Positions 1 through 64,000 of a DNA stretch of 64,000 bases are shown in pieces. The translations under genes were made by a program, and so were the position numbers. The notes under the pieces are model-generated. The model did no database searches and was not told where the DNA came from. It saw nothing but the letters and a program-made list of their open reading frames with translations. This stretch comes from a virus. The DNA is taken from positions 1-64,000 of the IMG/VR virus record IMGVR_UViG_3300035181_002522; one strand, given 5' to 3'. Position 1 is the first letter of the stretch. Every line of letters begins with the position of its first letter.

Positions 1-87
1 CGATAATTGAGAAAATGGTTTTTGGAAATCTGAAGCCATACGTTATATGCTACCCTGAGTGTGAGTTCTTGATTTATTTATGTAATG

Positions 88-1068
88 TGGAACTGCTACG
101 AAAACTGACAGACTAAGGGTCTTGTCTGCGTCTCTGCGCGCTTATCTTCAGCTTTTTCAAAAATGTAGCACTCATAAAATGAGATTTAATTGCCTCTTTT
201 TTGTATCAGGGGGAACTACTACGAAAACTGACAGACTAAGGGTCTTGTCTCTGTCTCTGCGCATTTCTCTCAGCTTTTTCAAAAACGTAGCCTTTATGAA
301 ATTCACTTCTGTGCAATTTTAAAATTCAGCAAATAGGTTCATTCATAATTTCAATCAAAATTCAACAGGGGTGACCTGCGTCATTCAGTTCATCTGAATT
401 TCTTTTTTTCTATTTTAACTTGTCTTGCATCATCTTTGTCTTTTTCCAAAACATAGCGTTTTTGAAAAGGAGGTAAATTAAGCCCTCTTTTTTGTATCAG
501 CGAACTGCTACGAAAACTGACAGACTAAGGGTCTTGTCTCTGTCTCTGCGCATTTCTCTCAGCTTTTTTAAAAACGTAGCACTCATAAAAAAAGAGACAA
601 TTAAGTCTCTTTTTTATGAACTAATGAAGTACTACGAAAACTGACAGACTAAGGGTCTTGTCTCTGTCTCGCAATTTCTTTTTCGTCTTTTTGAAAACGT
701 AGCCTTTTTGTATCGATGAACTGCTACGAAAACTGACAGACTAAGGGTCTTGTCTGCGTCTCTGCGCGCTTATCTTCAGCTTTTTCAAAAATGTAGCCTT
801 TATGAAATTCACTTCTATTCAATTTTAAAATTCAGCAAATAGGTTCATTCATAATTTCAATCAAAATTGCACAGAAGTGACCTGCGTAATTCAGATGAAC
901 TGAATTTCTTTTTTTCTTTTTGACTAGTCTCGCTTGCAAATATTTCTCTCGGCTTTTTCAAAAACGTAGCCTTTTTGCGAACTACTACGAAAACTGACAG
1001 ACTAAGGGTCTTGTCTCTGTCTCTGCGCATTTCTCTCAGCTTTTTTAAAAACGTAGCCTTTCCTCATC
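88..1068. repeat. Modular non-coding repeat array 1 (6 copies of ~80-bp core A plus hairpin module B and AT-rich module C)
   Basis: Core AAAACTGACAGACTAAGGGTCTTGTCT starts at 101, 224, 513, 637, 729 and 990. Each core lies inside (G/A)CTACG...(C/T)GTAGC. Spacers are recurring modules, not unique sequence. Confidence 0.95.
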
Positions 1069-1070
1069 AC

Positions 1071-1077
1071 ATAAATA
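1071..1077 (+). promoter_or_regulatory. T4-like late promoter motif (ATAAATA)
   Basis: Lies just before RBS GGAG and the ATG at 1096. The same motif precedes many structural genes in the window. Confidence 0.55.
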
Positions 1078-1095
1078 AAATTTTGGAGAAAAATC

Positions 1096-1323
1096 ATGTT
1101 CGTCTATTCAAATAAGTCACAAAGAGAAGAAAATATAGAAAGACCAATTGTCTCAGTTGACAAGTGGAAGACATTGTCATTTGATGAATTGTTAGAGCAA
1201 AAGGATATTTTATTTGGCCGAATGGAATTTATTGCTAAGCATAACCCTGATAATGTTAAGATTTTTTTAGAAGGTTTAGCAAAAATCGATATTTTAATAA
1301 CTGAGAAGATTAATGAGCAGTAA
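1096..1323 (+). CDS. hypothetical protein
   Basis: 75-aa ORF with GGAG RBS and late-promoter motif. Confidence 0.75.
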   Translation: MFVYSNKSQREENIERPIVSVDKWKTLSFDELLEQKDILFGRMEFIAKHNPDNVKIFLEGLAKIDILITEKINEQ

Positions 1324-1360
1324 ATAGTAGATAAACAAATTTATCTTGTGGAGAAAATAA

Positions 1361-2107
1361 TTGAAAATTAGCTTTAAAGATTACTTATTAGAGCGCGATT
1401 ATAATTCGGTTAGTACTAGGTTAGAATACCATGACACCTTAAATCCTGCTTTATGGCGCGGCACTAAGTTAAATGAAAAAGTTGCTGAGGCATTAAAACG
1501 AATTGCTAGAGAATTTATTTCTACACTAGAGATTCCTGTTAGTTCGGTCATTGATATTGTTATTACAGGTTCAAACTGTAGTTTCAATTATAGTAGCTTA
1601 TCCGATTTAGATGTTCACTTGATAATTGATGAAAAACTCGCGTGCCCAAACTGTAGAGGTAGTTTTATTGAAGATTGTTTTAGAGCAAAGAAAACTGTTT
1701 GGAATTCCACGCATAATATTAAGGTGAAAGGTTATCCAGTTGAATTATACGCTCAACCAAAAGATGATAAACTTGTTGCGGCTGGAATTTATAGCTTACA
1801 ACAAAATGCATGGTTAAAAAAACCTAAACATCGAACCGATATCGACGTAAATGATAGCACTGTAAAGGCTAAAGCTGATGAGTTTATGGCATTGATTGAT
1901 GATGCAATTGATGCTAATAGCACTGATAGAGACTTTTTTAATGACATAAAAGCAAAGATAAAACGCTTACGTCAAACAGGTTTAGAAAAAAAATCAGAAT
2001 TTTCTACTGAAAATTTAGCATTTAAAGCAATTAGAAATAACGGCTATCTTGATAAACTTGACAATTATATGAAAGATTTAACCGACAAGTCGTTAAGTTT
2101 AAAATAA
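1361..2107 (+). CDS. Pol-beta superfamily nucleotidyltransferase with putative capsid-targeting N-terminus
   Basis: ITGSN...SDLDVHLII (GS-x-DxD) and YPVELY third-carboxylate strand; N-terminus MKISFKDYLLE; TTG start after GGAG. Confidence 0.8.
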   Translation: MKISFKDYLLERDYNSVSTRLEYHDTLNPALWRGTKLNEKVAEALKRIAREFISTLEIPVSSVIDIVITGSNCSFNYSSLSDLDVHLIIDEKLACPNCRGSFIEDCFRAKKTVWNSTHNIKVKGYPVELYAQPKDDKLVAAGIYSLQQNAWLKKPKHRTDIDVNDSTVKAKADEFMALIDDAIDANSTDRDFFNDIKAKIKRLRQTGLEKKSEFSTENLAFKAIRNNGYLDKLDNYMKDLTDKSLSLK

Positions 2108-2215
2108 CTAGTGATTATTAGTCCAAATTCCAATTATTGTAGCAATTACAGTGATAATTACTAAGATAATAGCTTGTTCAATCACATTTAAAGTATGTAC
2201 CCACAAGGCAAACAT
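2108..2215 (-). CDS. small membrane peptide (35 aa)
   Basis: Manual translation MFALWVHTLNVIEQAIILVIITVIATIIGIWTNNH; GAGG upstream. Confidence 0.4.
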   Translation of the reverse strand: MFALWVHTLNVIEQAIILVIITVIATIIGIWTNNH

Positions 2216-2243
2216 AATTAATTAGCTACCTCGTGAATTAACA

Positions 2244-3341
2244 TCATATAGTTTCCGAAGTCCAACGAGCTTTTAGAAAATGTTTAGTATAAAATTGATT
2301 TATGCTAACTTCTTTGCCTTGGTATTTTTCCATTAACAACCAGAAGAATTTATGATTTCTAAGAGTAATTGCAAATTCTTTTCTATCAAGTTGCTTATGC
2401 TGTTCAAAGATAGAGTCAATTTCAGTTGACATATTTACTAAAAATTCGACAATTTCTTTTTCAATCTCGGTTATCTTAGAAAACAACTCAGGCTCATCTA
2501 AACCAGCGATATACGATTTAAGGTCATCAAGTGTTTCTTCAACTACTGCTTCAGCAACATTTCGTTGAGTCAGGGCCGTCATCATATGATGACGGTCTAA
2601 ATACCATTTTGTTTTTGCTTTAACCATTTCACCACTTTCAAACTGAATTGAATAACCTTCGAAATTTTCAATGGTTTCCAGCTCTTGCTTGATAAGGTCA
2701 TATGATTCAAAATTAAATTCTTTAACGAGCTCAATATCCCATTCGATCGCCAAGGCCTCAAGCTCAGTTCTAGTCAAATAACGACCAGACACATTCTCAC
2801 GAGCATGCAACAACACTAATTTTTCGGTTGGATATTTGATGACAATGCGGTTGCGCGGCGTCGTAAATTCAAAGGTAGGTGTTATACCTTTCTCTAAACA
2901 CACATGACTAAATGCTCGATCATTAACGGTTGCTATGGCATTTGCAATTATTGCAACATCGCTTTCAAAAACTTTCTTAGATTTAAATTGCACAACACCA
3001 TTAACAATAACTGGATTTATCATTGAACCATCTCGCTTCTCCATCATGCGAGTTACTTGAGCCCAATCAATATTTCCAACTTGAGTTTCTTGACGTTCAC
3101 CGACGTTAAAAAATTTATGCAAAGGGCGACATGCGATAACTCCAGTTGGGTCGAAGGTGATACCGCGGCATTCTTTCACAAAGGCAGCGTCAGGACCAGC
3201 GTATAATTCAGAGTTAGAAATCATTACGCAGGCAACAGTGAAGCCGTTCTGTAGCGTCGTAAATCTGATTTCAGGGTGGTGTTCAACCACAGGTTTTAAA
3301 TCAGTTAGTGTGCGAATTATTGGAAAAATAGAGCTTGCCAT
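2244..3341 (-). CDS. rnlA: RNA ligase 1 (T4 Rnl1/gp63-like)
   Basis: ECRGITF, PLHKFFNVGE, motif I EKRDGS, EGYSI and KAK motifs; likely start MASSIF at 3341. Confidence 0.9.
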   Translation of the reverse strand: MASSIFPIIRTLTDLKPVVEHHPEIRFTTLQNGFTVACVMISNSELYAGPDAAFVKECRGITFDPTGVIACRPLHKFFNVGERQETQVGNIDWAQVTRMMEKRDGSMINPVIVNGVVQFKSKKVFESDVAIIANAIATVNDRAFSHVCLEKGITPTFEFTTPRNRIVIKYPTEKLVLLHARENVSGRYLTRTELEALAIEWDIELVKEFNFESYDLIKQELETIENFEGYSIQFESGEMVKAKTKWYLDRHHMMTALTQRNVAEAVVEETLDDLKSYIAGLDEPELFSKITEIEKEIVEFLVNMSTEIDSIFEQHKQLDRKEFAITLRNHKFFWLLMEKYQGKEVSINQFYTKHFLKARWTSETI

Positions 3342-3346
3342 AATAA

Positions 3347-3502
3347 TCACCAAAAAGTTTCTTTCCAAGTTAGAAATTGAAGTTTAATTTGCTCGAATAT
3401 CGCGATTTTGTGAAATAGACACAATTCACCAATGCAAATAAACGCTGTGCTAATAGGAATTGTAATTAAGATAATTAAACCTATTAGCCTAAAGAACCAC
3501 AT
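3347..3502 (-). CDS. small hydrophobic hypothetical protein (51 aa)
   Basis: Manual translation MWFFRLIGLIILITIP...; tightly packed between neighbouring ORFs. Confidence 0.45.
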   Translation of the reverse strand: MWFFRLIGLIILITIPISTAFICIGELCLFHKIAIFEQIKLQFLTWKETFW

Positions 3503-3504
3503 TA

Positions 3505-3663
3505 CTAACTTATTACTAATTCATCATCTGAAATTTCTACTTCTATAGCATATGCCGTAGAAAAATCAGGGTCAGAGCTTGGGAAAGCAACCCGTAAAGA
3601 AGAAAGATCAACACCAGCATTAGCTGCTTGAAGTAGGATTTCTAAAAGTTGTTGTGCATTCAT
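3505..3663 (-). CDS. small hypothetical protein (52 aa)
   Basis: Manual translation MNAQQLLEILLQAANAG...; downstream of a sigma70-like promoter. Confidence 0.55.
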   Translation of the reverse strand: MNAQQLLEILLQAANAGVDLSSLRVAFPSSDPDFSTAYAIEVEISDDELVIS

Positions 3664-3699
3664 CGTAGTTTCTCAGCAAAGTTCTTTAAGATGTATTGT

Positions 3700-3728
3700 A
3701 TCATACTACATTTTAATACGAAAGTAAA
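3700..3728 (-). promoter_or_regulatory. sigma70/early-type promoter
   Basis: TTTACT-17 nt-TATGAT on the minus strand, upstream of 3663 and the RNA ligase. Confidence 0.55.
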
Positions 3729-3758
3729 TAGCAAAGAATGATAAGCATTTCAAAGTAT

Positions 3759-3971
3759 TTAAATTGCATCTAAAACATGTAAAATAAACACCAAATTGAT
3801 AACTGATATTGAAATTGCTACAACGCTAATCCATTTGCTTAACGCTGAGCTGAACTTGACTTCAGCCATATTAGTAAAAACATTTTTGAGGTCGTCACCC
3901 TGTTTTTTTACAGTGCTTTTTAATCCGTCAAAATCTTCTTTTGTGATGTGTTGATCGCTTAATACTCTCAA
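3759..3971 (-). CDS. small protein with C-terminal transmembrane segment
   Basis: 70 aa; amphipathic N-terminus and hydrophobic C-terminal stretch. Confidence 0.6.
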   Translation of the reverse strand: MRVLSDQHITKEDFDGLKSTVKKQGDDLKNVFTNMAEVKFSSALSKWISVVAISISVINLVFILHVLDAI

Positions 3972-3980
3972 ATATCCCCC

Positions 3981-4565
3981 TTATTTTTCTATGATTTTTG
4001 TTTTTTGAATTTTAAATACATTTGAAACGACTTTAACCGCTTCAGGTAGTAGCTTTTCTTTTTGTTTTTTAACTTGCTGTGGCATCATTGTATCGAATTG
4101 GTTAAAGTCTAACTTTATCTCTGATACTGGTTTTTTGTTTATGATTGGTTTAGTAAATTGAATTTTTGGTTTTTCAATAACTGTTTTAGAATTAACCGCT
4201 GGTTGAGCGGCCTCATTTTGAATAGGTTTTGCGGTTGGTTGAGGTTGTTCAACTTTTTTTGATTCAACTGCTTGAACCGTTATGCCACCACTACCAATTG
4301 AAACTCGCTGTTTAACAGGTATAAACAATTTTCCATTTAATAAAACTTCAATGGTAAGTACATGCTCACCTTGAGCAAAAAGTTCTGACAAGATTGGGAA
4401 TGTGACCTCATATTCTCCAGTTTGAATAAGTTTAGCTGGAGCTAAGAGTTTTAATTTATCTCCTAATGTCACCCTTACTTCAGTTGGTTGAGAACTTGTG
4501 CCTGAGATGGCTAAGTTAAATGAAAGTTTTACTTCTTCGCCTAATTCAAATGACGTGAATTGCAT
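3981..4565 (-). CDS. hypothetical (probably virion-associated) protein
   Basis: 194-aa ORF coupled to 4565..4903 in the structural operon. Confidence 0.7.
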   Translation of the reverse strand: MQFTSFELGEEVKLSFNLAISGTSSQPTEVRVTLGDKLKLLAPAKLIQTGEYEVTFPILSELFAQGEHVLTIEVLLNGKLFIPVKQRVSIGSGGITVQAVESKKVEQPQPTAKPIQNEAAQPAVNSKTVIEKPKIQFTKPIINKKPVSEIKLDFNQFDTMMPQQVKKQKEKLLPEAVKVVSNVFKIQKTKIIEK

Positions 4566-4903
4566 TATTTTTTCTCAGTTGAAATTTTTAAGTTTGAGAT
4601 TTCTACTTCTTGATGTGAAACAGTCTCAATATTTATGGCTGACATTACAATCATTGGAATAACATCATTCATTGAATTTTCTAATGATTGCTCATAAGTT
4701 TTACCATGTAACGTGATCGCAACATTCATGTGCGATGCTTCCAAATGATTAATTACAGCATCTTCTTCATGCTCAGCTCCCCAATTGCGATATGCTACAT
4801 GCTGTTGGTGTGGCTTGTTAACTGTATTTACAACAAACGATCGACGGCGACAAGCTAGTGAGTTTATTGTAAAAGCATTAATAGAACATGAATTAATTGC
4901 CAT
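4565..4903 (-). CDS. hypothetical protein
   Basis: 112-aa ORF with overlapping start/stop codons on both sides. Confidence 0.7.
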   Translation of the reverse strand: MAINSCSINAFTINSLACRRRSFVVNTVNKPHQQHVAYRNWGAEHEEDAVINHLEASHMNVAITLHGKTYEQSLENSMNDVIPMIVMSAINIETVSHQEVEISNLKISTEKK

Positions 4904-5838
4904 TATGGAGCCACGGTTCTTTCTTTATAAGCTGTAATAATAAATGCCGCCGACCAATCTGAATCTGAAATATTATGCGTCTCAACTCTAATAAAATACC
5001 CGTGTGGCAATTTTAAACAATCTTCAGATACTAATCGCATCGGTTGACCACTTGAGCCAATCACTGGTAATTTATGCATGATACGATGAACCACTTGTTC
5101 ATTAACATTTATTTTATAAAGACCAGTCTTTGTGAAATTTGGACTTAAACCATTTGTTTCAGAATAATCCCAATCACCATCTTTACTAAAAGTTCTACTT
5201 AACAAATGTGGTTGGTCAGCAAAACCGTGTGTTCCAGTTCCAGGACCACCATGTGAAAATGACACATACCCATCAGTGTCAACTATTAAGTCTAAATTTA
5301 CTAACTGCTGTAAATGGCTTCCTTCAGCTAATATATGAGCATTTATGTAATCACCAACATGAGCTCCTTCCCACATCATAAAACCCTCATGGATATAAAC
5401 ATCACCAGCTAAAGTTTGGTCAAATGCCATATCAACATACTTAATTGGGGTACCTGGTTCATTTTTAATTGCGAGTAAATCACTAGTTCCCATGGTATGA
5501 TTTTTATCATCGTCACCTGCTCCAATCCATGTTGAATAGAACTGCTTACCAGTAACTACAGGCTTAGAAGATGAGTGAACCCAAATTTTATTACCAACTT
5601 CAGACCGTGGCAAATCATCATTACCTAAGAACCATTTCCAACCATCAACCGGTGAAAAATCAATTTCACCATTGTTGACTATAATGTCATTATCTGAAAT
5701 TAGGGTGAACAGTTCTGAGCTTGTTCGCCAAGTTCCAATTACAATTGAACTTACCTCATAGACTTCTCCAACCTGAAGATCTTTACCTTCAAAGCTGAGA
5801 ACCCGTGTAGTGTTATTTTTTAAATAAACTAAATGCAT
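4903..5838 (-). CDS. putative virion structural protein
   Basis: 311 aa, beta-rich, directly downstream of the long tail-fibre gene. Confidence 0.65.
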   Translation of the reverse strand: MHLVYLKNNTTRVLSFEGKDLQVGEVYEVSSIVIGTWRTSSELFTLISDNDIIVNNGEIDFSPVDGWKWFLGNDDLPRSEVGNKIWVHSSSKPVVTGKQFYSTWIGAGDDDKNHTMGTSDLLAIKNEPGTPIKYVDMAFDQTLAGDVYIHEGFMMWEGAHVGDYINAHILAEGSHLQQLVNLDLIVDTDGYVSFSHGGPGTGTHGFADQPHLLSRTFSKDGDWDYSETNGLSPNFTKTGLYKINVNEQVVHRIMHKLPVIGSSGQPMRLVSEDCLKLPHGYFIRVETHNISDSDWSAAFIITAYKERTVAP

Positions 5839-5851
5839 ATTTTTAACTCGA

Positions 5852-8800
5852 TTATGTTAAGTTAGTTGAAAAATCGACCTGTACGTCTGCTAAAGTATTT
5901 GCTATCACCATCATATGAAGCAAACAAAAACATCTACTTGGAGCTGTTTGACCTGCGGCACCTCTCATATAGACCGCAATCATATCACCAGCGCTAAAAT
6001 TAATTGGTGATGTAAATGTTGTTTTTCTAAACGCTCTGGCATTTCTCAACGGCACTACCAATGGTGTTGTTGTACTTGCCGGTGTACCCCATGGCGCAAC
6101 GTGTATCTCAACATCTACGCCAGCGTTTGAAACCCCATTCGTAAATGTGATTCCCAACAATTGACTATCCCATGGAACAATATGCGGAGTGATATTAGAA
6201 GGAACAATAACATCATCACATCCCATAAAGATATTTACACCTGCTCCACTTTGAGTTCCAAAATCCATTGTGTAAGTTTTACCAATAGGATTTAATGCTG
6301 ATAATGAACCATTTTTCCATTTACCAGCTGTGCCATCATAAATTAATATCTGGCCATCAGCAGGTGCGCTAATTGTGGCATCAGTCAATGCAGATAATGG
6401 ACCACTAACGGCAATATCTGCTTGGCCAGAACCTCCATTTGAAACTGAAACAAGGCCACCTATAAAATTAAGCTCAGTAAATGGCGTTCCTGTCACATAA
6501 ACATTTTCATCTTTTACATTAATCGTGCTTCCACTTCCGGCTGGACCTGCATTACCCTGAATGCCCTGAATACCTTGTGGTCCTTGTGGTCCTTGAATTC
6601 CTTGGATACCTTGTGGGCCACTTGGGCCAACCGCCCCAGTCAACTTCACTACTGATACCATAGCACTTAATGATAATGTATCAGTACCAGTTGAAGTACT
6701 AATTTGCACTTGAATTGTATCAGCTGCCGTTAAATTTGCAACAAAAGTATTATCAACTGTACCAGTCGTACTTGCAGCAAAAGTAAATGTCGCTATAGAA
6801 CCTACTAGTAAAGTTGTACCATTTTTAATAACTCTAGTTGTTATTGTTCTAGTAGCTGCTCTTGAAGCCACTGGCAATGCATAAGAAATTTGATAATAAC
6901 CAGTTTGACCTACCGTAATATTTGCGCCAGATACCCAATTTAAAGCGGCTGCATTATTTTCATAGGTAACTGAACCCCAAGAAATACTAGTGAACGTAGT
7001 CGTAATAGTTGAAGTTGCTGAGTTTGCTAACTGAATAACCGTTTGGTCAGCTGATGTGACAGTATTTGCAATTGTCAAGGTCTCATTTGCACCAGAATTA
7101 TTCACAGTCAATGATATGCCAGTACCAGCGATAATTTTACTTGCCAAATAGCCGGAAGTTGTATCAGAAGCGTCAACCTTTACAAACTTATCGGTTGTGA
7201 TAACTGGTTGATATGATACCCCGGTAGCCGATGTGCTATCAGCCATTAAGAACAGGCCACTTGTGCCAACGGTTTGCGCAACATTATTAGAACCATTGAA
7301 TATGATTAAATCTCCTTTCGCAACTCCAGGGCTCAATGCATTAAATGCTGCAGTTTTAGTAGTTTGCCCAGTTCCACCTTTACTGATTGGCACTGTATTC
7401 AATGTGAATGGAATAGAAGTAGTACCAGAACCAGTTCCATCACCTGATATTGTGATAGTTTGATTTGCTGTTAAATATGGCTGACTAGTTGCTGAAGTCA
7501 CAATACCTTTAGCATTTACAGTTAAACTGTTATATGTGCCAGCTGTAACCCCAGAATTAACCAAGGTTGCGGTTATTGCCGTAGTACCAGAACCAGTCAC
7601 ATCGCCAGATAACGTTATGCTTTGATTTCCTGTTAGATACGCAATTGTTGAACCAGCGGTTGCTCTACCATATGCATCTACAGTCAAGTTATTATATGTG
7701 CCAGCTATAACTCCAGATGTCGATAAATCAATGTTATCCGCGTTAATAACAATTCGACTGGTTGATGCACTACCAACATCTAATGTATTACCAGTTTTTG
7801 TTAAACCGGCTCCAGCTGTAATTTGACCAAGACCATTAAATTGCGTAAAAACTAAATCTGTGGTTCCTAACGTAATTGGATTGGCTGTAGTTAATGTCCA
7901 ACCAGAACTGGCATTTACTGTTCCTTGTTCGACATACGTATACAGGCCAGAGGTGACTTCACTTGTATTACCTGAATTATCCGCGTCCGTCGATCTTGAC
8001 CAAGTTCCAGTTGCAACAACATAAATTCCATTTTGAGAACCAGTTGTTTGATTTTTAACTAAAACTCGATCACCAGCAACAACAGCTATTCCATCAATCA
8101 TCTGAGTTCCAGATAAAGTAATATTTGCTGTGGTAGCTACTCGAACTGAATTCTTAAAGTCAAGGCCGGTGATTGCATTGTCAACATATTGTTTGGTTGC
8201 CGCGTGTAAGGCTGCAGTTGGGTCACCACTCAAAGTCAAAAGTCCTGACATCGTATCACCAGCTTTATTGACTGGTGTATAACCAAGAGCCGTGGTGATA
8301 TCGCTAGAACTTACTGCTGAAATTGCTGAAACACGACCTTTAGCATCAGTTGTAATTTTGACAAAGCTATTTGATACAGGAGTACCGATATTAGCCAAAC
8401 TTGTAGTTGTAGACCCAGCCGCCAAAGTAATATCGCCAGTAAGAGCTGGCATTATAATATCCCATGCTGAACCATTATCGCGATATAGAGCATATGTGTC
8501 TGTTGACACATAATAACGGTTTGCTGAACCAGCTATTGGTCTACTTGCTAAAGTTCCAGAACTGATTGAATTAAAGTTGCCACCATTTATCACCTGTAAT
8601 GAGTTTGCAACATTACCTAATCCAACATCAGTAGAATTTAAAGTTACTATTCCAGTTTTACCAGCAACTGAACTTACTGGAAATGAAATGTTTACGTTTG
8701 AAACAGTGGTTATTAAACCTTTAGCATTTACTGTAAATTGTGGAACTGTTGTAGCACTTCCAAAAGAACCCACATTGGCGTTGACTGAATTTAACGTAAG

Positions 8801-10705
8801 GTTTAACGCCGTAGTACCAGAACCGGTCACATCGCCAGTAACAGTGATTGTTTGATTTCCTGTTAGATACGCAATTGTTGAACCAGCGGTTGCTCTACCA
8901 TATGCATCTACAGTCAAGTTATTATATGTGCCAGCTGTAATTATTGTTGGTAAGTCAATTACTGGATTACCAGCAATTCCATCACCATTAGTCACTGTTA
9001 AATTATTTGATGTAATTATTCTTGCTGAAACAGTATTGCTTGCTGAATACGATAAAAACCCTAAAGTTGAATTTCCTGAGATGCTAGTAAGTGTTCCATT
9101 TAAAGGTTGAGCATCAGTGATACCATATCCACTCAATGTAGTTGGCTTACCTGTTGTTATTTTAGACCAATCTAAATTTGGAATATCGGCTGCTGATAAA
9201 ACTCCAGCAGCTGTAATCAATCCCTTTGAGTTAAAGCTAACTTTAGTTGCGGTACCAGCTGTAACAACATTTGCTAATGTCACCGCTATTGCCGTAGTAC
9301 CAGAACCAGTCACATCGCCAGATAACGTTATGCTTTGATTTCCTGTCAAATAACTGACATTGGAACCAGCGGTAGCCCTACCATATGCATCTACGGTCAA
9401 GTTATTATATGTGCCAGCTGTAACCCCAGATGTTGATAAATCAATATTGTCCGCATTAATAACGATTCGGCTTGCTGATGCACTGCCAATATCTAATGTA
9501 TTACCAGTTTTTGTTAAACCAGCTCCAGCTGTAATTTGACCAAGACCGTTAAATTGCGTGAAAACTAAAGTAGTAGTTCCTAAAATAATTGGATTGGCTG
9601 TAGTTAATGTCCAACCAGAACTGGCATTTGCCGTTCCTTGTTCGACATAAGTATACAGGCCAGAGGTGACTTCACTTGCATTACCTGAATTATCCGCATC
9701 TGCTGACCTTGACCAAGTTCCAGTTGCAACAACATAAATTCCATTTTGAGAACCAGTTGTTTGATTTTTTACAAGCACTCTATCACCAGCAACAACCGCG
9801 ATACCATCGATGGTTTGCGTGCCAGATAGAGTAATATTTGCAGTGGTTGCAACACGAACTGAATTTTTGAAATCAAGACCAGTAACCGCATTATCGACAT
9901 ATTGCTTAGTTGCCGCATGTAAAGCTGCCGTTGGGTCACCACTCAAAGTCAAAAGTCCTGACATTGTGTCACCAGCTTTATTAACTGGCGTATAACTAAG
10001 AGCTGTGGTGATATCGCTAGAACTTACTGCTGAAATTGCTGAAACACGCCCAAATGTATCAGTTGTAATTTTGACAAAGCTGTTTGATACAGGAATACCA
10101 ACTGTATTCAACTCAATAGTTGGATTACCAGCGATTCCATTACCATTCGTAATTATCAAAGAACTTGAATTTATTGAACGGCCAGTTATTGTGCCTGCGC
10201 CTGTTTCTACAAGAATACCATAATTGGAATTAGCTGTCAATGAGGTAAGGGTTGCGCTTAATGGCTGGGCATCCGTAATTCCATAACTAGCTAATGTCGA
10301 TGGATTTGAACCAGCAGTGATACGCCCTTTTGAATCTGTTACGACTCTAGTATATGCACCAGCTGTGACACCAGTTGTTGATAAATCAAAAGTTAATTTC
10401 TCATTGCCACCAGCGTTGATATAATTTATTAAAATATCTGCTGTATCAGAAACTTTATCTCTTAATAAGCCAGGAGTTGCATCGGCACTTGTAATCGCTA
10501 CTAATTTATCTACTAGTGAAAGCTTTGTCCAAGCTGTATCTGGAACCCCAGTTTTAACATAAATGTCGCCAGCTGAATTTAAATAAACTGAGCTAAGTGG
10601 AGCCTCAAAGCTATCCACTGGAGGTATTAAACTGCCACCGGTAATTAAAAATTGGTCTTTGATCGAAAGATCGTCAATATTAAAAGCTGAATCTAACTCT
10701 GACAT
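5852..10705 (-). CDS. long tail fibre / adhesin protein with internal duplication and collagen-like segment
   Basis: 1617 aa, T/G/S/A-rich. Repeated AGTY..VTVDAYGR and ATTANITLSGTQTIDG...GDRVLVKNQ...QNGIY modules. G-X-Y run GPSGPQGIQGIQGPQGPQGIQG. Confidence 0.85.
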   Translation of the reverse strand: MSELDSAFNIDDLSIKDQFLITGGSLIPPVDSFEAPLSSVYLNSAGDIYVKTGVPDTAWTKLSLVDKLVAITSADATPGLLRDKVSDTADILINYINAGGNEKLTFDLSTTGVTAGAYTRVVTDSKGRITAGSNPSTLASYGITDAQPLSATLTSLTANSNYGILVETGAGTITGRSINSSSLIITNGNGIAGNPTIELNTVGIPVSNSFVKITTDTFGRVSAISAVSSSDITTALSYTPVNKAGDTMSGLLTLSGDPTAALHAATKQYVDNAVTGLDFKNSVRVATTANITLSGTQTIDGIAVVAGDRVLVKNQTTGSQNGIYVVATGTWSRSADADNSGNASEVTSGLYTYVEQGTANASSGWTLTTANPIILGTTTLVFTQFNGLGQITAGAGLTKTGNTLDIGSASASRIVINADNIDLSTSGVTAGTYNNLTVDAYGRATAGSNVSYLTGNQSITLSGDVTGSGTTAIAVTLANVVTAGTATKVSFNSKGLITAAGVLSAADIPNLDWSKITTGKPTTLSGYGITDAQPLNGTLTSISGNSTLGFLSYSASNTVSARIITSNNLTVTNGDGIAGNPVIDLPTIITAGTYNNLTVDAYGRATAGSTIAYLTGNQTITVTGDVTGSGTTALNLTLNSVNANVGSFGSATTVPQFTVNAKGLITTVSNVNISFPVSSVAGKTGIVTLNSTDVGLGNVANSLQVINGGNFNSISSGTLASRPIAGSANRYYVSTDTYALYRDNGSAWDIIMPALTGDITLAAGSTTTSLANIGTPVSNSFVKITTDAKGRVSAISAVSSSDITTALGYTPVNKAGDTMSGLLTLSGDPTAALHAATKQYVDNAITGLDFKNSVRVATTANITLSGTQMIDGIAVVAGDRVLVKNQTTGSQNGIYVVATGTWSRSTDADNSGNTSEVTSGLYTYVEQGTVNASSGWTLTTANPITLGTTDLVFTQFNGLGQITAGAGLTKTGNTLDVGSASTSRIVINADNIDLSTSGVIAGTYNNLTVDAYGRATAGSTIAYLTGNQSITLSGDVTGSGTTAITATLVNSGVTAGTYNSLTVNAKGIVTSATSQPYLTANQTITISGDGTGSGTTSIPFTLNTVPISKGGTGQTTKTAAFNALSPGVAKGDLIIFNGSNNVAQTVGTSGLFLMADSTSATGVSYQPVITTDKFVKVDASDTTSGYLASKIIAGTGISLTVNNSGANETLTIANTVTSADQTVIQLANSATSTITTTFTSISWGSVTYENNAAALNWVSGANITVGQTGYYQISYALPVASRAATRTITTRVIKNGTTLLVGSIATFTFAASTTGTVDNTFVANLTAADTIQVQISTSTGTDTLSLSAMVSVVKLTGAVGPSGPQGIQGIQGPQGPQGIQGIQGNAGPAGSGSTINVKDENVYVTGTPFTELNFIGGLVSVSNGGSGQADIAVSGPLSALTDATISAPADGQILIYDGTAGKWKNGSLSALNPIGKTYTMDFGTQSGAGVNIFMGCDDVIVPSNITPHIVPWDSQLLGITFTNGVSNAGVDVEIHVAPWGTPASTTTPLVVPLRNARAFRKTTFTSPINFSAGDMIAVYMRGAAGQTAPSRCFCLLHMMVIANTLADVQVDFSTNLT
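7577..10100. repeat. Intragenic direct duplication (~810 bp, copies ~7577-8390 and ~9290-10100, partial third copy ~8808-8940)
   Basis: Long near-identical DNA blocks offset by 1713 bp inside the tail-fibre gene. Confidence 0.85.
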
Positions 10706-10745
10706 ATTATTGTTAGCCTTAAAAAGAATGCGTTAAGCGTTAATG

Positions 10746-10752
10746 TATTTAT
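10746..10752 (-). promoter_or_regulatory. T4-like late promoter motif
   Basis: ATAAATA on the minus strand ~40 bp upstream of the 10705 start. Confidence 0.55.
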
Positions 10753-10776
10753 CGAGAAAATCACAACCTTTAAACG

Positions 10777-10808
10777 CAAAACTGGGGATATTAATATCCC
10801 CAGTTTTG
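10777..10808 (-). terminator. intrinsic terminator (32-bp perfect palindrome)
   Basis: CAAAACTGGGGATATTAATATCCCCAGTTTTG just after the stop of 10825..12366. Confidence 0.75.
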
Positions 10809-10824
10809 TTTGAGCTAAATAAAT

Positions 10825-12366
10825 TTAAATTGAAGTAACGCGGCGAGCTGTTACATTAACTGATGCGGTTGACTGAACGGTTAATTGTAAGTTTGAACCA
10901 TTTAGAACAACGTTATACATTAAGCCAGGAATATTTGCGCCAAGTTTTAAAGTTGCAAATTTTGTAAAATCAGCAGTTAAACCATTGGTTGCTGCAAAAA
11001 TTTCTACAGCTTGAACATTTGCTGAGTTTGCTGCATCAACTACTTTAACAATCCATTTTATAACTGTAGCTGCAATTGAATCGATAACTGTAGAAGTAGT
11101 AACACCAGCAACGGTACTTTCTTTACTAATTTGAGTTAACGCATTATCAATTGCTTGTACATTTTCAACTAGAGTGTTAGCCGCTAATACGTAAGTACCA
11201 TCAACAATATCACTGCCGATGAATGAATCAAGAGCATTGATATTAGCGCTAATTGTGCTGCTTGAAAGAACATGGTTACCATCAGTAACTGAACCAAGTT
11301 TAGTATCCAAAAGTTGGATATTTTGATTGGTTGAATTAGTGTTGATAATAACATTACCAGAAACAACAGCTGCACCTAAATGGAAATCAAGAGCTTGGAT
11401 GTTTTGGTTAATGGTATTTGCTGCTAAGATGAAATTACCATTAGAAACGTTAGCGCCAAGTTCATCAGCCAATGCAATTAAATTGCCATTAACATGTTGT
11501 GCTTCAGAAATCCAATGGTGTGAACCAGTAATTGGTGCACCAAATACAACATCAAGAGCTGAAATATTTGCATTGACTGTATTAGCAGCTAAGATGTAAT
11601 TGCCATTAACAACATTTTGACCAATTTCAGAATCTAATGCTTGTAAGTTAGTCGCAACGTTATCAGATGCTGAAATCCACCAGCCAGAAGCATTGTTACC
11701 AACTTCAAGGTCTAATGCAGATATTGCAGCAGTAAGTGAACTATTTTGCGTAATAACTGACGTAGAAGTATAAGTTGGCATGATAGCGCCAGTGGCAGTT
11801 TTGCCAATGAAGCTACGAATATATTGTAATTCATCTAAGCTAGATGAATCGAAACGAACCCATGCGGTACCATTCCAGGTCCAACGAGTACCACCAGAAG
11901 TACCAGCATCTACATAAATTGTATCACCTTGTGATAAAGTGTTGGTGTCTTCAACGTAAACTTCATTAGTAGCATCATAAACGTAAACGTTTGGAGTACC
12001 TGAAGATAAGTCTGGGAATAAAACGCGTTGGCCATTGACAATAGTTACACCATCAACGATATTTGAACCTACGCCAGTTGGAAGAGTTGTTACGCCAGTT
12101 GCAATAACTTCAACTGGTTCGCGCCATGAAACTGCACCAGCAACTGAAGCGGTTACCCATGATTGTGAAGCTTGTTTTGACCAATGTTGAATACCAACAC
12201 CAGCAGTGATTTTGGTCCAAAGTGAACCATCTAATGTATCAGTATAAACTGAACCAACTTGTGCATTACCACTATCACCAGTTCCTGGAGAGCCAGTTCC
12301 TTGTAAATATTGCACTACTTCATCAATTTCTAAGCCTCTATTAATTCTGAAAAAATCTTCAGCCAT
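10825..12366 (-). CDS. virion structural/fibre protein with ~26-aa repeats
   Basis: 513 aa; tandem (V/I)xxGNxILxxNTINxNIxALD repeats; C-terminal domain similar to that of 13085..13738. Confidence 0.75.
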   Translation of the reverse strand: MAEDFFRINRGLEIDEVVQYLQGTGSPGTGDSGNAQVGSVYTDTLDGSLWTKITAGVGIQHWSKQASQSWVTASVAGAVSWREPVEVIATGVTTLPTGVGSNIVDGVTIVNGQRVLFPDLSSGTPNVYVYDATNEVYVEDTNTLSQGDTIYVDAGTSGGTRWTWNGTAWVRFDSSSLDELQYIRSFIGKTATGAIMPTYTSTSVITQNSSLTAAISALDLEVGNNASGWWISASDNVATNLQALDSEIGQNVVNGNYILAANTVNANISALDVVFGAPITGSHHWISEAQHVNGNLIALADELGANVSNGNFILAANTINQNIQALDFHLGAAVVSGNVIINTNSTNQNIQLLDTKLGSVTDGNHVLSSSTISANINALDSFIGSDIVDGTYVLAANTLVENVQAIDNALTQISKESTVAGVTTSTVIDSIAATVIKWIVKVVDAANSANVQAVEIFAATNGLTADFTKFATLKLGANIPGLMYNVVLNGSNLQLTVQSTASVNVTARRVTSI

Positions 12367-12370
12367 GTTA

Positions 12371-13044
12371 TTACTCCTGTATTAAATGTTTATTCCGTTT
12401 ATAAATGCCAGATATTGAATTAATAGAGACATTATATCCTAATGCTATTATCCAACTGTGAATTTGCTTTAGCATTTCACCATAATTTTTCTTTATTACC
12501 AATTCTTTTCTAACGACTTCTAGCAATTTAGTTAAAGTTGCTGAACGTTTAATATTCGCTAATCTAACTATTTCTGAATTTTCTTTAGTCTTTCCAAAAG
12601 AAGGGTTATTTTGGCCTAATCTTGACGTTTTCATTTTTTCTGCGATTATTCTAAGATATTCGCAATTATGCTTATTTCGTGAAGATAAGGTTTCTGCTTG
12701 TTTTGTAATACTCTCACAAGTTTCTTTTGTTAAATCAAAATTCCACGCCAATTCTCCAAAAGCGCCAAAACATCCATTAATAGTAGCAAATAATTTATTT
12801 ATAAAATTGGTATCATTTACTGCATTGTTAATTTTATGAATTTTTAATTCTTCTTCAAATGCTTGTTTACGTGTCAAATGTTCTGAAATTATAAATGTAT
12901 CAAAAAGATCAGAAATATTTTTTAGAAACTACAGATGCCCTATTGCCTTTATTAAAATTTTTAATGCTAGTTGAACCAACATAAAACCAAGGTAATTTAT
13001 CTCCATAGTAAATGGTCAAATATACACAAAAATCGATTATTCAT
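12371..13044 (-). pseudogene. degraded Seg-like GIY-YIG homing endonuclease
   Basis: Upstream frame reads FCVYLTIYYGDKLPWFYVGSTS (GIY-YIG motif), then shifts frame near 12915 into ...IISEHLTRKQAFEEE...; NUMOD-like GQNNPSFGK follows. Confidence 0.75.
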
Positions 13045-13084
13045 AAATTTATTAGAACTTTCTTATTCTTATTTATTGCTAGGC

Positions 13085-13738
13085 TTAATAGTTTATTCTA
13101 ATTGTATTAATTCTTAGATCTACAGTGTCCGTATTATTCACGATTAATTCCATATCAGAGCCATTGGCTATAACATTAACCGTATATTTGAGATAGTCTC
13201 CTGTCTTTGCATAAACAGTAAAGGCTGGAGATAATGAAGCACCTCTATATGCCGCTAATAATTCAGCAATTGAGATACGATTTGTACTTTCATCTAGAAC
13301 TGTTATAATCCATTTACATGAAAGATTATTTGGATATGAGATTCTAAAAGTATCACCATTTTTAGAATTACCAGTTTGAACGATAGTTGGGTCTGCTGGG
13401 TCAGTTATTGCCCCATGAATTTGGCCAATTTTTCTAAGTTCAAACGCAGTGATACGATGGTCTACTAATGAATCAATTGGCCAATTGATTATTGGGGTTG
13501 CTTCGAACCCTCTACCAGCAGGGTCTATGTGAAGAATATCACCAGTTCTACCAATGATTTTTACTATTTCACGAATTTGATTTGCTTGGTCTTCTAAGGT
13601 GACAAGAAAAAAGTCACCAACATTTATTGGTTGTGGAAATAAAGCTCCATCACCAGGTATAACGTAAATGTCTAAGTCACTAGAACTAAGTGGTTGGTCT
13701 AACAGCGAAATTGCATTGTTAGTAAATAATTGAGACAT
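13085..13738 (-). CDS. putative virion structural protein
   Basis: 217 aa; N-terminal LFTNNAISLL...FLVTLED...EIVKI...RGFEAT module typical of phage tail-associated proteins. Confidence 0.7.
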   Translation of the reverse strand: MSQLFTNNAISLLDQPLSSSDLDIYVIPGDGALFPQPINVGDFFLVTLEDQANQIREIVKIIGRTGDILHIDPAGRGFEATPIINWPIDSLVDHRITAFELRKIGQIHGAITDPADPTIVQTGNSKNGDTFRISYPNNLSCKWIITVLDESTNRISIAELLAAYRGASLSPAFTVYAKTGDYLKYTVNVIANGSDMELIVNNTDTVDLRINTIRINY

Positions 13739-13959
13739 TATTTTACCTCTTCTAATGAACCATTAAACTGCTCCACAAGTGCAATCAATGTCACTCTTGA
13801 ATTTGGACTTAGTTCAATTGCCGCGCTTTCAAAAGCAGCAGCTTCTTTAAGTGGTATATTCACTAATACGTGGTCAATACCAAGTTCACATTTAAATTGC
13901 TGGTATCGTTGTTTGCCTTCTAATAAGGCAAGGTCTTGAAAAAGGTTATTTGGATTCAT
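13738..13959 (-). CDS. hypothetical protein
   Basis: Likely start MNPNNLFQ, overlapping the end of the upstream gene. Confidence 0.6.
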   Translation of the reverse strand: MNPNNLFQDLALLEGKQRYQQFKCELGIDHVLVNIPLKEAAAFESAAIELSPNSRVTLIALVEQFNGSLEEVK

Positions 13960-14446
13960 GGCCAAGATATTCTGCGTAAATTTTTTGAAATTTTTTCTTA
14001 TCGAAAAAGCTATCTCCGCTATCACGTTCAATCGCTGTAATAGCTCTTAAACTATATCTGTCACCATCGTCACTAATAACAACTAGGCCTTTTGATAGAC
14101 CAATATTTTTGTTATGTAGTTTTAATTCTTTTACTTTTACTTTTTTACTCATTTCCGTTTCACTATCAAATATCGTAAGCTCATCATGTTTTTGCGGAAG
14201 TTGAATAGTTCGTTTGATAACGCCAAGTGAATTTAATACCTTTGGACCTTGCGGAAAATCAACTTCAACATCATTCAATAATTTAATATCAAAAAAGTAA
14301 ATTGATAATAGTTGTTCAGTTGTACCGTCAACTGGTTTAACTAACGCACATGGACCTTTCGCTTTATAATTGGAAAAGTGTTTAACTTCATATTGCTGAT
14401 CGTCAGTTGTCGTTATGATGTCAGTTGGAAGCGGTACTACCCACAT
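13946..14446 (-). CDS. hypothetical protein
   Basis: 166-aa ORF in packed operon. Confidence 0.7.
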   Translation of the reverse strand: MWVVPLPTDIITTTDDQQYEVKHFSNYKAKGPCALVKPVDGTTEQLLSIYFFDIKLLNDVEVDFPQGPKVLNSLGVIKRTIQLPQKHDELTIFDSETEMSKKVKVKELKLHNKNIGLSKGLVVISDDGDRYSLRAITAIERDSGDSFFDKKKFQKIYAEYLGHESK

Positions 14447-14659
14447 TTAAGCTTCCTCATACCAAGCATCTATGTCATCCAAGTATTGTTCGACATAGTG
14501 TTTAAAATTTGTTTTAGCTTTTTTATAAGGCATGTGCGCAGGTTTTAAACCATCAGCATTTTCTATTAAACTGGAATGTCTTTTTGCATTACGTTTAACG
14601 TCGTGTCGTGGTTTCAACAAGTTTGAAGTATCAACTAGTTTTTTCATAGTCGTAGTCAT
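14447..14659 (-). CDS. small basic hypothetical protein
   Basis: 70-aa ORF; ATAAATA upstream at 14677-14683. Confidence 0.6.
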   Translation of the reverse strand: MTTTMKKLVDTSNLLKPRHDVKRNAKRHSSLIENADGLKPAHMPYKKAKTNFKHYVEQYLDDIDAWYEEA

Positions 14660-14679
14660 TTAATTACTAATAAAGATAT

Positions 14680-15102
14680 TTATGCAATTTTTTTAAAATT
14701 TTTTACAGAGAAAAACTTATCATGTTGTTCTGGCCCCCATGGGTTCGATAAACTTATCGCGCCATCATCTGCAACTCCGCTAACTGTAAATGTTTCGCCA
14801 ACCGATACTTCATTTTCACCGACTTTAAAAGATTTTATCACTTCTACTTGGTCTCCAACATCGATTTTTTCGATTGGCTCTTCTTTTTTGTTAGCTACTT
14901 CACACAAATATCCCTTAAATGTCAAGCTTTCTTTAAGACCACTACGACGTTTTGTGACAGCGGTCACATACGCCCAATAATGTTCATCTTCAGTTTTAAA
15001 TTTCTTTTTTGCATGTTTCTTTTCTTCATCCCAAATTTTTTCAATGTCGCTTTTTGATTTGCCACTCTTTTTAGCTATGCTTGCTATAACTGCTGCTGGC
15101 AT
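14680..15102 (-). CDS. putative internal head/core protein
   Basis: Basic N-terminal helical domain followed by an internal ESLTFKGYLCE motif resembling the capsid-targeting/cleavage signal. Confidence 0.55.
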   Translation of the reverse strand: MPAAVIASIAKKSGKSKSDIEKIWDEEKKHAKKKFKTEDEHYWAYVTAVTKRRSGLKESLTFKGYLCEVANKKEEPIEKIDVGDQVEVIKSFKVGENEVSVGETFTVSGVADDGAISLSNPWGPEQHDKFFSVKNFKKIA

Positions 15103-15112
15103 AATAAATCCT

Positions 15113-16093
15113 TTATAGTTGAGTTCGATTGATGACTTTCACAGTTTTGTTCAGTCGTTTTTTATCAGCCGCTCGTAAAAAAAGCCCATAACACGGTTTA
15201 TGCATAGTATGTTCATTTATCATTGGTTTAAAATCCGGCCGATTAGTTTTATTTATGATTATAAAGTGAATATCATTAGCTGAGACGTCAGTTAACTCGG
15301 TAATTAATTGTTCTAATTCAATGAATAACCTTCTATCAACCTGGCTAAAATGAAAATGAGTATCACAAAAAGTTTGTTTAACAACACAACCTTTACTTGC
15401 TAAATCAGCGCCAAATACAACATCGACGATTTCTCGGTCTGTTGCTTTTATTGCAATGTCAGGTTTAATTTTGAAATTATTTGCTTCAGTATGCTGCAAT
15501 TGAATTTCTCCATTTGCCAATAATTGCTCCATAATCTCAATTGCCGTTTGTCTAAAATATTTAACTGAGCTTTCCCAAAAAACAGCATTAGACATTTTTA
15601 TCGACACTGGAACTATCTCTGTTAAAGTATGTAATTCTATATCAGCTTTTGCCCTTGCTTTGGTCATCCTAGCAACATCAACCGCTCTTTGCACTAATTC
15701 AATAACTTTTACCTTTTTTCTATCTCTAAAAACTACATCAATATGCCCAGTTGTGCATAAATCATTAATTTTATCACAAAGAACTGTTTCATTCTGTTTA
15801 CCACTTGATAAATTTCCTTGTTTATCTAATGGTTTACAGATTATTTGAAAGTTGTTTAATAAAATTCCGCCTAAGGATGAGCCTGAGATAGTTGTATCTC
15901 TTACGGCTTGAGGGAAATGATTTAAAATAATTTTAAATGTAGCCTGTCGATCAGAAACAAGTATTATTATCTTGTTGGATGTTGAGCCAGTTTGTTTAAA
16001 TTGGGTAAAGCCTAATTTTGCTAATTGAGCTATAATTTCAGTCCGCTGAATTTTTTTTACATCGGTTAAATTCCTTTTAACCATTTGATTCAC
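15113..16093 (-). CDS. putative PD-(D/E)XK endonuclease
   Basis: GKQNE helix ... KADIEL ... VPVSIK pattern. Confidence 0.55.
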   Translation of the reverse strand: MNQMVKRNLTDVKKIQRTEIIAQLAKLGFTQFKQTGSTSNKIIILVSDRQATFKIILNHFPQAVRDTTISGSSLGGILLNNFQIICKPLDKQGNLSSGKQNETVLCDKINDLCTTGHIDVVFRDRKKVKVIELVQRAVDVARMTKARAKADIELHTLTEIVPVSIKMSNAVFWESSVKYFRQTAIEIMEQLLANGEIQLQHTEANNFKIKPDIAIKATDREIVDVVFGADLASKGCVVKQTFCDTHFHFSQVDRRLFIELEQLITELTDVSANDIHFIIINKTNRPDFKPMINEHTMHKPCYGLFLRAADKKRLNKTVKVINRTQL

Positions 16094-16103
16094 TTATTAC
16101 ATA

Positions 16104-16574
16104 TTATGTTCCATAATATCTCTCTTTAACGGTTTGATTTACAGCTTCATAGAACTCAGCTTCAGTGGTTTTAGCTAAAATATTGGTTTTTTGTAATTCT
16201 TTTATGTGTTTAACTAAATCTTTCAAAGTTATATCTTTAGAGTTCTTTGAAAAAAGAATAACATTATCAATCAATGATAATGAACGACTTGGAGTTAAAA
16301 TTAAAAAATTATGACCAGTTTTAGCTCTATAATCTAATTCTGCTTTTGCTTTTTGATGACAAAAGCGCTGAGTTGGTTTACATCTACAAAATGTAAAACT
16401 AATGATATTAAGAGAATGATTTAAAGCAAACCGAAAAGCAACGCCACCAGAAGAACTTTGAATCAGCTCTTTCTTGGTGGCGTCAAAGAAGATAGGACGT
16501 AAGTAACGATAGACAATGCTAGGTTTAGCTGCCTTGAAGGTTGTTTGAGTCTGTGATATACTTTGATATGTCAA
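16104..16574 (-). CDS. hypothetical protein
   Basis: 156-aa ORF in operon. Confidence 0.65.
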   Translation of the reverse strand: MTYQSISQTQTTFKAAKPSIVYRYLRPIFFDATKKELIQSSSGGVAFRFALNHSLNIISFTFCRCKPTQRFCHQKAKAELDYRAKTGHNFLILTPSRSLSLIDNVILFSKNSKDITLKDLVKHIKELQKTNILAKTTEAEFYEAVNQTVKERYYGT

Positions 16575-16974
16575 TTGAATCTAACTTTTCTAGTGAATGC
16601 TTATGGTGTATATTATACAACATAAGCTCTAAAAGTACAAAAAAAGTTAAGTTTTCTTCAGCATTAAATGGAATATTAGCTTTAACTTCAGGTTCTTCTA
16701 ATTTACCATTCCAATGTAAATAAACTAATTCATCAGATTCAGGTATCTTTATGTTAATGGTTAAGGTTGGAATTTCAGGCTCTAATCCAGGACTCCAGAT
16801 TATATCAGAGTTTTCAAAATAACCAAAATCATATTCAGGAATAAATTCTTCTGGTTCATCAGTTTCTGGATTTATTTCAGGCGTGTTTATAATAGTTGCA
16901 AATGCGTTAAAAGAACGAACAATTAACGCATTTAAGATTGATTGAGTTAATACGGATGGTTTAAATTCTGTCAT
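16525..16974 (-). CDS. acidic hypothetical protein
   Basis: 149-aa ORF overlapping the TS stop (ATGA). Confidence 0.7.
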   Translation of the reverse strand: MTEFKPSVLTQSILNALIVRSFNAFATIINTPEINPETDEPEEFIPEYDFGYFENSDIIWSPGLEPEIPTLTINIKIPESDELVYLHWNGKLEEPEVKANIPFNAEENLTFFVLLELMLYNIHHKHSLEKLDSIDISKYITDSNNLQGS

Positions 16975-17852
16975 ACGGCTATTGGGAAATGAATTGATGG
17001 ATATGGGTCATATTCAGTCAACGTAAAATCTTCAATTATGTAATCATATATTGAAGGTTTTTTGCTAATTGTTAATATTGGCGATGGCCTTTCAGGCAGG
17101 TTTTCAACTCTATCTAAATATTCAATTGTTGCTGCCAGTGAATTGTTATAAACGTGACAATGACTTCCAGCATGTATCAACCACTTTGGTTTCATATTTA
17201 GTTGCTGAGCAATGAGATATGTAAACACTGCACCGATAAACAAATTACCAGCACCAACCCCAATAGGGTAATCACAACTGCGCTGAAATATTTCACATGA
17301 TAGCTGGTTCATTTCACCATTAGCATCAGGTGAAACCATGAAGTGATATGCAAAATGACAAGCTGGCAAACGAACTTCATTAATCTTGTCAGGTCTCCAT
17401 AATACAAACATTGCTTGTCGAGATGCTGGATTTTGACGTAAGGTATTGATGACATAGTCAAGTTGATTAAACCCATTTTTAAGTGGATGAAGTTTACTTA
17501 ATTGCCCACCGAAGTGAATTAAGTTCATTCCATAACCATAGCCAATTGAGGTTGGTTCAAGCTGATGTTGCTCAGTGAAATTATCATCAATCCAAGGAGT
17601 CCATACATTACAACCTTGAGCTTGCAAATCTGAAATTTTATCACTTCCAGAGATATACCAAAGCACTTCTTTTACAAATGATTTCCATACAATCTTACGA
17701 AAGGTAAGTAATGGAACTCGTTCAGAGATGTCATACCTTGTGGTTAAGCCAAAATAAGTTCGACAACCATGGCCGGTTCTTTCACCTTGTTCCCAACCTT
17801 CATTAACAATCTTTGCTAATGCATCATCATATTGTTTAAGTATGTAAGTCAT
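16971..17852 (-). CDS. thyA: thymidylate synthase
   Basis: ERTGHG, EVLWYISG, PASRQ, catalytic LPACH, FQRSCD, dUMP-specifying Asn (GVGAGN), HVY. Confidence 0.93.
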   Translation of the reverse strand: MTYILKQYDDALAKIVNEGWEQGERTGHGCRTYFGLTTRYDISERVPLLTFRKIVWKSFVKEVLWYISGSDKISDLQAQGCNVWTPWIDDNFTEQHQLEPTSIGYGYGMNLIHFGGQLSKLHPLKNGFNQLDYVINTLRQNPASRQAMFVLWRPDKINEVRLPACHFAYHFMVSPDANGEMNQLSCEIFQRSCDYPIGVGAGNLFIGAVFTYLIAQQLNMKPKWLIHAGSHCHVYNNSLAATIEYLDRVENLPERPSPILTISKKPSIYDYIIEDFTLTEYDPYPSIHFPIAV

Positions 17853-18645
17853 ATTTTTTTATAAATGTTAAATTATTTTTAAGACAATGGAACATAAACG
17901 CATCAGTTAGGTCTTGGTCTTTACTGATGCTACAACCAGTCCCTATTGTTCCACCTTTCCATGAGCCTTTATTATCACCAACTTCTTTATCGTATGTAAT
18001 GTCCATGCTACACTGAACGATTGGTTTCTTAAACCATTGTAGCCACCAAAACCAGCCTTCGTTAAAGCGCCATTCTCTTTCCTCTATATAACATTCAGCG
18101 TTTATCAGCTCTCTATCAAAATCGGCAAATGCAAATTTAACCTTTGGCAGTTGTTCTTTTATTTTTGCTATAGAATTAAAATGCTCAATGGACCGTGTGG
18201 TATTAAGTTTCTGCGTATATTCAAATAATAGATTTTGGTTTAAGTCAAATACTCTGTGTGCATAAAATCGCCATGATAACCAGGGTATCCTAAAATACTT
18301 TGATTTTGTTGTAGAACTGTCGTGAGTTTGCGGACCATATCTGAAGGTAATCCTATCTTCATATAGAGAAAATACATATTCATTTGGAAAAATCTCAAAG
18401 AACGATTTATTAACTGGCTACTGTGTATGCAAGCTAATATCAGTATATTCATGAAGAACTTTATGTGGTTTAATTAACCCATCAAGTAGTTTGAAATAAA
18501 ACTGCCAGCCTAAACCTCTAATATAGAAATTAGCTTCGTTTTCCTCACCTTTAGATTTAACCGTTACTGAATACCATCGCTCTCTTGGTCGTTCATAGTA
18601 AATCGTAAGAAATTTATTTTCAAATTTTTTATCGCCATTGTTCAA
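17836..18645 (-). pseudogene. ~270-codon phage protein gene interrupted by an in-frame TAG (18418-18420)
   Basis: The frame stays open for 193 codons after the TAG (...EEREWR...EVGDNKGSWKGGTIG...) until TAA at 17836. Confidence 0.7.
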
Positions 18646-18904
18646 AGTCTAGTTCACTTTTTTCTTCAGTGAGCGCATTTAAAATTGCAACAGCATGATT
18701 TCCAGTTGCACTACAATATCCTTGATACGCTCCTGGAACCGCAATGTCCCAATGCTTAATGACGCTCCAGATTTTATTGAACAAAACCATTTCAATTTCT
18801 TCATCAGTAGGGTCTCGCCACGGCTTTGTTTGCTTCCATGGCTGACTGATTGCATCAAGCTCAACTACAGTTTTTTCACTAAATAAATCAGTTTGTTCTG
18901 CCAT
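18629..18904 (-). CDS. hypothetical protein
   Basis: Likely start MAEQTDLF after GAGG RBS. Confidence 0.7.
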   Translation of the reverse strand: MAEQTDLFSEKTVVELDAISQPWKQTKPWRDPTDEEIEMVLFNKIWSVIKHWDIAVPGAYQGYCSATGNHAVAILNALTEEKSELDFEQWR

Positions 18905-18925
18905 AATGAATTCCTCACATTGATT

Positions 18926-18981
18926 CTTGTACACTCTCGAGGTTTTTCACTAAAAATGTACAGTGATCGAGAGTGTACAAG
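18926..18981. repeat. 15-bp inverted repeat (26-nt spacer), intergenic
   Basis: CTTGTACACTCTCGA ... TCGAGAGTGTACAAG. Confidence 0.8.
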
Positions 18982-18991
18982 CTGTTAAACT

Positions 18992-19390
18992 CTATTGATA
19001 TTTTTGAATGATTGGAGTATGATTTGGTCCAACCCATGAACTAGGTTTTTTAATATCAAATTTATAACCGCGTTTACTGTCGTCTGCAGATTCAACCATG
19101 ACTTTTTCCATGTTGGCTCGCTGCACTTCGTCCCAATGTTCTCTCCACTGTTGAGTTGAGATGCCCATAAATTGGGCAGCACCGTAAGTCACATAGACGA
19201 TATCAACTAGGGCGTCAATTGCACCTTCGAGGTCATTTTCTTCATGAGCTTTGATTAATTCAGCTAATTCTTCTTTGATGAATTTAATTCGAAAATCATA
19301 TTCATCACCAGTAAGAAGTTGTGGTTTTGCAGCGAGTGGAACTTGATACTTTGTATGAAAGTCTAAAACATCCTGAAATTGCTTTGCCAT
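18992..19390 (-). CDS. MazG-like/PRA-PH family nucleoside triphosphate pyrophosphohydrolase (dCTPase/dUTPase candidate)
   Basis: VLDFH, FIKEELAEL, DALVDIVYV, EVQRANMEK, KKPSSW all-alpha NTP-PPase motifs. Confidence 0.8.
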   Translation of the reverse strand: MAKQFQDVLDFHTKYQVPLAAKPQLLTGDEYDFRIKFIKEELAELIKAHEENDLEGAIDALVDIVYVTYGAAQFMGISTQQWREHWDEVQRANMEKVMVESADDSKRGYKFDIKKPSSWVGPNHTPIIQKYQ

Positions 19391-19453
19391 AAAAAACTCC
19401 ATTTTTTATGTTGTTGATTTAAATGATAATTATATCACATTTTGAGTTGAATA

Positions 19454-19675
19454 TTATTCAATATTTTTGATTTGGTCTTCCAATAAAAATGGTTGAACGA
19501 CAGTTTGGCTGACCCCAATGATAGTTTCATTGAGGTGAACTTGGTCAAGATAATCAAGGTCTAAGGTATCAGCCGAATCAACCATCATTATAGCTGCTTC
19601 AGCTGAAGTTGCTTTAACTTTATAACGAACTTTGAAGACACTGATTGCGTCTACATAATATTCTTTTTCAGTCAT
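19454..19675 (-). CDS. hypothetical protein
   Basis: 73-aa ORF overlapping the end of the DnaJ gene. Confidence 0.65.
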   Translation of the reverse strand: MTEKEYYVDAISVFKVRYKVKATSAEAAIMMVDSADTLDLDYLDQVHLNETIIGVSQTVVQPFLLEDQIKNIE

Positions 19676-20456
19676 TTAGTATTTCCTGAAGTTTTTCAAT
19701 TTTTGTTTCAGTTAATTTTGGCAATTCAGCATTTATCGTAATTAATAAATTACCATATTGTCCATTCATATTATAACCCTTACCCTTTAACCTTAATACC
19801 TTTCCTGGTTGAAAATTTTCAGGAATTTTTATAGCCAACTCAGCTCCAGTAAGGATCGTAACTTTAATTCGACCACCAGTGTAAAAATCTATAAGTGGTG
19901 CGGATACAGTCATCGATAAATCATTACCGACTAATTCAAATGTAGCATGCTTTGAAAATTGAATGGTGACAATTATCGGTTTAGGACCATTTTCTGAACT
20001 AACCGTTCCTTCAAACTGAGAGCCTGGAGCTAAGCCAGCGTGAATAGGTAAGTTGATAGGCTCATTGAAGCCAGGTATGTTGATAACAACGTCACCACCC
20101 ATAAAACCTTGCTCAAGCGTTATGGTTTTGTTGACATGCATTGGGATATTCAGGTTAAAACCGCGGAATGGGTCAACATGACCATTAGCATAATGTCGAC
20201 GAATAATCTCTTCAACGTCAGGTCCAAAATGAATATCGCCTGGGTTACCACCATAAACTCGGTTTTGCTGTTTTGGAGGATTTGAAAGAAGTTCATAAGC
20301 TTCTTTTACTTTTTTGAAATACTCTTCATTGCCACCATCGCGGTCTGGATGATGAACTTGGGCCTTTTTTTTAAAAGCCTTTTTAAGTATCGCTTCATCT
20401 TTGGTACCTGCTGGTACATCTAAAAGCTCGTACGCTTCAGCTAAAGTCATTGTCAC
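19668..20456 (-). CDS. dnaJ: DnaJ/CbpA-like co-chaperone (class B)
   Basis: J domain with HPD (HHPDR), EAYELLS; C-terminal substrate-binding domain (LRLKGKG, GNLLI); no Zn finger. Confidence 0.88.
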   Translation of the reverse strand: MTMTLAEAYELLDVPAGTKDEAILKKAFKKKAQVHHPDRDGGNEEYFKKVKEAYELLSNPPKQQNRVYGGNPGDIHFGPDVEEIIRRHYANGHVDPFRGFNLNIPMHVNKTITLEQGFMGGDVVINIPGFNEPINLPIHAGLAPGSQFEGTVSSENGPKPIIVTIQFSKHATFELVGNDLSMTVSAPLIDFYTGGRIKVTILTGAELAIKIPENFQPGKVLRLKGKGYNMNGQYGNLLITINAELPKLTETKIEKLQEILND

Positions 20457-21349
20457 AACAATATCTCCTTCACTTTATCGGCCATGGACTTATTCGCCCG
20501 TGGGAAATCAACTATAGTATAGACAAATAAGTCACCTACTTCTCGTATTGTATCAAATCCTAAATTTTTAAACACTATCGGTTGAGCTCCAACTGTAGAT
20601 GGTAAATTTATAGCAAGTGGAATTGGAGCGCCAGATAAAACTTGGACTTTTGCTGGATGCGGCAAGATGATTTGTTTCTGCTCGAGAACATCGAACATTG
20701 ATACCCTAATGGTCACTGATAAATGAATTCCATTAAGAGCGTAAATTTGATGAGGCTCTAGCAAAACTTTTAACTTAACATCTTTTGAACTTGGTAGCCA
20801 AGATGCGGCACCGAGTAAGCTAACGGTAATGACGCTGTTAGGTAAAGTGTTTGGCTCTATTTTAATTGTGGTTGGGTGAAAGTTTGGAACTTTTATTAGC
20901 GCGCTGCCACCACCTAGCAATTGATGAAGTTGAAATTTGTAACTGACCGTTCCATCTCCATTAAACCCAGCAAAGCCGCTACCAAATTCTCCATTAAACA
21001 GTCGTTGATCGACTAAACTTTCATCAAATTCGACATTTTCCCGCTGTTCCCAAAAATTAATTGCAGGGTCATCAAAACTGGTGAAGGTTCTATTTTCTGA
21101 GAAAATTTTAGTTTGAGATTTGATTCGGTCATCTAAACTAGATGTATAAATCGGTCTAGAAATTATTTCAATCTCTTCTTCAAAGTTTTCTAATAACCAC
21201 TCATAGGCATCCTTTAACTTTGTAAATACTTCCTTTGAACCACCTTTATCAGGATGAGCTTTAGACCTAAGTCTTTTGTAAACTGAAACAATCTTGGTTA
21301 TTGAGGTACTTCGGTCTAAACCTAAAACTTTTAGATATTCATCTAACAT
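20453..21349 (-). CDS. second, divergent DnaJ-like protein
   Basis: YLKVLGL...AHPDKGG...AYEWL J domain plus DnaJ-like C-terminal domain. Confidence 0.8.
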   Translation of the reverse strand: MLDEYLKVLGLDRSTSITKIVSVYKRLRSKAHPDKGGSKEVFTKLKDAYEWLLENFEEEIEIISRPIYTSSLDDRIKSQTKIFSENRTFTSFDDPAINFWEQRENVEFDESLVDQRLFNGEFGSGFAGFNGDGTVSYKFQLHQLLGGGSALIKVPNFHPTTIKIEPNTLPNSVITVSLLGAASWLPSSKDVKLKVLLEPHQIYALNGIHLSVTIRVSMFDVLEQKQIILPHPAKVQVLSGAPIPLAINLPSTVGAQPIVFKNLGFDTIREVGDLFVYTIVDFPRANKSMADKVKEILL

Positions 21350-21351
21350 TA

Positions 21352-21714
21352 TTAAAGTCCTTGCTCAATTGCAGCGCTTGCAAAAACGCGAATTCGCTGC
21401 TCTTCATCTTCACCATTCACAAACCACTCTTTATCTGGAACTGCCTGAAATATGTCACCAACTAGAAGGAGCTCAGCGCACCTCTTGCGCTCTTCTGTTT
21501 TGCCAATATGGTAACAATACCGAAGCATATAATCTAACCCAAGGGTGAGCTGTTTCACATCAATTTCTGAAAGAATAGCTCCACCAGATAAAACATCAAG
21601 TATTGGCTTTAGCTCAGGAGCCCGAAGCTCCTGAGCTATCTTTAAAACTGCATAAAGTGAAATTTCAATCTTAGCAGATTTTTCTTGGAAATTGGTGAGG
21701 TTTTCAGTTGGCAT
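21352..21714 (-). CDS. hypothetical protein
   Basis: 120-aa ORF coupled to the topoisomerase gene. Confidence 0.7.
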   Translation of the reverse strand: MPTENLTNFQEKSAKIEISLYAVLKIAQELRAPELKPILDVLSGGAILSEIDVKQLTLGLDYMLRYCYHIGKTEERKRCAELLLVGDIFQAVPDKEWFVNGEDEEQRIRVFASAAIEQGL

Positions 21715-23072
21715 TAAAGTTTAAGCGCCTTCAGTTCACGAGTGTACATTTTGATTGGGGTATCTTTATTCAGCTCTTCTAGATACTCTTTCTTTTCAGT
21801 GAGCTCTTTTTCTAGCTCATCGATTTTTTCTTTAGTAAGTGCCCAAATTTGCATTGATAGTAATTTATCAGCACTTGAAAAGCCATTTGCTGTCAGTAGA
21901 GTTTGAATTTCAGCCTTACTTGCATTTCTAAACTGTTTGGTATTGTCAAGATAGAAATTAATAAAACGAATACGTTCATCTAACCATAAAATTTCTTGCT
22001 CTGTTCTGCCGATCAGTGCCTGCCTGCGATCTTCATATTTGTCTAATCGCCATTTTACGAATTCAGCGATGATTTCTTCAACGTTGTTGAATCGTTTCAA
22101 CTCGCCGTTAGTATCCCATAAGGTCAAATTCTCAGTTTCACGAGAGATTAACTTGAAGGTACGCATCAATTCAGCAATTGGTTTTACAGCAATCTGTCGT
22201 GCAACCATAACAGTAAAATCAAAACCGTCTTCATCAGACTGATTAGTAAAGTCTTTGATGATTTCTTTATCTTGCAGCTTATGAAGATGGTCTTCATAAT
22301 TGTCATTTTGAATTCCAATTGGCAACTCGGATATTTTAATGGTACTGCCAACTACTTCAAGTTTACCTGTGATAATAATCTGCTTTGTTTCAGAATCTCT
22401 TTCAACTGTACCTGAAAAACCATTGAACCATGGTACCATAGTATAAGGGACAAGCTGATCACCTTTAAGAATCTTTAAGATAGCATCTTTAAGTTCATTA
22501 GGATTGTACCCTAAGATGTACGTAGAGTGACCGGTTCCCATACCTTCAGAACCATTCACTAAGCTCATTGGTAATAGTGGAATAAAGAATATTGGTTCAA
22601 TCTTGTCTCCATTTGAATAATGGTGTTGCAAGATTAAGTCATCTTCTTTCTTAAAGAGCAACCTAAAATTTGGTGAAAGCTTAGCTTTGATATACCTTGA
22701 TGAAGCTGGAGACTTTGATAGTCGATTACCAAATTGTCCAATACCTTCAATTAGCGGAAGATTATTTGAACCGGCGAATTTTTGTGCAAGGCCAATGATT
22801 GTACCTTGCATTGAGCCTGCGCCATGGTGATAGTCAGTATCAGAGCATGCTCTAGCGGCAATTCGTTCTACGGTATCTTTGTCAGCATTCTCTCCACGAC
22901 AAAGCATTCCATAAAGAGCTTTACGGTGAGCTTGCTTCATGCCATCACCAATAAATGAGATGCCACGAACGTTAGAGTGGGCTGAATACAACTTTAGTTG
23001 AGTGTCAATAAAATCAGCAGCACTTAATTTTTCAGTGCTACCAAGTGAAAAGTCGAGTACTTGTTTAGCCAT
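21714..23072 (-). CDS. type II DNA topoisomerase, breakage-reunion subunit (T4 gp52-like)
   Basis: DGMKQAHRK, YHHG, GQFGNR, catalytic SSRY, NGSEGMGTG, ELPIG. Confidence 0.93.
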   Translation of the reverse strand: MAKQVLDFSLGSTEKLSAADFIDTQLKLYSAHSNVRGISFIGDGMKQAHRKALYGMLCRGENADKDTVERIAARACSDTDYHHGAGSMQGTIIGLAQKFAGSNNLPLIEGIGQFGNRLSKSPASSRYIKAKLSPNFRLLFKKEDDLILQHHYSNGDKIEPIFFIPLLPMSLVNGSEGMGTGHSTYILGYNPNELKDAILKILKGDQLVPYTMVPWFNGFSGTVERDSETKQIIITGKLEVVGSTIKISELPIGIQNDNYEDHLHKLQDKEIIKDFTNQSDEDGFDFTVMVARQIAVKPIAELMRTFKLISRETENLTLWDTNGELKRFNNVEEIIAEFVKWRLDKYEDRRQALIGRTEQEILWLDERIRFINFYLDNTKQFRNASKAEIQTLLTANGFSSADKLLSMQIWALTKEKIDELEKELTEKKEYLEELNKDTPIKMYTRELKALKL

Positions 23073-23081
23073 TGTTATTCC

Positions 23082-24971
23082 TTAATCGTAGGTTCTGAAA
23101 TAGCTGGCATCTTGTAGCCAAACTTTTCGATCATTTGCAAGTGCATTTGAAAATGCAAGGTCAAATTTCTGCAAATCTGCATGGTCCAAACTTTTTATTT
23201 GAACCAAATATTTTTCACGATTTTCAACTATCTTTTTAAATTGCGCGGTTTCAAATGTTCCAAGACCCTTGAAATATTCAAATGAATGTTTTTTGCCTTG
23301 TTTAGCCCAATCTTTGTATTCTTCTTCAGTGAAGAATTCCAATTGTTCCTTATTACAGGTGACAATATACAATGGAGTACTCAACCTGTAAATAACTCCC
23401 ATTGAATATAACTCGGGCCAGAACCTTGCAAAGATGTTAAGAAGTAAAGAGCTCAAATGAAAACCGTCTAAATCTTGGTCGCACATGAGGCAGATTTTTC
23501 CAAAACGAAGGTCCTTAATATCTTTAACTGGTTCGCCTAAGCTTAATCCAGTAATGGTCAAAAGATTTTTTATCTCTTCGTTGTTGACTATTTGCTCGAC
23601 CTTTGCATCAGTCACATTTAATGGCTTACCTTTAAGAGCAAATGAACCGATATATGGATTTTTTCCACGAGCCGATTGAATCGCCTTTGCAGCTGAATCC
23701 CCTTCTGATAAGTACAATTCACAAAGGTGACGGTCCTTCCGCTCATTTGCGTCATTGAATTTTTCGACACGACGTGGATCGCGCTTTGACGTGTCCTTGT
23801 TCATCTTTTTCAATTCAGCGAGTTCAGCTTGTCTAGCTTTTGCTTCAACCCATGACAGAACAGCTTGAATGATACTTGACTGTGTTAATTGACGAATGAA
23901 TTTGTCAGATACTTTCCAGTTAGTTTTCCATTCAGAGACAGGTGAAATCATATTCTCTTTAGTCTGTGAAGAAAACTTTGGGCGATTGATATTGGCCGAG
24001 ATGTACAGGCGCATATGAGCTCTTACATCTCCTGGCTTTAGGTCAACCTTATGCTTTTTCTTGAAGTATTCTCTTAAGCGCTCTACAATCTGCCAGGCCA
24101 CATAATCAACATGAGTGCCACCTTGATATGTTTCAACGGCATTAACGAAGCTGATTTGCTCAAATGTATCACTAGCAGAGATGCCGATTTTCCAATCATC
24201 ATTAGCTAAATCAACGATATATTCGTCAGTGTATAAAGCAATGTAGTCAGAAAATGAACGAATTTGAATGCGATCACCATTGATGTAAAACTTGACCGCG
24301 GTATTATTTGCCGCAGCATCAACAATTTTTTTGATTAGTTTAAGCTTATGGTCTTCATCTAAGCTGTCAAGCTTAAAGAATTCATAGTCTGGTGTGAACG
24401 TAGTTCTAGTAAAACTTTTGGCGTAATTAGTAATCTTTGGATTTGAACGTTCTCTTAAACCATTCCAAAATTCTTGCTTGAACAATTGTTTACCATCACA
24501 ACTTTCAATCTTAAAGTTTGAACTTAAGATGTTGCAAAGGGTAGCCCCAATGCCATTTGTTCCAATTAGCTGTTGATCAACATCGTCATTGAAATTTGAA
24601 CCGGCACGCAGGTTTGAAAAGATGGTTTCAGCGATATATTGACCAGTCTGTTCATGAATTTGAACTGGAATACCGCGACCATTATCGAAGATAGAAATTG
24701 AACCATCATCGTGAAAATCGACGCGAATTGAATCTAAAGTTTCTGGAGCTCTTTTGTGCTCGTCTATAGAATTGTCTAGAATTTCAGAGAAGATTTTGAT
24801 GAAGGCCGGGATGTAGGTAATCTCGCGACGTTCCATCTTTTTAGTTTGTTGATTATAAATCCATTCCTCTGAAGTTTGGCTGGCAATTGAACCAGCGTAC
24901 ATACCAGTTCTTTTTCTGACATGTTCTATCTCATCAAGAACTTGATAAGTTTGCTGAATATGTTTTGACAT
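23082..24971 (-). CDS. type II DNA topoisomerase, ATPase/TOPRIM subunit (T4 gp39+60-like)
   Basis: EHVRKRTGMY, EILDNSID, DNGRGIP, GTNGIG, EGDSA, DQDLDG, YFKGLG; likely start MSKHIQQ. Confidence 0.95.
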   Translation of the reverse strand: MSKHIQQTYQVLDEIEHVRKRTGMYAGSIASQTSEEWIYNQQTKKMERREITYIPAFIKIFSEILDNSIDEHKRAPETLDSIRVDFHDDGSISIFDNGRGIPVQIHEQTGQYIAETIFSNLRAGSNFNDDVDQQLIGTNGIGATLCNILSSNFKIESCDGKQLFKQEFWNGLRERSNPKITNYAKSFTRTTFTPDYEFFKLDSLDEDHKLKLIKKIVDAAANNTAVKFYINGDRIQIRSFSDYIALYTDEYIVDLANDDWKIGISASDTFEQISFVNAVETYQGGTHVDYVAWQIVERLREYFKKKHKVDLKPGDVRAHMRLYISANINRPKFSSQTKENMISPVSEWKTNWKVSDKFIRQLTQSSIIQAVLSWVEAKARQAELAELKKMNKDTSKRDPRRVEKFNDANERKDRHLCELYLSEGDSAAKAIQSARGKNPYIGSFALKGKPLNVTDAKVEQIVNNEEIKNLLTITGLSLGEPVKDIKDLRFGKICLMCDQDLDGFHLSSLLLNIFARFWPELYSMGVIYRLSTPLYIVTCNKEQLEFFTEEEYKDWAKQGKKHSFEYFKGLGTFETAQFKKIVENREKYLVQIKSLDHADLQKFDLAFSNALANDRKVWLQDASYFRTYD

Positions 24972-25108
24972 AAAAGTCCTAAAATTTAAAGTAGAAAATA
25001 ATAACAAATCTATCTCTAAATGTACATTAGAGACAGGCTTGTAATATTATTTATTATGTGAAAAAGGTCTCATTTTAGTAAAACCTTTCAAGATGAAAGC
25101 TAAAAACT

Positions 25109-25768
25109 TTAAACTGAGATAAACTGAGAAACATTTTGTGGACGTTGATGAGTTGAATAGACTTCATACTGTTGACCAAAACAACCTTTCCCTATCTGCC
25201 CCCAAGCTTCCTCAACGGTATCCCATTGAGTAATTTGCCTTCCATTAAAATTTTGTTGAACATCTACATATTTTTCAGCTAAAATTTCTTCAACAGTTTC
25301 TTGTGGTGGAACAACTTCAATAAAGTCGTGACATTCCTTAATATAGAGATGCGCTAACCAGTTAACCGCTATCAAATCGGTATTAGTAGTTTCCATATCA
25401 TGGAAATATTTGCTGGCTCTTATGAGCTGTTCTTTATCCCATTCTGTTCCAACAATAATCTTTTTAATGTCAAGAAATTTCAAAGCATCGCTGTGATCAG
25501 CAAGTCCATAATCGGCTTCTGCTTTGCCACCCATAAAACGAGTAACGTAATTACCCGTGAAAAACAAATAATTCTGTTTTTCATCTTCATCGTAATCGAT
25601 ACTGACGTAAATATCGCGATATCGCGATAAATCGGTACCCAGCTCATCGATGAATTCGTCTTTGAGAGTACCATTTAGCAACTTTTCAATGCTTTCTTCG
25701 GTTAAACCTAGTGCCTTTAAAAAGTGTTCGCTTCTACTTAATCTTTTTGAAAGTTCTTCAATGTTCAT
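25109..25768 (-). CDS. hypothetical protein
   Basis: Likely start MNIEEL overlapping the upstream stop. Confidence 0.7.
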   Translation of the reverse strand: MNIEELSKRLSRSEHFLKALGLTEESIEKLLNGTLKDEFIDELGTDLSRYRDIYVSIDYDEDEKQNYLFFTGNYVTRFMGGKAEADYGLADHSDALKFLDIKKIIVGTEWDKEQLIRASKYFHDMETTNTDLIAVNWLAHLYIKECHDFIEVVPPQETVEEILAEKYVDVQQNFNGRQITQWDTVEEAWGQIGKGCFGQQYEVYSTHQRPQNVSQFISV

Positions 25769-26586
25769 GACCAATCCCATTCTTTGCCAATTAAAACTGT
25801 ACCACCATCAGCATAAATTTCGTGCAGGTAATAGATTTCATTAAGTTTAGACCGTAAACCAATAAAACCATATTCACCACTGATAATCGGCTTAGAATGG
25901 TTTTTAAAATGACAAGCATGGTTTACAAATTTTTCAAGCTCTGCTTTATGAAAGCGCATCACTGGAAAAATCCTATTACCAAAAATGTCATCTTGAGTAT
26001 TACTTCCAGCGATAGCTTCATCAGCGGTTTCATAAACAGGGACACTTGATAATTGAATACCTTCTTCAAAGAAGATATTGTCATACCAATCTTGTGGAAT
26101 AATTTCATCCCAAATGGTATCTTTTACTTCAAAGCTTGAACCAGGAAATTCCACTAGTTGAAAGCTAATTATAGCATCAACTTTGTCTGGATTGCCAGAC
26201 TGCATAAAATTCAAGCCAGTTGATTTTTTTTCAACCAATCGTTTTACAAGCGGGTCAGCCAAATATGCGGCTATGCTTGCGTATTCGCTCGAGTTTGATC
26301 GACCTCCATTAGCATTTTCCATGAATTTTACCGAGGTGATAACCCCAGAAAGCGTTTTTTTGTTGAAGTTTTCTGGTGAACCAAAGTAATTAGCTGGAAA
26401 TGGATTGCTAATATAGCCACTGCCTGCATTAACACAACCACCAAATTCACTTGTTACGCCGGGGATTGATAACACCACCCAAATTTCACTTGTGTCGTGT
26501 TTTTCTGGACCCTTGTGAACCAGTGCATAGTGAGCCACATAAACGTCAATTGGAGTGTTTGGTTTGAAGTATTCGTAATCTTTCAT
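25765..26586 (-). CDS. hypothetical protein
   Basis: 273-aa ORF with ATGA overlap. Confidence 0.75.
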   Translation of the reverse strand: MKDYEYFKPNTPIDVYVAHYALVHKGPEKHDTSEIWVVLSIPGVTSEFGGCVNAGSGYISNPFPANYFGSPENFNKKTLSGVITSVKFMENANGGRSNSSEYASIAAYLADPLVKRLVEKKSTGLNFMQSGNPDKVDAIISFQLVEFPGSSFEVKDTIWDEIIPQDWYDNIFFEEGIQLSSVPVYETADEAIAGSNTQDDIFGNRIFPVMRFHKAELEKFVNHACHFKNHSKPIISGEYGFIGLRSKLNEIYYLHEIYADGGTVLIGKEWDWS

Positions 26587-27194
26587 AGTGCGTTAACCAA
26601 ATTGTCGATATGGTCGCGACGGTTGCGGTCATTGATTTCTTTTGCGGTTTCTTTGGTGATTTCGAATGCTTTGCTGATTGTTGCATTAACGAATTCTTCT
26701 ATGTTATTCAGCAACGGGATGTTATAACCTACTGTACTGTGACCTTCAGCTTCAAGTTCAGCTATTCTTTCAGCTCTACGTTGATCACGGGCCGTCGCCT
26801 TTTGTTGACGTTCAACTGCTTTATCAGCCGCTTTTTGTTGAGCTTGTTTTTGACGTTCAGCTGCTTTGGCTTGGCGTTCAAGCTTTTTAGCTTCATTGTC
26901 GCCGGATTTTTTTGATCGAAGTTCAGAAATACTTGCTTTTTTCTCAGCTCTAGCAACTTCCAGCTCAGCATTTACAGCTTCAAGTTGTTTCAACAACTCT
27001 ACACGATGGCCCATGACTGCATCATATTCCAATTTAACGGTAAAACTCATTTGACTTTTACCCTTATTTTGTTCGCGTTCACCCACTAAACGAGGTCGAA
27101 TCTCTCCTAGTTTACCATTTGCAGCTTTAAGTTCGGTTAAAATTTGAAGTTGACGGTCTTTGACTTGACGAAAGTTTGACATTTTCTGCTCCAT
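26583..27194 (-). CDS. coiled-coil hypothetical protein
   Basis: 203 aa, K/E/A/Q-rich helical; early-type promoter upstream. Confidence 0.75.
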   Translation of the reverse strand: MEQKMSNFRQVKDRQLQILTELKAANGKLGEIRPRLVGEREQNKGKSQMSFTVKLEYDAVMGHRVELLKQLEAVNAELEVARAEKKASISELRSKKSGDNEAKKLERQAKAAERQKQAQQKAADKAVERQQKATARDQRRAERIAELEAEGHSTVGYNIPLLNNIEEFVNATISKAFEITKETAKEINDRNRRDHIDNLVNAL

Positions 27195-27216
27195 TCAGCG
27201 ATTATGTTATAAACAG

Positions 27217-27245
27217 ATTATACATCCTTTTTGAAGAATGTACAC
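27217..27245 (-). promoter_or_regulatory. early/sigma70-type promoter
   Basis: GTGTAC-17 nt-TATAAT on the minus strand. Confidence 0.6.
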
Positions 27246-27250
27246 TGTTT

Positions 27251-27733
27251 TTAGCTACTCAGTGATACGGACTTCTCACTTTCAGTCGGTAAAAAACGAA
27301 TTAGCTTATTACACGACGAATGACTATTAAGTGTCATCATCGTCGAGACAACAATGTCTGTCATGGAAATCGCTGATTTTTCGTTTGCCTTTTTCAGCAG
27401 AGCAATGACTTCCAGCGCAAGTGTCAAAGTTTCCCAGTTTTGTTGAGATACGAGTCGGATAACAATGTTGTGTTCTTTATTCCAGTATGTCGTGCACAAC
27501 GGGCCAAACTTGTCATTGCTAACCGTGAATTGTGTGGTAAATCCAATGCGCTCCAGCTTTATCATCAAGTCTGAAGATTTCATCATGAAGACATCTTCTT
27601 CAAAGACAAGGTAGTCTACCTCCAAAGTCTGCAAAAATACCCTGGAGTGAACTGAGTTTCTTTCTCGCCAATGCGCCATAATATTGCGAGGAGATTCTTT
27701 TCCTTGTAGCAAGTTTTTTATTATTTCGATCAT
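27251..27733 (-). CDS. hypothetical protein
   Basis: Likely start MIEIIK after GGAG RBS. Confidence 0.7.
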   Translation of the reverse strand: MIEIIKNLLQGKESPRNIMAHWRERNSVHSRVFLQTLEVDYLVFEEDVFMMKSSDLMIKLERIGFTTQFTVSNDKFGPLCTTYWNKEHNIVIRLVSQQNWETLTLALEVIALLKKANEKSAISMTDIVVSTMMTLNSHSSCNKLIRFLPTESEKSVSLSS

Positions 27734-27753
27734 TTGAATTTCTCCGTTTTTGA

Positions 27754-28761
27754 TTAACCGTGGATTACCGCGTAAAGAGCCATACGTTTCCATTTGTCTG
27801 GATGAGCTGAGGCTCTGATTTTTACAACTTCAATTAATGACCTTAAGCTTAAGCCAGCGATGCGATTGACGTTTTCTTCAATAAATGATAAAGCATCTTC
27901 TTTAACTTCTCTTGAGAACTCTGGCATAAACTCGTCACTGGCTATAATCAGGTACATTCTGCAAATCATCTCTGATTTTGACATTGAAAGGTCAACACAG
28001 GTGCAGCGAGTTTTAATGGCAGTATCCATTTCGCGCATTGACATGTTGCTGATGAAGATAACTTTGCCAGTAAAAATGAAAGACCTTGGGAGGTCGCTGA
28101 AGGGATTTTCTGAGTTCCAAGAAACTTCACGGATATCATAGCTGTCCAAAGCAGCTTTCAAGACATTCACGGCATCGCTATTTTTAAAGATGCTGTCACA
28201 ATCGTCAAAGATAATTAAGCGGCCATTGTTTTCGTACAGTTGACGATATAATGACTTTGGAGTTGAGTAACCTTTAATGACAACATAGTCACCTTTTACA
28301 ACTTCAACTTCAACTTCGGTTTCATTGCCATCATCGTCAATTCCAGGAACCATTTCTTTTTCGACATAGGTTTTCATCAAACCTAAACGTTTTAGAGTTG
28401 AGGTGACTGTGTAGCTTTTACCAATGCCCCCGCGGCCAACTAGCATTTCCGAAACCAAGGTGCCAGTAGCAACCATCTCAGTAAATTCTTCAACAAATTC
28501 AAATCTTTCGTTAATATGGAATTCAGGCTCAACATCAATTTCGTCATCACCTAGTGTTTGAGGTAATTGACCAAAATTTAATTTGACTTCTTCACTCAAA
28601 ACCGCTTTTGTGACGTTGAACTTTTTGGCTTTTGAGTTAAAGCCACCGTTAATTACATTAAGGACATAATCAGAGCTATTACCACGAGCTAAAATTTGAC
28701 CTTCAAAAGAAGCTTCAAATTTGTTTGTCATTGGGTTTAATGAGACGGTTGCGATATTCAT
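27754..28761 (-). CDS. AAA+ family ATPase
   Basis: Walker A GRGGIGKS, Walker B LIIFDDCD, sensor-1 VIFISN, Arg finger AIKTRC. Confidence 0.85.
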   Translation of the reverse strand: MNIATVSLNPMTNKFEASFEGQILARGNSSDYVLNVINGGFNSKAKKFNVTKAVLSEEVKLNFGQLPQTLGDDEIDVEPEFHINERFEFVEEFTEMVATGTLVSEMLVGRGGIGKSYTVTSTLKRLGLMKTYVEKEMVPGIDDDGNETEVEVEVVKGDYVVIKGYSTPKSLYRQLYENNGRLIIFDDCDSIFKNSDAVNVLKAALDSYDIREVSWNSENPFSDLPRSFIFTGKVIFISNMSMREMDTAIKTRCTCVDLSMSKSEMICRMYLIIASDEFMPEFSREVKEDALSFIEENVNRIAGLSLRSLIEVVKIRASAHPDKWKRMALYAVIHG

Positions 28762-28795
28762 CTTAAATTCCTAATCAACTTTAGTAGATGGTGTT

Positions 28796-28824
28796 ATTCT
28801 ACACCATCTACTTCAAATGTAAAC
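28796..28824 (-). promoter_or_regulatory. T4-early-like promoter overlapped by an inverted repeat
   Basis: GTTTAC-17 nt-TAGAAT; IR GTAGATGGTGT/ACACCATCTAC spans the -10 box. Confidence 0.6.
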
Positions 28825-28843
28825 GGAAAAACTGGAAATACTG

Positions 28844-29482
28844 TTAAGAAGTTAACAATATTAACTTTTGGAAGAAGTCAGCTTGCACCCCGATACCGAC
28901 AAACGTCAAGCACTTTATCAAGGTGCTGATAGTTTCACTATTGGTCAAATCAAGAAAAAAGCTGTCAATTCGTTTCTTAACAGAATTGACAAATACTTTG
29001 ATTTTAATGTTTAATTTTGATAAGTTTTTGAATTTTTTTCTAATAAATTGAACAACATCATTCATTGTCACGCACGGCTCTTTCATCTCAACAGTATTCA
29101 TTGAATTACCACGAGCACAATTGCACTCATGACAAGTAACTCGAAAGTTTGTTAAATCATCTTTACCGCCATGTGAGACTGGAATGATATGGTCAATATT
29201 CAAAAATGAAATTTTATTGAATGACTTGCTCCAAGTCATTACTCGCCAAAGTTCTCTTTCTCTACCACTTTTGGTCAATTGAAAAAATTGTTGAAGATGG
29301 GTACCATTACAGCCACACATACTACATGTCAAATTACTAAGTTGATGCAGCAAAATTAGATTTCTGCTCAATGGAACATATTGTCCATTAACTAGAATGT
29401 TATGGTATTTTGTATGTGCAGGTGTTATTTGAGAAAAAACATCATTTATGTTTAAAATCTGCTTAGACATAATAAGCTCCAA
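28844..29482 (-). CDS. HNH endonuclease
   Basis: CSMCG ... NIDHIIPVSHGG ... N ... TCHECN. Confidence 0.85.
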   Translation of the reverse strand: MELIMSKQILNINDVFSQITPAHTKYHNILVNGQYVPLSRNLILLHQLSNLTCSMCGCNGTHLQQFFQLTKSGRERELWRVMTWSKSFNKISFLNIDHIIPVSHGGKDDLTNFRVTCHECNCARGNSMNTVEMKEPCVTMNDVVQFIRKKFKNLSKLNIKIKVFVNSVKKRIDSFFLDLTNSETISTLIKCLTFVGIGVQADFFQKLILLTS

Positions 29483-29509
29483 ACCAGCGGCTTTGTTTAT
29501 GATGGAGCA

Positions 29510-29538
29510 ATCATATCACAATACTAGCTTTTGTAAAC
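29510..29538 (-). promoter_or_regulatory. T4-early-like promoter
   Basis: GTTTAC-17 nt-TATGAT with extended -10 TG. Confidence 0.6.
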
Positions 29539-29560
29539 ATTAAAAAGTGTTAACTGCATC

Positions 29561-30466
29561 TTATTTTTTCAACAATTTCTTGAATGCCGCAGTGGTAACC
29601 TTATACTTCTTTCCATTCCATTCTATCACAACTCCTTCCATATCTTGACCAATATTTGAGTCAAGATGATTTAGCATTGCTTGGCTGTGCGCAAGTACTT
29701 GACTGGCTAGTTGGTCCTTAATTACATCTAATATGGCTGTGAGCTCAAGCTTTTTAGCTTTATCACCATGCTTCAATGAATTCACCAGCTCTTTTGCATT
29801 ATTTGGCAACAACTTGAGTGGAGACAACGCAGCGGAAACGTCTAAGGTATGCTGAGTTCCAATTTGAGGATTGATGATTTTTATCTTTGTGGTAGATTGC
29901 TTTAACAACTTGTCAATAATCTTTTCTTCTTGCGGATGTTGCTCACCATTGCTCGCAACTTCAACTTTGAGAGGAACAATGGTTAGTTCACTACCAAGCT
30001 TCGATTTATCATAATGAATGTTGACAAATTTTAGACCAAGCTCTGATTCCTCAGCCATTGGATTGTAAAGCAGTTCAACAATTACCTTTGTATCATTTGG
30101 CAAGCTTTTCCAAAGCTTTGATTTGTGGAGTACTTCATAAAGTTCATCGTAATGTTTGGCTCGAACAATAGAAAGTTCACTGCTATTCTTGCCTGCAGTA
30201 TAGCTAGAAAATGCTCCACTAGTTTGAATAATACCACTTCTAGAGGATTCAAAAAAGAAATGCCCATGCGCATCTTTGCCGAAGCGAGCTCCAAGACCAT
30301 CAACTTTAAGTTTTAGCTTTAAGTCTTTCCAATGCATTGATGTTTCATTAGCAATTGAACTTAACAGTTCTAAAGCTTCAGCAGGTTTCATCTTTTCAAG
30401 GTGAACTATGCTCTGTTTTTTAGAAGGTTTAGCACTTTCAACTAAGTATTCTTTAAATGTTGTCAT
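29561..30466 (-). CDS. ATP-dependent ligase-like nucleotidyltransferase-fold protein with capsid-targeting-like N-terminus
   Basis: Motif I LKVDG, motif IV EGVVI, motif V KYKV; N-terminus MTTFKEYLVE. Confidence 0.6.
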   Translation of the reverse strand: MTTFKEYLVESAKPSKKQSIVHLEKMKPAEALELLSSIANETSMHWKDLKLKLKVDGLGARFGKDAHGHFFFESSRSGIIQTSGAFSSYTAGKNSSELSIVRAKHYDELYEVLHKSKLWKSLPNDTKVIVELLYNPMAEESELGLKFVNIHYDKSKLGSELTIVPLKVEVASNGEQHPQEEKIIDKLLKQSTTKIKIINPQIGTQHTLDVSAALSPLKLLPNNAKELVNSLKHGDKAKKLELTAILDVIKDQLASQVLAHSQAMLNHLDSNIGQDMEGVVIEWNGKKYKVTTAAFKKLLKK

Positions 30467-31134
30467 TAATAATTTCCTTCAAACCATTCACTTCCAAATG
30501 AAGGTGCAGTTCTACCATTTAGCCAAGTTAAAAACCAATGATCATCATTAGCATGCCACTGGCTTTCTTTTAATTCACCTGGTTTTGCTTGTGCAACCCA
30601 AAAATAACGTTGATCGTCATCCCATTTACTATCTTGCTTTGGCTTTTCATCCATGCTACTCAATTCATTGGTTTCTTTATCCCAAGTATAAACATTAACA
30701 AATTTAGGCAACTTTTTCCAAACTTTTTCAGCTTCTTTAGAAAGAGAATATCCATTCATCAAATTATAACCTTCTTTTGCTAATTTAATATACAGATTAG
30801 TTCCAACACCTTTCCCTCGATATTGTGGAAACAGCGCTACATCTTTAACTTGCCAATACACACCATTTGAAATACTACTATTCAACCATGCATAGCCAAC
30901 AATATCAGATCTATTTTTTCTCGCAGTGAGAATTATAAATTTATCATGAAGGCCAAATTCGCTATATTCGAAAACTGCAATATCTTTTTCAGTGTTATTA
31001 TTTTCTCTAATTAATATTACGAATTTTAATAAAGTAGCAGTTTTAACCCATTCAGCAAGTTGATCTCGATCGACCATTTGCCCTTGCGATGCATTACTTC
31101 TAAATTCTTGAAGATATTCTTTGAATGATGTCAT
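30466..31134 (-). CDS. GNAT family acetyltransferase with capsid-targeting-like N-terminus
   Basis: Acetyl-CoA motif A VALFPQYRGKGVGTNLY; N-terminus MTSFKEYLQE. Confidence 0.75.
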   Translation of the reverse strand: MTSFKEYLQEFRSNASQGQMVDRDQLAEWVKTATLLKFVILIRENNNTEKDIAVFEYSEFGLHDKFIILTARKNRSDIVGYAWLNSSISNGVYWQVKDVALFPQYRGKGVGTNLYIKLAKEGYNLMNGYSLSKEAEKVWKKLPKFVNVYTWDKETNELSSMDEKPKQDSKWDDDQRYFWVAQAKPGELKESQWHANDDHWFLTWLNGRTAPSFGSEWFEGNY

Positions 31135-32198
31135 TTATAATTCTCGTAATAAGAATTCTTCATTTGAGTTAATTTTTGTGCCGGAATGCCAAAGCCTAAT
31201 ATTTTCACAGCATAATCATAAGCTGCTGTTTTTTCAGCTTGGTCTTTAATTGGGTCTCCACGATACAAGCCCTGGGATTTTTCACCCCATAGTTTTTCAA
31301 CAAAGCTATCTAATACTGCACTGGCCTGTTTCTTAGACATATGCGCATTTATTAGCTCTAAAATACCTTTAAATGTCCAAAATTTTTCAATATCAGTTTC
31401 TTTTGGCTCTATATCAAACACCTCTTTTACAATATCATACAAATTCGTATTCCATTCTTTAGAACCAGTTTCTCGAATAACTGGTTTTCCAACTTGAGTG
31501 CCAATCTTTTCGTATTTTTTACGAAGACCTTTGATTGATAGAGCGTGCAGACTTGCGGTTAAATCTTTTTGCTTGGTTTTCATTTGAAGAATGCTTTCTT
31601 TTTTCTTATGCCCCATTAATGAAGTCATCAGCAATTTATGGAAAGCTCCCTTGATGCCGAGCTGTAAATCTTCAAATGAAGATGAATGCGAGAAATGAGA
31701 CCATTTGGTTGGTTCTCCTTTTTCAAATTCAGAATATTCAAAATCAATTTGGATATATTGGTCTAAATCTGAACAAAACCAAACAGTGATTGTTTGGTCA
31801 CCAGACTTTTTAGAGCCAATAAGCTTTAAAGTACCAAATGTTTCACCTTCATGGTGAGTAAGAAAGACAATAATTTGTTCACGCAAGGTTTCAGGCACCA
31901 TTAAATCGATATCACCCACGGACTTTTTGTATTTTAATAGCTCTTCAGAGGATAGATTTTGATTGAAGAAATGTTTAGTAGAACCAGAAAAATAATGACC
32001 AGCCTTCAAGCTTGTTTTTTTCCAAAGCTCGATGCCAGTATCATCTTTAAATTCAGCACTAATTTTTAATAAGCTAGAATAAATGTTATTTGCAGCTTTA
32101 ACTCGATCGGCTCTTGTCAAGTCAATTGCTTGTGCAATGTGCCCTTTTATGACAGCGTTACCACCTTCTAAGAGAAGAAACTGTTTGAATGAAATCAT
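31131..32198 (-). CDS. Pol-beta superfamily nucleotidyltransferase with capsid-targeting-like N-terminus
   Basis: FSGST ... VGDIDLMV ... YIQIDF; N-terminus MISFKQFLLLEGGN. Confidence 0.65.
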   Translation of the reverse strand: MISFKQFLLLEGGNAVIKGHIAQAIDLTRADRVKAANNIYSSLLKISAEFKDDTGIELWKKTSLKAGHYFSGSTKHFFNQNLSSEELLKYKKSVGDIDLMVPETLREQIIVFLTHHEGETFGTLKLIGSKKSGDQTITVWFCSDLDQYIQIDFEYSEFEKGEPTKWSHFSHSSSFEDLQLGIKGAFHKLLMTSLMGHKKKESILQMKTKQKDLTASLHALSIKGLRKKYEKIGTQVGKPVIRETGSKEWNTNLYDIVKEVFDIEPKETDIEKFWTFKGILELINAHMSKKQASAVLDSFVEKLWGEKSQGLYRGDPIKDQAEKTAAYDYAVKILGFGIPAQKLTQMKNSYYENYK

Positions 32199-32512
32199 TT
32201 TTTAGTTTCCTCATCTTTGAGGTATTTTCCAATTAGGTGTAAACCATGAAAATAATGGTGATGAATATCAGCGCTTGGCTCGAAGGTCGTTAAAAGATGA
32301 GTGCTTTCATAAATTCTGCCGTTTAAGGTAATCTTATAAGTTTTACCATTATGCATGAATATTAAGTTTCCCTTCGCTAATTCAGTGTCAGATGATTTTA
32401 ACTTAAAGTGTTCAGAATTAAAACTAGAACCTTCAATGACTTTTCTAATCGAATAGATTAAATCATTACTAGTATGTTTTGGAGTTGTTTCAAATAATTC
32501 AGTTATTTTCAT
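32195..32512 (-). CDS. hypothetical protein, possible internal head protein
   Basis: 105 aa; N-terminus MKITELFE; first gene after the late promoter motif. Confidence 0.65.
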   Translation of the reverse strand: MKITELFETTPKHTSNDLIYSIRKVIEGSSFNSEHFKLKSSDTELAKGNLIFMHNGKTYKITLNGRIYESTHLLTTFEPSADIHHHYFHGLHLIGKYLKDEETKK

Positions 32513-32543
32513 GGTCTAGTTTAAGTAGAGGGATTAACTAAAT

Positions 32544-32550
32544 TATTTAT
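32544..32550 (-). promoter_or_regulatory. T4-like late promoter motif heading the 32512-29561 operon
   Basis: ATAAATA on the minus strand ~30 bp upstream of the ATG at 32512. Confidence 0.55.
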
Positions 32551-32558
32551 TTTGAAAG

Positions 32559-33185
32559 TTAGCTTATACGCAGTGTCTTATCATTTTCATTACCAACAAA
32601 ATTCTTTTTTAAGAATTGTTTAATCTCAGAATATGATACTGGAGAGAAATTCCAATTGTCAACACCAACATCTACTCGACGGAATTTTGAATCGAATTTT
32701 AAATTACCATGTGTGTGCCCATGTAAATGCCAGCTGTGATAATACATTTTATCCCAGCTCAAAAGTGGATAATGACACATTTGAATAAATTGAATTCCAC
32801 CAGCGGCATCAGAATCAGGAACTGAAATTGTCAGCATATCGTGCACTGATGTAAAATAATTGTGCAAACCGTTTAATGGCGCATCATGATTTCCTTTAAT
32901 TAAGTGAATATTTCCATTTAACTGCTCAAGCAGCTCTTTAACCTTTGGTTTTGCTGAAAAAGCAAAATCACCTAAAAAATAAACAATGTCATGTGGTTTT
33001 ATCTTTGCGTTCCAGTTATTGAGCATGGTGCTATTCATTAGCTCAATGTCTGGTTCTGGAATTCCTCTATCATTAAATTTACCTGGAATTGTAAATGGTC
33101 TTTTGCAATAATTAATGATATTACCATGATAAAAGTGTGTATCTGAAACCCAAAAGATTTCTGGTGAATGTTCTTGTTCTGTCAT
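32559..33185 (-). CDS. calcineurin-like metallophosphoesterase
   Basis: SDTHFYH, LGDF, GNHD, CHYP, LHGHTH. Confidence 0.9.
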   Translation of the reverse strand: MTEQEHSPEIFWVSDTHFYHGNIINYCKRPFTIPGKFNDRGIPEPDIELMNSTMLNNWNAKIKPHDIVYFLGDFAFSAKPKVKELLEQLNGNIHLIKGNHDAPLNGLHNYFTSVHDMLTISVPDSDAAGGIQFIQMCHYPLLSWDKMYYHSWHLHGHTHGNLKFDSKFRRVDVGVDNWNFSPVSYSEIKQFLKKNFVGNENDKTLRIS

Positions 33186-33192
33186 AAATTCC

Positions 33193-33975
33193 CTAATATT
33201 TTGCTAATACCCAAGTTCTATTTAAATCAATAAGTGGAGCATTTACTGGTTGACTGTTGATAACCAATACCAAAGAACACCAAGTCACATCATCAAATTC
33301 TGCTGCTATCCCTTGATATAAGTAGCAATCTTGAATATCAACCATTCTCTCTGCAGTCCAATGAGAGTACTTGCCAACTTGCGTTTTAGTTTGGTGATAT
33401 AAAATTTGGTGTCGTTCTTTGTTAAATGTAATTTCAATAATTGCAGCTTTTGACTCATTTCAATTCAACAGCATGTATGATTTATCATCTTTCCTGCAGA
33501 AATATGATTTGATGTTTTGTTCAGCATTCAAATTTTCTTTAAATTCGGCTTGGTTTACTGGCTGGAATCTGTATTCAATTTCCAATTTTGAACCGATGAA
33601 GCAACCGATGACTTGATGTTCATTTTTGAATTGTTTAAATAAATTTAGTCCAATTAATCGATTAAATTCAGCAGCTTTTGCCGGTTTATCAAATGGAACG
33701 TCAATTTTGCTTTTGATAGAAGCGATTTTTGGTGAACTGATGTAATAATATTCGTTAGACACTTTGTCACGAAAAACGTATCGTTCTATAACATCTCTTG
33801 CTAAATTGATACCGTTTAAGTGCCTGTATACTTGACGATTTTCATTAATGATGGCATGGATAAAACTGAACTTGCCAAGATATTCGACCTCATTGAGTAA
33901 TTGAACAACTGAAACAGTATCACCAAGATTGACATCTTTTAGTGAAATTTTGTTAGTAGTTATTGCTTTTGTCAA
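33193..33975 (-). pseudogene. ~260-codon gene interrupted by an in-frame TGA (33460-33462)
   Basis: The frame continues open for 88 codons (NESKAAIIEITFN...WVLAKY) to TAG at 33193, directly before the next gene. Confidence 0.6.
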
Positions 33976-34014
33976 TATATTAGCTTGTTGATAAATGCTT
34001 ATTTATCGGTCATG

Positions 34015-34641
34015 TTACTGATCACTGATTATGCCTGTTGCTTCCATGAAAATGTCGCGCGTTGATTTGTATCCGCCATTTCCATTTGAAACATCTATGA
34101 TAACTTTATGTTTAAAATCAGATTTTTCAAATGCAGTAACAAAATCTTGCTGTTCTGCTTCTTTCTGAAAGAAGTCAAAGCTTTGACCATCATCTTGAAT
34201 AAATGACCAATTAGAAGTTGTTAAAAGAATTAACTTAACGTGGTTCCAGCGATAGACTTGATGCTCATATTCTAAATTGAACACATAGTGCCCTGGATAA
34301 TTCCGATATCGATTAGCGTAAACAAATTCACCAAGGTGAAAACGATCAAAGATTAAGTTATTATCAGGAGATTTTAAAAGTCTAAAGCCATTTTCAAATG
34401 ATCGATATTGAAAAGTTTTCAATGGGTCATTTGCCGCAGTATGATACGCTGGAAGATAATTATGTCGAACATAATAATCTAGTTTTTCAGGCTTTGCGAA
34501 GTGCATAACCTGAAAAAAACCAAACTGCTGTTTAAGCTCATTGATAAGTGAGGTTTTTCCCAACCTGTCTACACCTTCAACGATAAATGAACTATACACT
34601 GAATTGATCTCTTTAGATTTTTTAGAGGTATATTTTATCAT
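34015..34641 (-). CDS. deoxynucleoside monophosphate (thymidylate-like) kinase
   Basis: P-loop IVEGVDRLGKT; DRFHLGEFVY motif. Confidence 0.8.
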   Translation of the reverse strand: MIKYTSKKSKEINSVYSSFIVEGVDRLGKTSLINELKQQFGFFQVMHFAKPEKLDYYVRHNYLPAYHTAANDPLKTFQYRSFENGFRLLKSPDNNLIFDRFHLGEFVYANRYRNYPGHYVFNLEYEHQVYRWNHVKLILLTTSNWSFIQDDGQSFDFFQKEAEQQDFVTAFEKSDFKHKVIIDVSNGNGGYKSTRDIFMEATGIISDQ

Positions 34642-34951
34642 CTAAAGAGGTCATTTAACACTGATACTTCATAAGCCAATTTATGGCATTAGCAATGGTA
34701 TTCCTAACATCATATAAATCGTAAACGAAATATAGATGGGTATCATTGTACCCGCATAGATTTTTTCAGATTTTGAAAGTTGTTCAATCAAGCTTTTGGC
34801 CTTTTTCATTTTCAGTTCCTCTTGGATGTTAACTTTTGGTTAATTATAATGGATTAGATTGTAGAGTCCATTATATCATTATATATAAACAATGACATCA
34901 GTTTAGCACCATTATTCACAAATCTTGAGGAAAAATATCATTAACCCTGGG

Positions 34952-35113
34952 TTAATAGTCTTTGACTTTACATTCAATGGCATAACCTTCGTAGAAAAGT
35001 TCAGGCGTTTTTCCAGCTTTACGAGCTTCAATTAAATCACCTTCATGTATCCAAGCACTTAGCCACCAGATAAAGGCCATCAAAGCGATATACAGAGCAT
35101 ATTCAATAATCAT
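34952..35113 (-). CDS. small membrane protein
   Basis: MIIEYALYIALMAFIWWLSAW... hydrophobic N-terminus. Confidence 0.5.
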   Translation of the reverse strand: MIIEYALYIALMAFIWWLSAWIHEGDLIEARKAGKTPELFYEGYAIECKVKDY

Positions 35114-35312
35114 TGCAACAAAGGTAAAATTTATTGGTGGAATGTTGACCAACTAAATTTGCTGACATTAATAAACGAGCACGAGATAAACCTAAATGAG
35201 TTGGGAATATTTTAGCTAACAATTGATGTGCTACATAATTTTGCATAATGGGCTTCCTATTTTAACTGATTTGACATCAGTTGAATATCAAAATAAAAAC
35301 TTTTATTATACA

Positions 35313-37055
35313 TTAAGAAAACCAAATAGAAGAATAATTTACAGAAAACTCATCTTGCCAAACATTTAATTTATTCCCCCAGAGCCATTTAGATGTTTCA
35401 TCTAAAAAATATGTTTTTGCCCAATCTTCACTACTTCTAACTGAACGACCTGCCCCCTGGACCATTTTTACTATAGTTTCTAATGAATATACATCACTAT
35501 GATTTTTAGCAATGTACTGTGTGCGTTTATCTCCTAATGAAGCATATGGAGTTTTTATGAAAATTTGAAATCTACTTAAGTCATCATCTAATGATAATCC
35601 TTCAAACATACTTGGCGAAATTAAAATTTTTAAAGATTGCTCATCTTTAAATGATTTGACTAAATCATTTAATTTTTGCCCTCTTTGATGAGAAAATATT
35701 TTTACAGTTTTTAAATTATTAAGCCCGTTTGTAATGAGTTCAGTAATTTCAAATGACGGAGTTAAAATTATGCCATTTTCATTATTGGCGCAATGTGATT
35801 TAACAATTTTATTGCATGCAGTAATTAATTTATCTCTGACAGGTTTTTCTTTTAAAGTATTATAATTTAACTTTGCGACATTACAGAAAATTATTTTTTT
35901 ATTTTCTTTTGCAAAGATTGGTGGCAATTTAATAAAAGCAGTTTCTGTTTGATCCAAATTTAGCATTTTTATTAATGAAACATCGTCACAAGTCGCCGAC
36001 ATGAATAATTGAAATTGTGAATTAATTAATTGCTCAAACATTTTACCAGCAAATATTGGCTTAACTGAAAGTTCTTTAGCCTCTATATTAAGCTCAAAGA
36101 TATGCTCATATTCATAAGCAACTAAATCACCAATCTTACAAGCTAAATCCCCATATTTTTTCCCAATCTTATTAAGCTTAGAATATTCTTTAAGGTCTTG
36201 AGTTAAAACTGATTCTGCTTTCTGTTTAAAATTAGCTTCAATCAATTTATAAATTTTGTGCAGCTCTTGAAGGCGTTCCCAATAGTTTTTATCAGTGATT
36301 TTACCTTCACTAATATCATTTTTTAGCCGCTTGAAAAAACCAAAAATATCTAAATCCGTGACAATTTTTAAATTTTCACTAACTTCTTGAATAATATTAT
36401 CAATTCTTTTGTCAGATATAAACACTGCGCAATGTTCAGCAAATGCGTTATTAATCGTATGAGCTTCATCCCAAACGGTAACGGTTCGATAAGCATGCTG
36501 GTTTGCGAATAACCTGTCAATAAAGAAATAGCTGTAATTTGTAATCACGTGGCGAGTGATATGCTTCAACTGTTTTAATCGATTAAATTCACATTTACCA
36601 CAAAACTTATCAACTAACTGCTCTAATTCCGGCTTTTTGGAGCGCTTCATATCGGTTCGACAACAATTATCCGCAGTTTCTGGAACAAACTTTGTTGATA
36701 AAGCTTCACATTCGTAGTTATTAGAACCTTTTACCTGAATAAAATCGCGAATGCCATCAAATGTTTCTTGATACTGTGTTGCAAGCATGTTTGTGCCAAC
36801 TAAGATAAAAGAAGCAAGTCGCTCTGGAATATCCATTATCTCATGTAAAACATCAGCAACTACGGCACCAATGATAGATTTACCAGCTCCAGTCGGTGCC
36901 GATAATACAACATTAGTTTTCCCTTCAATTAAATATGCTGATAGAACTTGGTCAATATCGTGAACTTGATTGCCACGCGGTGATTTACCTAATCGCTGAA
37001 AGCCAGCTAAAATTTCTTTTTCAAAGTTCATTGTTGTGCGCTTTTCGTTTTGCAA
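35313..37055 (-). CDS. DinG/XPD-family SF2 helicase
   Basis: APTGAGKS, Cys cluster (possible Fe-S), ITNYSY, WDEAH, MSAT, EGLSL, QGAGRSVRS. Confidence 0.88.
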   Translation of the reverse strand: MQNEKRTTMNFEKEILAGFQRLGKSPRGNQVHDIDQVLSAYLIEGKTNVVLSAPTGAGKSIIGAVVADVLHEIMDIPERLASFILVGTNMLATQYQETFDGIRDFIQVKGSNNYECEALSTKFVPETADNCCRTDMKRSKKPELEQLVDKFCGKCEFNRLKQLKHITRHVITNYSYFFIDRLFANQHAYRTVTVWDEAHTINNAFAEHCAVFISDKRIDNIIQEVSENLKIVTDLDIFGFFKRLKNDISEGKITDKNYWERLQELHKIYKLIEANFKQKAESVLTQDLKEYSKLNKIGKKYGDLACKIGDLVAYEYEHIFELNIEAKELSVKPIFAGKMFEQLINSQFQLFMSATCDDVSLIKMLNLDQTETAFIKLPPIFAKENKKIIFCNVAKLNYNTLKEKPVRDKLITACNKIVKSHCANNENGIILTPSFEITELITNGLNNLKTVKIFSHQRGQKLNDLVKSFKDEQSLKILISPSMFEGLSLDDDLSRFQIFIKTPYASLGDKRTQYIAKNHSDVYSLETIVKMVQGAGRSVRSSEDWAKTYFLDETSKWLWGNKLNVWQDEFSVNYSSIWFS

Positions 37056-37911
37056 TAAAATCCATAACTGAAGTCATACCATTTTCCAGTTGTTCTTGAG
37101 TTAATTCTGGTAAAGAATCTGAACTGACTGAACAAAATGCAGGAAAATCATCCCATAAAGCTTGAATTGGAGCTTGGGCTCCAGTGATAGCTTTTTCAGT
37201 ATTATTCTGTGGTAATTTAGTTTCTTTTGCAACCTTTTCAATTAGATGAAAATGACGAGAATAAACATGCAAAGACATTGCATTCCAAATAACAGTTCCA
37301 AGTTTTAAATTTGGATATGTATCAAGTAAATCATTATAAAGTTTTGAATGAACAAAATCAATCCAAAATTTATCACCCTTATATCCAAAAATTGCGTCGC
37401 TTGAGCGAAAATTAGCTATTGAAATTAGTCCATTATCTCGAATAAAATGCTGAGTATTTTGACAACAAATAAAATCACTTCTGCCAATCAAATTCCATTC
37501 AACATGCATTGATGGTCGATTGTAAATCATTATTGCCTGTCTAGACGCTTGATCACTTTTTAATTTATTAAGAACGTGCTGATATTGATTTCCATTATTA
37601 TCTGAAAATATTAAATTTCCATAATTAGAATTGATAAACCCATCTTCATCAGCAATTTGCTGCCAAATTTTTGGAATTGGTGGTGGAATATCATTTACAT
37701 TCAAAGATTCTGACAAATACCAAGCTAATTCTCGATTATGCCATTCATCATTTGCAGTTCCAAAGATTGTTGGCTCATCAGCTATAAATGATGTGTTTAT
37801 AATTTCTATAACTTGAGTTCCATTTTTGTCTGGAACTATACCTTTACCTGAGGTATAGAGGTCAATAAATTGTTGACGAATATCCAAAACTTTTGTGCTA
37901 GTAAAAAGCAT
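37021..37911 (-). CDS. dCMP hydroxymethylase-like protein (T4 gp42 family)
   Basis: RELAWY, INSNYG, SRQAIMIYNRPSM, DFICC, RSSDAIFGYKGD (Asp at the base-specificity position as in gp42, where thymidylate synthases have Asn), SLHVY. Confidence 0.88.
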   Translation of the reverse strand: MLFTSTKVLDIRQQFIDLYTSGKGIVPDKNGTQVIEIINTSFIADEPTIFGTANDEWHNRELAWYLSESLNVNDIPPPIPKIWQQIADEDGFINSNYGNLIFSDNNGNQYQHVLNKLKSDQASRQAIMIYNRPSMHVEWNLIGRSDFICCQNTQHFIRDNGLISIANFRSSDAIFGYKGDKFWIDFVHSKLYNDLLDTYPNLKLGTVIWNAMSLHVYSRHFHLIEKVAKETKLPQNNTEKAITGAQAPIQALWDDFPAFCSVSSDSLPELTQEQLENGMTSVMDFIAKRKAHNNEL

Positions 37912-37944
37912 AAAATTAATCCATTAATTGTTTAAAACTGTCTA

Positions 37945-37973
37945 ATTATATCATAATCATGTTGAAAAATACA
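37945..37973 (-). promoter_or_regulatory. sigma70-type promoter for the hydroxymethylase/helicase operon
   Basis: TGTATT-17 nt-TATAAT with extended TG. Confidence 0.55.
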
Positions 37974-38007
37974 CTCTGTCTTTTGAGGTTAATATTGGTT
38001 GTAGGTA

Positions 38008-38014
38008 ATAAATA
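38008..38014 (+). promoter_or_regulatory. T4-like late promoter motif
   Basis: ATAAATA upstream of the tail cluster. It recurs at 40142, 45695, 46828, 52086 and 53769, four of these just after terminators or stops. Confidence 0.6.
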
Positions 38015-38065
38015 CAGGAAGTTAACCCTTCCTTCACATTAACACTATCAAAAAGGAATTCAAAT

Positions 38066-40102
38066 ATGATTTTTGACGGAGTCGAACTTCTCGAAGGTTC
38101 ACAGATCATCAATAGTGTGATCAACACTGGGGCTTCGTTTCCAGTTGGCCCTAATCACGTTCCAGACCAAGGCGAATTATTTTATAAAAATGATAATTCT
38201 GATTTACTCGGCGAAATTGGCATTTACGTTTATGATGGAGCAAATTGGGTTCCATTCGCTAGTCAAACTTTTGTAAATGACCAGCTTAATGGTCAAGTAA
38301 CGACTATTCCAGCTGGCGCAACGTTGCCAGCGACAAGTTCAGCAACCAATGGAGAATTGTTTTATAAAAATAGTGCAGCTGATACTATTCCAATTGGTTT
38401 GTATATCTACAGTTTTGCTGCTGCTGAATGGCAAGTGGTTTCAAGCTCAAGTAGTCATCCTATCATCTCAGCGGCAAGTTCAGTTGATAATAGTGGTGTT
38501 ACGTTTGTTCAAGATTTGACATTTGATTCATTTGGGCATGTGACTGGAACCGCAAGTGCGATGGTTCCAAGTGCATCAACCTCTCAAGTTGGTTTAGTTC
38601 AATTATCAGATAGCACATCGACAACAAGTTCAAGCCTTGCTGCAAGTTCAACTGCTGTAAAAGCCGCTTATGATTTAGCGGCGGCCGCATTACCAGCTAC
38701 AGGTGGAACATTGAGTGGTAGTATTACTATTTCTACTGGTAATCATATCACAATTTCAGATGCGCCAGTTAATGGAACAGATGCCGTTAATAAAATTTAT
38801 GTCGATGCAAACCTTGCTGGGTTGTCATGGAAACAGTCTGTAAAAACCGCTACTACAGCAAATATTACTTTATCTGGAACTCAAACAATCGACGGAGTTT
38901 CAGTTATAGCAGGCGACAGAGTTCTTGTTAAAGACCAAAGTACAGCTTCACAAAATGGTATTTACATTGTGGCTGCAGGAGCATGGACGAGAGCAACTGA
39001 TTTTGACCAAGCTTCACCGATTAATGAAGTTAATTCCGCGGCGGTTTTTGTTGAGCAAGGTTCATTAAATGCTGATACTGGTTGGACGCAAATTAATAAT
39101 GTTTCAACGGTAGGTTCTGATGCAATTTCGTTTACTCAGTTTAATGGCGCGGTTGGGGTAACGGCTGGGATAGGTTTAAGTAAATCTGGTAATACTTTAA
39201 ATGTTAACCTTGGCGCCGGTATCGCGCAATTACCTACCGATGAAGTTGGAGTTGATTTGTATTCTGGTGGTGGTTTAATGACTACTTCAGATGGAACAAA
39301 TTCAGATACATCAACTGGAGCTCAATTATCATTGGCATTAGTTGGAACAGCTGGCACATATAAAAGTATCACAACTGATAACTTTGGTAGAGTGACAAGT
39401 GGTTCAAATCCAACGACCTTAAGCGGCTTTGGTATCACTGATGCTCAGCCACTTGATGACGATTTGACAGCTATAGCTGCGTTAAGTGGTACTTCTGGTA
39501 TCTTGAAAAAAACGGCAGCAAATACTTGGTCTTTAGATACTAGCACCTATTTGACAGGTAATGAGACAATTACTTTGTCAGGTGATGCTTCTGGGTCAGG
39601 TTCAGTTAATATTTCAGTAACTCTTGCTAACTCTGGGGTTACAGCTGGTACGTATAATAATTCTACAACGGCGATAACACCGATTACGGTTGATGCTAAA
39701 GGTAGAATTACTTCAACTGGGTCAGCTGTAACAATAACACCTGCATTTAGTTCACTCACTGGTAAGCCAACTACATTAAGTGGATATGGTATCACTGATG
39801 CTCAACCACTCGATGGAGATTTAACCGCCATAGCAGCGTTGGGTGGTTCTGCTGGTGTTTTAAGAAAAACCGCGGCCGATACTTGGCAGTTAGATACTTC
39901 TGCTTTTGTTAATGTTGTTCAAGGAACAGCAAATCAAGTTACCGCAAATACCGCAAGTGGAACAGTTACTATTGGATTAGCAGCTAATATTACTGGAGTA
40001 AATACCATTACTTTAGGTCAGCAGCCAACAGCTAATATGCACGCTGTCACTAAGCAATATGCTGATACGATGGCCATGGCTTATGCCATTGTATTTGGAT
40101 AA
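38066..40102 (+). CDS. tail fibre protein
   Basis: 678 aa; GLVQLSDSTS tail-fibre repeat; shares the ATTANITLSGTQTIDG/GDRVLVK/QNGIY and PTTLSGYGITDAQP modules with 5852..10705. Confidence 0.85.
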   Translation: MIFDGVELLEGSQIINSVINTGASFPVGPNHVPDQGELFYKNDNSDLLGEIGIYVYDGANWVPFASQTFVNDQLNGQVTTIPAGATLPATSSATNGELFYKNSAADTIPIGLYIYSFAAAEWQVVSSSSSHPIISAASSVDNSGVTFVQDLTFDSFGHVTGTASAMVPSASTSQVGLVQLSDSTSTTSSSLAASSTAVKAAYDLAAAALPATGGTLSGSITISTGNHITISDAPVNGTDAVNKIYVDANLAGLSWKQSVKTATTANITLSGTQTIDGVSVIAGDRVLVKDQSTASQNGIYIVAAGAWTRATDFDQASPINEVNSAAVFVEQGSLNADTGWTQINNVSTVGSDAISFTQFNGAVGVTAGIGLSKSGNTLNVNLGAGIAQLPTDEVGVDLYSGGGLMTTSDGTNSDTSTGAQLSLALVGTAGTYKSITTDNFGRVTSGSNPTTLSGFGITDAQPLDDDLTAIAALSGTSGILKKTAANTWSLDTSTYLTGNETITLSGDASGSGSVNISVTLANSGVTAGTYNNSTTAITPITVDAKGRITSTGSAVTITPAFSSLTGKPTTLSGYGITDAQPLDGDLTAIAALGGSAGVLRKTAADTWQLDTSAFVNVVQGTANQVTANTASGTVTIGLAANITGVNTITLGQQPTANMHAVTKQYADTMAMAYAIVFG

Positions 40103-40108
40103 ATTTGA

Positions 40109-40139
40109 AAAAGGATAAAGTAGTGTGCTTTATCCTTTT
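40109..40139 (+). terminator. intrinsic terminator
   Basis: AAAAGGATAAAG-loop-CTTTATCCTTTT after the stop. Confidence 0.75.
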
Positions 40140-40193
40140 GCATAAATAGAGTTATCATCTCAAAATTAAATTTTCTTCTTAGGAGACAATATC

Positions 40194-40532
40194 ATGGCAT
40201 TTAGAAATGCAGCTGCCGCAATTGGAACCTCTTTGACTACGCTTTATACTTGCCCAACTAGCTATGAAACTGTTGTGCATTCATTGTATATTTCAAACAC
40301 TGATACAATTAATACAATTAGTGTTGATATTCAGGCGACTTTGACTAAAGCTGGTTTAGGTTCAAAATATTTAGCTCAGAATGTTTCAATTCCAGCTGGA
40401 ACAACTTTGGTTTTCGATAAGCCGATTAATTTAAGACCGACTGACGTCTTGAAAGTTAAAGCTTCGGCAGCAACTTGTGATGCTTTCGCGAGTTTGTTAT
40501 TGACCGCTGAAGATACTGTAGCGCCTAACTAA
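40194..40532 (+). CDS. small virion/tail-associated beta protein
   Basis: 112 aa; TTLYTCP...SLYISN...IPAGTTL...LRPTDVLKV pattern common in tail gene clusters. Confidence 0.7.
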   Translation: MAFRNAAAAIGTSLTTLYTCPTSYETVVHSLYISNTDTINTISVDIQATLTKAGLGSKYLAQNVSIPAGTTLVFDKPINLRPTDVLKVKASAATCDAFASLLLTAEDTVAPN

Positions 40533-40546
40533 TAGGAGTTTTAAAC

Positions 40547-41074
40547 ATGGCATTTTTAGGACAGTATTCACCGAATACTTATCGCACGAATAACATTTTT
40601 ACAGCGTCTGCCGGTCAGACCGTCTTTAGTGCTGTGTATGACCCTGGTTGCGTTGACGTTTATCGAAATGGCGTTAAGTTAGTAAATGGTCAAGATTATT
40701 CCGCTTCAAATGGTAATTCAGTAACGTTGGTTTCAGCTGCGTCTGTGACCGATGTTATTGAGGTTGTTTCATTTAAAGTAAACTTGGCAATAAAAGATTT
40801 TTCTGGAGCCCCTATTGCGATTGGAGCTAATACAACTTTAGTTCAAGGTCAGCAATATTATTTGACAGCTTCAGGTTTAACAGTGAGTTTACCAACTTCA
40901 CCTTTAGCCGGTTGGGCGGTTAGAGTTTTTGATGTATCTGGTAGTGTGACAAATCAAGTATCTGGTAATGGAGCAAATATTCAAGCGTCAAGTTCAAATT
41001 TGACAATTGATATTGCAAATACTACCGTGACATTTGTTTATGTTGATGCTATTCGTGGTTGGTTGGTAATTTAA
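40547..41074 (+). CDS. tail-associated protein
   Basis: ASAGQTVF..YDPG.VDVYRNGVKL...DY.A.NG domain plus LPTSPLAG...FVYVDAIRGW domain. Confidence 0.75.
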   Translation: MAFLGQYSPNTYRTNNIFTASAGQTVFSAVYDPGCVDVYRNGVKLVNGQDYSASNGNSVTLVSAASVTDVIEVVSFKVNLAIKDFSGAPIAIGANTTLVQGQQYYLTASGLTVSLPTSPLAGWAVRVFDVSGSVTNQVSGNGANIQASSSNLTIDIANTTVTFVYVDAIRGWLVI

Positions 41075-41087
41075 GGAGCTTATAACA

Positions 41088-41474
41088 ATGACTTTATTAA
41101 CGGTTCTTAGACAAGGTACCAACTTTGGTAGCTTAAATATCACCAATTTAACAACAAACGGCGCAACAGTAATCACTCCAGTGGCGTTAACTGAAGCATC
41201 TCCAACCACTTGGAATTGGGCAACTGCACAAAATGCTACATTATCTTTAACTGCAAGCAGAGTTATTTCAAATCCAACAAATGCAATTAATGGACAATAT
41301 GCATCATTGAGAGTTGTACGAACTGGTGCATTCCAGTTATCTTTTGACACTTTGTTTAAAGGTGTTTCTAGCATAAGTCAATCAACAACTTCGGGATTTG
41401 TCGATCATTTTGTTTTTAGATATAACGGCACGAACTTTGAACTTGTAAGTTTCAGAGCAAACATAGGAGCATAA
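41088..41474 (+). CDS. tail-associated protein
   Basis: 128-aa beta-rich ORF with AAGGAG RBS. Confidence 0.7.
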   Translation: MTLLTVLRQGTNFGSLNITNLTTNGATVITPVALTEASPTTWNWATAQNATLSLTASRVISNPTNAINGQYASLRVVRTGAFQLSFDTLFKGVSSISQSTTSGFVDHFVFRYNGTNFELVSFRANIGA

Positions 41475-41475
41475 T

Positions 41476-44400
41476 ATGTCTCTATTTCATACCTTAGCGG
41501 TTGGAAATGTTGAAAGTAAAGATGTAATCTATGATGTTCCAAAAAGCTTAAGATTCAGAAGTAGTTATCTAAGTAGGTCAAATATCTTTGGGACTTCACC
41601 AGCTGATACCTCTACTTTAAAGAAAACTTTCTCAGTTTGGGTTAAACGTGGCTCATTGGGTTCACAACAAGCAATATTAACAAATGCTCTTAACTCAGCG
41701 AGTTATTGGTATATTGATTTTGATTCTTCAGATCGCTTAGCATTAGTTAGTAGCAGTAGTTCAACTATTGTTTTAAATAAAGTGACAACCCAAGTATTCC
41801 GAGATACTTCAGCATGGTATCATATTTGTGTTTTAGTTGATACTTCACAAGCTGGCGCTTCAGAGCGCGTCATTCTTTACGTAAATAACGTTCGCGTTAC
41901 CTCGTTTTCAACTGATGTTGTTCCAGCGCAAAATACCGCTGCACTTTCATTTTTAACTCCAACCTCAGGTACTTGGATTTCAACGTTTGGATATGATACT
42001 GGGGCAGCTGGCAGCAACTTAGATGGTTATCTAGCTGAAATTAATGTAATTGATGGTCAAGCTGTTAGCCCACTAAATTTTGGTCAAGTGAGTGCTGATT
42101 CAGGGCAATGGAACCCAATTCAATATACTGGAACTTATGGAACCAATGGTTTTTACCTGAATTTTAATGATACTAGCAGTGTGAGTGCGTTAGGGCTTGA
42201 TGCATCTGGAAATAATAAAACTTGGACTCCAGTGAATGTAAGTTTAACAGCTGGAGCTACTTATGATAGCATGTCTGATAGTCCAACTAATAACTTTCCA
42301 ACTTTTAACAATTTAAAAGTTTTTTCAGCCAACTTAACTGGTTCAAATGGATTGTTAACAGCATCTAATTCAACATCAGTTGTAACAACTAAAGTTGCAT
42401 CAATGGTTATCCCAAGCGTTGGCAGATGGTATTTTGAGGTAATGGCTGCTAACGTGCCATCAAGCACCGCAAATTTTATTGGGGTTGCTCCAGCAAGTCA
42501 GACTGATTTAAACACTGCATTTAACGCTGTTGGGTCATATAGAAGTAATGGAATAATTACAGATTTTGCCTCAGCTACACAAACAGCTGGTGCTTCTTAT
42601 ACTTCTGGTGATGTGATTGGTGTTGTTGTTGACGCTGAATTAGGAACAGTTCAGTTTTATAAAAATGGGGTTGCGCAAGGTGCTAATCCATCATTTACGT
42701 ATACGCCTGGTTTAACTTTAACTCCATTTGTAGCAACTGATAGTGTAGCTGGAACTAAAACATTTAACATTAATTTTGGTCAACAGCCTTTTGTTTATTC
42801 ATCAGCAGGTTATCAAAAGCTTTCAACAAGAAATTTACCAATTGCGTCAATAAAACGTGGCGAAACCGCAATGACGGTTGCAACTTATATTGGTAATGGT
42901 GGTAATCAACAAATTGGAGAATATCAGTTTCCAAGGTTTAATTATACCATTGGCAAATCGTTAAGGTTTAAAGGTGTTAACAGTTATTTGTCAAGAACCC
43001 CATCAGCTAATGGTAGTTTGACAACTTGGACTTGGTCCGGTTGGGTAAAACGAAGCGCTTTGGGAGTTATACAGACTTTATTTACAGCTAGCACGTCAAG
43101 TTCAAATTATACCGCTGCGGTATCAATTGACGCTGCAGATACTTTAACGTTTAGCCATAATGGTGGAGCTGGAGCAACGACATATAGAAAATCAGCAATA
43201 GCGCTTAAAGATACATCAAATTGGATTCATGTTATTGTAATTTCTGATACTACTAATGCCACGGCTCAAAATAGAATTAGAATGTTTGTTAATGGCAGTG
43301 AAATAACTTCTTGGACAACAAATACAACTGTCACTCAAAATACAACATGGTTGGTAAATTCTTCATCAGTTGCACATTCATTAGCGGCATTTAATGGTGG
43401 TAGCATAAGTAATTTACACAATGGCTATTTGGCTGAAGTTAATTTTGTTGATGGTCAGGCATTAACCGCATCGTCTTTTGGTGAATTTGACATTAATGGT
43501 TATTGGATTCCAAAAGCTTACACTGGCACCTATGGAACTAATGGTTTTTACCTGCCATTTTCAGATAATAGCGCATTAACAACCAGTTCAAACGTTGGTA
43601 TCGGAAAAGATTTCTCTGGAAATACAAATTATTGGACGACTAATAATATTAGTTTAACGGCAGGTATCACTTATGATTCAATGCTGGATACTCCAACTGA
43701 TAATTATGCAACGTTAGAGATATTGAAAGCATCAGGTATCGCTGCAACCTCAATAGCTCAGGGTGCTTTAGCATTTATAACGACAAATGCTGAATCTGGT
43801 TCTACATATGGAACTATTGCAATGACCGCTGGTAAATGGTATTTTGAAGTGCTTATCAGTGGCTCATCATCTCAGCCATCAATTGGACTAACTACAAACT
43901 TTGGTTCAAATACGACATATTTTGCTGCTTATAGTGGTGATGTGTATATTGGTACAACTTTGATAGCAACCGTAAGCCCTGCCGTATCTGGAGATGTTAT
44001 TGGAGTTCGTGCTGATTATTCAGCTCAGCAAATTCAATTTTATAAGAACAACGTGTTATTAGTAACATGTAATATTAAATTTGAAACATTATTACCGACT
44101 GTTAGTGATGTTAGTTCAGTTAGTTCCGATACTGCGTATTTTAATTTTGGCCAAAGACCATTCTTTTATACTCCACCAGCTGGTTATAATGGAATTTCAA
44201 TGAGCAAAATTGCTGAATACACAAATAACTTAGAATCTCCAGATTTTATTTGGGTTAAGTCTCGAACAAGTGCGGTGAGTAATGTGTTATTTGACTCAGT
44301 TAGAGGACCAACAAAATTCGTTTTTAGTAATTTAACTAACGCGGAAACTACGGATGCAAGCTCAATAATAAGCTTTAACAAAAATGGTTTTTATACTGGT

Positions 44401-45171
44401 AGCTATGGTAATTTGAATGCGTCGACCATTTCGTATGTTGCTTGGATGTGGAAAGTTAATGCCTCACAGACAACAAATAATGATGGTTCAATTCAAACAA
44501 CCGTGAAAGCCGATTCAAATTTTGGATTTAGCGTGGTGACTTACACTGGAACTGGGGCGAATGCAACAGTTGGTCATGGTTTAGGTATAGCTCCAAAATT
44601 TGTTATTGTTAAAAATTTAGATTCAGCTGGAACAAACTATGGCTGGCCAGCTTGGCACTCAGCCTTAGCTGGAACTGAAGTTTTAACTTTAAATAGCTTA
44701 AACGCCAGAGCGGCAGGCACAACGTATTGGAATAGCACTAGTCCAAGTTCTATGGTTGTTTCATTGGGAACAAACATTGCCCTTAATGAAGCTGGTAAAC
44801 GCTCAGTGATGTACTGCTTCTCTGAAATTGATGGATTTAGCAAATTTAGCACCTATACTGGTAATGCAAATGTAGATGGTCCATTTGTTTATTGTGGCTT
44901 TAAACCAAGGTTCATATTGATTAAGCGTATTGATGCAACTGATTCTAATGCTAACTGGTGGTTATATGATACCATTAGAGATAATACTAATACAAATGGT
45001 ATTCCGCTTTATGCAAACGCGTTAACGGTTGAGGCAACTGGTATTAACATTGACATTCTTTCAAATGGCTTTAAAGTACGAGACAGCACAACTTCATTAA
45101 ACGCAAGCGCTGGAATATATTTGTTTGCTTCTTTTGCTGAATGTCCATTTAAATATGCAACAGCACTTTAA
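41476..45171 (+). CDS. large tail/receptor-binding protein with duplicated LamG(concanavalin)+SPRY-like domains
   Basis: Two copies of SLRF...WVKR...DTS.W.H...DG.A..P..FG...YTGTYGTNGFYL...PT.N; G(R/K)WYFEV and NFGQ.PF SPRY motifs; C-terminal PDFIWVKSR/GHGLGIAP/CGFKP domain. Confidence 0.85.
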   Translation: MSLFHTLAVGNVESKDVIYDVPKSLRFRSSYLSRSNIFGTSPADTSTLKKTFSVWVKRGSLGSQQAILTNALNSASYWYIDFDSSDRLALVSSSSSTIVLNKVTTQVFRDTSAWYHICVLVDTSQAGASERVILYVNNVRVTSFSTDVVPAQNTAALSFLTPTSGTWISTFGYDTGAAGSNLDGYLAEINVIDGQAVSPLNFGQVSADSGQWNPIQYTGTYGTNGFYLNFNDTSSVSALGLDASGNNKTWTPVNVSLTAGATYDSMSDSPTNNFPTFNNLKVFSANLTGSNGLLTASNSTSVVTTKVASMVIPSVGRWYFEVMAANVPSSTANFIGVAPASQTDLNTAFNAVGSYRSNGIITDFASATQTAGASYTSGDVIGVVVDAELGTVQFYKNGVAQGANPSFTYTPGLTLTPFVATDSVAGTKTFNINFGQQPFVYSSAGYQKLSTRNLPIASIKRGETAMTVATYIGNGGNQQIGEYQFPRFNYTIGKSLRFKGVNSYLSRTPSANGSLTTWTWSGWVKRSALGVIQTLFTASTSSSNYTAAVSIDAADTLTFSHNGGAGATTYRKSAIALKDTSNWIHVIVISDTTNATAQNRIRMFVNGSEITSWTTNTTVTQNTTWLVNSSSVAHSLAAFNGGSISNLHNGYLAEVNFVDGQALTASSFGEFDINGYWIPKAYTGTYGTNGFYLPFSDNSALTTSSNVGIGKDFSGNTNYWTTNNISLTAGITYDSMLDTPTDNYATLEILKASGIAATSIAQGALAFITTNAESGSTYGTIAMTAGKWYFEVLISGSSSQPSIGLTTNFGSNTTYFAAYSGDVYIGTTLIATVSPAVSGDVIGVRADYSAQQIQFYKNNVLLVTCNIKFETLLPTVSDVSSVSSDTAYFNFGQRPFFYTPPAGYNGISMSKIAEYTNNLESPDFIWVKSRTSAVSNVLFDSVRGPTKFVFSNLTNAETTDASSIISFNKNGFYTGSYGNLNASTISYVAWMWKVNASQTTNNDGSIQTTVKADSNFGFSVVTYTGTGANATVGHGLGIAPKFVIVKNLDSAGTNYGWPAWHSALAGTEVLTLNSLNARAAGTTYWNSTSPSSMVVSLGTNIALNEAGKRSVMYCFSEIDGFSKFSTYTGNANVDGPFVYCGFKPRFILIKRIDATDSNANWWLYDTIRDNTNTNGIPLYANALTVEATGINIDILSNGFKVRDSTTSLNASAGIYLFASFAECPFKYATAL

Positions 45172-45236
45172 ACAATTAATATTACAATAATGCTCGTTAA
45201 ATAGAGTAGGTTAAACATTCAAAGGGAATTAAAACA

Positions 45237-45623
45237 ATGTTCATTAAAAACAACAAGAGATTTAATTTAATCGCTCTACTTGATGGAGTTTTTATTGATG
45301 ATGCAGGGATTCAACACCCAGGGTCTTTATTGAGAAATCCAGAATTTCGTGAAGCTCATGGTATTAGTGAAATAGCTGAACCGGCTCGCGGAGATTATGA
45401 AACTCAAGACACACAAGAAATTGATGTTGCTCCATGGGTTATTATCACGGATAAATCTCAAGAGCAACTCAATAATGCTTTCAATGCAAAGGTAAAAGCT
45501 GAAATTCTTGTAAAAGAACAATCACAAGATAGAGCAATTCGTGAAGCCATATTGGCTGGTGATTTGACAAAACTTCAAGCTATTGAAGCTGAGATTGTAG
45601 CATTAAGAGCAACTCTTCGTTAA
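45237..45623 (+). CDS. tail fibre assembly/chaperone-like protein
   Basis: 128 aa with helical C-terminus, directly after a fibre gene. Confidence 0.55.
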   Translation: MFIKNNKRFNLIALLDGVFIDDAGIQHPGSLLRNPEFREAHGISEIAEPARGDYETQDTQEIDVAPWVIITDKSQEQLNNAFNAKVKAEILVKEQSQDRAIREAILAGDLTKLQAIEAEIVALRATLR

Positions 45624-45637
45624 ATTGAAATTGATAC

Positions 45638-45671
45638 AAAAGAGGGGGGAAGCATGTGCTTCCCCTTTTTT
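45638..45671 (+). terminator. intrinsic terminator
   Basis: GGGGAAGCA-TG-TGCTTCCCC followed by a T run. Confidence 0.8.
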
Positions 45672-45741
45672 ATTTAAAATTTGTTAAATCTGTCATAAAT
45701 AGCTTAAAGCTTCTTTTTAATCTAATAAAGGAATTAAATCT

Positions 45742-46779
45742 ATGTCTAAAAATTCACAATTGGCAGATTTACTTAACAGTGCTCAATTATCTAACATTAT
45801 TGACAGTGGTGATTTGACGTTCTCCGGTGCAGCTCAACGTATTAAAGCTCCATTTGGTGGAGTTGTTTCAAATCGTTTAGCGTTTCAAAACAGTTCATCA
45901 AATGCTGCTACTTTAGTTGCGTCTATTCCAAGTGGAACAGCAACTAACGCTAATTTTATGGCAATAAATAGCAGTGATATTTCAAATGGCGCTTATATTG
46001 CACTTGATGCAAATAGCTCAGTTAATTCAATCATAAGTGGCACTCTTGGCTCTGGTTCAGCCCTTCCATTGGGATTCAATGTTGGTGGAGCAGAACAATT
46101 AAGAATTGATACAGCTGGTAATGTCACATTGACAACAACACCGGCGCAATTCGATAATACTACAAAAGTAGCATCAACCGCATTTGTTCAAAGAGCTTTA
46201 GGTAATCTTGCTGGATATGTCACCTATGCAGCATCTACTTCTTTAGCAACTGCCGATTTGGGAAAATATGTTAATGGGACTACCACAGGTATTACATTAA
46301 CATTACCAGATGCAACAACAATATCAGCTGGAAGCACGTATTACATACAAGCTAGCACCTCTGCAACTTCAATTACGGTTGCCTCATCAAATGGTAATTT
46401 TACTGGGCCTAATGGTCCAGCGGCCGCATCAATCACAATAAGCAGTGGTAATATGGTTCAATTTGTTTCAAATGGAACTGGTTGGATAGCGACAGGTGGA
46501 GCAGGGTATGCATCATTAACTACAAATGGCTATCAAAAACTACCATCAGGTTTGATTATCCAATGGGGTTCATGGACTTCAAGTGGTACAGCAGGTAATC
46601 CAATTGCAGTAACTTTCCCAATAGCTTTCCCAAATAATAGATTTAGTTTATCTACTGTTATGTATGGTGCTTCAACAACTACACAAAGTGCATGGGCTGA
46701 TACACCAACATTAGCTGGATTTAATGGAAGAGCTTCAACTATTTCAGTTGCATGTAATTATATTGTAATTGGCAACTAA
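45742..46779 (+). CDS. tail fibre protein (GYQKLPSGLIIQWG C-terminal domain)
   Basis: TPAQFDNTTKVASTAFVQ and NGYQKLPSGLIIQWG...FPIAFP...IVIGN. Confidence 0.8.
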   Translation: MSKNSQLADLLNSAQLSNIIDSGDLTFSGAAQRIKAPFGGVVSNRLAFQNSSSNAATLVASIPSGTATNANFMAINSSDISNGAYIALDANSSVNSIISGTLGSGSALPLGFNVGGAEQLRIDTAGNVTLTTTPAQFDNTTKVASTAFVQRALGNLAGYVTYAASTSLATADLGKYVNGTTTGITLTLPDATTISAGSTYYIQASTSATSITVASSNGNFTGPNGPAAASITISSGNMVQFVSNGTGWIATGGAGYASLTTNGYQKLPSGLIIQWGSWTSSGTAGNPIAVTFPIAFPNNRFSLSTVMYGASTTTQSAWADTPTLAGFNGRASTISVACNYIVIGN

Positions 46780-46787
46780 TAATCTTC

Positions 46788-46819
46788 AGAAAGGGAGCCA
46801 TATGGCTCCCTTTCTTTTT
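46788..46819 (+). terminator. intrinsic terminator
   Basis: AGAAAGGGAGCCA-T-ATGGCTCCCTTTCT-TTTT. Confidence 0.8.
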
Positions 46820-46873
46820 GTCTGTAGATAAATAGACATATCGATTATCTCACTTTCTTTTGGAGACTAAATA

Positions 46874-47560
46874 ATGTCTTATATTGGCTCAGCGATAAAT
46901 TCTGCCGTCGTTAAAACAGAAAACACCGTTACTGCGACTGCAGGTCAAACCAGTTTTACTGGTCTTTCTTATAATCCAGCTGCACTTGAAGTTTACCTTA
47001 ATGGCGTCAAGTTACTTCCAGGCACTAGTTATACGGCAACTGATGGGACAACTATTACCTTAGCGGTTGCGGCAAATTTAGGTGATGTTTTAAACATTAC
47101 GTCAAATAATTCAGTTAATCCAACCTTATCATTGGTTAATTCAGTAGCTGGAACTACACTAAGTCGATTAGAAACTTCAGTTGCTGCTACTTCAGCTGGT
47201 CAAACATTATTTACTGGTTTCACATATACTCCTGGTTCAATTGATGTATTTTTAAATGGTGTTAAACTTCAACCAGCTGATTATATAGCGACAAATGGAA
47301 CTTCAGTCAGTTTAACCGCTGGAGCGTCTATTGGTCAAATCGTAACTGTATTAAGTTATAATCAAGTTAATACTCAAGCTGGTTTAGGTGGTGGAGCAAC
47401 AGGTGGAGCAGGTGATACTGTATTCTTTGAAAATAGCCAAGTTGTTAACAATAGCTACACTTTAACCGCTGGTAAGAATGCAATTTCAGCTGGCCCAATC
47501 ACGATTGCTGATACTAAAACAGTTGTTATCCCAACCGGAGCTAGTTGGGCAATTTGTTGA
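46874..47560 (+). CDS. tail-associated protein
   Basis: Two AGQT.F..Y.PG...V.LNGVKL domains plus GGATGGAGD.VFFEN...AGPITI...IPTG C-terminus. Confidence 0.75.
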   Translation: MSYIGSAINSAVVKTENTVTATAGQTSFTGLSYNPAALEVYLNGVKLLPGTSYTATDGTTITLAVAANLGDVLNITSNNSVNPTLSLVNSVAGTTLSRLETSVAATSAGQTLFTGFTYTPGSIDVFLNGVKLQPADYIATNGTSVSLTAGASIGQIVTVLSYNQVNTQAGLGGGATGGAGDTVFFENSQVVNNSYTLTAGKNAISAGPITIADTKTVVIPTGASWAIC

Positions 47561-47882
47561 TGGATCAAGAACCCAAATATTATGTCTATACGTATAGTTT
47601 TTCTAATGGGCAACCTTTTTATGTTGGAAAAGGTACCGGAAATAGATGTTTTAGACATTTATCATTAGCACGTAATAATAAATTATTTTCAGATGTAATT
47701 ATACAAACTAATGAAATTTTAAAATCAGATGAAGAATCTATCATTACAAAACTAATACAAAATATTGATGAAGAACTTGCATTTTTATTGAGGAAGAATT
47801 TATTTCAAAATATGGAAGAGGTTCTGCAATGAAAAGACATCATTTTGATAATTGTAAACAACATAAGGAGCTTGAACAATGA
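47560..47882 (+). pseudogene. frameshifted, shortened GIY-YIG endonuclease
   Basis: YYVYTY...PFYVGKG..R motif; frameshift in the T run near 47785 leads to EEEFISKYGR...MKRHHFDNCK in another frame. Confidence 0.7.
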
Positions 47883-49273
47883 GTTCATTAGCCGTTAAAA
47901 ATTTACAGGTCGGAGTATCACCAAAGTCAAGTGAAAATTTTCACTTGACTTCAGATGGCGCTGGCTCTCTTTCATTGAATCGTGGAACGACTGGCGCCGC
48001 AATTTCAACGGTGTTAAGTGTTGATAGCAGCAATAACGTCACGATTAATAACGATTTTACAAATTTAACTGGTAATTTTAAAGTAGCTACTCCGTTGAGT
48101 TCAGAGTTAACTAAAGCTGCAACAACAGCTTATACTAAAGCTCAAGCTGAAGCATTATATTCCTACAAAAAAGTTCTAGGAATTCAAAGCGCGGCAACAA
48201 ATGGTAATTTGGGAACGGCGTTGGCATTTGATAGTTCAGGCAATTTGTATTGGGCAGTTACTAATTATTTTAATGGAACAGCAAATACAGCGTTAACTAG
48301 CTATGTGTATAAAATTACTCCAGCGGGGCAATTGTCTACGTTTACCTCAGTATCATTAACAGGGGCGACTGGAACAGCATTGGCATTTGATAGTTCAGGT
48401 AACTTGTATTGGGCCGTTGCGCTGTATACAAATGGCTCTGGAACTTGGGCTTACACTTCTAACGTATATAAAATTACTCCGGCTGGCACTCAAACTACAT
48501 TTGCATCTCAAGCGACAACTGGCGCAACATCAACGGCATTGGCATTTGATAATTCAGGTAATTTGTATTGGGCAATCACCAATAATTACAATGGCAGCAC
48601 TTATAATTTAACATCGAATGTTTATCAGATTACTCCAGCTGGAACTAAAACGACTTTTGGCACCGCATCGACGATTGCTGGAGCTGGAACAGCATTGGCA
48701 TTTGATAGTTCAGGTAATTTATATTGGGCGGTAATTAATGGTGGTACCGCTGGTAGTTATTCTCAGTTGAGTTATATCTACAAAATAACTTCTGCGGGCA
48801 CACAAACAACTTTTACATCAATTACTTCAATTGGCGGTGCTGGAACAGCTTTAATATTTGATAGTTCAGGTAATTTATTTTGGGCGGTAATTAATAATTA
48901 TAACGGCTCAACTACAGCTTTAACTTCATATGTTTATAAAGTTTTAGCTAATGCAACGACAAGTGTTTTCGCTTCATTTCAGACGTCAAATGGAAATAAT
49001 GTTTCAATTGATAAAGATTCATCAAATACATTATATTTGGCAGTCACAAATAATGTGGTAGCTAATGTTGGTGCAACAAATCTTTTATACAAGCTAACTT
49101 CAACCGGAACAATTTCAATATTAGCCGCTCAGTCATTAGCCGGTTCAAAAGCTGCTGCAGTAAAATTTGACAATGTTGGAAATTTATATTGGTCAAATAC
49201 TGCGTATAATGATGGTTCTACTTTTAATAAAACCAGTTATTTAAACTGCTTGTATAAAACCCAAGTTAAATAA
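47879..49273 (+). CDS. virion protein with ~7-bladed beta-propeller (paralog 1)
   Basis: ~50-aa repeats GTALAFDSSGNLYWAV.N.YNG....SYVYKITPAG. Confidence 0.8.
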   Translation: MSSLAVKNLQVGVSPKSSENFHLTSDGAGSLSLNRGTTGAAISTVLSVDSSNNVTINNDFTNLTGNFKVATPLSSELTKAATTAYTKAQAEALYSYKKVLGIQSAATNGNLGTALAFDSSGNLYWAVTNYFNGTANTALTSYVYKITPAGQLSTFTSVSLTGATGTALAFDSSGNLYWAVALYTNGSGTWAYTSNVYKITPAGTQTTFASQATTGATSTALAFDNSGNLYWAITNNYNGSTYNLTSNVYQITPAGTKTTFGTASTIAGAGTALAFDSSGNLYWAVINGGTAGSYSQLSYIYKITSAGTQTTFTSITSIGGAGTALIFDSSGNLFWAVINNYNGSTTALTSYVYKVLANATTSVFASFQTSNGNNVSIDKDSSNTLYLAVTNNVVANVGATNLLYKLTSTGTISILAAQSLAGSKAAAVKFDNVGNLYWSNTAYNDGSTFNKTSYLNCLYKTQVK

Positions 49274-49284
49274 GGAGCTTCTTA

Positions 49285-50682
49285 ATGAGTACAATAAAAG
49301 CAGCGGAAGCCCAATTTGGACATTCGCCTGATAATTTAGATAATTTTACATTATCTGCAACCGGCCAAGGAATTTTTAACCTGTATAATGGTAGCGCTGG
49401 TTTTTCAAACGGGAATGTACTGTCAGTTCAATCAACAAACAATATTACTGCAACTAATGATATTAGTATTGCCAGTAAGCTAGATGTTCCGACAGCAAGT
49501 TTAAGTAAGACTGGAAATAATGTAGCCAATGTTGCTTATGTTAACAATGCTATAAATCAATATTGCAAATATGTTGTCCCAGTTGCTAATTATAAGCAAA
49601 TAGCAACTAATGGTGGTCATTATGCAGGAATGGTATTTGATAGCGTAGGCAACTTATTCATTGCTGTTGCAAATTACACAGATGGAACAATATATAATGT
49701 GACATCTTATATCTACAAGATGACACCTGATGGTACAATTACGCAATTTGCCTCAGTAGTTGGCAATGGGGCTTATAATACCGCATTAGCAATTGACACC
49801 GCAGATAATTTATATTGGGCAATTACTAATGTTAGTAATGGAGCAACTTATAATACAACAAGTTATCTCTATAAAGTTACTTCTGGTGGCACATTAACTA
49901 CGCTAAATAGTATAACCACTAATCGTCCGTATGGAACTGCATTATTATTAGTCGGAACCAATTTATATTGGGCAGTAACTAATAATTATAATGGTACGAC
50001 TTATACTCAAACTAGTTACGTGTACAAATATGATATTTTAAACAGTACATTTACAACATTTGCTAGTACAACAACTTTAGGCGCATCATTTACTAGTTTA
50101 ATTAAAGATAGTTCAAATAATATCTACTGGAGCGTGGCAAATACTTATTCTGGTTCATCTTATTCTATTACTTCATATGTTTATAAAATAACTCCAGCGG
50201 GTTCACTTTCTATATTCAGTTCAACTGCAACTATTGGTAGTATTGGTAGTGCTTTAGCAATTGATGAAAATGATAATGTATACTGGGCCGTTGCAAACCA
50301 ATTCGACGGCGTATCTTATACACAACAAAGTTTTGTGTATAAGATAACAAGCGCAGGCGTTCAATCAACTATCGCAAGTAAATTAGCAACTGGAGCAACT
50401 GGAACATCTTTAGTATTTGACAGCGCAGGTAATTTATATTGGGCAATAGCACTTTCTAACAATGGGACGACTTCGAATCGAATTAGTTACATTTATAGGA
50501 TTGAATCAACTGGAGAAACTACAACAGTGTTTAATATTTCTACTAATGGAGTTTCTCAATTACCAATGATTGTTGATTTTAATGATAATATCTTTGTATT
50601 TGCTCCAAATTACTATAATGATTCAGTGTATACGCTTAATAGTACGCTAAATGTGTTATACGCCCACAACTACACTGCTTAA
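49285..50682 (+). CDS. virion protein with ~7-bladed beta-propeller (paralog 2)
   Basis: Same repeats and architecture, 465 aa. Confidence 0.8.
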   Translation: MSTIKAAEAQFGHSPDNLDNFTLSATGQGIFNLYNGSAGFSNGNVLSVQSTNNITATNDISIASKLDVPTASLSKTGNNVANVAYVNNAINQYCKYVVPVANYKQIATNGGHYAGMVFDSVGNLFIAVANYTDGTIYNVTSYIYKMTPDGTITQFASVVGNGAYNTALAIDTADNLYWAITNVSNGATYNTTSYLYKVTSGGTLTTLNSITTNRPYGTALLLVGTNLYWAVTNNYNGTTYTQTSYVYKYDILNSTFTTFASTTTLGASFTSLIKDSSNNIYWSVANTYSGSSYSITSYVYKITPAGSLSIFSSTATIGSIGSALAIDENDNVYWAVANQFDGVSYTQQSFVYKITSAGVQSTIASKLATGATGTSLVFDSAGNLYWAIALSNNGTTSNRISYIYRIESTGETTTVFNISTNGVSQLPMIVDFNDNIFVFAPNYYNDSVYTLNSTLNVLYAHNYTA

Positions 50683-50691
50683 GGGAATATC

Positions 50692-52089
50692 ATGAGTGTT
50701 TTAAAAACAACTAAAACCCAAATCGGATTAAGTGGCTCTGCTGTTAATAACTTTGTTTTAATAAGTGATGAAACCGTTGGGTCATTATCATTAAATCGTG
50801 GCACAACTAATACTGTATATTCTAATGTGCTATCAATTGATAGCACTAAAAAGTTAGCTATTACTGGCAATCTAACTATCAGCGGGAATGCTAAAGTGGC
50901 AACAGCGCCAATTAATGATAATTCTACAAAGGTTGCAAATGCCGCGTTTGTAAAAAGTCAATTAGATTATTCTGTTGCACAATATGGTCAACCACAGCAG
51001 TTAACTTCAGCTGCAAACAATGGAAGTATTGCCTCTGCTGTCGTGTTAGATTCAGCTGGAAACATTTATTGGGCAATTGGAAATTACTATAATGGTTCAA
51101 CATATTCATTAACAAGCTACATCTATAAATTAGCTGTTAATGGTACTTTATCTACATTTGCTTCAGTTGCGACGATTGGCTGTTATGCAACTGCTTTAGC
51201 GATTGATAGTAATGATGTTCTTTATTGGGCAGTTAGTAATTCTTATAACGGAACAACTTATACACAAACTAGCTATGTGTACAAGATAACTCCTGATGCT
51301 ACATTATCAACACTGGCATCAGCTACAACTCAAGCTGGAGTTAGTTGTGATTTGACGTTTGATAGTTCAGGCAATTTGTATTGGGCAGTTGTTAATTATT
51401 ACAATGGAACAACTTATGTGCAAACTAGCTATGTGTATAAGATAGATGTAAACACAGGAACAACCGTAACTTTCGCTTCTGCCACAAATACTGGCGCATA
51501 TGGTACGGCTATTAAATTTGATAGTTTAGGCAACTTGTATTGGGCAGTTTCTAATTATTATACTGGAAGTGGTTCAGTTTATACTCAACCTAGTTATGTT
51601 TATAAAATAACTCCTGGCGGCGTTTTATCTACTATTGCTACTACTACAACAATTGGAGCTCAAACTCCAAGCTTAGTATTTGACTCAGTTGGTAATCTAT
51701 TTTGGGGAATTCCATTTGCGACTGATGGTACTAATGTTGTACAAAATAGCAAAATATTTAAGATTGATAAAAACAATACATTGACTACATTTGCAACATT
51801 TACAACTAAAACAGGGTCAGCCGTTAAATTAATTATCGATCAAAATGACACTTTATATTGTGCAGTTGCAAATCAATATGATGGTACAACGTACACACAG
51901 AATGCAGTGATTTATAAAATAACGGCCGCTGGAAATTTAACTCAATTAGATAACACTATAACTCAAGGTTTAACTCGCACGGCAATTGCATTTGATAATA
52001 ATAAAAATATCATTTGGTCAATTCCAAATTATTTTAATGGAACTACTAGAGCTCTAACAAGTTATTTGAACATTCTGTATAGAATATAA
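50692..52089 (+). CDS. virion protein with ~7-bladed beta-propeller (paralog 3)
   Basis: Same repeats and architecture, 465 aa. Confidence 0.8.
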   Translation: MSVLKTTKTQIGLSGSAVNNFVLISDETVGSLSLNRGTTNTVYSNVLSIDSTKKLAITGNLTISGNAKVATAPINDNSTKVANAAFVKSQLDYSVAQYGQPQQLTSAANNGSIASAVVLDSAGNIYWAIGNYYNGSTYSLTSYIYKLAVNGTLSTFASVATIGCYATALAIDSNDVLYWAVSNSYNGTTYTQTSYVYKITPDATLSTLASATTQAGVSCDLTFDSSGNLYWAVVNYYNGTTYVQTSYVYKIDVNTGTTVTFASATNTGAYGTAIKFDSLGNLYWAVSNYYTGSGSVYTQPSYVYKITPGGVLSTIATTTTIGAQTPSLVFDSVGNLFWGIPFATDGTNVVQNSKIFKIDKNNTLTTFATFTTKTGSAVKLIIDQNDTLYCAVANQYDGTTYTQNAVIYKITAAGNLTQLDNTITQGLTRTAIAFDNNKNIIWSIPNYFNGTTRALTSYLNILYRI

Positions 52090-52128
52090 ATACAGCAATC
52101 AAAGTTAAAACACCAAGGAAATAAAAAC

Positions 52129-52545
52129 ATGGCAAAATTTATTGAAAATAACCAATGGGTAGAGCTACCATTAGAAGTGATTTATCGCTTATTTGATGAT
52201 AGCCAAGTTGGAATACTTCCAACTCAACCTAGAGTAGAGCCAATCACTCTTGAAAATGGCACCTTTATTGATGCTAAGGTTGCTAAAATTGAGTTAGCTA
52301 AAATTGCAATTCAGCGCCATTTAGATGCGTGGGCTAAAGATAAAGGATATGACAGTATCCATACAGCCGCTTTACGTGCGGCATATGATGGTCCTTATAA
52401 AGCTGAAGGTGTTGCTTTTGCGCAATGGATGGACGCAGTTTGGCAAAAAGCTTATGAATTATTAGAGCAGTTCGAAAATGGACAGCTTGTTGAATTAAAT
52501 GAGTCACAATTGATTGCGGCTCTTCCAGCATTTACAGGAGTTTAA
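52129..52545 (+). CDS. tail fibre assembly-like protein
   Basis: IQRHLDAWAKDKGYDSI..A...Y...EG.AF.QWMD.VW...LIAALP family pattern. Confidence 0.7.
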   Translation: MAKFIENNQWVELPLEVIYRLFDDSQVGILPTQPRVEPITLENGTFIDAKVAKIELAKIAIQRHLDAWAKDKGYDSIHTAALRAAYDGPYKAEGVAFAQWMDAVWQKAYELLEQFENGQLVELNESQLIAALPAFTGV

Positions 52546-52546
52546 A

Positions 52547-53350
52547 ATGTCAATTTCAATTTCATCACCAAATTCTAACACCGGCAAGATTCAAGTTAAT
52601 GGTGTTGATCGCATATCAATTGGGACTGATGGAGTATTGACTGGTTCAGCAACTCCTGCACAATTTGATAATAGCACAAAAATTGCAACGACCGCGTTTA
52701 TTCAACGTGCTCTTGGTAGTTATAGAGATGCATTTTCAGTATCAACAACGACTACACTTGATGCAAATAGCATTGGTAAAATTTGTCAAATTTCTAGCGC
52801 TGGTCCTTATACGGTCACATTGCCTTCAGTTGCTGATATTCCGACCGGTGGAGTTATCCAGTTAGTATGTACTGGAACAGGAACTTTTACAATTGCTGCT
52901 CAAGCAAGTCAAAATATTTCTTATGCTTTTAATAGCTCAATCTCAAGTTTTACCATGGTAGCTGGTGATACTGCTACGTTGGTTGAAGGTGGTGGTTTCT
53001 GGAGTATACAAGAAGGTTCTAAGTTGTTGCAATTTTTACCTCAGTTTGGAGCTTCATTAATTAGCAATGGTTATCAAAAACTTCCATCTGGTTTAATTTT
53101 GCAATGGGGCACTAACAGCAACACTGGTGCATCAACTGCCGTTACATTCCCTATCGTGTTTCCATCATTATGTGTCCATTTAAGCTATGGTAGTTTTGCT
53201 AGTGCACTAACTACGGCTGGTAACTATTATCAAATAGCGCATAATAGTGTAACAGCATCTGGATTTAACTGGGGGAGTTTAACATCAGCTGGCGCCGTTA
53301 ATACAACTGCAAGTACATCAACCTTGTCATGGTTAGCGATTGGATATTAA
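52547..53350 (+). CDS. tail fibre protein (paralog of 45742..46779)
   Basis: TPAQFDNSTKIATTAF, NGYQKLPSGLILQWG, WLAIGY; likely start MSISISS. Confidence 0.8.
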   Translation: MSISISSPNSNTGKIQVNGVDRISIGTDGVLTGSATPAQFDNSTKIATTAFIQRALGSYRDAFSVSTTTTLDANSIGKICQISSAGPYTVTLPSVADIPTGGVIQLVCTGTGTFTIAAQASQNISYAFNSSISSFTMVAGDTATLVEGGGFWSIQEGSKLLQFLPQFGASLISNGYQKLPSGLILQWGTNSNTGASTAVTFPIVFPSLCVHLSYGSFASALTTAGNYYQIAHNSVTASGFNWGSLTSAGAVNTTASTSTLSWLAIGY

Positions 53351-53374
53351 TTGATTTAAAAATAGAATACTTAT

Positions 53375-53710
53375 ATGACTATATTTTTTGCAAAATCAGT
53401 AAATGGTTTTTATGATGATGAGATTAATACGATAATTCCAGAGGATGCTAAAGAAATTTCCTCGGAATTTCATATGGCTTTAATTAACGCTCAGGGACTT
53501 GGTAAAATAATAACTTCTAATGAAGAAGGTTATCCAATTTTAGTTGATGCTCCTGAACCAACTGAAGAAGAAATTGCAACTGAAAAAGCTAAAGCTTTGA
53601 AAGCCGAGCTAGAAGCCATTAATTACTTATTTTATGATGAACAAGCTGGAGATGTTCCAGAAGGAACTTGGAAAACTAAACGTGAAGAAATTAAAGCAAA
53701 ATACAAATAA
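53375..53710 (+). CDS. tail fibre assembly chaperone (Tfa-like)
   Basis: FFAKSVNGFY...IPEDAKEIS...L...Q..GK.I....GYPIL.D.PEPT...EIKAKY. Confidence 0.75.
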   Translation: MTIFFAKSVNGFYDDEINTIIPEDAKEISSEFHMALINAQGLGKIITSNEEGYPILVDAPEPTEEEIATEKAKALKAELEAINYLFYDEQAGDVPEGTWKTKREEIKAKYK

Positions 53711-53729
53711 GTTAAATTAGTTTTAGAAA

Positions 53730-53756
53730 AAAGCCGACTAGTTCGGCTTTCTTTTT
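53730..53756 (+). terminator. intrinsic terminator
   Basis: AAAGCCGA-CTAGT-TCGGCTTT-CTTTTT. Confidence 0.75.
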
Positions 53757-53810
53757 GCCTAATGGTTGATAAATAATCATATCTCTCAATCTGATTAAAG
53801 GTTCTAACAT

Positions 53811-55001
53811 ATGTCAGTTCAACTACATGGAACAGCTGGAATTGATGGAGTTTCAATAAATTCATCAACTCCAAATTCTGGCAATTTCACCAGTGTTAAC
53901 ATTTCAACGGGTGTTTTATCGGCAACTACTGGACAAAATTTAAATTTATCAACAAATGGCTCTCAAAAGCTGCGTATTGATACAAATGGAAACTTAAAAT
54001 TATTGGCTGCGGCAGGTTTTCAAAATGCGACTAGTGACGCTTTTTCACCTTATGTCGGGCTTAAAAATAAAATTATCAATGGTGATTTTGACATTTGGCA
54101 ACGCGCAACTGTCCAATCTACTTCTGGTTATGGCAGCAATGACCATTGGGGAGATTATCAAGGTGGTTCAGTTAAAGTTCATTCACGCCAAACATTCCCA
54201 GTTGGGCAGACTGACGTACCAAATAATCCAAAGTACTTTTCTAGAACGACGGTAACTTCAGTTGCAGGAGCTAGTAATTTTATCTTAAAAAATCAATACA
54301 TTGAAGATGTCACTAAATCATCTGGTAAAACATATACTTTGTCATTTTGGGCAAAAGCAGATGCAAGTAAAAATATCGCTGTTGAATTTTTACAATATTT
54401 TGGAACAGGTGGTTCACCGTCAACCACTGTATCAGCACTTGGGATTACAACCTTTGCTTTGACAACAACATGGCAAAAATTCACCACAACTGTGACCTTT
54501 CCATCAGTTTCAGGTAAATTAATAGGAACGAATGGTAATGATGCATATGGAGTTAACTTTTGGTTTGATGCCGGTTCGACTTATAATTCAAGAACTAACT
54601 CATTAGGTCAGCAATCTGGAGTATTTGATTTAGCTCAAGTGCAGCTTGAGGAAGGTAGCGTCGCGACTCCATTTGAAAGTAGACCAATTTCATTGGAAAC
54701 TGCGCTATGTCAACGTTATTATGAACAAATTTATGGTGTGGCGGCTGATGGATTTGGAATAACGGCTAATGTTTCAGTTGGTTGTTCAGCATGGGTTCAA
54801 TTTAATACTCCAAAACGAGTCGTACCTTCAGTTTCAATTAGTGGAACCTGGGCAGTGGTAAATTGTGGTCAACCAACTGGGGCTGGAGCAACAACCACCG
54901 GCGCTAGAATATCAACAACCACTACCGCGTCATTATCACTGTGTTCATTTGCCTCAAATTCAACCGATGATTTTATCATCATTGATGCTGAAATTCAATA
55001 A
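53811..55001 (+). CDS. tail protein with carbohydrate-binding (CBM-like) jelly-roll (paralog 1)
   Basis: NKIINGDFDIWQR...YTLSFWAK...WQKF...QVQLEEGSVATPFE.RP...LCQRYY. Confidence 0.8.
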   Translation: MSVQLHGTAGIDGVSINSSTPNSGNFTSVNISTGVLSATTGQNLNLSTNGSQKLRIDTNGNLKLLAAAGFQNATSDAFSPYVGLKNKIINGDFDIWQRATVQSTSGYGSNDHWGDYQGGSVKVHSRQTFPVGQTDVPNNPKYFSRTTVTSVAGASNFILKNQYIEDVTKSSGKTYTLSFWAKADASKNIAVEFLQYFGTGGSPSTTVSALGITTFALTTTWQKFTTTVTFPSVSGKLIGTNGNDAYGVNFWFDAGSTYNSRTNSLGQQSGVFDLAQVQLEEGSVATPFESRPISLETALCQRYYEQIYGVAADGFGITANVSVGCSAWVQFNTPKRVVPSVSISGTWAVVNCGQPTGAGATTTGARISTTTTASLSLCSFASNSTDDFIIIDAEIQ

Positions 55002-55013
55002 AGGAATTAACTT

Positions 55014-56216
55014 ATGACTTTAACAATTAATGGAACAACTGGAATTGATAATATTGCTGTTGATGCCAATGTAGCTAACACAGGTAATTTTACTACAATT
55101 AACCTATCAACTGGTGTACTATCATCTAACATTGGACAAAATTTAACATTTGGCACTGGTAATTCAAATCAATTACAAATTGATTTGAATGGTAATGTTA
55201 AGCTATTGACAAGTGGTGCCACTTTACAAAATTCAATTGGCCAGAATTATTCGCCATATCACTTAAAAAACAAAGTTATCAATGGCAGCTTTGATATTTG
55301 GCAACGTGGAACAACTCAAACTATTTCTGGTTATGGGTCAGATGACCGCTGGAATAATCAGCATTTAGGTTCAACTAAAACTCATACACGTCAAGCTTTT
55401 ACGTTAGGTCAAACTGATGTTTCTGATAACCCAAAATATTATTCAAGAACAACTATCACATCGGTAGCTGATTCAAATAATTTTACTGCCAAAAGTCATT
55501 CAATTGAAAATGTACTTAAATCAGCTGGTAAAACATATACTTTGTCATTTTGGGCAAAAGCAGATACAAGTAAAAATATTGCCGTCGAATTTTTTCAAAA
55601 CTTTGGAACAGGTGGTTCACCGTCAGCTCAGGTATCAGCGCTTGGTGTTACTACCTTTGCTTTGACGACGGCATGGCAAAAATTCACCACGACTGTGACC
55701 TTTCCATCAATCGCTGGAAAAAAGCTTGGGACTAATAATAATGACACCTTTGGTTTTACTATCTACTTTGAAGCCGGGTCAAATTATAACTCAAGAACTA
55801 ACTCATTAGGTCAGCAATCTGGCACTTTTGATATTGCTCAAACCCAACTTGAAGAAGGTTATGTAGCAACTGAGTTTGAAACAAGGCCTGTTGGATTTGA
55901 ATTACAGCAATGTCAACGTTATTTTGAGGTGATAGGTGGGGTCAATAATGCGTTAACTGGGATTGGATATGGGGCTTCTTCTGGTACTGGTGGTGCTCGT
56001 TGCAATATTTCATTTAAAGCATTAAAGCGTACAACCCCAATGGTTACCAAATTAGGAACCTGGCTTGTTAGCAATGTTGGCCAGCCAACAGCAAATTTCG
56101 TTAGCACTAGCAGCTTAACACTAGATGCTGTATCAACTGGAACAAGTGTTGGTTGTTCTTTTCAATGTGATTCAACCGACGATTTAATAACAATTGACGC
56201 TGAAACAAACGTTTAA
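55014..56216 (+). CDS. tail protein with CBM-like domain (paralog 2)
   Basis: Same motifs as 53811..55001. Confidence 0.8.
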   Translation: MTLTINGTTGIDNIAVDANVANTGNFTTINLSTGVLSSNIGQNLTFGTGNSNQLQIDLNGNVKLLTSGATLQNSIGQNYSPYHLKNKVINGSFDIWQRGTTQTISGYGSDDRWNNQHLGSTKTHTRQAFTLGQTDVSDNPKYYSRTTITSVADSNNFTAKSHSIENVLKSAGKTYTLSFWAKADTSKNIAVEFFQNFGTGGSPSAQVSALGVTTFALTTAWQKFTTTVTFPSIAGKKLGTNNNDTFGFTIYFEAGSNYNSRTNSLGQQSGTFDIAQTQLEEGYVATEFETRPVGFELQQCQRYFEVIGGVNNALTGIGYGASSGTGGARCNISFKALKRTTPMVTKLGTWLVSNVGQPTANFVSTSSLTLDAVSTGTSVGCSFQCDSTDDLITIDAETNV

Positions 56217-56229
56217 CAAGGAATAGAAT

Positions 56230-57429
56230 ATGACAATTCAACTTACAGGGACTGGTATTGATAATGCTGGAATAAATCCAATTACGCCAAAGAGTGGGCA
56301 ATTCACAGTGTTGAATACTACTGGCAGTGTTTCAGCAGCAATTGGTCAAAATTTTGTCTTTAATACTAATGGAACTAATAAAGCGCAAATAGATACGACC
56401 GGTAATTTAAAGCTTTTGACTTCAACGGCGGCATTTCAAAATACGATTGGTGATGCAATTTCTCCATATGGGGCATTTAGAAATAAAATCATAAATGGAA
56501 ATTTTGACTTTTGGCAGCGTGGTACAACTCAATCGGCATTTTCAGGATATGGAAGTGATGACCGTTGGGTAAATTCTCATGCCGGTTCTTCAAAGGTTCA
56601 TTCACAACAAGCCTTTACAATTGGCCAAACTGCGGTTCCAAATAATCCAAAGTACTTTTCAAGAACAGTGGTATCATCAATTGCGGGAGCTAGCAATTTT
56701 GTTGTTAAAGCTCATTACATTGAAGATGTATCAAAGTTGTCTGGTAAAACTTTAACTTTATCTTTCTGGGGTAAAGCTGATACAAATCGAAATATTGCAA
56801 TTGATTTTTCACAGTACTTTGGTTCAACTGGGTCACCATCAGCTCAAGTTAATTTTGGTTCAACTATATTTGCACTTACTTCAAGTTGGCAGAAATTTAC
56901 AACAACCGTTAGTTTTCCATCAGTTGCTGGTAAAACATTAGGAACTGACACAAACAATGATAGAAATGTCATCAATTTTTGGTTTGATGCTGGTTCAACT
57001 TATAATTCAAGAACTAACTCATTAGGTCAGCAATCTGGCACTTTTGATATTGCTCAAGTACAGCTTGAAGAGGGCAACATAGCAACTCCATTTGAAACTC
57101 GACCACAAGAAGTTGAATTTGCTTTATGCCAACGTTATTATGAAATAGTTGGTGGTGCAGTAAACACTGTAGCGGCAAATGGATACTGTGTTTCTTCAGG
57201 TTCTGGTGGAGCGGCACTTTGGATAAGCTATAGTGTTTCTAAAAGAATCACCCCAATAGTAACTAAAAATGGTACATGGTTTGTTAGCAATGTTAGTCAA
57301 CCAACGGTTAATGGAATAACAACTGAAGGATTTAAGCTTGGTGCTGTTTCAACTGCGACTAATACAGGCTGTACTTTTTATTGCGATTCAACAGATGACT
57401 TTATAACAATAGATGCTGAATTTGTTTAA
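56230..57429 (+). CDS. tail protein with CBM-like domain (paralog 3)
   Basis: Same motifs as 53811..55001. Confidence 0.8.
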   Translation: MTIQLTGTGIDNAGINPITPKSGQFTVLNTTGSVSAAIGQNFVFNTNGTNKAQIDTTGNLKLLTSTAAFQNTIGDAISPYGAFRNKIINGNFDFWQRGTTQSAFSGYGSDDRWVNSHAGSSKVHSQQAFTIGQTAVPNNPKYFSRTVVSSIAGASNFVVKAHYIEDVSKLSGKTLTLSFWGKADTNRNIAIDFSQYFGSTGSPSAQVNFGSTIFALTSSWQKFTTTVSFPSVAGKTLGTDTNNDRNVINFWFDAGSTYNSRTNSLGQQSGTFDIAQVQLEEGNIATPFETRPQEVEFALCQRYYEIVGGAVNTVAANGYCVSSGSGGAALWISYSVSKRITPIVTKNGTWFVSNVSQPTVNGITTEGFKLGAVSTATNTGCTFYCDSTDDFITIDAEFV

Positions 57430-57433
57430 ATGT

Positions 57434-57459
57434 AAAAAGGGCTGTTAAGCCCTTTTTTT
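57434..57459. terminator. bidirectional intrinsic terminator between convergent genes
   Basis: AAAAAGGGCT-GTTA-AGCCCTTTTTTT. Confidence 0.75.
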
Positions 57460-58005
57460 ATATAGTTGATTTATTGAATACTTCATTCCTTTATGCTCAT
57501 AAGGACCATATTCAATTCGTTTTTCCCAAACCCCATACTGATTAGGCTCTTCTGTCGATAATATTGGGAATGTAATATCACCAGCTGACTGTATATGAAC
57601 AACCGTTTCATATACAATGTCAACTAACCCATCAGCTAAGGCTTGTTCATAAATTATTCCACCACCAATTACAACCGCTTCATCATTAACGCTGTGAGCA
57701 ACGCTAATTGCCTTAGCTAGGGTGTCAACGGTGACGACTGGGATACGATCGTAGCCATAGCTTAAGTGGCCATTAACAAATGGAAAAATTTTGTCAGGGG
57801 AACGTGTGATGACAATATTTAATCGCGCGTCAAGTGGTTTTCCTAAAGAAAGAAAGGTATTACTACCCATGATGACAGGTTTATGCAGAGTCAATTCTCG
57901 AAAATATTTCAGGTCAGCTGGGATATGCCATGGGATTGAATTTGAAGTAGAATTACCAATATGCCAATCAAGGTCGTGTGCAACTACTAAACTTACTCGT
58001 TTCAT
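57445..58005 (-). CDS. folA: dihydrofolate reductase
   Basis: IG...IPWHIPADLKYF..LT...VIMG..TF.SL..PL..R.NIVITR, VIGGG.IY, GD..FP. Confidence 0.92.
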   Translation of the reverse strand: MKRVSLVVAHDLDWHIGNSTSNSIPWHIPADLKYFRELTLHKPVIMGSNTFLSLGKPLDARLNIVITRSPDKIFPFVNGHLSYGYDRIPVVTVDTLAKAISVAHSVNDEAVVIGGGIIYEQALADGLVDIVYETVVHIQSAGDITFPILSTEEPNQYGVWEKRIEYGPYEHKGMKYSINQLYKKRA

Positions 58006-58202
58006 ATTATGCTTGCTGTAGTAGGTGGCGCTGGAATTTCTAATTTTGTTGCTGAATCAGGTTGTGGAATTGCAGGAAGTTGCCTCCAACCTTTTTCATT
58101 TTGCCAAAGGCTCATAATCCAGCAAGTTCCATCATCACACAATGAAACAACTTCTCCATTATCAGCAATAGCAATATTAATTATTTTTCTCATCATTATC
58201 AC
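58002..58202 (-). CDS. small hypothetical protein
   Basis: LCDDGTCW...W..LP.IPQ pattern; ATGA overlap with DHFR. Confidence 0.65.
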   Translation of the reverse strand: MIMMRKIINIAIADNGEVVSLCDDGTCWIMSLWQNEKGWRQLPAIPQPDSATKLEIPAPPTTASII

Positions 58203-58254
58203 TCATTATAATGTTATTTAATAAAAGAACTGCGTAAGTTCAGAAATAGTGCCT

Positions 58255-59013
58255 TTAATTCTTACCTTCGTCTCGTTTTCTTTTTCTAAATGATTGTTTT
58301 AAGTCAAACCCTTTTGAAACAATAAGGTCTTTATCGGCTATTGTAACAGGTGGAACAATATCTAGATTATCTTTTAAGATGTTCCCAAGATAATAATCTA
58401 GTTCTTGATAAAGCCTTTCCGCTGGGTATATTGCAGCAAAACCAAGTTCTGAAAGTCTTGGAATATCTTCATTCACGTAAACATAAACACCATTAGTTTG
58501 AACCTTATGCTGTTTAGAATAAGTGAACCCATTGCAAGTAATATATCCATCAACAAAAAATACTGGCTGTTGAAGTATTCTGCTGACTTCAACTAGTTGG
58601 TCATTCCATTTTGGAATGAAATCTTTTTCATTAATTGGAGACCACCACCAATACAATAATTCTTTCTTTACTATTTGAAATATTCCAGCATCTGTCTCTG
58701 GATTATAAATTTTCCAGGAAGTCCATTTGTCACTGATATCAAATTTTTGTTTGATATTTTTACGAAAACAAAGGTACTGTTTACCACAAACAAAAAGGTA
58801 TTTAATTTGGATATCTTCAATGCCACGGTTAAAATTTAACTTAAATTCTTGAACCTTTAAAGGAACTAGCAAATCATAGCTAAATTCAAAGTTTAATTGT
58901 TTTTTAGCTCCTTCTAAAGATATTTTATTGCGAAGGTAGACAGTGTTAGTGTCTACCCCGAATTGTGTCGAACAGTAATCATAGTAGTCTTTATATTTAC
59001 TAACAATTTTCAC
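58255..59013 (-). CDS. conserved-looking phage hypothetical protein
   Basis: 252 aa; MKIVSKYKDYYD...GFDLKQSFR; AAGGAG RBS. Confidence 0.75.
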   Translation of the reverse strand: MKIVSKYKDYYDYCSTQFGVDTNTVYLRNKISLEGAKKQLNFEFSYDLLVPLKVQEFKLNFNRGIEDIQIKYLFVCGKQYLCFRKNIKQKFDISDKWTSWKIYNPETDAGIFQIVKKELLYWWWSPINEKDFIPKWNDQLVEVSRILQQPVFFVDGYITCNGFTYSKQHKVQTNGVYVYVNEDIPRLSELGFAAIYPAERLYQELDYYLGNILKDNLDIVPPVTIADKDLIVSKGFDLKQSFRKRKRDEGKN

Positions 59014-59068
59014 CTAGAATTTCTCCTTTAGTTAAATTGCAAAGACTACCATGACACTGTTGAGGTGT

Positions 59069-60661
59069 TTACAGTTTGCCTGTAGCGAAGTTGCTAATCA
59101 GTTGCGGAACAGCTGAATCAAAACCAACAATATCCAAAGAATGGCTATCAGTTGGGTCAGCTACGGAAAAGTTAGTGACCGTAGTACCACAAATGACATA
59201 TCTAGCTTCTTTGTTGAATGAACCGCGGAACTGCTCCAATGCTTGACGTGGGTGGCAACCACGATTAACTTCATTGTCAGTGATTGACACGAAACAATCC
59301 ACTGGCAATTTATTTGCAATTGCGTAATCGACTGGAGCGGCCAAGTTGGTAGAGCTCCAATTAAAACGACGTACAACTTCCATTGCTTCATTCAAACTCA
59401 TTCGGTCATGAATGTTCAGCTCGCTAAAGCCAGTGCTAAAGCCACAGATAACATAGTTTTTCTCGGTTTTCATGATAGCCATCGCGATAACAGTAGCCGC
59501 TTCAGCCGCAGTGATGTTGTCCAAACCATATACGTGAGTGTTAAACATTGAGCCAGAGCAGTCTATGCCAAGCAAGAAATTTTTGCCGGTTGGCTCAACA
59601 TTTTTGAAGGCTTCATAAAAAGCTGCGTCCAGTGCACTAACGATACGTTGGTTTGGTTGCCAAGTCAAAGAACCTTTAACACTACGTCCAGAACTGTAAG
59701 TTTTCAATGCAGCCAATACGTTGATTGGGTGAATACGAGAGCGCTTCAGTAATTCAGTATCAGAAAGTAAGTTGATAACAGTTTTTGATGCATCAGACAA
59801 TGAGCCTAACATACCAATGCTTGACATACGACCAAGGTTACGTAGCAACGCGGTATAACCGATTTTTTCAATTAGTTTTTCCCAGATTTGAGAATTACGT
59901 AATAGCTGAGTTGGCAGCATTTCCCAAGTTAATCCGTCGTTTTCGATTGCTATGATTGCATTTTTAACCGTTGGGTTTGCATGCAGTTCAGAGAAGACGC
60001 GAACAATTTTAGGAGAAGTTTCAGTGACTTCTTTTGTCACTGCCCAACGATACGCATTTGAGCGCTCTTCGGTATCTGGTTTAACGTGAGCCAAGCGCAA
60101 TACGTCACGGTGTGACCAACCATCACGGCTTTGGTATTTCAGCATTTGGAAAACAACTTTGTCGAGTTCTTTTTTGTTGTACCAGGCAGAGATACCACGT
60201 TTTGCAACTGCATTCCATTTACCTAACTGATTAACCGTCTCAACGAATTGAAACAAGTGTGTACCGATGCGGCAAACTTTTGGCAGAGCGTCATATGCAG
60301 CTTTACGACCAGCTTCATCAGCATAGATGGAAGTCAATGCCAAAGCGAAGATTGCTGGGTCATTTTTAGGTGCGCGACCGCCATTTGAAATTTCAACGAT
60401 ACGGTTAACAACAGTGATTGCGTCTTGTTTGATGAGCTTAATTACATTTGTCGCGGCAGCTTCAGTCAGTTTTTTTGCTGAAGTGTAGTACGTTGGGCGG
60501 TCACTTCCCAATATCAAAAATCTGTCCAAATAGCCCCAGTCATCAAGCTTAAACGTATAGCCACCAGTTGAGTTGACAACCATTTCAGCTTCACGACCAA
60601 CGATAGAACAAGTTACTGGAGTATTTTGAGTTGCTTGCTTGAGGGTTTTTGCATATGACAT
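59069..60661 (-). CDS. rsr: Ro60/TROVE-domain RNA-binding protein (Rsr)
   Basis: NSTGGYTF, LDRFLILGS..TYY, GRAPK, CRIGTHLF, KYQSRDGWSHRDVLRLAH, ALLRNLGRM, RIHP, vWA MIDAS DCSGSM, TDNE, GFDS. Confidence 0.95.
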   Translation of the reverse strand: MSYAKTLKQATQNTPVTCSIVGREAEMVVNSTGGYTFKLDDWGYLDRFLILGSDRPTYYTSAKKLTEAAATNVIKLIKQDAITVVNRIVEISNGGRAPKNDPAIFALALTSIYADEAGRKAAYDALPKVCRIGTHLFQFVETVNQLGKWNAVAKRGISAWYNKKELDKVVFQMLKYQSRDGWSHRDVLRLAHVKPDTEERSNAYRWAVTKEVTETSPKIVRVFSELHANPTVKNAIIAIENDGLTWEMLPTQLLRNSQIWEKLIEKIGYTALLRNLGRMSSIGMLGSLSDASKTVINLLSDTELLKRSRIHPINVLAALKTYSSGRSVKGSLTWQPNQRIVSALDAAFYEAFKNVEPTGKNFLLGIDCSGSMFNTHVYGLDNITAAEAATVIAMAIMKTEKNYVICGFSTGFSELNIHDRMSLNEAMEVVRRFNWSSTNLAAPVDYAIANKLPVDCFVSITDNEVNRGCHPRQALEQFRGSFNKEARYVICGTTVTNFSVADPTDSHSLDIVGFDSAVPQLISNFATGKL

Positions 60662-60694
60662 ATTACGGCTCCATTTATTAGGGCAAAATATAAA

Positions 60695-61016
60695 ACAACT
60701 TAGACAGCAAGTAGTGAAATCGGGAATTTCAGTTTACACCCTATCTTTCCATGCCGAAACAGAGGGTAAAGTACCACAGAGGTCATAACCTATCCTCACA
60801 AAGGGAGTAAGGAATCCCGTCGACAATTAACGTAGTGTCAACTCACGCTTAATAATTCGCTACTAAAAGCTAGTTATGATTTAGCTCATAACGGCATCCC
60901 TGTCACCTGCAGGTCTGGGTGCTCTTGAAGTCGGTCATCCTTTCGAATCCAAACCTTGCAAAAGCATTTATTAGTGACAGTTAAGATAACCAATTTCGAT
61001 CGGCAATCTAAGTTGT
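60695..61016 (-). ncRNA. Y RNA-like non-coding RNA (~322 nt) with large structured insert
   Basis: 5' ACAACUUAGA pairs perfectly with 3' UCUAAGUUGU. The adjacent GCCGA/UUGC helix has a bulged C, then GAAAUUGG/CCGAUUUC, then GUUAUC. Lies immediately upstream of Ro60 on the same strand. Confidence 0.78.
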
Positions 61017-61093
61017 AGTTTTTATCTGAACATTAAGTTCAAATTCGTTTCAAGCCAGAAAAGAGTAATTACTTATCAACCTGAAAAAAGGAT

Positions 61094-61143
61094 ATTATAA
61101 CACCACGTAAAATATTTTTACATTTTAGAACGTGGTGTTATAA
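61094..61143 (-). promoter_or_regulatory. promoter for the Y RNA-Ro60 unit, embedded in a 14-bp inverted repeat
   Basis: TGTAAA-17 nt-TATAAT (TG-extended); IR TTATAACACCACGT (61095-61108)/ACGTGGTGTTATAA (61130-61143). Confidence 0.55.
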
Positions 61144-61155
61144 CTTTGACAGGAA

Positions 61156-61719
61156 TTAAGCGTCTTTAGTCATCAGTACATCGTCAAACGCACCACCAGC
61201 TCCAAAATGAGCTTTAAGCTGATTATAAGCACGTTGATAAAAATTAAACATTTTGTCAATGTTCGTTTTTAATTTATTCATTGCCGTTGTATCACCACCT
61301 TTTGCGGCTTCTAACTGAGCACGCCATGCTTTCGCTAATGATGGGGCATGAGTTGCTCCAATATCTTGAAGTAGCTCATCAGCATTACGCTTTTCACTAA
61401 ATTCTTTGGGCGCATGCGGGTTATCTAAGCCGTCTAAGAATTTAAAAAAGTTTTTAGAAGCACCTGATTGGTCAATCTTAGAAAAATCGTCTATAACGTC
61501 ACGATCGTCTTTACGACCTAATAGCTGTAGCCCAGCTAGTGCGTTTGACATCTCGTCTAATTCATTATCTTCTAAACTTTCAAGTGGGTTTTCATTTTTC
61601 AAACCAAACTGCGCATGAAGATGTCCAAGGAACTTATCAACTCGTTCCATCAGAATAAATTCTTGCTTATGCTCGTCTCGAATGGTTTGCAACTCTACCA
61701 AGAGTTCAAGTGCAGCCAT
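61156..61719 (-). CDS. hypothetical helical protein (late)
   Basis: 187 aa; AAGGAG RBS; TATAAATA upstream at 61784-61791. Confidence 0.75.
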   Translation of the reverse strand: MAALELLVELQTIRDEHKQEFILMERVDKFLGHLHAQFGLKNENPLESLEDNELDEMSNALAGLQLLGRKDDRDVIDDFSKIDQSGASKNFFKFLDGLDNPHAPKEFSEKRNADELLQDIGATHAPSLAKAWRAQLEAAKGGDTTAMNKLKTNIDKMFNFYQRAYNQLKAHFGAGGAFDDVLMTKDA

Positions 61720-61802
61720 GTGTATCTCCTTTAAAAAGTATGTTTTTCAATTTGCAAATTGAGCTATAATTTAGCCATAACACTATTTATATGCTTGCAT
61801 AA

Positions 61803-63233
61803 TGGAACTGCTACGAAAACTGACAGACTAAGGGTCTTGTCTCTGTCTCTGCGCGCTTATCTTCAGCTTTTCAAAAACGTAGCACTCATAAAAGGAGATT
61901 TAATTGCCTCTTTTTTATGAACTAATGAAGTACTATGAAAACTGACAGACTAAGGGTCTTGTCTGCGTCTCTGCGCGCTTATCTTCAGCTTTTCAAAAAC
62001 GTAGCCTTTATGAAATTCACTTCTATGCAATTTTAAAATTCAGCAAATAGGTTCATTTATAATTTCAATTAAAATTGCACAGAAGTGACCTGCGTCATTC
62101 AGATCAATCAAATTTCTTTTTTTCTTTTTGACTTATCTAGCATCATCTTTGTCTTTTTCCAAAACATAGCGTTTTTGAAAAGACGGATTATTTTGCCCTC
62201 TTTTTGTATCGATGAACTACTACGAAAACTGACAGACTAAGGGTCTTGTCTCTGTCTCTGCGCGCTTATCTTCAGCTTTTCAAAAACGTAGCACTCATAA
62301 AAGGAGACTTAATTTTCTCTTTTTTGTATCAGGGGAACTGCTACGAAAACTGACAGACTAAGGGTCTTGTCTGCGTCTCTGCGCATTTCTTTTTTCGTCT
62401 TTTTAAAAACGTAGCGTTCATGAAATTCACTTCTGTGCAATTTTAAAATTCAACAAATAGGTTCATTTATAATTTCAATTAAAATTCAACAGGGGTGACC
62501 TGCGTCATTCAGATCAATCAAATTTCTTTTTTTCTTTTTGACTTGTCTCGCATCATCTTTGTCTTTTTCCAAAACGTAGCGTTTTTTGTGAACTACTACG
62601 AAAACTGACAGACTAAGGGTCTTGTCTCTGTCTCTGCGCGCTTATCTTCAGCTTTTCAAAAACGTAGCACTCATAAAAGGAGATTTAATTGCCTCTTTTT
62701 TGGGACCAATGAACTGCTATGAAAACTGACAGACTAAGGGTCTTGTCTCGCTTGCAAATATTCTCTCTCTCGTCTTTTCAAAAACGTAGCCTTTTTAAAA
62801 ATCACTTCTGTGCTATTTTAAAATTCAGCAAATAGGTTCATTCATAATTTCAATCAAAATTCAACAGGGGTGACCTGTGTCATTCAGATCAATTGAATTT
62901 CTTTTTTTCTATTTTAACTTGTCTCGCTTGCAAATATTTCTCTCAGCTTTTTCCAAAATGCAGTGTTTTTGTGAACTGCTATGAAAACTGACAGACTAAG
63001 GGTCTTGTCTCTGTCTCGCAATTTCTTTTTTCGTCTTTTTGAAAACGTAGCACTCATAAAAAAAGAGACAATTAAGTCTCTTTTTTTTGAACTAATGAAG
63101 TACTACGAAAAAGGAGATTTAATTGCCTCTTTTTTGTATCAGCGAACTGCTACGAAAACTGACAGACTAAGGGTCTTGTCTGCGTCTCTGCGCATTTCTC
63201 TCAGCTTTTTTAAAAACGTAGCCTTTCCTCATC
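61803..63233. repeat. Modular non-coding repeat array 2 (8 full cores plus 1 truncated)
   Basis: Same core starts at 61816, 61938, 62225, 62346, 62601, 62722, 62984 and 63155, with a truncated copy near 63101. Same B and C modules as array 1. Confidence 0.95.
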
Positions 63234-63393
63234 GTTGTGTCCTAAATGACATCATTTAGCCAGTGATAAATAATTTACAATTTAATAAATTGCGTTTAGT
63301 GATGATTTAAATTGTAGTAATAGGTTCACATATCATTTAAATTAAAATTTAACTGAGGTGATCAGCTTCATTCAGAACAAATAAACTACACCT

Positions 63394-64000
63394 ATGAATA
63401 AATTTATTTTTACAATTTTAACATGTTTAAGCCTCAGTTCAGCATATGGATGTACGGAGGTTGATGAGCAGTTTTTACCAAAGCAAAACATTTCAACGAT
63501 TGATTTATGCAGGACAGACTATCAGGTTGCATATTCACTTGAGCTAAAAAGTCCGATATGGGTTGGAGAAACATTAACGGCTGAAGAGATTAGTGCCGCT
63601 ATAGTTCGCGTCAATATGTTTAGGGCCGACCCAACTTTAAATCATGGCGAACGCGCGGAATTGGCTGATTATTCAGATAGTGGATACGATCGAGGTCATT
63701 TATTCTCGGCTTTAGATTCAAGCTCTGAAAAGGCTATGGAAGAAAGTTTTTATTTGTCAAATATGGTTCCACAGTTGCCAGCAAATAATCGTGGCATTTG
63801 GAATCAGTTAGAGCGTAGAGTTCGAGACATGGCGGTTAAACAGAGAAAATTAATTATTTTTTCAGGACCAGTTTTTGTGAGAGATAATCGGACAATTGGC
63901 GATAATCATATTCCAGTTCCGATGGATTTGTTCAAGGTAATTTACGACCCAGCCACTCAAACCGTTTTAACTTTCATTATCCCAAATCAAAAAGTTTCAA
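63394..64000 (+). CDS. DNA/RNA non-specific endonuclease (Serratia/NucA family) with signal peptide; runs off the window
   Basis: Manual translation MNKFIFTILTCLSLSSAYGC...FRADP...SGYDRGHL...SFYLSNMVPQ...NNRGIWNQLE. Confidence 0.9.
   Translation, partial: MNKFIFTILTCLSLSSAYGCTEVDEQFLPKQNISTIDLCRTDYQVAYSLELKSPIWVGETLTAEEISAAIVRVNMFRADPTLNHGERAELADYSDSGYDRGHLFSALDSSSEKAMEESFYLSNMVPQLPANNRGIWNQLERRVRDMAVKQRKLIIFSGPVFVRDNRTIGDNHIPVPMDLFKVIYDPATQTVLTFIIPNQKVS

What the first reader, a model, noticed from the sequence alone, without database searches (positions are those of the whole stretch)
60695..61016. Oversized (~320 nt) phage Y RNA with a large, unrecognised effector domain, upstream of Ro60
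Seen: on the minus strand the ends pair (ACAACUUAGA/UCUAAGUUGU). They continue into GCCGA/UUGC with a bulged C, an internal loop (UC / ACUAC) and GAAAUUGG/CCGAUUUC, followed by GUUAUC. Knowledge: Ro60 binds Y RNAs through a 5'/3' terminal stem with a bulged C (GUCCGA/UUGAC in vertebrates; as I recall, human Y1 also has GUUAUC and CACUAC at matching positions). Bacterial Y RNA genes sit next to rsr and are modular, with a Ro-binding stem plus an effector module (tRNA-like in YrlA). Typical Y RNAs are roughly 80-150 nt. Here the loop is replaced by ~250 nt of extra helices: CUGUCAC/GUGACAG enclosing UGCAAGGUUUGG/CCAGACCUGCA and a GAAA tetraloop hairpin; GUUAUGA/UCAUAAC; GUUGACA/UGUCGAC; AGGU/ACCU; UUUACCCU/AGGGUGUAAA; and a possible long-range AUGCCG/CGGCAU pseudoknot. 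Inference: a new class of large Y RNA that tethers phage Ro60 to an unknown partner, or that carries a scaffold, decoy or catalytic domain.
Basis: partly seen in the sequence, partly recalled or inferred. Interest (0 to 1): 0.88.

Follow-up and report, generated by a model that had tools for sequence, protein, structure and literature searches.

The report
Oversized phage Y RNA beside Ro60
Just upstream of a large phage's Ro60 gene lies a real, conserved RNA of about 320 bases whose paired ends form the Ro60-docking stem of Y RNAs. Its middle is a 265-base multi-hairpin domain of unknown partner, and RNAs of this layout recur in dozens of large uncultured phages.

Summary
On the minus strand of 60695-61016 a perfect 10-bp terminal stem runs into a bulged-C helix (GCCGA/UUGC), an 8-bp helix and GGUUAUC, directly upstream of a TROVE+vWA Ro60 gene.

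No Rfam 15 family matches. RNAs with the same frame and a 200-330-nt interior precede Ro60 genes in at least 29 related phage contigs, many of them 300-460 kb. A covariance model built without the window finds them. On their alignment 89% of cells pair (61% shuffled, 36-42% slid), and 57 of 69 pairs change on both sides.

In 170 Ro60 loci the Y-type RNAs fall into three size classes: 61-74 nt, 82-174 nt (mostly tRNA-like YrlA type) and 207-338 nt. The last class mostly lacks the T-arm motif.

The window's interior shares the layout: a GAAA-capped hairpin, four tandem hairpins, UAGG, a 3' subdomain and CUGAAAUUCC. Compensatory changes in its two nearest relatives support it. Sub-models of the interior alone do not reach it, so its homology to the wider family is likely, not proven.

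Best reading: a Y RNA with a new large effector domain. This scan noted a ~300-nt Y RNA before, on other DNA (e1-5407377). Partner, transcript ends and binding are untested.

The parts
60695..61016 (-). Whole candidate RNA (322 nt), bounded by the terminal stem. True transcript ends are not determined.
   Evidence: Model R1, built without the window, matches 60699-61012 at 20 bits, E about 4e-5 to 9e-5.
61007..61016 (-). P1, 5' strand (ACAACUUAGA)
   Evidence: Perfect 10-bp complement of 60695-60704. All 10 P1 pairs change on both sides across 29 relatives.
60695..60704 (-). P1, 3' strand (UCUAAGUUGU), followed by a U-rich tail (UUUAUAUUUU)
61000..61006 (-). Ro60-site 5' strand UUGCCGA, with bulged C at 61003. 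GCCGAUCG resembles the bacterial motif GNCGAAN0-1G (5 of its 6 fixed positions).
   Evidence: The motif is from Chen 2014, PMC4201824. G-C to A-U compensation in L004.
60705..60710 (-). Ro60-site 3' strand UUGCUG, preceded by the internal-loop letters ACUAC (60711-60715)
60985..60997 (-). P3 5' strand GAAAUUGG, overlapping the conserved GGUUAUC
   Evidence: GUUGG/CCGAC-type P3 is present in all 29 aligned relatives; UUAUC is nearly invariant.
60716..60732 (-). CUGAAAUUCC motif and P3 3' strand CCGAUUUC
   Evidence: YYGAARUYYCCRAY is conserved before P3' in large and small Y RNAs.
60920..60966 (-). Long irregular hairpin capped by a GAAA tetraloop (core AUUC-GAAA-GGAU at 60937-60948, with a GA bulge)
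   Evidence: The core of the hairpin (about RNA 61-89) is kept in L004; its extension to RNA 51-97 was read by eye in the window only. About half the family has the counterpart block GC-AA-GUU-GAAA-GAC-AA-GC.
60899..60913 (-). CCUGCAGGUGACAGG block, identical in the window, L004 and L005. It contains the palindrome (A)CCUGCAGG(U).
   Evidence: Its pairing partner is unresolved.
60873..60892 (-). Hairpin H1 (GUUAUGA-GCUAAA-UCAUAAC), followed by UAG
   Evidence: Four compensatory pairs against L004, more with L005.
60849..60866 (-). Hairpin H2 (UUAGUA-GCGAAU-UAUUAA)
60819..60842 (-). Hairpin H3 (GUUGACA-loop with CGUUAA-UGUCGAC)
   Evidence: Compensatory changes in L004 and L005.
60787..60813 (-). 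Hairpin H4 (UCCUUAC/GUGAGGA), followed by UAGGUU. This is the counterpart of the family's most conserved element, UACC-stem-loop-stem-GGUGUAGG.
   Evidence: The correspondence was made by eye and through L005. Model R2 does not reach the window.
60733..60786 (-). 3' subdomain, including the small UGU-UUCG-GCA hairpin (60752-60761). The inner fold is unsettled.
   Evidence: (helices 11 and 12 of the family).
59069..60661 (-). Ro60 gene (530 aa, TROVE + Ro60 vWA), the presumed protein partner

Best explanation
This is a Y-type noncoding RNA of a large, AT-rich uncultured phage. The contig held is 164 kb and is estimated 46% complete.

Shown from sequence:
- The paired 5' and 3' ends form the Ro60-docking helix of Y RNAs: P1, a bulged C, C-G/G.U/A-U, P3 and GGUUAUC.
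- Where ordinary Y RNAs have a small loop, or YrlA has a tRNA-like module, this RNA has about 265 nt. That stretch folds into a GAAA-capped hairpin, four tandem hairpins and a 3' subdomain.
- RNAs with the same frame and layout are conserved, with covariation, beside Ro60 genes of many large phages.

Inferred by analogy with characterised Ro60/Y RNA particles:
- The phage Ro60 grips the terminal stem.
- The large domain is the effector module. It either tethers Ro60 to another factor or controls access to the Ro60 ring during infection. The most economical guess for the factor is a host 3'-5' exoribonuclease such as PNPase, as in the Deinococcus and Thermus-phage complexes.
- The RNA is probably made on one transcript with Ro60, or with neighbouring Y RNAs, and then trimmed to the stem.
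For: - Anatomy in the window.
- A Ro60 gene lies 33 nt downstream.
- The same frame with a 200-330-nt interior occurs upstream of Ro60 in L004, L005, L008, L010, L011 and L013. Gene order is shared: 186-aa ORF, RNA, Ro60, 230-250-aa ORF, DHFR.
- It also occurs in more than 25 further metagenome and IMG/VR contigs.
- Model R1, built from four sequences unrelated to the window's clade, finds 29 large RNAs including the window.
- On that alignment 89.2% of cells pair, against 60.9% shuffled and 36-42% slid. 57 of 69 pairs change on both sides. The covariation score is 0.48 against 0.07-0.10 slid.
- Window, L004 and L005 together give 16 pairs with compensatory change in H1-H4.
- Size classes are 61-74, 82-174 and 207-338 nt. 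The T-arm motif occurs in 26 of 34 mid-size RNAs but only 2 of 19 large ones.
- The RNA is not merely a Ro60 leader: an ORF separates RNA and Ro60 in L016 and L121.
- Sigma-70-type -10 boxes end 1-11 nt before P1 in eight relatives, among them L005, L008, L010 and L011; seven fall in the 3-12-nt window that I scored.
- Precedents: Y RNAs are modular and sit next to Ro60 in more than 250 bacteria and phages (PMC4201824). A Thermus phage Ro60 binds two upstream Y-like RNAs and host PNPase (PMC12135203).
Against:
- No promoter sits next to P1 in the window. The nearest -10-like box, TGTTATAAT at 61094-61102, lies 78 nt upstream, and no terminator was called.
- The window's score against R1 (20 bits) is no higher than that of 65-75-nt Y RNAs, which match only the frame. 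In the alignment, its H2-H4 fall into insertions.
- Model R2 (H3-H4 of the family) finds held-out members but not the window or L004.
- Model R3 (window clade) reaches only one distant member.
- The genome search with R1 on the phage's own record reported nothing at E <= 0.001.
- No PNPase/RNase PH, RtcB, Rnl2 or CCA-adding enzyme is encoded on the 164 kb held. The partner is therefore pure inference.
Confidence: 0.7

Rival explanations
1. The structure is a cis-acting leader of the Ro60 mRNA. Ro60, or another factor, binds it to set Ro60 translation or transcript stability, and there is no free trans-acting RNA.
For: - Same strand as Ro60, only 33 nt from the start codon.
- No promoter-like or terminator-like site was called between the RNA and Ro60.
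- A Ro-site-like mini-hairpin sits at the ribosome-binding site of Ro60 in 61 of 163 loci, so autoregulation of this gene is plausible.
Against: - In L016 and L121 an ORF lies between the large RNA and Ro60.
- In many loci the large RNA follows a small Y RNA in a tandem array.
- Bacterial Y RNAs are known to be co-transcribed with rsr and processed out, so co-transcription does not argue against a free RNA (my knowledge of the Salmonella rsr-yrlBA-rtcBA operon).
- A 265-nt conserved multi-hairpin domain is far more than an operator needs.
Confidence: 0.12
2. The interior is an autonomous functional RNA that uses the Y stem only as a stabilising or Ro60-loading clamp. Examples would be a decoy for a host defence or RNA-binding protein, a self-assembling scaffold, or a ribozyme. 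Its main activity would then be independent of Ro60's RNA-surveillance role.
For: - A Ro60-like protein of phage Bas63 was reported to counter the ppl defence system (bioRxiv 10.1101/2024.10.10.617714).
- A conserved 8-10-nt palindrome (CCUGCAGG) in the window's clade could mediate RNA-RNA pairing.
- Many family hairpin loops carry NCGAAY motifs.
Against: - No match to any ribozyme or large phage RNA family in Rfam.
- The palindrome is restricted to three sequences.
- Nothing in the data points to a specific target.
Confidence: 0.13
3. The fold is a chance or relic structure in a long intergenic spacer and has no function.
For: AT-rich phage spacers fold readily. The window's own interior is not reached by sub-models of the family.
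Against: - z = -3.37.
- The frame and four hairpins are kept with compensatory changes at 76% and about 60% sequence identity.
- Family-wide covariation.
Confidence: 0.03

Closest known systems
Bacterial and phage Y RNAs of the YrlA/YrlB/Yrn1 type (Chen et al. 2014, PMC4201824), and Yrl1/Yrl2 of Thermus phage phiLo (PMC12135203)
   Same: - Encoded next to Ro60 on the same strand.
- 5'/3' terminal stem with a bulged-C helix and a CCGA-type 5' strand resembling GNCGAAN0-1G.
- Modular build, with an effector part inserted above the docking stem.
- Often occur in tandem with a small hairpin-type Y RNA. A 70-nt one lies elsewhere in this phage.
   Different: - Two to four times longer.
- The effector part is not tRNA-like: no T or D arm, and nothing from ARAGORN.
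- It is instead a multi-hairpin domain of about 265 nt.
- Not detected by any Rfam model, even at E <= 10.
Vertebrate Y RNAs (hY1, hY4; Rfam Y_RNA)
   Same: - The order of elements in the frame is the same: stem, bulged C, CCGA/UUG, second helix, then GGUUAUC on the 5' side and CACUAC on the 3' side.
- This comparison rests on my recollection of the hY1 and hY4 sequences. An earlier scan note (e1-5401748) made the same point.
   Different: - About 100 nt with a pyrimidine-rich loop, made by RNA polymerase III.
- No large structured insert.
- The Rfam Y_RNA model gives no match here.
Large structured phage-associated RNAs (GOLLD, ROOL and similar Rfam families)
   Same: Several hundred nucleotides, multi-hairpin, found in phage genomes, function unknown.
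   Different: - No covariance-model match.
- Those RNAs have no Ro60-docking stem and, as far as I know, no tie to Ro60 genes.

Membership tests
Y RNA (Ro60-associated ncRNA, broad sense) | Encoded adjacent to a Ro60/Rsr gene | tested here: met
   The RNA ends 33 nt before the Ro60 start. TROVE and vWA_Ro60 domains confirmed.
Y RNA (Ro60-associated ncRNA, broad sense) | 5' and 3' ends pair into a long stem | tested here: met
   10-bp perfect P1. All 10 pairs covary in 29 relatives.
Y RNA (Ro60-associated ncRNA, broad sense) | Conserved bulged helix that Ro60 recognises (bulged C; C-G, G.U, A-U; bacterial motif GNCGAAN0-1G) | tested here: met
   GCCGA/UUGC with bulged C at 61003. The CCG...UG core recurs in the relatives found with it. 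The motif matches at 5 of its 6 fixed positions (GCCGAUCG); motif from PMC4201824.
Y RNA (Ro60-associated ncRNA, broad sense) | Physical binding to Ro60 | not testable with these tools
   Needs EMSA or pull-down. Complex prediction does not take RNA.
Y RNA (Ro60-associated ncRNA, broad sense) | Small size (about 70-150 nt) | tested here: not met
   322 nt. It belongs to the 207-338-nt class.
Rfam Y_RNA / YrlA covariance models | Match to the curated model | tested here: not met
   No match at the gathering score, nor at E <= 10 on 601 nt, nor in 11 relatives at E <= 5.
YrlA subfamily | tRNA-like effector domain (T arm GGUUCGA-type, D arm, acceptor-like stem) | tested here: not met
   No tRNA-like gene from ARAGORN in the window or in 38 loci. 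The T-arm motif occurs in 2 of 19 large RNAs against 26 of 34 mid-size ones.
Large Ro60-adjacent RNA family defined here (model R1) | Full-length match to a model built without the window | tested here: met
   20 bits, E about 4e-5 to 9e-5, model positions 1-277. Most of the score comes from the frame, and the genome search with R1 gave nothing on the phage's own record.
Large Ro60-adjacent RNA family defined here (model R1) | Interior core (H3-H4 with UACC...GGUGUAGG) recognisable on its own | tested here: not met
   R2 finds the held-out members L110, L097, L113, L128 and L125 (E 4e-9 to 0.02), and L005 only weakly (E 0.07). It does not find the window or L004. The layout is shared by eye and through the intermediate L005.

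The most novel reading that the evidence does not exclude
The 200-330-nt interior is a new, autonomously folding RNA domain. It would recruit a partner other than PNPase (a host defence, repair or translation factor), or build a higher-order Ro60 particle. That would give jumbo-type phages a Ro60 RNP with a function not seen in bacteria or animals.
Probability: 0.25. Interest if true: 0.85.

Novelty: new variant of a known kind. Interest (0 to 1): 0.62.

Why it matters
- **What is already known.** Y RNAs are thought to give Ro60 its specificity through their variable module. So far only two module types are understood: PNPase-binding loops and tRNA mimics.
- **What this adds.** A third module type that is conserved, covarying and 2-4 times larger, in many large phages. 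It offers a defined bait for finding a new Ro60 partner and for asking what phages use Ro60 for, which is still open.
- **A practical gain.** The family is absent from Rfam, so these loci are currently annotated as empty intergenic DNA.

Tried and rejected
- **Rfam.** Nothing relevant at the gathering score on the whole window, at E-value threshold on 601 nt, or on 11 relatives.
- **Phage GenBank collection.** blastn of the gap gave no match. The Ro60 protein has only relatives below 45% identity there, all actinophages.
- **Alignment tools.** MAFFT alone gave unusable alignments of the interior. mafft-qinsi and mafft-xinsi are not installed.
- **UUAUC x GAUAG long-range pairing.** RNAalifold suggested it in the seed. 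It pairs in 67% of cells against 41-52% slid, and UUAAC variants keep GAUAG, so it is unresolved.
CUGUCAC/GUGACAG, UUUACCCU/AGGGUGUAAA and the AUGCCG/CGGCAU pseudoknot are not conserved in L004.
- **Interior sub-models.** R2 and R3 did not link the window's interior to the main family beyond L005 and L101.
- **Downstream 252-aa protein.** The AlphaFold model had pLDDT 55, too poor for a fold search. Pfam and PDB sequence searches gave nothing; PHROGs gave phrog_4243, of unknown function.
- **Partner enzymes on the phage record.** RtcB, RNase PH/PNPase, Rnl2 and CCA-adding enzyme families were all absent from the 164 kb held.
- **Neighbouring repeat array.** 61805-63222 carries no Y-RNA signature.

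Full report
**1. The observation**

Read on the minus strand, 60695-61016 begins ACAACUUAGA and ends UCUAAGUUGU. The repeat finder reports these arms as 10 nt, 100% complementary and 302 nt apart.

After a small internal loop (UC / ACUAC) comes the 8-bp helix GAAAUUGG/CCGAUUUC, and then GGUUAUC.

The 322-nt strand folds at -95.4 kcal/mol, z = -3.37, and no shuffle out of 100 folds as well.

The ORF 33 nt downstream (59069-60661, minus strand, 530 aa) is a canonical Ro60. It matches TROVE at 1.6e-40 and the Ro60 vWA domain at 3.1e-46, and falls in PHROG 850, 'RNA-binding protein'.

The window is the first 64 kb of a 164-kb, 36% G+C IMG/VR virus record with a CheckV completeness estimate of 46%.

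**2. It matches no catalogued RNA**

Rfam 15 gives no match above gathering score anywhere in the window. It gives nothing relevant at E <= 10 on 60600-61200. It gives nothing in the corresponding region of 11 related loci at E <= 5. ARAGORN finds no tRNA-like gene in the window or in 38 related loci.

**3. Relatives**

The Ro60 protein has many homologues in metagenomes, at 88%, 65%, 60% and then about 50-58% identity.

I fetched the contigs that encode the closest ones. They share the gene order 186-aa ORF, a 350-490-nt gap, Ro60, a 230-250-aa ORF of unknown function, DHFR. In six of them the gap holds an RNA with the same frame as the window:
- a terminal stem X;
- a bulged C, then CG;
- a second helix, then (G)GUUAUC;
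- on the 3' side YUGAAAUUCC, the partner strand of the second helix, UUUG, and the complement of X.

The interior of these RNAs is 200-260 nt. In the seventh (L007) the same frame closes after only 66 nt and a tRNA gene lies beside it. This shows that the large interior is an insertion into an ordinary small Y RNA.

Two scans with an alignment of Ro60 proteins brought in 160 further loci, 80 from metagenomes and 80 from IMG/VR. Many come from contigs of 300-460 kb.

A simple pattern script recovered 97 distinct Y-type RNAs from these loci. It looks for X-CCG ... UUAUC ... UG-X'. The lengths fall into three groups: 61-74 nt (42 RNAs), 82-174 nt (34) and 207-338 nt (19). A T-arm-like motif occurs in 26 of the 34 mid-size RNAs, which are the YrlA type, but in only 2 of the 19 large ones. 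Relaxed searches and inspection raised the number of large RNAs to more than 30.

**4. Family model and covariation**

I seeded a covariance model (R1: 277 positions, 69 pairs) from four mutually related large RNAs, L138, L124, L114 and L115. Their Ro60 proteins are only 47-48% identical to the window's (best tblastn segment).

R1 finds 29 large RNAs across the loci, including:
- L022: 101 bits
- L019: 60 bits
- L005: 33 bits
- L004: 32 bits
- the window at 60699-61012: 20 bits, E about 4e-5 to 9e-5

.

On the resulting alignment:
- 89.2% of cells form standard pairs, against 60.9% in column shuffles and 36-42% when partners are slid by 1-3 columns.
- 57 of 69 pairs show changes on both sides.
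- The covariation score is 0.48, against 0.07-0.10 when slid.
- Eleven of the 12 helices contain such pairs. The exception is the highly conserved GAAA-capped block.

The alignment is fitted to the model, which inflates these numbers. The gap to the slid controls is nevertheless large.

The consensus layout, in order, is:
- P1;
- bulged-C site;
- P3, then GGUUAUC;
- a linker;
- a domain ending in the hairpin GC-AA-GUU-GAAA-GAC-AA-GC (present in about half the members);
- H1 (then GAUAG);
- H2;
- H3 (then GAUAGG);
- H4 (UACC-stem-NCGAAYN-stem-GGU, then GUAGG);
- a helix that closes a variable 3' subdomain;
- GAAAUYU;
- P3', UUUUG, P1'

.

**5. Where the window's RNA stands in this family**

Its frame is a clear member. 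Its interior has the same order of elements:
- a long GAAA-capped hairpin (60920-60966);
- H1 (60873-60892, followed by UAG);
- H2 (60849-60866);
- H3 (60819-60842);
- H4 (60793-60813, followed by UAGGUU);
- a 3' subdomain with a small UUCG hairpin;
- CUGAAAUUCC

.

Against L004 (RNA 76% identical) 13 predicted pairs carry compensatory changes. With L005 added, 16 pairs do, spread over H1-H4. L005 also bridges to the main family. It shares the 15-nt block CCUGCAGGUGACAGG with the window, and it shares H4 followed by GGUGUAGG with the family.

The statistical link of the window's interior to the main family is weak, for four reasons:
- In the R1 alignment the window's H2-H4 are pushed into insertions. 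Small Y RNAs that share only the frame score as high as the window.
- Model R2, built on H3-H4 alone, finds five held-out members at E 4e-9 to 0.02 and L005 only weakly (E 0.07), but not the window or L004.
- Model R3, built from the window clade, reaches only L101.
- The genome search with R1 on the phage's own record reported nothing.

I therefore rate homology of the interior to the main family as likely, about three in four, rather than shown. Its conservation within its own clade is shown.

**6.

| Helix | Result in L004 |
|---|---|
| Terminal stem | kept |
| Bulged-C helix | kept |
| GAAAUUGG/CCGAUUUC | kept |
| GUUAUGA/UCAUAAC | kept, compensatory |
| GUUGACA/UGUCGAC | kept, compensatory |
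| GAAA hairpin | kept |
| CUGUCAC/GUGACAG | 4/7, not kept |
| UGCAAGG.../CCAGACC... | poor |
| UUUACCCU/AGGGUGUAAA | 3/8, not kept |
| AUGCCG/CGGCAU pseudoknot | 2/6, not kept |

In the pairwise fold it is kept in L004 through one G-C to G-U change. It competes with a family-supported helix that uses the same GG.

**7. Free RNA or leader?**

*For co-transcription with Ro60.* The RNA is on the same strand and 33 nt from the start codon. No promoter-like or terminator-like site was called in between.

*For a separate RNA.*
- In L016 and L121 an ORF lies between the large RNA and Ro60.
- In many loci the large RNA follows a small Y RNA in tandem.
- In eight relatives, among them L005, L008, L010 and L011, a sigma-70-type -10 box ends 1-11 nt before P1; seven fall in the 3-12-nt window that I scored.
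- P1 is followed by a U-rich tract.

In the window and in L004 the nearest -10-like box is TGTTATAAT at 61094-61102, which is 78 nt upstream. The stretch between it and the RNA is conserved, so the primary transcript may be longer than 322 nt.

Co-transcription followed by processing is the norm for bacterial Y RNAs. That is my knowledge of the Salmonella rsr-yrlBA-rtcBA operon. The two readings are therefore not exclusive.

**8. Mechanism**

*What is shown.* A Ro60-docking frame of the kind described for bacterial and phage Y RNAs carries a conserved structured domain that is not tRNA-like.

*What is inferred.* Ro60 binds the stem. The domain acts as the effector module, tethering a partner or gating the Ro60 ring.

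*Precedents.*
- The modular architecture and the GNCGAA-type site (PMC4201824).
- The complexes of phage phiLo Ro60, Yrl RNAs and host PNPase (PMC12135203).
- A report that a Ro60-like protein of phage Bas63 counters the ppl defence system (bioRxiv 10.1101/2024.10.10.617714).

The 164 kb held encodes no RtcB, RNase PH/PNPase, Rnl2 or CCA-adding enzyme. Any partner is therefore host-encoded, lies on the missing half of the genome, or belongs to an unrecognised family. The conserved 252-aa protein downstream of Ro60 is one such candidate, but its fold could not be predicted with confidence.

**9. Novelty**

I found no paper describing Y RNAs of this size or this domain, and Rfam lacks the family.

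Earlier notes of this scan bear on the finding:
- e1-5407377 reported, on another genome, a tandem of one ordinary and one ~300-nt Y RNA before a T4-like phage's Ro60 gene. This matches the arrangement I see in L016.
- e1-5401748 noted the GGUUAUC handle.

The finding is thus a new variant of a known kind, a third and large class of Y RNA effector module. It is not a new kind of system.

Noticed in passing
window 60662-60694 (minus strand), between the RNA and the Ro60 start codon: A mini-hairpin carries the Ro60-site signature in permuted order, 5'-UUUG-X'-loop-X-C-CG-3'. It occurs within about 110 nt upstream of the Ro60 start in 61 of 163 loci (about 10 expected from shuffles), and X/X' covary between loci. 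In the window's clade X is the Shine-Dalgarno GGAG itself. The window reads UUUUG-CCCU-AAUAAAU-GGAG-CCG-UAAU-AUG and its stem is weak (3 of 4 pairs). This suggests that Ro60 represses its own translation. The scan has noted the same element on other genomes (e1-5659081, e1-2694084).
   Followed up: partly
same phage record outside the window, G000:C1:118365-118436 (plus strand), inside the tRNA gene cluster at 114.7-133.4 kb: A second, small (about 70 nt) canonical Y RNA: AAAGUAAAAA-C-CG ... GGGUUAUC ... UUUUUUG-UUUUUACUUU. A TGTATAAT box ends 8 nt before it. The phage therefore has one small and one large Y RNA, 57 kb apart, plus 11 tRNA genes.
   Followed up: partly
window 61094-61143: A perfect 14-bp inverted repeat (61095-61108 / 61130-61143) lies right after the stop of the upstream 187-aa ORF. 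Its downstream arm, as read on the minus strand, contains an extended -10-like TGTTATAAT. This looks like a terminator overlapping a promoter. The arrangement is kept in L004 with different stem letters.
   Followed up: no
window 61017-61093 (minus strand): The 77 nt between that -10 box and the RNA are conserved in L004. They include GAAACGAAUUUGAAC and a small hairpin (UGAAC-loop-GUUCA) whose loop differs. This may be a 5' extension of the RNA or a phage-specific promoter.
   Followed up: no
window 60899-60913 (minus strand): The block CCUGCAGGUGACAGG is identical in the window, L004 and L005. It contains the self-complementary (A)CCUGCAGG(U), which could support RNA-RNA kissing or dimerisation. 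An alternative local hairpin CA(C/U)C...GGUG is also possible.
   Followed up: no
window 58255-59013 (minus strand): A 252-aa protein directly downstream of Ro60 (phrog_4243, unknown function) keeps this position in L004, L005, L008 and L013, and lies two small ORFs further downstream in L010. It has no Pfam or PDB sequence match, and the AlphaFold model was poor (pLDDT 55). It is a possible protein partner of the module.
   Followed up: partly
window 61805-63222: The repeat array noted by the first stage (e1-5738818, e1-5738810) carries no Y-RNA signature: no X-CCG ... UUAUC ... UG-X'. Read on the minus strand, the units are closed by GCUACG/CGUAGC and contain a GACAGA...UCUGUC hairpin.
   Followed up: partly
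L002:2540-3000 and L001:2440-2990 (IMG/VR contigs with Ro60 41-43% identical): Arrays of three to five Y modules lie upstream of Ro60. Some are built into tRNA-shaped bodies, with D-arm and T-arm letters flanking a GGGUCGA...GGUUAUC module.
   Followed up: no
method note, G000: cmsearch with R1 reports the window's RNA at E about 4e-5 to 9e-5. The genome search with the same model on the phage's own record reports nothing at E <= 0.001. The likely cause is that its first-look candidates cut the 320-nt match.
   Followed up: no
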